A stretch of DNA of 18,936 bases from Candidatus Baldrarchaeum yapensis (GTDB taxonomy: Archaea; Asgardarchaeota; Baldrarchaeia; Baldrarchaeales; Baldrarchaeaceae): positions 1 through 18,936 of the forward strand of contig JAEOSH010000047.1 of assembly GCA_016840465.1 (NCBI GenBank), read 5' to 3'. Every line of letters starts with the position of its first letter. The first letter of the stretch is position 1. Below, piece after piece: positions 1-18,936 of this stretch. The notes beneath the pieces were generated by a model. The model made no database searches. It had not been told where the DNA came from and saw nothing but the letters and a program-made list of their open reading frames with translations. A program made the position numbers and the translations under genes.

Positions 1-19
1 AGATGTGTATAAGAGACAG
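1..19 (+). other. Tn5 mosaic end / Nextera adapter sequence (library artefact at contig end)
   Basis: Exact match to AGATGTGTATAAGAGACAG at positions 1-19. Confidence 0.95.
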
Positions 20-630
20 CCACCCCCACCGCCTCCCCCGGCGTGACGCCCTCCTCGGCCTAGCGAGCAGAAGGGCATTTCTCTCCAGGGTCTCCTCCAC
101 GACCCCCTGCCGAAGTACGCGGCGTCCGCGAGGACGACGCTTCCCTCGGGGACGAACTTCAGGAGGGCCCTATAGCCCTGAATGTCGGCGGTGGGGCCGG
201 GGGTTGCGGCCGCCGCCATCACGATGTCGGATCGTATGTCGTAGAGGAAGTGGACCTTGAAGTGGCGGCCTTTTCGGCGGTGAGGAATTCCGATGGAGTC
301 GGCGACCAGGAGGTCGGGGTTTCCGGCGATCTTCGCCGCGACCTCCATTGCCCAGTTTTTGAGGAGTATCCACGCCCTGTGGATAGTTGCGGGGCTGGGC
401 GATGCCCTCACGATGAACGGTGCTATTTCCGCTGTTCTCTTGAACGTTAGGTTGAGGAGGGCCTTTAATGCGCATAGCGCGGCGAGATGCCATGTCTCGT
501 ACTTCAGCGGGCGTCCCCTGCGTTTTCGCCTTGTCAGTTCCCTCGGCGCCATTTGGATTGCTGCATGGATGATAGCTTTAATAGCGTTGCGATCGTATAT
601 TTCCGTGGGTTGGTTTGCGGAGGGTTGCAA
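20..630 (-). pseudogene. DDE transposase, 3'-truncated, apparent 1-nt frameshift at the G5 run (107-103)
   Basis: Manual translation from TTG630 (or ATG552): ...RKRRGRPLKYETWHLAALCALKALLNLTFKR...LLVADSIGI...FKVHFLYD...VVLADAAYFG. GRPxKY N-terminus, first catalytic D (VADS), KxH motif, second catalytic D (ADAAY). Transposase-like sequence continues in another frame as VVEETLERNALLLARPRR. Not in the ORF track, probably because the frame has no stop before the window edge. Confidence 0.7.
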
Positions 631-631
631 A

Positions 632-661
632 GGTCTATGGGGACGGGCTGCCCCATAGACC
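632..661. repeat. Perfect 11-bp inverted repeat with 8-nt loop
   Basis: GGTCTATGGGG (632-642) acgggctg CCCCATAGACC (651-661). Confidence 0.9.
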
Positions 662-682
662 CTTCCCTTTACGTTTGTAAAA

Positions 683-697
683 TTATGAAACAGCCTC
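683..697 (-). repeat. Putative IS terminal inverted repeat
   Basis: Minus strand TGA|GAGGCTGTTTCATAA upstream of the transposase. GAG-starting ends with TNA-type targets occur in IS5-family subgroups. The partner repeat is outside the window, so this is unverified. Confidence 0.4.
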
Positions 698-725
698 TCA
701 ACTGACCTAGACCGATATTCGCCCT

Positions 726-1901
726 TTACGGTATGAGGGATCTCAAGGCTAGCGCAAGCACTCTGACCGAGGTCATTCCCCTTAATATCACTTCCCGTTG
801 GAAGTCCATATCACCGTACCTCTCTAGCAACGCATCGACATGAAAGAACTCCATGTTCTTAAACAAATTATCGAGAATCTTGTCCGTCAACGCATTAAGC
901 AAAAATCTCACCATTTTCATTGCAGAAAATTCGCGTCCTAAGACCCTCCTCCAAGTTGCATCATACGATAACAGTACCCTCGGGTCTGTAGCATTTTTCT
1001 CCAAAAATCCCGCAACAGTCCTACCAGCAATTCTAGCACATATGCCCCCTAAAATAACCCCGCCTCCCGTTGTTGGCTTTACGTGACCCGCCGTATCTCC
1101 CACAATTATAACACCTCCTCGAACACATCTCCGCACAGGACCAGATGTTATAACTCTACCTCCCATCTTCCTCAAAATTTTGAATCTTGATCCCCTAAAT
1201 CTCCTAATTAAGAATTTTTTAAGTCTTTTCCTGGGAAAATTATAAGCTGCAACACCTACACGTACGGTATCACTTTTAAGCGGTATTACCCATGCGAAGA
1301 AACCCGGTGCGACTCTTCTGCCAAAGTGTAACTCCACAGTGTCAATATTGGCATCGCCTCCCTCAATATCATGCTGTACTGCGGGCAATCGAACTCTGGG
1401 AACAGCAAACCCCAATCTCCGACTCAACCTACATGAAACCCCCTCCGCAATAACGACACATTTTGCTTCGGCCTCAATCACGCCTCGAGTACTCTTAAAT
1501 GATACTCGAATGCGTCCCTGATTCGATGTCCTAACATCAGTTACTTTGTGCTCAGTTAATACCGTAACCCCTTTCTTTTCAGCAAGATCTGCTAGGTATC
1601 TATCGAACAGTTCTCTATCGATGACGTATGCTTGCGTTTCTCCTCTCCCTATGTCGAATCGATAACCCGAGGGCGAAACAAATGTCGCACACAGAATTTT
1701 ATCATTAATGATGACCTTAGAAGGAACTCTTATACCTAGTCTCCTTAGCCCCTTAACACTTACAAGGCCCGCACAATGAGAGGGCCTTCCGATAGATTTA
1801 TGCTCCTCTAGGACGACTACTTCAAAGCCCGCACTTGCAACCTCATATGCCGTAAGAAGTCCGGCGGGGCCGCCACCCACAACTATAACGTCGGCTCTCA
1901 T
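726..1901 (-). CDS. Geranylgeranyl reductase family FAD-dependent oxidoreductase (digeranylgeranylglycerophospholipid reductase-like)
   Basis: DVIVVGGGPAG dinucleotide-binding motif, PSHCAG, APGFFAWVIP (YxWxFP-like), VGDTAGHVKPTTGGG. Start moved to ATG1901 (MRADV), which has GGTG 6 nt upstream. Confidence 0.9.
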   Translation of the reverse strand: MRADVIVVGGGPAGLLTAYEVASAGFEVVVLEEHKSIGRPSHCAGLVSVKGLRRLGIRVPSKVIINDKILCATFVSPSGYRFDIGRGETQAYVIDRELFDRYLADLAEKKGVTVLTEHKVTDVRTSNQGRIRVSFKSTRGVIEAEAKCVVIAEGVSCRLSRRLGFAVPRVRLPAVQHDIEGGDANIDTVELHFGRRVAPGFFAWVIPLKSDTVRVGVAAYNFPRKRLKKFLIRRFRGSRFKILRKMGGRVITSGPVRRCVRGGVIIVGDTAGHVKPTTGGGVILGGICARIAGRTVAGFLEKNATDPRVLLSYDATWRRVLGREFSAMKMVRFLLNALTDKILDNLFKNMEFFHVDALLERYGDMDFQREVILRGMTSVRVLALALRSLIP

Positions 1902-1923
1902 ACAACGCACCATGGTGGTATGA

Positions 1924-2283
1924 ATGCCAGTGGAGTACAAGCAAGTAATCGTTGTGCGGACGGATATAAAAATGAGTAAGGGGAAGTTGGCGGCGCAAGT
2001 GGCACACGCTAGCGTGACCGCGGCCGAAGTTGCTAGGATCAGATATCATGAATGGTGGAATGCTTGGTTCCTGCAAGGGCAAAAGAAGGTCGTTCTCAAA
2101 GTTAAAAGTCTTGACGAGTTGATAAAAATAAAGGAGGAAGCTGAGCGAGAAAAACTGCCAGTTGCCATGATACAGGACCGCGGCCTGACAGAGTTACCCC
2201 CAGGTACCATAACGGCTCTTGGAATAGGTCCAGCTCCAAGTGAACGTATAGATAAAATAACGGGCCCTCTTCCACTACTCTAG
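1924..2283 (+). CDS. pth2: Peptidyl-tRNA hydrolase Pth2
   Basis: KQVIVVRTDIKMSKGKLAAQVAHAS, QKKVVLK, IQDRGLTELPPGTITALGIGP, ITGPLPLL match the Pth2 signature. Confidence 0.97.
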   Translation: MPVEYKQVIVVRTDIKMSKGKLAAQVAHASVTAAEVARIRYHEWWNAWFLQGQKKVVLKVKSLDELIKIKEEAEREKLPVAMIQDRGLTELPPGTITALGIGPAPSERIDKITGPLPLL

Positions 2284-2295
2284 AGGCTGATATCT

Positions 2296-3663
2296 GTGAA
2301 GATACCGCAAATAGACTTAGAAATGGGAATGGAGTGCTACCTTACCCGCACTCCAGGAATAGATGGGCAGATAAGAGCGAGAATTGAGGACTTCATAGTT
2401 GAGGAGATAGGGGAAGACGGCAGGATCTTTGAGGTAGGAGGAAGTTACGGTGTAAACACAGAAAAGAGAAGCAGATACCTTACATTTTTATTAGAAAAAC
2501 ATGATTGGGATACCTTCATTCTCCTAGACTTTATGTCCAGGGAGTTGAAAATAGAACCGGATAGGTTCTCGCTGGGCGGCATAAAGGACAAAAGGGCTAT
2601 CACCATACAGAGAGTGAGTGTATGGGGAGTCGAACCCGAGGCTATCATGTCACTGAGAATACCACGCGTTTTCATAAGGGGAATTTGGTACTCGGACGAG
2701 AAAATAGAGCCAGCCAAAATCTTGGGGAATAGATTTCGAATAAAAATCAGAGACGCACGATATCGCGGTAATGATCTCCTTCGAGTTATTAACGATGCGT
2801 ATATAGAATTGTTAGAGTACGGAGGCGCTCCTAACTTCTACGGATACCAGAGATTCGGGACTATTCGCCCAATAAACCACAAAATTGGAAGGAAGTTAAT
2901 AGAAGGCGACATCAAAGGGGCAGTTTTATCATTTCTGACAGAAACATCTGAATATGAAGACGAAGAGTCCAAAAACGTGCGCCTCAGCATGCTTGCAACA
3001 TCGAATTTCGATAAACTATTGAACAGGATTCCAAAGTCAATGTACTATGAAAGACTCGTGGTAAGGGTCTTAGCGAGAAGGCCGGGAGCTTACGTGACAG
3101 CGTTGAGGTCTTTGCCGCTAAATGTACGGAGAATGTTTATAGCCGCTTTTGCTTCCCGGATTTTCAATAAAATAATAAGCAGGCGAATAAAGAACGGGAC
3201 AATAACTCAAGTTCTAACGGGGGATCTTGTTACAGAGATAAAGGACGAATATGGAACAACATTTGGGAAGATAATAGTAGCATCGGAATCTAATAGAAAA
3301 GAGTTGCAAGAACTGGTGGATCGTGGATCCGCTATGATACTTCTCCCTGTAGTGGGATATAAAGTGCCAGGTGACTTAAAAAAGCTTGGCGAGTCTGGTG
3401 AAGTAATACGAGAGGTGCTTGATGAAGAGGGAGTATCTCCAGAGCAATTCAAACTGAGAACATTAAAGGAATTGAGCTTTGAAGGTCACTTGAGAGCGGC
3501 AATTGCACGCATCACACGATTTGACAAAAAACTCGTTCTCAGAGACGAAGACCCGAAGGAAAACACAATACACATTCAATTTTGTTTGCCAAGAGGGTCC
3601 TTCGCAACGGTTGTGTTAAGAGAGTTCATGAAACCCGAGGACCCCATAAGAGCGGGATTCTAG
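2296..3663 (+). CDS. truD: tRNA pseudouridine(13) synthase TruD
   Basis: EDFIVEE, GIKDKRAIT (catalytic Asp), LGNRFRI, PNFYGYQRFG, FCLPRGSFATVVLREFMK. Confidence 0.96.
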   Translation: MKIPQIDLEMGMECYLTRTPGIDGQIRARIEDFIVEEIGEDGRIFEVGGSYGVNTEKRSRYLTFLLEKHDWDTFILLDFMSRELKIEPDRFSLGGIKDKRAITIQRVSVWGVEPEAIMSLRIPRVFIRGIWYSDEKIEPAKILGNRFRIKIRDARYRGNDLLRVINDAYIELLEYGGAPNFYGYQRFGTIRPINHKIGRKLIEGDIKGAVLSFLTETSEYEDEESKNVRLSMLATSNFDKLLNRIPKSMYYERLVVRVLARRPGAYVTALRSLPLNVRRMFIAAFASRIFNKIISRRIKNGTITQVLTGDLVTEIKDEYGTTFGKIIVASESNRKELQELVDRGSAMILLPVVGYKVPGDLKKLGESGEVIREVLDEEGVSPEQFKLRTLKELSFEGHLRAAIARITRFDKKLVLRDEDPKENTIHIQFCLPRGSFATVVLREFMKPEDPIRAGF

Positions 3664-4343
3664 GAGGACTTTTCCGTCGACGACGATGCAGTGGCCACTG
3701 CAGCGGTAGTTTCCTGTACTGCAGCGATTTCAGATAGTTCCTTCTCAAGGGCCTCCGGTGGGACCTCCAGAACCTCTGTCTTCCAAACATCACACTTACG
3801 TAGTGGCATTATTTTCTTGGCAAGATTGTATATCTCAGATCCTATCTTTCCGAGCACACATTCTTGCACAAAGTCCTTAAAGTTGAGTTCTTTGGCTCTC
3901 TTTTCTATGACTTCCTGCATAATTTTCCTGATTGCATACTTTTGACTTGTCTTTGCTCTGCTTACGGTAAATGCAACACACGATGTTTTGACGCGGTAAC
4001 CGTCCTTCGTTCGGACAAAGAATATTCCCTCGACTTTTGAAGTCTTTCTCCTAATGAGACTACGTAAATAGTCACGTGCCCATTCATGCCCTTTAAACCT
4101 TGTGTAAGCATTTTCTCCCTCGATCTTTATTATCTGAAAACGCAAAAGCACATGTATCTGATTGAAATCTCCGGTTATGTCATATAACGTGGTCTCAATG
4201 ACCCTGCCCAGAAGCTTTTGAGGGTCATCCGCCGGAGTAACGCCGATTTCCTTATTTCCGAAATATGGTGGTGCATATACAACGTACCACTTCTTAAACT
4301 TCCACTTGTCCACGGCTCTTGACCTTTTACTCGACTGAGACAT
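3660..4343 (-). CDS. rps3ae: 30S ribosomal protein S3Ae (eS1)
   Basis: DKWKFKKWYVVYAPPYFG, GRVIETTLYDITGDF, DYLRSLIRRKTSKV, VRTKDGY. Short low-complexity C-terminal tail. Confidence 0.97.
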   Translation of the reverse strand: MSQSSKRSRAVDKWKFKKWYVVYAPPYFGNKEIGVTPADDPQKLLGRVIETTLYDITGDFNQIHVLLRFQIIKIEGENAYTRFKGHEWARDYLRSLIRRKTSKVEGIFFVRTKDGYRVKTSCVAFTVSRAKTSQKYAIRKIMQEVIEKRAKELNFKDFVQECVLGKIGSEIYNLAKKIMPLRKCDVWKTEVLEVPPEALEKELSEIAAVQETTAAVATASSSTEKSS

Positions 4344-4418
4344 GCTCTTCCCTCGGATTACTTATGTGATTACCTCACAATACGAGGATCAATAAAAACC
4401 TTTCCTTCACGAACACGA

Positions 4419-4679
4419 TCAAGATTTGTGCCTCTTCAAACGGTACACGTCGTTTATCAACTGCGTGCTCACAACAAGGTCATCTATTGTAGATATCAAT
4501 GTATCCACACGGGCGGTACTCTCAACCTCTGTAATGACAACATCGCCCTCGGCCCTCGTCTCTATGTCAATGCCCTCCGGCGCAAACCTGTTCTCCACCG
4601 ATAATACCTTCTCCAATATCTTAGCATGCTTCTCGTTCTCCGCAAAATATTTGACAAGCACCCGAATCTTAACCGGCAT
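4419..4679 (-). CDS. pcc1: KEOPS complex subunit Pcc1-like protein
   Basis: 86 aa with A..L...L..EN and TL..TIDDL patterns, in the conserved rps15-DHH-pcc1-rps3ae order. Confidence 0.8.
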   Translation of the reverse strand: MPVKIRVLVKYFAENEKHAKILEKVLSVENRFAPEGIDIETRAEGDVVITEVESTARVDTLISTIDDLVVSTQLINDVYRLKRHKS

Positions 4680-6162
4680 TTGACCCCCTCCTCATGGAAC
4701 CTACAATCCTGTCTACTGTCCTCAAAAACTCCTCTTCCTTACCTCTGGGTATTTGGCCGCCTGCAGCGATATCATGCCCCCCGGCGATACCATCCAGCCC
4801 CAACTCCTCAATTGCCCTCCTTAGCGCTGCACCCAGATCTACACCCTCCTGGACAACCTTCTCAGTAGTCCTCGCCGAAATCTTCACTTTATCAGGGAAA
4901 TCCTTCAAGTACGCAAGACCCAAGACAGGTTTATCTCCATTAACGATTCTCGTGGACAGTGCCAAGGAGATAACTGTCCCTATCATTCGATCATCGATAA
5001 AGTCTCCTCCATGTACGTATCTTATGTTCTCCATCTCGACAACAGCGGTAGACTTGTTCCTCAGGAGCCAATTGACATATCGCGCAAGGTTCTCACGATA
5101 CTTGCCCATAATATCCATTGCCCTCTTGAAGAACTCTCCTCGATCTCCCATGCACACGATCACGCCGATCGTGGGATATCCCATTCTTCCGCATGCATTG
5201 AGCAACGATGCATACTCCCTTGCATCCCTCAGTGGGGATCCCCTCTTCTCATGCGGAAATGTGTAAACTATGCCAACGATGCTCTCCGCCTCCGCAGAAC
5301 TCAGACCGGACATTATCATGTGGTTCACAAGCCCCGAAACAAACGCCCTCTTCTCCTCCTCTGACAAATCAGAAAGCGTCCTCCATCTACCGTTCGAATC
5401 CTTTATGTTTATTCCGACAACACGCCTCACAAAATTGAGGCACGCCATGCGATCCCCTGTAAGCCCCGGTATAAAGGGATCGGTGGTGTACTCCAGTGCC
5501 ACGTGAATCGGGCGCGTCTCCCTTCCAAATAACTTTATGTCCTTACGAACCTCAATGTACCCCCTCCGCACCCCCTCTTCCACGAAGACGTCATTGAGAC
5601 CCACAAGTGCGCCATCCTCCCCCTTATCTTGCCTGTCCCCTATTGCCCCCACAACCGCTAACGGGCACAGATCTATATTGCTCTCATCCAGCATATACGC
5701 AACCGAGAAGACAACCGAAGAACTACTCGCCTCCCGCGCGCCGTCTATACCGAATAAATGAGGATTCAAGTGTATCACATTATCGCCACCGCTGGCACTG
5801 GGCGGGTGATGATCCAGTACAACTATCTTTTTCTTTTCCGATAACGCTTTTATTATCAGATCGAGCTGCCCACTGCCCAGATCCGTGAACACATAAAAAT
5901 CGTAGTCTTCCGATTTTAACCTCGAAATGTCATCCACAGTTAGTTGTCTGAGCACACTCAAATGATAAATGGCATCTTTCCTGTTTAAAACCGAACATAT
6001 GACCCCAGCCGAGGTCAAACCGTCCGCATCAAGGTGTGAAATTATTCTTATTGCACCATCACCGATAATTTCCTCGAGTCTCCCCGCTACCTCCTCCGCC
6101 TCCTCAAGAAACCTCCTATACCTCTCCTCTAAATCTTCAAGGGAAAAGGAATGCATTTCCAC
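4669..6162 (-). CDS. RecJ/Cdc45-like DHH-DHHA1 nuclease (GAN-type)
   Basis: SHLDADG, FTDLGSG, LDHH, VGAIGD and GGHDIAAG motifs are all intact. It lies between rps15 and pcc1, as Thermococcus GAN does. Start GTG6162 or ATG6156. Confidence 0.9.
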   Translation of the reverse strand: MEMHSFSLEDLEERYRRFLEEAEEVAGRLEEIIGDGAIRIISHLDADGLTSAGVICSVLNRKDAIYHLSVLRQLTVDDISRLKSEDYDFYVFTDLGSGQLDLIIKALSEKKKIVVLDHHPPSASGGDNVIHLNPHLFGIDGAREASSSSVVFSVAYMLDESNIDLCPLAVVGAIGDRQDKGEDGALVGLNDVFVEEGVRRGYIEVRKDIKLFGRETRPIHVALEYTTDPFIPGLTGDRMACLNFVRRVVGINIKDSNGRWRTLSDLSEEEKRAFVSGLVNHMIMSGLSSAEAESIVGIVYTFPHEKRGSPLRDAREYASLLNACGRMGYPTIGVIVCMGDRGEFFKRAMDIMGKYRENLARYVNWLLRNKSTAVVEMENIRYVHGGDFIDDRMIGTVISLALSTRIVNGDKPVLGLAYLKDFPDKVKISARTTEKVVQEGVDLGAALRRAIEELGLDGIAGGHDIAAGGQIPRGKEEEFLRTVDRIVGSMRRGSNAG

Positions 6163-6166
6163 ACCA

Positions 6167-6616
6167 TCAGATAAGCCGCACCTTCTCGGGCTCGTACTTC
6201 CAGTCCGATGGGAGCTTTCCTACCCTCTTGTAGTACTTCACAAGCCTGTGTATCTTGCTCTCTATCAACTGTAACCCTCTACGTGAATGAATGTCCTTCG
6301 GATGTTCCTCGAGGTGCATTCTGAGGTTAACAGCACGTCTGATCAAATTCTGAAGGTCCTCCGGTATCTCTGGCGCTAGTCCATGCTCACGTAGTATCTG
6401 TGTTATTTTCTTACCGGTTATCTGCTTAACGAGCGGTATCCCATATTGATCTCTCAGAATTATACCTATCATGCTCGGAGGATGACCCTCCTTCGCTAAC
6501 TTTACTACCAGCGCTTCCACTTCCTCAGGTGTATATCTGACCCACTCTGGAGGGGTCTTCCTAGGTGGTCTCGTCGAACCTGATTTTCCTTTCCTCCTTG
6601 CATGCATTCGTGCCAT
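6167..6616 (-). CDS. rps15: 30S ribosomal protein S15 (uS15)
   Basis: [46 protein letters not shown]. True start is ATG6616, not 6673. Confidence 0.97.
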
Positions 6617-6683
6617 GAAGCACCACTCCCGATGATCCAGACTTCTGTGAAATTTCCTCCGAGAACGAAACAATATATTGAAA

Positions 6684-6760
6684 TGGCGCCCCGGCCGGGA
6701 TTTGAACCCGGGTCGCGGGCTCGACAGGCCCGCATGCTAACCGGGCTACACCACCGGGGC
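6684..6760 (-). tRNA. tRNA-Asp (GTC), CCA encoded
   Basis: GCCCCGG...CCGGGGC-G-CCA acceptor, anticodon arm CGGGC-CTGTCGA-GCCCG, T-arm CCGGG-TTCAAAT-CCCGG. Confidence 0.97.
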
Positions 6761-7220
6761 AAAACCTACCATTTCCGGCCCCGATGTTTTTATCGGCGTG
6801 CTGGTGGAGGACCCTTTTAACTCCACCTTTAACTATACCACTTTCTATCCTTTAAGTACTTTTCTGAGGAGGACTCATACTTCCGATAGGGGGCCAGATA
6901 CCAATACATTCATCCCTTTAAGGGCATATAACTGAGGCGAGTTTTACTGGCGAAGGTGCGATTGATACCGCAACTGGTGATGAAACAAACCGACCGCGTT
7001 AGCATAGCAATTTTTCATAGTGGGCATAGTAATAATTTTATGAAAGACTAACAGCATTTGTGGTTGCGCCGTTAGGTTTGCTTTAATAACAGAATTTTGA
7101 GGAGAAGCGGGCTCGATCATGTCCTCGACTGCCATCACACCCTTGGTTAAATTAAAAAGTACTATTTGTGTTTCATAATAACTGACACTCGTTCGACACC
7201 ACTTGGGGTTCTCCCCACGC

Positions 7221-7308
7221 GCCGGGGTGGCCGAGTGGTTTAGGCGGCGGACTGCAGTAATGGACAGATATCCGCTTTACCGGGGTTCGAATCCCCGCCC
7301 CGGCTCCA
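7221..7308 (+). tRNA. tRNA-Cys (GCA) with 12-nt intron at 37/38 (7258-7269), CCA encoded
   Basis: GCCGGGG/CCCCGGC acceptor with U73 discriminator. Anticodon arm GCGGA-CTGCAG[TAATGGACAGAT]A-TCCGC. Removing 12 nt gives a 76-nt tRNA. Confidence 0.93.
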
Positions 7309-7796
7309 CTTTCTAAATATTCATGATGATTTTATTTTGTCTTTATTGCTGAGATTGTTCTGAATGTTTAGGTAGCAGTACAACACCACGTTTAAGGAGA
7401 TTGAGAAATTCTTTTCGTCTACCTTCACATGATCCCAGCTGTGCCTCATTTTAAGTATGTGTCGTTAACGTGGTTACATGTGTACAACGTGTGGGGGAAG
7501 TACAGTGCCGGAGTTGAACAAGCAGTTGATTACCACCTTCCAATTCGCTTATTGTTGAAAAATAAACGATCTTTAGAGGCCCTAAGTGAATTAGAGGTGA
7601 AAAGCCGACGGAAGATTTCAACAATATCGTATATACGGGAAGATTGAAATTTTTCTAGTTTTGTGAAGAAGATCGCACTAGGGATGTCCTCACGATTCGT
7701 CTATTACTACTTAGGCAACTCATGTTATCCAAAAGAATTAAGTATAGATTAGGAGACTTACACGGAAAAGTTTCGGAGGTGGTGGTATGAGCGGAG

Positions 7797-8198
7797 GTGA
7801 GTACTGGATCCTTGCAAGAGCAAAAGGTGGTGACTACTTCCTCTGAGGATGTCGCGGCTACGGTGGTTAGTGTATTCCACGCACCCCGCGGGTCGATAAT
7901 AGAGTTGATGTTAAAGAGAATAAGATTTCTCGAACAGGCGCTCGTGAAATTTGCGATGTCCGAACTCACAGATCTGCAGAAAACACTTCTCAAGAAAGTG
8001 CGTGAAAACGAGGGTAAGAAGACCTTAACGGCACTAACTCGAGAGTTATCCAAGAGGTATGGAATTCCTGAATCTACTGTGAAATGGAATCTAAGGAAGT
8101 TAAGAGATATGGGGCTGATAATTGCGGGCAACGCAGAGAGCAAGGGTACCCCGGTGTCCCTGACCGAGATAGGACGTCTAGTTGTCCGCCACTTATAA
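7797..8198 (+). CDS. Winged helix-turn-helix transcriptional regulator (start uncertain, possibly TTG7905/ATG7908)
   Basis: ELTDLQKTLL...TALTRELSKRYGIPESTVKWNLRKLRDMGLI...VSLTEIGR is an ArsR/MarR-like wHTH pattern. Confidence 0.75.
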   Translation: MSTGSLQEQKVVTTSSEDVAATVVSVFHAPRGSIIELMLKRIRFLEQALVKFAMSELTDLQKTLLKKVRENEGKKTLTALTRELSKRYGIPESTVKWNLRKLRDMGLIIAGNAESKGTPVSLTEIGRLVVRHL

Positions 8199-8326
8199 TC
8201 CGTTTCGTGCCTTCTCACGTCTTCATTTCATTTCACGTTTATTTTTTGGTCACAATCTCTTGGATATTATGCCGGTATAGTAGCGGTTTTTTATGAGGTG
8301 GGAGGAACTTTTCTAGAGAGTGATAC

Positions 8327-9223
8327 GTGATGGAGGTAGAGATAGAAAGGATACCGACTGGCGTTTCGAAACTCGATGAGCTATTATGTGGAGGCATACC
8401 TAGGGGTTTTTTTGTGGCCGTGACCGGACCGCCGGGCACCGGGAAGACCGTCCTTTGCATTCATTTTATCGGTGAGGGCCTCAAGCGTGGGGAACCATGC
8501 ATTTATGTAACTACAGAGGAAAGTAGGGAGAGCATAGTAAGGCAGGCGGCTCAGTTTGGCATGGACTTTGGGGATGCGCTGGAGATGGGTAACTTAATAG
8601 TAATAGACGCACTCATGAGGGAAGGTGGAGATCCCTGGACATTATACACGCTGGATGTTCGCTCTCTTGTCGATAAGATTATTGAGGCGAAGAAACATCT
8701 CGGATACGGACATGCAAGACTTGTGATTGATAGTCTAAGTGCATTTTGGCTTGATAAGCCAGCGGTAGCTCGAAGAGATAGTTATTTCGTGAAGAAAGTG
8801 TTGTTCCAGTGGGGATTCACAATATTGGCCATTAGCCAGTATGCGATCACAACCTCGGCCGCATTCGGCTTTGGCGTGGAGCACGTCGCCGATGGGATAA
8901 TAAGGTTCTTCAGGTCCCATAGATATGGGAAATTGAGGCGATTTTTGATGATAGAAAAGATGCGGCAGACCCCTCATGATACTAGGCTATGGGAAGTCGA
9001 AATCATTGACGGTAAGGGGATGATTTTGAAAGCACCGACCCCTCTCCGTGCGGAGGACGTTAGACTTCCAAGGCATGTCATGGAGAGGATCGCTGAAAGT
9101 GAACTCTATCAGGAGATTGTGGGCGAAATTTACGGTACATCGGCTACGGAGCAACCATTAGACGCGGAGATGAGGGGAAGCGGTGAGGATATCGAGCGAG
9201 AAAACAGCGGTCGAGGTCGATAA
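8327..9223 (+). CDS. Single-domain KaiC-like ATPase (resembles the archaeal PAE1156/TIGR03881-type family)
   Basis: IPTGVSKLDELLCGGIPRGFFVAVTGPPGTGKT (Walker A), YVTTEES, RLVIDSLSAFWLDKPA, SQYAITTS, VEHVADGII, IEKMRQT. Confidence 0.9.
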   Translation: MMEVEIERIPTGVSKLDELLCGGIPRGFFVAVTGPPGTGKTVLCIHFIGEGLKRGEPCIYVTTEESRESIVRQAAQFGMDFGDALEMGNLIVIDALMREGGDPWTLYTLDVRSLVDKIIEAKKHLGYGHARLVIDSLSAFWLDKPAVARRDSYFVKKVLFQWGFTILAISQYAITTSAAFGFGVEHVADGIIRFFRSHRYGKLRRFLMIEKMRQTPHDTRLWEVEIIDGKGMILKAPTPLRAEDVRLPRHVMERIAESELYQEIVGEIYGTSATEQPLDAEMRGSGEDIERENSGRGR

Positions 9224-10536
9224 TGAGAATACAAAGCCTTATATTGTCATGTTACGTAGAAGGCTTACCGCGGGTGGGGCATGTGTCACTGATAAATGTG
9301 CGCGTTCCCATAAGGAAGGACGACATGGAGAGGGCGCTAATAATCGCGCAGAACACGACAAGATACCTGATAGATCAGGCTGCGGAGAACATAAAGTACA
9401 CCTTTGAGACGCAGAGGGAGAAATTAGTGCATTTTCTCGACTTTCTCGCAAATTATGACAGAGGGAGAATACATTTTGCGGCGAGAGGAAGAAGTCTGTA
9501 TCTCGGGGCACGAACGCTTGCCGACCGCCTTATACAACTGGGGATAAACGCAGTTTACCCAACTCTCGAACAATATGTCGTGTACGATCCGAACGCATAT
9601 CTGAGCAAGGGCGATATGATAATATGTTTCAGCACGTCCGGCAAGACGATGAAAGTTGTGAAGAAGGCAAAATTTGGCAGGGAGATAGGATGTGAGGTTG
9701 TAGTTATAACCGGAAATTTAGACTCCCCGCTGGCATCCTTAGCTACAAAGTCCCCAATATTCTTACATCCGAAACATAACAGTGCACGTCTCCTCCAAGA
9801 TTACGAGGAGGAGTTCAAACCTATCACTCCACTTGGCACAACATCTGAGTTCACGCAATTGATATTTTCCGAAGCCATATCTAGGGGCCTTAAGGAAATC
9901 ATCGAAGAATCCCAGGACACCGAAAAGGCATATGAAGTTTCCCTCGAAACGGCCCTTGAGTTACTAAATAGGGCCAAGAGAAATACTAAGGTTGCTTACT
10001 CTCACAGGGAGGAGGTAAAGGAGTTTCTCGCAAACCTCATACTGAAGTATTACAGTCAGCAAACCGTACACTTCTGTGCCCGTGGGAAGACCTTCAATAT
10101 GGCTGTTGGCCCATTCAAAATGCGTCTCGATCAAATACCCCATGCCTTCGTAACGAGCATTTTGGACTTCGAACCATTAAACCGTCCGGTCCGTAAGGGG
10201 CAACTGACAATAGCCGTGAGTGGAAGCGGCGGCGCGTATACTATTGCGAAAATGGCAAAGGAAATGGGGAGTATGGTGATAGGAATCACCTCGTCAAAGA
10301 ATCAATTATGGGAAATCTCGGACGTAAAGATTCTGGTACCGGGAAGGAAAGACTCCGAAAACACCACAGATTGGGACATTAGGCAATGGAAAGGCTGGAG
10401 AGCCGACTTCGCCCCTGATGGTACGGAATTTGAAGTGTCCGCTGCTGCCTTTCTCGAGGGAATATTTGGAGGTCTCGTTGCCTACATAGGAATAGAAGAA
10501 AAAGATATGAGGGAGGGACACGCAAACATCGAATGA
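9223..10536 (+). CDS. Tandem SIS-domain protein resembling two fused 6-phospho-3-hexuloisomerase (PHI/HxlB) units; alternative start ATG9325
   Basis: Unit 1: IHFAARGRS, FSTSGKT, ITGNLDSPLA, PLGTTSE. Unit 2: VHFCARGKT, AVSGSG, GITS, PDGTEFE and C-terminal GHANIE, similar to the archaeal PHI HANLE end. Confidence 0.8.
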   Translation: MRIQSLILSCYVEGLPRVGHVSLINVRVPIRKDDMERALIIAQNTTRYLIDQAAENIKYTFETQREKLVHFLDFLANYDRGRIHFAARGRSLYLGARTLADRLIQLGINAVYPTLEQYVVYDPNAYLSKGDMIICFSTSGKTMKVVKKAKFGREIGCEVVVITGNLDSPLASLATKSPIFLHPKHNSARLLQDYEEEFKPITPLGTTSEFTQLIFSEAISRGLKEIIEESQDTEKAYEVSLETALELLNRAKRNTKVAYSHREEVKEFLANLILKYYSQQTVHFCARGKTFNMAVGPFKMRLDQIPHAFVTSILDFEPLNRPVRKGQLTIAVSGSGGAYTIAKMAKEMGSMVIGITSSKNQLWEISDVKILVPGRKDSENTTDWDIRQWKGWRADFAPDGTEFEVSAAAFLEGIFGGLVAYIGIEEKDMREGHANIE

Positions 10537-11493
10537 TCACTTAGACGAGAGAAGATTTCTAATATCCTTGAGATTCAGCTTCTTAGTGAGTTCCTTGTAG
10601 CGGTTTCTCACCGTAACCTCCGTAACATGTGCAACCTCCGCGATTTGCCTTTGTGTTCTTCTCTCACCACCAAGTATACCTGCCACATAGAGGGCAGCTG
10701 CCGCAAGCCCCGAAGGATCTTTTCCTGCAGTAATTCCAGCCTTTTCAGCCCTATCTAAAATCTCTATTGCAAGCCTCTGGATGTATGGGGAAAGGTTCAA
10801 CTCCGCCGCAAACCTCGGCACGAAATGCTTCGCGGTCGGTCTCGGGAAGTCCTGTTGTAACTTCCTTATCAACACTCTGACACATTTCGAAACGTCTTTC
10901 CTAGAAGCCTTTGCATGCTCGACTATTTCATCAAGCGGTCTGGGTATCCTATGAAGTCTCGATGCGAGGTAAATCGCAGCAGCGGCCATTGCACTAACCG
11001 GATATCCGCGTGTTAACCTTTTCTCGACTGCCTTTCTATAAATTAGCGCAGCTGTCTCTCTTAACTCGTTAGAAACACTAAGCTGGCTTGCAATTCTGTT
11101 TAACTCTATAAGACCGTCTGTCAGGCTCCTTTTAACCATAGTGCGTACGTTCCAGCGACGTAACCTGTATATCTGGGCCCTCTTTGATGGTGATAGCTTT
11201 CTACCGTGAGCGTCCCTATCTGACCAACTAATCGTGGTACTGAGACCCTTATCGGCGAATCTAAAACTTGAAGGTGCTCCAACACGCGCTCTCTTTTCCA
11301 ACTCTTCGTGAGTGAACGCTCTCCACTCGGGTCCCATATCAACAAGATGATCAGTGATCACAAGTCCACAATTCGAGCATATGAGTTCTCCTCTGACAGG
11401 ATCTCTCAGAATTTCCTTAGATCCACACTCCGGACACTTTAGATCTTCCCTACCTTCACGCATACCATTTTTTTCATTTGTACCCGTAGACAT
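10537..11493 (-). CDS. tfb: Transcription initiation factor IIB (TFB)
   Basis: Zn ribbon CPECG...CSNCG, B-reader GPEWRAF, two cyclin repeats, GKDPSGLAAAALY, VTEVTVRNRYKEL. SD GGAGGT spacing favours ATG11493. Confidence 0.96.
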   Translation of the reverse strand: MSTGTNEKNGMREGREDLKCPECGSKEILRDPVRGELICSNCGLVITDHLVDMGPEWRAFTHEELEKRARVGAPSSFRFADKGLSTTISWSDRDAHGRKLSPSKRAQIYRLRRWNVRTMVKRSLTDGLIELNRIASQLSVSNELRETAALIYRKAVEKRLTRGYPVSAMAAAAIYLASRLHRIPRPLDEIVEHAKASRKDVSKCVRVLIRKLQQDFPRPTAKHFVPRFAAELNLSPYIQRLAIEILDRAEKAGITAGKDPSGLAAAALYVAGILGGERRTQRQIAEVAHVTEVTVRNRYKELTKKLNLKDIRNLLSSK

Positions 11494-11551
11494 GAACATA
11501 CCTCCTAAACTTTAATTCGAGCATCAAATCGTTGCGCAAACACGTCAACCC

Positions 11552-11601
11552 TCAGAAGCATCTCCGGTCATTACAATTTCGGTCGCGTGCGCAGGCATCA
11601 T
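11552..11601 (-). ncRNA. Candidate C/D box sRNA or K-turn element in the tfb leader
   Basis: ATGATGC (C) - 12 nt - CCGA (D') - AATT - GTAATGA (C') - 12 nt - CTGA (D), 50 nt in total. All three minus-strand frames here are short or lack starts. Confidence 0.5.
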
Positions 11602-11714
11602 CGAAATCTTCAGAAGTAACATCATCCGGTAGGAAATGTCATCACAACATCATCAGATGCTCATTGTAATACTAAGTTTCAAGATCCAGTATTCCAAAAA
11701 TTTTAATTATCATA

Positions 11715-11730
11715 TTTATAAACCTTTCGC
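11715..11730 (-). promoter_or_regulatory. BRE-TATA promoter upstream of tfb
   Basis: Minus strand GCGAAAGG-TTTATAAA. Implies a start near 11690 and a leader of about 200 nt. Confidence 0.6.
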
Positions 11731-12004
11731 AAGGTATAAAAGAAGAATCTCGCACCTGTGACCCTTCTCATTACAAAATATTATCGCCAGTACTTGAAAT
11801 TACTAATAAGAATTACGGTCTCGATTGTTGGGGTTTTCCGAGCCCTTATGTGGATGTTTTGAGAAGAAGAGAAAGATCGATCGGTATGCTGAGAAAACGG
11901 AGCACGATGGCGATACGTTTTCGGTATTAGAAGTTGTAAATTTTTGGAACAAATAAAGCAAGTTATTCGTGAAAGGATACATTTTATAATTCGCTAGTTG
12001 TATT

Positions 12005-12922
12005 GTGTTATTTAGTAATACCAATCAGGTGTTCAGTGTGTATCATGACAATAATAGATTTCGCGTCAGAACATACGGCGATCCACCGCCACATTACCGT
12101 ATAACCATAATTGAAGAATTAGAGCGATGCTATAGAAAAATCGGGCAACCACCTCACCCTCCTGAGATTCTAATCATAGATACCGAGGAGAACCTGTTTA
12201 ACTTCTTCAAGCAGGAGGAAAATCGTCTTTCAAAACTTAATGGAACACAAATATCAAACATGTTGCCTGAAAGTTCGGTGATGCATTTCGCATGGAGAGG
12301 ATGGCCAACCATAGTAATATGCGTCGAACGAATGGAAAATCGGCCAAAACGAGTGGCGATAGCAGAGCTGGAAAGAGCAGCAGCGCACTCGGTTCTTCAT
12401 GGAACCCCCGAGTGTTATATGATACCCCTTCCACCTTCCTTCATGAGCCTACAAACAAACGGTTTCTTCTGCGAAACAACTCTGGGACTCTGTTTCTATA
12501 TACTCGCGGCCGGGGTTAAGGACTTTGAAGTGACTCGGAAACTCATAATATCCGATGAACGCTTCAGAAGAAATCAGGAACAGTTGTACATATTTCTACT
12601 CAGAATGAGTGATGAAGAATGCGAACTGTGGAGGCTCGCGGGATGTAACATAGATTTATGTGCAGTGATGCTAGCAGATACATTTAAGACCCTCGCGGGC
12701 GCGACCCCCCTCGTGATAAACGGATGTAGCAAGGAACTTATGGAATTATACGAGAAAAACATCTCGGTACTCCCTTATGGTCTCCGTCACGAAATGTATC
12801 TTGTGCTACTCGGAAGACTTCCATCCTTGGGCTATAACACCATAAAAAACGTGAATATGATCGCCGAGGAATTCGTACAACTCCTACAAAGATACATGAG
12901 TGGACACATCTTCCTCTTCTAA
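12005..12922 (+). CDS. Hypothetical protein with possible degenerate zincin-like motif
   Basis: 305-aa ORF with protein-like composition, containing HFAWRGWP and ERAAAHSVLHGTPECY. Start uncertain. Confidence 0.7.
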   Translation: MLFSNTNQVFSVYHDNNRFRVRTYGDPPPHYRITIIEELERCYRKIGQPPHPPEILIIDTEENLFNFFKQEENRLSKLNGTQISNMLPESSVMHFAWRGWPTIVICVERMENRPKRVAIAELERAAAHSVLHGTPECYMIPLPPSFMSLQTNGFFCETTLGLCFYILAAGVKDFEVTRKLIISDERFRRNQEQLYIFLLRMSDEECELWRLAGCNIDLCAVMLADTFKTLAGATPLVINGCSKELMELYEKNISVLPYGLRHEMYLVLLGRLPSLGYNTIKNVNMIAEEFVQLLQRYMSGHIFLF

Positions 12923-12980
12923 CATTAAAAGTTAAAACCGGAGAAGAGATCTGCGCATCCCCTACCTCCAACCTGTGTCC

Positions 12981-12988
12981 TTTAAATA
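12981..12988 (+). promoter_or_regulatory. Putative TATA box for the Cys-rich gene cluster
   Basis: TTTAAATA about 45 nt upstream of GTG13031, with SD AGGAGG in between. No clear BRE. Confidence 0.4.
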
Positions 12989-13030
12989 CTAACCCTCAAA
13001 AATATTGGTGAGACCTTAGGAGGCTGTCGC

Positions 13031-14077
13031 GTGGAATTAGTGGAAAAATTCCGCGAAATTATGAGGCGTAAATTCAATATGGAATTTGATGAGGAGTCAC
13101 TAAAAAGAATACGCGAGTCATTTGTAGAAAAAGTACTGGAGAAGGACACTATTGTGTCGCTCTCCTGCGAAGTCGCTGGTGAATCGGAAATTTTAGCACA
13201 ACACTTCGATCAACTTCTCACAATTGGATGTGCACTAAGTTTACTTGTTCTCTTTAAGGATGATGATGATGTATTTCATGAACTTGGACGAGTGTGGGCA
13301 AGAATATGTAAAGAGTGTGCTAAGAGCATAGGCAAAGAACCAGCAAACATGATATGCGACGCAATAGGAACCCTGTTTGCCCTACATTTCCCCAGACTTG
13401 CAGATATATTCGGAAGAAGGGTAGTAATATCGGCACACCTTTACGTTCGAAAGCGAGATTTAAAACTCCACATCGAAGAGGGCAAAAAACTAAAAGTTGT
13501 TTCAAGAGAACTCGATGACGAGCAGAGGTTTGAAATGAAGGTCGTGTGTGAAGAGTGCGGAAAAACTCTCGTAGCAATAAGATTCCCAAAGGCAAGAAAC
13601 AAAAGGAAAGGAAAAAGAATATTGGCAAACTCCATAAGGCTCCTTTGTCTCATCCTGCATATTTCAAACGGTGAGAATGTGCAGGTGAAACCCTTTTGGC
13701 ATCTATCGGATACCTCAGAAACCATAACCCTCAGATTCTTCTGTGAAGAATGTGGGGTCTTCTTCTTCGATCTCGATATCCCCATCGGTAAACCCAAGCG
13801 CCTGCTCAACGTCGCCTATGGCATTGCGGAATCCCTTTACATGCTCTTAGGTTCCTCAATAGAGAACGTCCCACCATGGCTCTTTAATAGAATCGTCGAC
13901 GTCAGTACTCTCTACGTCTCCTCCGCAAACGTGAGTACAAGGCGATACCTCCAAGAAATAGAAGAATGCATTTCAATAGCGGAAGAAGAAGGCCTGCCCG
14001 AGCACATAAAGAACATAATAAAAAGTTTCGCATCCCGTATAATTAGGGAAAAGGAAGGCGCCGAGTACATAATATGA
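13031..14077 (+). CDS. Hypothetical protein with two repeated LHI...CEECG units
   Basis: 348-aa ORF with SD AGGAGG, CEECG at 13547 and 13742, and an additional CKEC. Confidence 0.8.
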   Translation: MELVEKFREIMRRKFNMEFDEESLKRIRESFVEKVLEKDTIVSLSCEVAGESEILAQHFDQLLTIGCALSLLVLFKDDDDVFHELGRVWARICKECAKSIGKEPANMICDAIGTLFALHFPRLADIFGRRVVISAHLYVRKRDLKLHIEEGKKLKVVSRELDDEQRFEMKVVCEECGKTLVAIRFPKARNKRKGKRILANSIRLLCLILHISNGENVQVKPFWHLSDTSETITLRFFCEECGVFFFDLDIPIGKPKRLLNVAYGIAESLYMLLGSSIENVPPWLFNRIVDVSTLYVSSANVSTRRYLQEIEECISIAEEEGLPEHIKNIIKSFASRIIREKEGAEYII

Positions 14078-14415
14078 TTAAAATCGATAAAATTGCTAAT
14101 GCTCGAATGGAGCACGAAACCATGACTGTGAGCAAGGAAAATACTCTTCGGCGGATTGTAGGGGCCTGCGGAGTGCTATGCGAAGCATGTCCACTATTCA
14201 GAAGAAGGGAGAACAGATGCTTGGGCTGCGTTGAATATAACGAAAGATGTGCGAAGGAAGGAAAAACTATATGTAAATTTTATGCATGCGCGAAAAGGAA
14301 GTCCGTTGGTATGTGCTTCTACTGCGACGAATTTCCATGCACCTTACATTATGAAGATGGAATATATACAACTCGCATTCTAAATCTGTGGAAGTCTCTC
14401 CTCGGAAAAGAATAA
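14074..14415 (+). CDS. DUF3795-like Cys-rich protein (start possibly ATG14122)
   Basis: GACGVLCEAC...CLGC...C..YACA......CFYCDEFPC. Confidence 0.8.
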   Translation: MIKIDKIANARMEHETMTVSKENTLRRIVGACGVLCEACPLFRRRENRCLGCVEYNERCAKEGKTICKFYACAKRKSVGMCFYCDEFPCTLHYEDGIYTTRILNLWKSLLGKE

Positions 14416-14430
14416 AATGGCGATCAAAAA

Positions 14431-14910
14431 ATGCCGTTTACCTGCATAAGATGCGGTAAGTGCTGCACCGAAACTGAAATGCTACTGCTGGAGGAAGATA
14501 TTGCAAGGCTTGAGTCGCTAGGACACAATAGGTCTGAGTTCTCACTCATTAGAAGAGACGGCCTCGTGCAACTCAAAAACGTCAATGGCCATTGTTACTT
14601 CTTCGACCCCGCTACGAGAAGGTGTAAGGTGTACGAGTGGAGACCCCTAGGATGCCGCTTTTACCCAATAATATACTCGATAACCGAGGATAAATGCGTG
14701 CCTGACAAGGACTGTCCTATGTCTCACACAGTATCGCCCGAGGAGATAAAAAGAGCATGCCCTCATCTTAGAAAGCTCGTCAAGCAACTCATTGCAGAGG
14801 CCCACATCCGTAAGTTGCTGTTCTCAGGTGATTACTATGAACATGACAAAAAGGATTATAAAGTTTGCAAGAAGACTAGGCGTGGACATAATAGGCATAG
14901 CGGACGTTAA
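14431..14910 (+). CDS. YkgJ/UPF0153-family CxxCxxCC putative Fe-S or Zn cluster protein
   Basis: FTCIRCGKCC...CYFFD...CKVYEWRPLGCRFYP. Confidence 0.85.
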   Translation: MPFTCIRCGKCCTETEMLLLEEDIARLESLGHNRSEFSLIRRDGLVQLKNVNGHCYFFDPATRRCKVYEWRPLGCRFYPIIYSITEDKCVPDKDCPMSHTVSPEEIKRACPHLRKLVKQLIAEAHIRKLLFSGDYYEHDKKDYKVCKKTRRGHNRHSGR

Positions 14911-15508
14911 ACATTTTAAAGCAGCACCTGAAGATCAGAAACCGGAGAATATACTACCAAACGCGAATACTGTCATCGTAGTTGGAATAAAACTGCTAGA
15001 CGCGGTGGTCGAAACCGCACCAAGCAGAGAGTACGCGATACACTACATGGTAGTCAATGAGGAGCTTAATAGGATAGCTTACCACTTAGCCCGTCATATA
15101 GAAAAAATGGGGTACGAGGCCGTGCCGATTCCCGCCTCCTCCCCATACGATGAGAGAAACCTTAAGGGGAGCATATCACATAGACATGCAGCAATGCTTG
15201 CAGGTATCGGGTGGATAGGTAAGAGTTCTCTCCTCATATCGCCAGAATACGGACCGCGCATCCGTCTAGTATCAATAATTACTGCAGCCCCTCTCACCCC
15301 TAATGAGCCCTTCGGGCAAAACCTATGTGGAGACTGCAATATTTGTGAGAAGTATTGTCCGACAAACGCCATTAAGGATAGTAATTTGAATAAGACGGCA
15401 TGCGTCTCTTACATGAGAAAATTGCAAAAAGATCTCGGAATTAACGATCTCATATGTGGCATATGCGTAAAGGTTTGCCCCTATGGCAGAAAAACCCGCA
15501 AAACATAA
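14837..15508 (+). CDS. QueG/reductive-dehalogenase-like 4Fe-4S protein (putatively cobamide-binding)
   Basis: GVDIIGIA, SHRHAAMLAGIGWIGKSSLLISPEYGPRIRL, CGDCNICEKYCP and CGICVKVCP. SD GGTGAT precedes ATG14837/14843. Confidence 0.85.
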   Translation: MNMTKRIIKFARRLGVDIIGIADVKHFKAAPEDQKPENILPNANTVIVVGIKLLDAVVETAPSREYAIHYMVVNEELNRIAYHLARHIEKMGYEAVPIPASSPYDERNLKGSISHRHAAMLAGIGWIGKSSLLISPEYGPRIRLVSIITAAPLTPNEPFGQNLCGDCNICEKYCPTNAIKDSNLNKTACVSYMRKLQKDLGINDLICGICVKVCPYGRKTRKT

Positions 15509-15516
15509 TAATCTTG

Positions 15517-15683
15517 TGGCCCCGGGGATCCAGGCGGCGCAACAGGGAATTTCAACGGGTGGGGCAAGGGATCATGGAGGCACCAGACTCTTAGTGATAA
15601 GGGATGCCCCAGAAGGCGCCCGCACCCGCATCGGGACGCCCTGGGTGCCCAAGGAGAGGTAATGTCCTGGATCCCCGGGGCCA
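15517..15683. ncRNA. GC-rich structured element closed by a perfect 18-bp inverted repeat (unknown ncRNA or MITE)
   Basis: TGGCCCCGGGGATCCAGG (15517-15534) pairs with CCTGGATCCCCGGGGCCA (15666-15683). 109/167 G+C (65%, hand count). Several internal helices. Confidence 0.6.
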
Positions 15684-15704
15684 TGTATAATTCTGCATAA
15701 CGTC

Positions 15705-15712
15705 ATATAAAA
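15705..15712 (-). promoter_or_regulatory. Putative TATA box pointing into the structured element
   Basis: Minus strand TTTTATAT ends 22 nt before the element edge, matching archaeal TATA-to-start spacing. BRE is weak. Confidence 0.4.
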
Positions 15713-15825
15713 TGATTATGTTGGAGGAAGAGGTACCAGTATTTCATGTGTATAGTATCACTATGACATGTTTGTGATGAGAAGTGATATTTTGGATCTC
15801 TTTTTAAAATCCCCGTGATAATGCA

Positions 15826-18387
15826 TTACTGCCCACCGTGAGACTTTTGCGCCAGAAGATCACGCTCCTTAGTTATTATCTCGGCGATTTTCCTCCCCGC
15901 ATCCATTGATGGCACACTATAAAATCTCCCTCCCGCGAGAATGGCGATCAATCTTGTCAATGCAATGCCAACTGCTGGAAAGTCCCAACGTTTCTCCACT
16001 TCTTTAACGAACGCGTCACCATCAAAATGACCGTCGACCGTGCATCTCCTATAAACTTCCATAACATCCTCATCGCTCATTTTATAAGCTTCAGCGGCGG
16101 GATCCGGGTTTATGACGACAAAATGAACTCCGGCCCTCTTCATCGTTAGAGAAACCCGTATAACGTCTTCTATCGCCAACTCCCGCTTTGACGCTGCGGT
16201 AAACGCGCTAATAGGTCTTGTTTCCCCAGTATCCGGATCCTTAAGTAGAGGAACATTCGCAAAGCCGTCTGTGATCAATACAATCATGGGTATAACTTCT
16301 GGATCTCGTAATCTTTCCCTTTTAACGGCCATCAACGCCTCCACTAAGCCAGATGCCAGCGGAGTGTATCCACTCACCCTTAACTTCCTCAACTTTCCAG
16401 CAACGGCTCTCAAGTTTCTCGTGGGATACTGTATTACCGCCGCACCTGTATCTTTCAGTGCAATTATCCCCAGTTTATCACGATACCTATATGCGTCCTG
16501 ATAGAGCTTTAAAAGCGCCTCACGAAGTTGCATCAAAGTTATCATCATCGACTCGCTGATATCGAGTACCAGTAATATTGTGATCGGAGCATAATAGGCA
16601 TGTACGCACTCCCTTATGTCCTCCTTCGAAATATTCACTATCTCTGCATCATTAAATCCAGCACCTCGTGCAGCAGCCGCCCGTATGGTCGCAGGTATGT
16701 GAACTGTATGCACCTCTCCCCGCGGTAATCGCCAACCTATAACTCTCCCTTGTCTTGCTTCTGATAACGTCAATGCTCGCTTTCCAATGCTCTGTCTAGT
16801 TATCTTGTCCCTCCCTCTAATCTTGAAAGTCAAATCATACGTCTTGAGTAGGCTCATCCTCAGGGACGCGATCACCATCAGACCTCTAAAAAAATCCGAT
16901 ATACGGCGTTTGAACCCCAAAAATCCAGCAGATAACATTCGTTCTCTCAAAGTCCTCAGTAGCGAAGATTCCTTCCTCTTCTGTGGCAATGAAATTTCTT
17001 CAGCGGACTTCAAAGGTCTTATCAGTCTCTTGAGGAGCGTCGCTAGTGCGTAGATGAACAACACGGATAATAACATTGGCAATAGAACTGGCGGAGAAAA
17101 CCCGACATTCATAAAAATTATATAAAGGATCGCCGCTACGAAGAACAAAGTCGGCAAAATAAGCGCCTTAAAACGAATCTTCACAGCTCGCTTGCCTATG
17201 AGCCTGCCCCTAATTGCCGAAGAACTCACAGTCCTTTTGTCTTTACTTGCTCCACTGCCTTTAGCGGAACTTCTCGACCCGGTGGGAGCAACCGCCTGCC
17301 TGATCCCCTCAACAGGAAATTCTTTAGGGATCTCCTCTCTATATTCTTTCACCCTCATCTCATCCAATGCTCTCTTAAAAGCCTCTCTTATCTCGTCTTC
17401 GCTCGGCGGTTCTAGGAACCCTTTCTTCCTAGTTCTATGCTGTAACGCCAATTTCGCCGCTTTTAAGACATCTTCTTCCGTCACAACATTCCTTTCATCC
17501 AGCGCGGCTATTGCCCTTGCCGTTTTATAAATTACTATGTCAGGCCTCATCCCATCTACCTGAAGTTGCACACACATCCTGCATATTGCCTCTAACAAAC
17601 GCTCCGGAATCCTCACCTTTGGCAACAACTCCCGCGCCCTTAAAATCCTCTTCCGCAACTTCTCTTGCTCCTTTTTAAACTTCCTATAAAAGTTCTCCGG
17701 ATCTCTCTCAAACTCGATATTCCTCCGTACTATCTCCATGCGCTCCTCCACTGACATGACGTTGTCCACCGTGACCGAAAGTGCAAGCCGATCCAACAAC
17801 TGCGGCCTTAACTCGCCCTCCTCGGGGTTCATTGTGCCAATAAGTACAAATCGGGAGGGATGCCTAACAGAAATCCCTTCTCGCTCCACAACATTCCATC
17901 CCGATGCGGCAACATCCAGAAGATCGTCAACTAAATGATCCGGCAACAGGTTTATCTCATCAATGTAAAGGATATTTTGGTTCGCATCTGCCAGAATTCC
18001 TGGCTTGAAGGCCTCAATCCCTCCCCTCAGCGCCCTCTCAACATCTATACTCCCCACAACTCTATCTTCCGTCGCACTCAGAGGTAATGTTATTATCCGC
18101 ATTTTTCTCCTTGTTACCGGGAGTTCCTCTCCCCGCTCATACCTCTCTCTACACCGCTCACACATGTTCGTTGGATCCCTCGGATTGCAACCATACCGGC
18201 AATCCTTTACAACCTCGACCTCCGGAAGCAAATCCTCCAACGCCCTTACGAGTGTCGACTTCCCTGTTCCCTTCGGACCCCTTATTAAAACTCCACCGAT
18301 CGTAGGATCAACTACGTTGACCAAAAGTGCAAGTTTCGCGTCTTCAAGACCAACAAATGCTGTAAAGGGCAATATATGTCGCGTCAA
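15826..18387 (-). CDS. ChlI/ChlD-like chelatase-family AAA+ ATPase fused to a VWA domain, with two internal TM helices
   Basis: [21 protein letters not shown] (Walker A), [10 protein letters not shown] (Walker B), [24 protein letters not shown]; MIDAS LDISESM / GYTP / ITDG. Probable start TTG18387 after GAGGT; the ORF is open to 18492. Confidence 0.88.
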
Positions 18388-18757
18388 AAGTGCCAACCTC
18401 TCGCTCCCGTTGCTATTGCCAGAAATGCCATAAAAAACAACGTTTTTGTAAATCAACTTGCACCGTAAATAACTCCGACAAACTACAAGCATAACTCAAG
18501 AACCTCTGCAATAACGTGGTATTTAAGCCTGTCGGCAATCACACCCCAACTTTATCACTTTATGAAAAACTTTCCTTCTCACAAACAAACTAAATATGAA
18601 TCACCCGCACTCGACTCCCCTAAACTATCCTTTTTTAATTTCGACATGCACACTCTTTCACATAAAAACGTTTATTATTTGCAATCACGCTCGCAAATAA
18701 ATGACGAATTTTTACCCGAGACTGTCACATTGCACCGACCCATATTTATACTCCGGC

Positions 18758-18773
18758 GCGAAACCTTTAAGTA
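18758..18773 (+). promoter_or_regulatory. BRE-TATA promoter for the permease gene
   Basis: GCGAAACC-TTTAAGTA, same layout as the tfb promoter, about 50 nt upstream of TTG18825. Confidence 0.55.
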
Positions 18774-18824
18774 ACAAACCTCCTCTTTCCATTTAAATTC
18801 AGATGAAGTTGTCAGGTGAGAGGG

Positions 18825-18936
18825 TTGGCTGAGGAAGTAATCTTCGTCAGGAAGGCTACTGGGCTAGTCAGAGAAGTTGGTCCATTCACAGCAATGAGCA
18901 TCGTACTCTGCCACGTTATCGGTGGTGGTATTAACT
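18825..18936 (+). CDS. APC-family amino acid permease, N-terminal fragment (runs off window)
   Basis: TTG start after GGTGAGAGG. Translates MAEEVIFVRKATGLVREVGPFTAMSIVLCHVIGGGIN; FVRKATGLVRE is a typical archaeal APC permease N-terminus. Not in the ORF track. Confidence 0.8.
   Translation, partial: MAEEVIFVRKATGLVREVGPFTAMSIVLCHVIGGGIN

Follow-up and report, generated by a model that had tools for sequence, protein, structure and literature searches.

Several kinds of described element lie close to the one reported here. GC-rich non-coding RNA genes (Hgc) were reportedly found by composition in AT-rich hyperthermophilic archaea by Klein, Misulovin and Eddy in 2002. Stem-loops that stabilize the upstream mRNA include the REP sequence in malE-malF of Escherichia coli and the 3' inverted repeats of chloroplasts; to our knowledge, no element of this sort has a documented function of that kind in archaea. 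MITEs and palindromic intergenic repeats are exemplified by the SM elements of the archaeon Sulfolobus and by the enterobacterial ERIC and REP sequences. Bacterial 6S RNA (RF00013) is mostly double-stranded and rod-like, and we know of no archaeal 6S RNA.

The element analyzed here spans 167 nt (positions 15517-15683) of the window, which is an entire 18.9-kb contig (C81) from a 2.27-Mb metagenome-assembled genome (MAG) of 96% completeness. It resembles the Hgc RNAs in being a sharply bounded GC-rich island with paired ends in the AT-richer non-coding DNA of a thermophilic archaeon, but it has no Rfam Hgc match, no strong promoter and no homologue in other genomes. A size of ~170-180 nt, a mostly double-stranded rod, a long closing stem and a large internal loop are shared with bacterial 6S RNA; however, the element does not match the 6S model, its loop is one-sided and lies beside the closing stem whereas that of 6S RNA is central, and it has no link to RNA polymerase. 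Like the mRNA-stabilizing 3'-UTR stem-loops, it is a stable hairpin placed right after a stop codon, between convergent genes, and can form on either strand, although it is several times larger and is unique in the genome rather than recurrent. With MITEs and palindromic intergenic repeats it shares terminal inverted repeats, TG...CA ends, a length of ~170 bp, an intergenic position and a hairpin on both strands, but it is single-copy, belongs to no family in the collections searched, and lacks a convincing target duplication or a cognate transposase. Nothing specific to an element of such kind was found in the literature. The kind is known, as GC-rich structured RNA candidates in thermophilic archaea, and the element is a member of no known family. 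The reading preferred here, tentatively and with a probability of roughly 0.35, is that it constitutes a lineage-specific, single-copy structured RNA module that would be co-transcribed on the plus strand as the 3' hairpin of a Cys-rich/QueG-like operon. The coordinates of the features are given in Table 1.

Table 1. Features of the element and its surroundings, in window coordinates.
Feature	Position	Strand	Remarks
QueG-like 4Fe-4S gene	14792-15508	+	last gene of Cys-rich cluster; stop codon precedes the element by 8 nt
T5 and T4 runs read on the minus strand	15490-15503	-	14-27 nt beyond the element; within the end of the QueG-like gene
2-base extension of the closing helix to 20 bp	15515-15516	+ only	G-U/U-G pairs with 15684-15685; GU-tolerant helix scan
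Closing helix, 5' arm (perfect 18-bp inverted repeat)	15517-15534		starts with TG
Interior, 131 nt, GC-rich	15535-15665	+	purine-rich on the plus strand; marginally structured alone
Apical 6-bp hairpin with GUGA (GNRA) loop	15588-15603	+	contains a U-G pair, read as a C-A mismatch in the minus strand
14-nt one-sided unpaired stretch beside the closing helix in the rod fold	15650-15663	+	SD- plus AUG-like on the plus strand, anti-SD-like on the minus strand
Closing helix, 3' arm (perfect 18-bp inverted repeat)	15666-15683		finishes with CA
TATA-like TTTTATAT	15705-15712	-	21 nt upstream of the helix; weak fit to the genome BRE/TATA profile
First T4 and T5 runs past the QueG-like stop codon	15790-15805	+	likely end of plus-strand transcripts carrying the element
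AAA+ (Mg-chelatase type)/VWA gene	15826-18492	-	convergent; stop codon 142 nt past the element

A preliminary description of this DNA had reported a perfect 18-bp terminal stem and a GC content of 65% in AT-richer surroundings, and both were recovered, the genome as a whole having 45.9% GC. Perfect 18-bp inverted repeats at 60-260 nt spacing are expected ~0.01 times per genome (2.27 Mb x 200 spacings x 0.25^18), and a genome scan returned only seven inverted repeats of at least 14 bp, two of which were contig-end artefacts. Perfect palindromes with arms of 26 and 70 bp at the starts of contigs C38 (1-107) and C74 (1-141), respectively, are most likely assembly foldback artefacts. The MFE of the element was -92.6 kcal/mol on the plus strand and -91.1 kcal/mol on the minus strand (z -5.3 and -4.9), with none of 200 shuffles as good. 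The MFE and centroid folds of both strands at 37, 60 and 75°C were an unbranched rod, which at 75°C still had an energy of ~-39 kcal/mol. When the interior (GC ~62%) was folded without the 18-bp stem, the z values were -1.71 and -2.08, and 11 and 7 of 200 shuffles, respectively, were as good; the closing helix supplies nearly all of the structural signal. When the halves beyond the stem were aligned with each other as a foldback, 34 Watson-Crick pairs resulted, with many mismatches and 19 gap positions. GC and AT skews on the plus strand were +0.12 and +0.24 for the whole element and +0.16 and +0.28 for the interior, and the purine skew of the interior indicates that it is not a decayed perfect palindrome. 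The feature is real. It comes down to a GC-rich interior of weak self-complementarity closed by an 18-bp stem; the architecture had been over-interpreted.

The exposed 14-nt loop was used in a genome-wide search for trans targets, and complementary sites were not enriched (104 matches, compared with 108 for the reversed control). A Shine-Dalgarno-like AAGGAG lies on the plus strand of this loop (window 15651-15700), followed by an ATG at 15662 and a 12-codon mini-ORF that runs through the 3' stem arm; this arrangement is probably a coincidence.

The element is present in one copy in the genome, and the stretch that carries it was also found in DNA runs of sediment, hydrothermal-vent and seawater metagenomes; no RNA run was among those listed for it. 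In nine other assemblies of the same species, made from independent samples, the element was base-for-base identical and the flanks were identical except for one SNP, the loci being at least 99.9% identical; because the element recurs unchanged in nine independent assemblies, it is not an assembly artefact. Covariation could not be seen, since all known copies are at least 99.9% identical across the locus. In the most divergent strain, 13 SNPs were counted over 1601 nt, and the element had none against an expectation of ~1.4, a difference that is not significant. No skipped, excised, empty-site or inverted form was found in the 10 assemblies and in the contigs of four runs, and the run contigs showed no indels.

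Outside the species, an orthologue of the AAA/VWA gene (61-62% identity) was located in two genomes of the sister family, and the element was absent downstream of it in both; the gap after the gene was 9 nt in one genome (G003), and in the other (G004) ~100 nt of AT-rich DNA followed before the contig ended. The nearest homologues of the QueG-like gene have no element at their loci and carry T6-T7 runs 17-24 nt past their stop codons. A BLAST search against 60 Asgard relatives and a search of 150 Asgard genomes with a single-sequence covariance model of the rod fold each returned only the element itself. The pair of arms was found neither in viral contigs nor in phage and plasmid collections, and its one match among species-representative genomes was an unrelated inverted repeat of high GC content, located where a contig of a Longimicrobiales MAG ends. 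The 18-mer arm had 67 matches in 241 million metagenome records, all of them single arms (median GC 65%); the DNA around them was unrelated and mostly of high GC, and neither the second arm nor anything similar to the interior accompanied them. On the strength of these searches, the element appears to be a single-copy orphan restricted to its species.

The preliminary description had also placed the element outside known RNA classes, with no tRNA, SRP RNA or RNase P signature, and this was borne out. None of the 4227 models of Rfam 15 matched at E<=10 between 15400 and 15850, the only matches in the window being two tRNAs elsewhere, and there were no partial Rfam matches in the element of the kind that halves of a known RNA in swapped order would give. 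tRNA, permuted tRNA and tmRNA were rejected on the basis of ARAGORN, which found nothing in the element in either native or doubled sequence. RNase P RNA and SRP RNA were both located elsewhere in the genome, and the 5S rRNA is a permuted gene on contig C56. A permuted or circularised archaeal RNA flanked by a BHB motif, on the pattern of the Asgard 5S gene, was rejected because the helix is an uninterrupted 18 bp without two 3-nt bulges 4 bp apart, and the bases adjoining the closing helix cannot form the 4-bp central helix of a BHB. The retron (msr-msd) and Y RNA (YrlA) ideas were discarded since the genome has neither a reverse transcriptase (no RVT_1 match anywhere) nor a Ro protein (no TROVE match); the neighbors are the QueG-like and AAA/VWA genes, and no Y RNA match was found in Rfam. 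A bridge RNA was rejected as well, the only IS110-like ORF being sub-threshold and on another contig.

According to the preferred reading, a GC-rich block would have been acquired in one lineage just past the stop codon of the operon. RNA polymerase passing the stop at 15508, where no oligo-T signal follows, would transcribe the 167-nt block before reaching the T4 and T5 runs, and the transcript would fold into a highly stable rod hairpin with a base helix of 18 Watson-Crick bp (20 bp with two G-U pairs) and a GNRA loop capping the tip. For a thermophile, a hairpin of this kind could serve as a heat-stable 3' barrier shielding the upstream mRNA from 3'-to-5' decay, and it could also keep out transcription from the convergent AAA/VWA gene, so that both units would be insulated; alternatively, the block might persist as a stable 3'-derived RNA. 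An element that is real and stable, as indicated by its identity in nine assemblies and by the non-random closing helix, is consistent with this reading. An RNA is further suggested by a GC content of 65% in a genome of 45.9%, the SRP RNA, RNase P RNA and 5S rRNA having GC fractions of 0.66-0.71, and by the fact that every identified island among the 121 non-coding GC-rich ones is an RNA gene (tRNA, rRNA or SRP RNA).

With regard to the strand, fold energies are balanced, and the ambiguity that had earlier been ascribed to G-U wobbles holds, as the foldback alignment yields six strand-specific G-U pairs each way. Composition leans to the plus strand, opposite to the minus strand suggested by the TATA-like sequence. 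The plus-strand skew of the element resembles that of the sense strands of stable RNAs, whose GC/AT skews were +0.12/+0.12 for the SRP RNA, +0.13/+0.22 for the RNase P RNA and +0.02/+0.15 for the 5S rRNA, and also that of the sense strand of an RNA candidate on contig C11 that is described below; this match favors the plus strand. The plus strand is also favored by the two G-U pairs that the closing helix gains there only, by the tip hairpin, whose U-G pair is lost on the other strand, and by the distance of 8 nt from the stop codon without a T-run, the closest homologues of the gene having their T-runs soon after the stop. Between the QueG-like stop codon and the element there is no T-run on the plus strand, and past the stem there is no run of at least four T for 106 nt. 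A hairpin-plus-U-tract terminator was rejected because a U-run directly after the stem is absent on both strands, the first run on the minus strand being 14 nt off.

Several points count against a 3' tail. A length of 167 nt far exceeds the need of a protective hairpin, and archaeal termination requires no hairpin at all. The two strands are nearly equal in energy and G-U pairs, and covariation is lacking. The element is not tied to the QueG-like family and is missing after the orthologous AAA/VWA gene in the two sister-family genomes. Among 373 convergent gene pairs of the genome, the median gap was 17 nt and no comparable structures were found, so such a hairpin is not a general device in this genome.

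A free-standing small RNA gene on the minus strand, with its own promoter, a start at ~15683, an end at the T-runs at ~15503-15490 and a trans-acting or protein-binding product, is unlikely but well within consideration. The limits of the GC island coincide exactly with the ends of the helix, an arrangement shared with stable RNAs that have paired 5' and 3' ends. The T-runs that the preliminary description had noted beyond the far end are real (A5 at 15490-15494 and A4 at 15500-15503 on the plus strand), and transcripts of the minus strand could stop there. The same description had placed a TATA box at start-site distance; the minus-strand string TTTTATAT is present, but it is weak as a promoter. 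When scored with a BRE/TATA profile trained on the 32 tRNA genes of the same genome, the site obtained 1.2 bits, a level reached by ~20% of AT-rich background windows (P ~0.2), whereas the 5S rRNA gene obtained 9.6 bits, the C11 candidate 7.7 bits and the SRP RNA gene 5.1 bits, all three with sites at the expected distance. This difference in promoter score is a reason for preferring the 3' tail over a minus-strand gene. In addition, the minus strand is pyrimidine-rich, unlike the sense strands of the SRP RNA, RNase P RNA, 5S rRNA and C11 controls; the tip hairpin contains a C-A mismatch on that strand; the interior is barely structured; and neither a homologue nor covariation was found among the 60 relatives and 150 Asgard genomes. 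When 129 convergent gaps of 30-600 nt were folded, the gap that contains the element ranked second in structure per base, the first being that of the SRP RNA. This rank is in keeping with a free-standing gene, and it fits a 3' tail and an inert insertion equally.

The C11 candidate (C11:10119-10283, equivalent to L065:1620-1784, minus strand) is a second orphan built in a similar way, and its promoter, U-run and strand asymmetry lend some weight to a free-standing gene. It is 165 nt long with a perfect closing helix of 19 bp (24 bp with G-U pairs), folds into a three-way junction with -123.5 kcal/mol on the minus strand compared with -99.5 kcal/mol on the plus strand, is followed immediately by its U-run, and is located ~180 nt upstream of a tRNA-Gly gene on the same strand. 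Neither an Rfam match nor a homologue in the 60 relatives was found for it, and a divergent 5S rRNA was ruled out by alignment and arm order. A 23-nt stretch of its second hairpin recurs, with 22 of 23 bases identical, at C71:7856-7878. The element and the C11 candidate are alike in size, GC content, a perfect closing helix of 18-19 bp with a GCCCC/GGGGC core, single copy number and the absence of Rfam matches and homologues; they have no sequence similarity, and the element is a rod without the three-way junction, strong BRE/TATA, immediate U-run and 24 kcal/mol strand asymmetry of its counterpart.

A solo foldback or MITE-like insertion, or a scrap of foreign DNA with terminal inverted repeats, having no function at the RNA level, is likewise improbable without being negligible. 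Such an origin would account for terminal inverted repeats that match at 18 of 18 bp, the TG...CA ends, the poorly pairing interior, a composition foreign to the AT-rich surroundings and the absence of the element beside the orthologous gene in G003 and G004, and the genome does carry several repeated GC-rich non-coding families. However, the MITE that the preliminary description had offered as an alternative found no support in the copy-number check, since no second element exists elsewhere in the genome; with a single copy, and with no relatives sharing its arms in the metagenomes, viral contigs, phages, plasmids or 150 Asgard genomes, there is no MITE family. The sole flank duplication is 2 bp long (TG/TG), which is expected by chance in 1 of 16 cases. 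No transposase end in the genome carries the arm, and near-matches to the arm occur in unrelated contexts. No likeness to the eight repeated GC-island families of the genome was detected by BLAST or by nhmmer profiles at E<=10. The 10 assemblies and four runs contained neither an empty-site nor an excised form, and the strong purine skew suits a transcribed RNA better than inert DNA.

It is doubtful, and considerably less probable than the readings above, that the element and its look-alikes (C11:10119-10283, C89:73395-73506 and others) belong together as a new stable-RNA class of Asgard archaea. Its defining feature would be a long perfect terminal helix with a GCCCC/GGGGC core; its members might act, for example, as a dsRNA decoy or as the handle of an RNA-binding protein, and they would have to evolve too fast for sequence searches to connect them. 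A species-restricted orphan with neither covariation nor a partner cannot yet carry the claim of a new RNA class, and it is chiefly useful as a target for the mapping of metatranscriptomes. If transcribed, the element would count among roughly two dozen GC-rich RNA candidates that are still unexplained in a thermophilic Asgard archaeon, and Asgard RNA biology bears on the origin of eukaryotes.

The multibranch core that was proposed first, with a pseudoknot between an internal loop and the 5' region, is very unlikely. All the helices quoted for it (15579-15586 with 15641-15649; 15588-15603 with the GUGA loop; and 15615-15640) occur where they were placed and can form, and the loop sequence CACCCG (15623-15628) is exactly complementary to CGGGTG (15556-15561). 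When these helices were enforced, however, the energy was -74.6 kcal/mol compared with -92.6 kcal/mol for the rod, a loss of 18 kcal/mol, and ~60 pairable nt were left single-stranded. In the rod, the pairing of 15556-15561 with 15623-15628 is an ordinary helix that runs 4 bp further, at the cost of the hairpin at 15615-15640, and no covariation supports the branched form.

A DNA-level site, either an inverton or a recombinase or binding site set by the inverted repeats, is more improbable still: 18-bp inverted repeats around ~130 bp have the geometry of an inverton, but all 10 assemblies show one orientation, the contigs examined contain no strand-switch joints, no recombinase gene is nearby, the segment has no internal promoter, and a switch between two gene ends would control nothing. 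A small protein gene is the least credible of all, because although both the 67-aa leaderless ORF (minus strand, 15684-15481), whose ATG precedes the helix by one base and is spaced from the TATA-like box as a start site would be, and the 59-aa ORF (plus strand, 15483-15662), which was called in four assemblies, are open, such frames are expected in a block of 65% GC, the start codon is buried in the 18-bp helix, a word-indexed search of 5.8 billion proteins gave no homologue of either (the plus-strand ORF matched only itself), and the minus-strand ORF had no match when 1.84 billion representatives were searched exhaustively with HMMER.

The 121 non-coding GC-rich islands of the genome comprised ~30 tRNAs, a few rRNA or SRP RNA loci and 43 islands in eight repeat families (13, 8, 7, 6, 3, 2, 2 and 2 copies). 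Thirty-one islands were singletons, 26 of which, besides the element and the C11 candidate, had no Rfam match at the gathering score. Several singletons are closed by helices of 10-24 bp, including C30:70-188, C6:9725-9845 and C56:100648-100864 (10-15 bp). The GC-rich block at C89:73395-73506 (~112 nt), also unassigned, has a closing helix of ~16 bp with a GGCCCC/GGGGCC core and a three-way junction, and its layout is like that of the element, in that it lies 2 nt past the stop codon of a plus-strand gene and 152 nt before the stop codon of a convergent gene. In IS110 elements, the bridge RNA would lie at the position that a 124-nt GC-rich island (C1:26256-26379) occupies directly upstream of a fragment of an IS110-type (DEDD) transposase that scores below threshold and is interrupted by an internal stop (C1:26479-26706).

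The 5S rRNA gene (C56:97630-97789, equivalent to L150:66-225) was found to be circularly permuted: the stretch 97648-97714 corresponds to 5S positions 50-115, and positions 4-50 follow downstream, at 97729-97777. A 4-nt loop caps helix I, a perfect 12-bp helix closes off the new ends, the strong BRE/TATA site of 9.6 bits lies upstream, and the Rfam 5S model misses the gene. The swapped order was also seen in loci of at least six other Asgard genomes, one of them complete. According to a 2026 paper, archaeal 5S rRNA is not known to be circularised (PMC12918454).

The tRNA complement of the genome also appears to be under-annotated. ARAGORN reported only 32 tRNAs genome-wide and none for Pro, Lys, Asn, Cys, Trp, Tyr or Met, from which it follows that many intron-bearing tRNAs are probably unannotated. 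One tRNA gene within the window itself (7221-7308) scored 53 bits with Rfam and was given no anticodon by ARAGORN; it contains a 15-nt insertion in the anticodon loop region and is probably intron-bearing.
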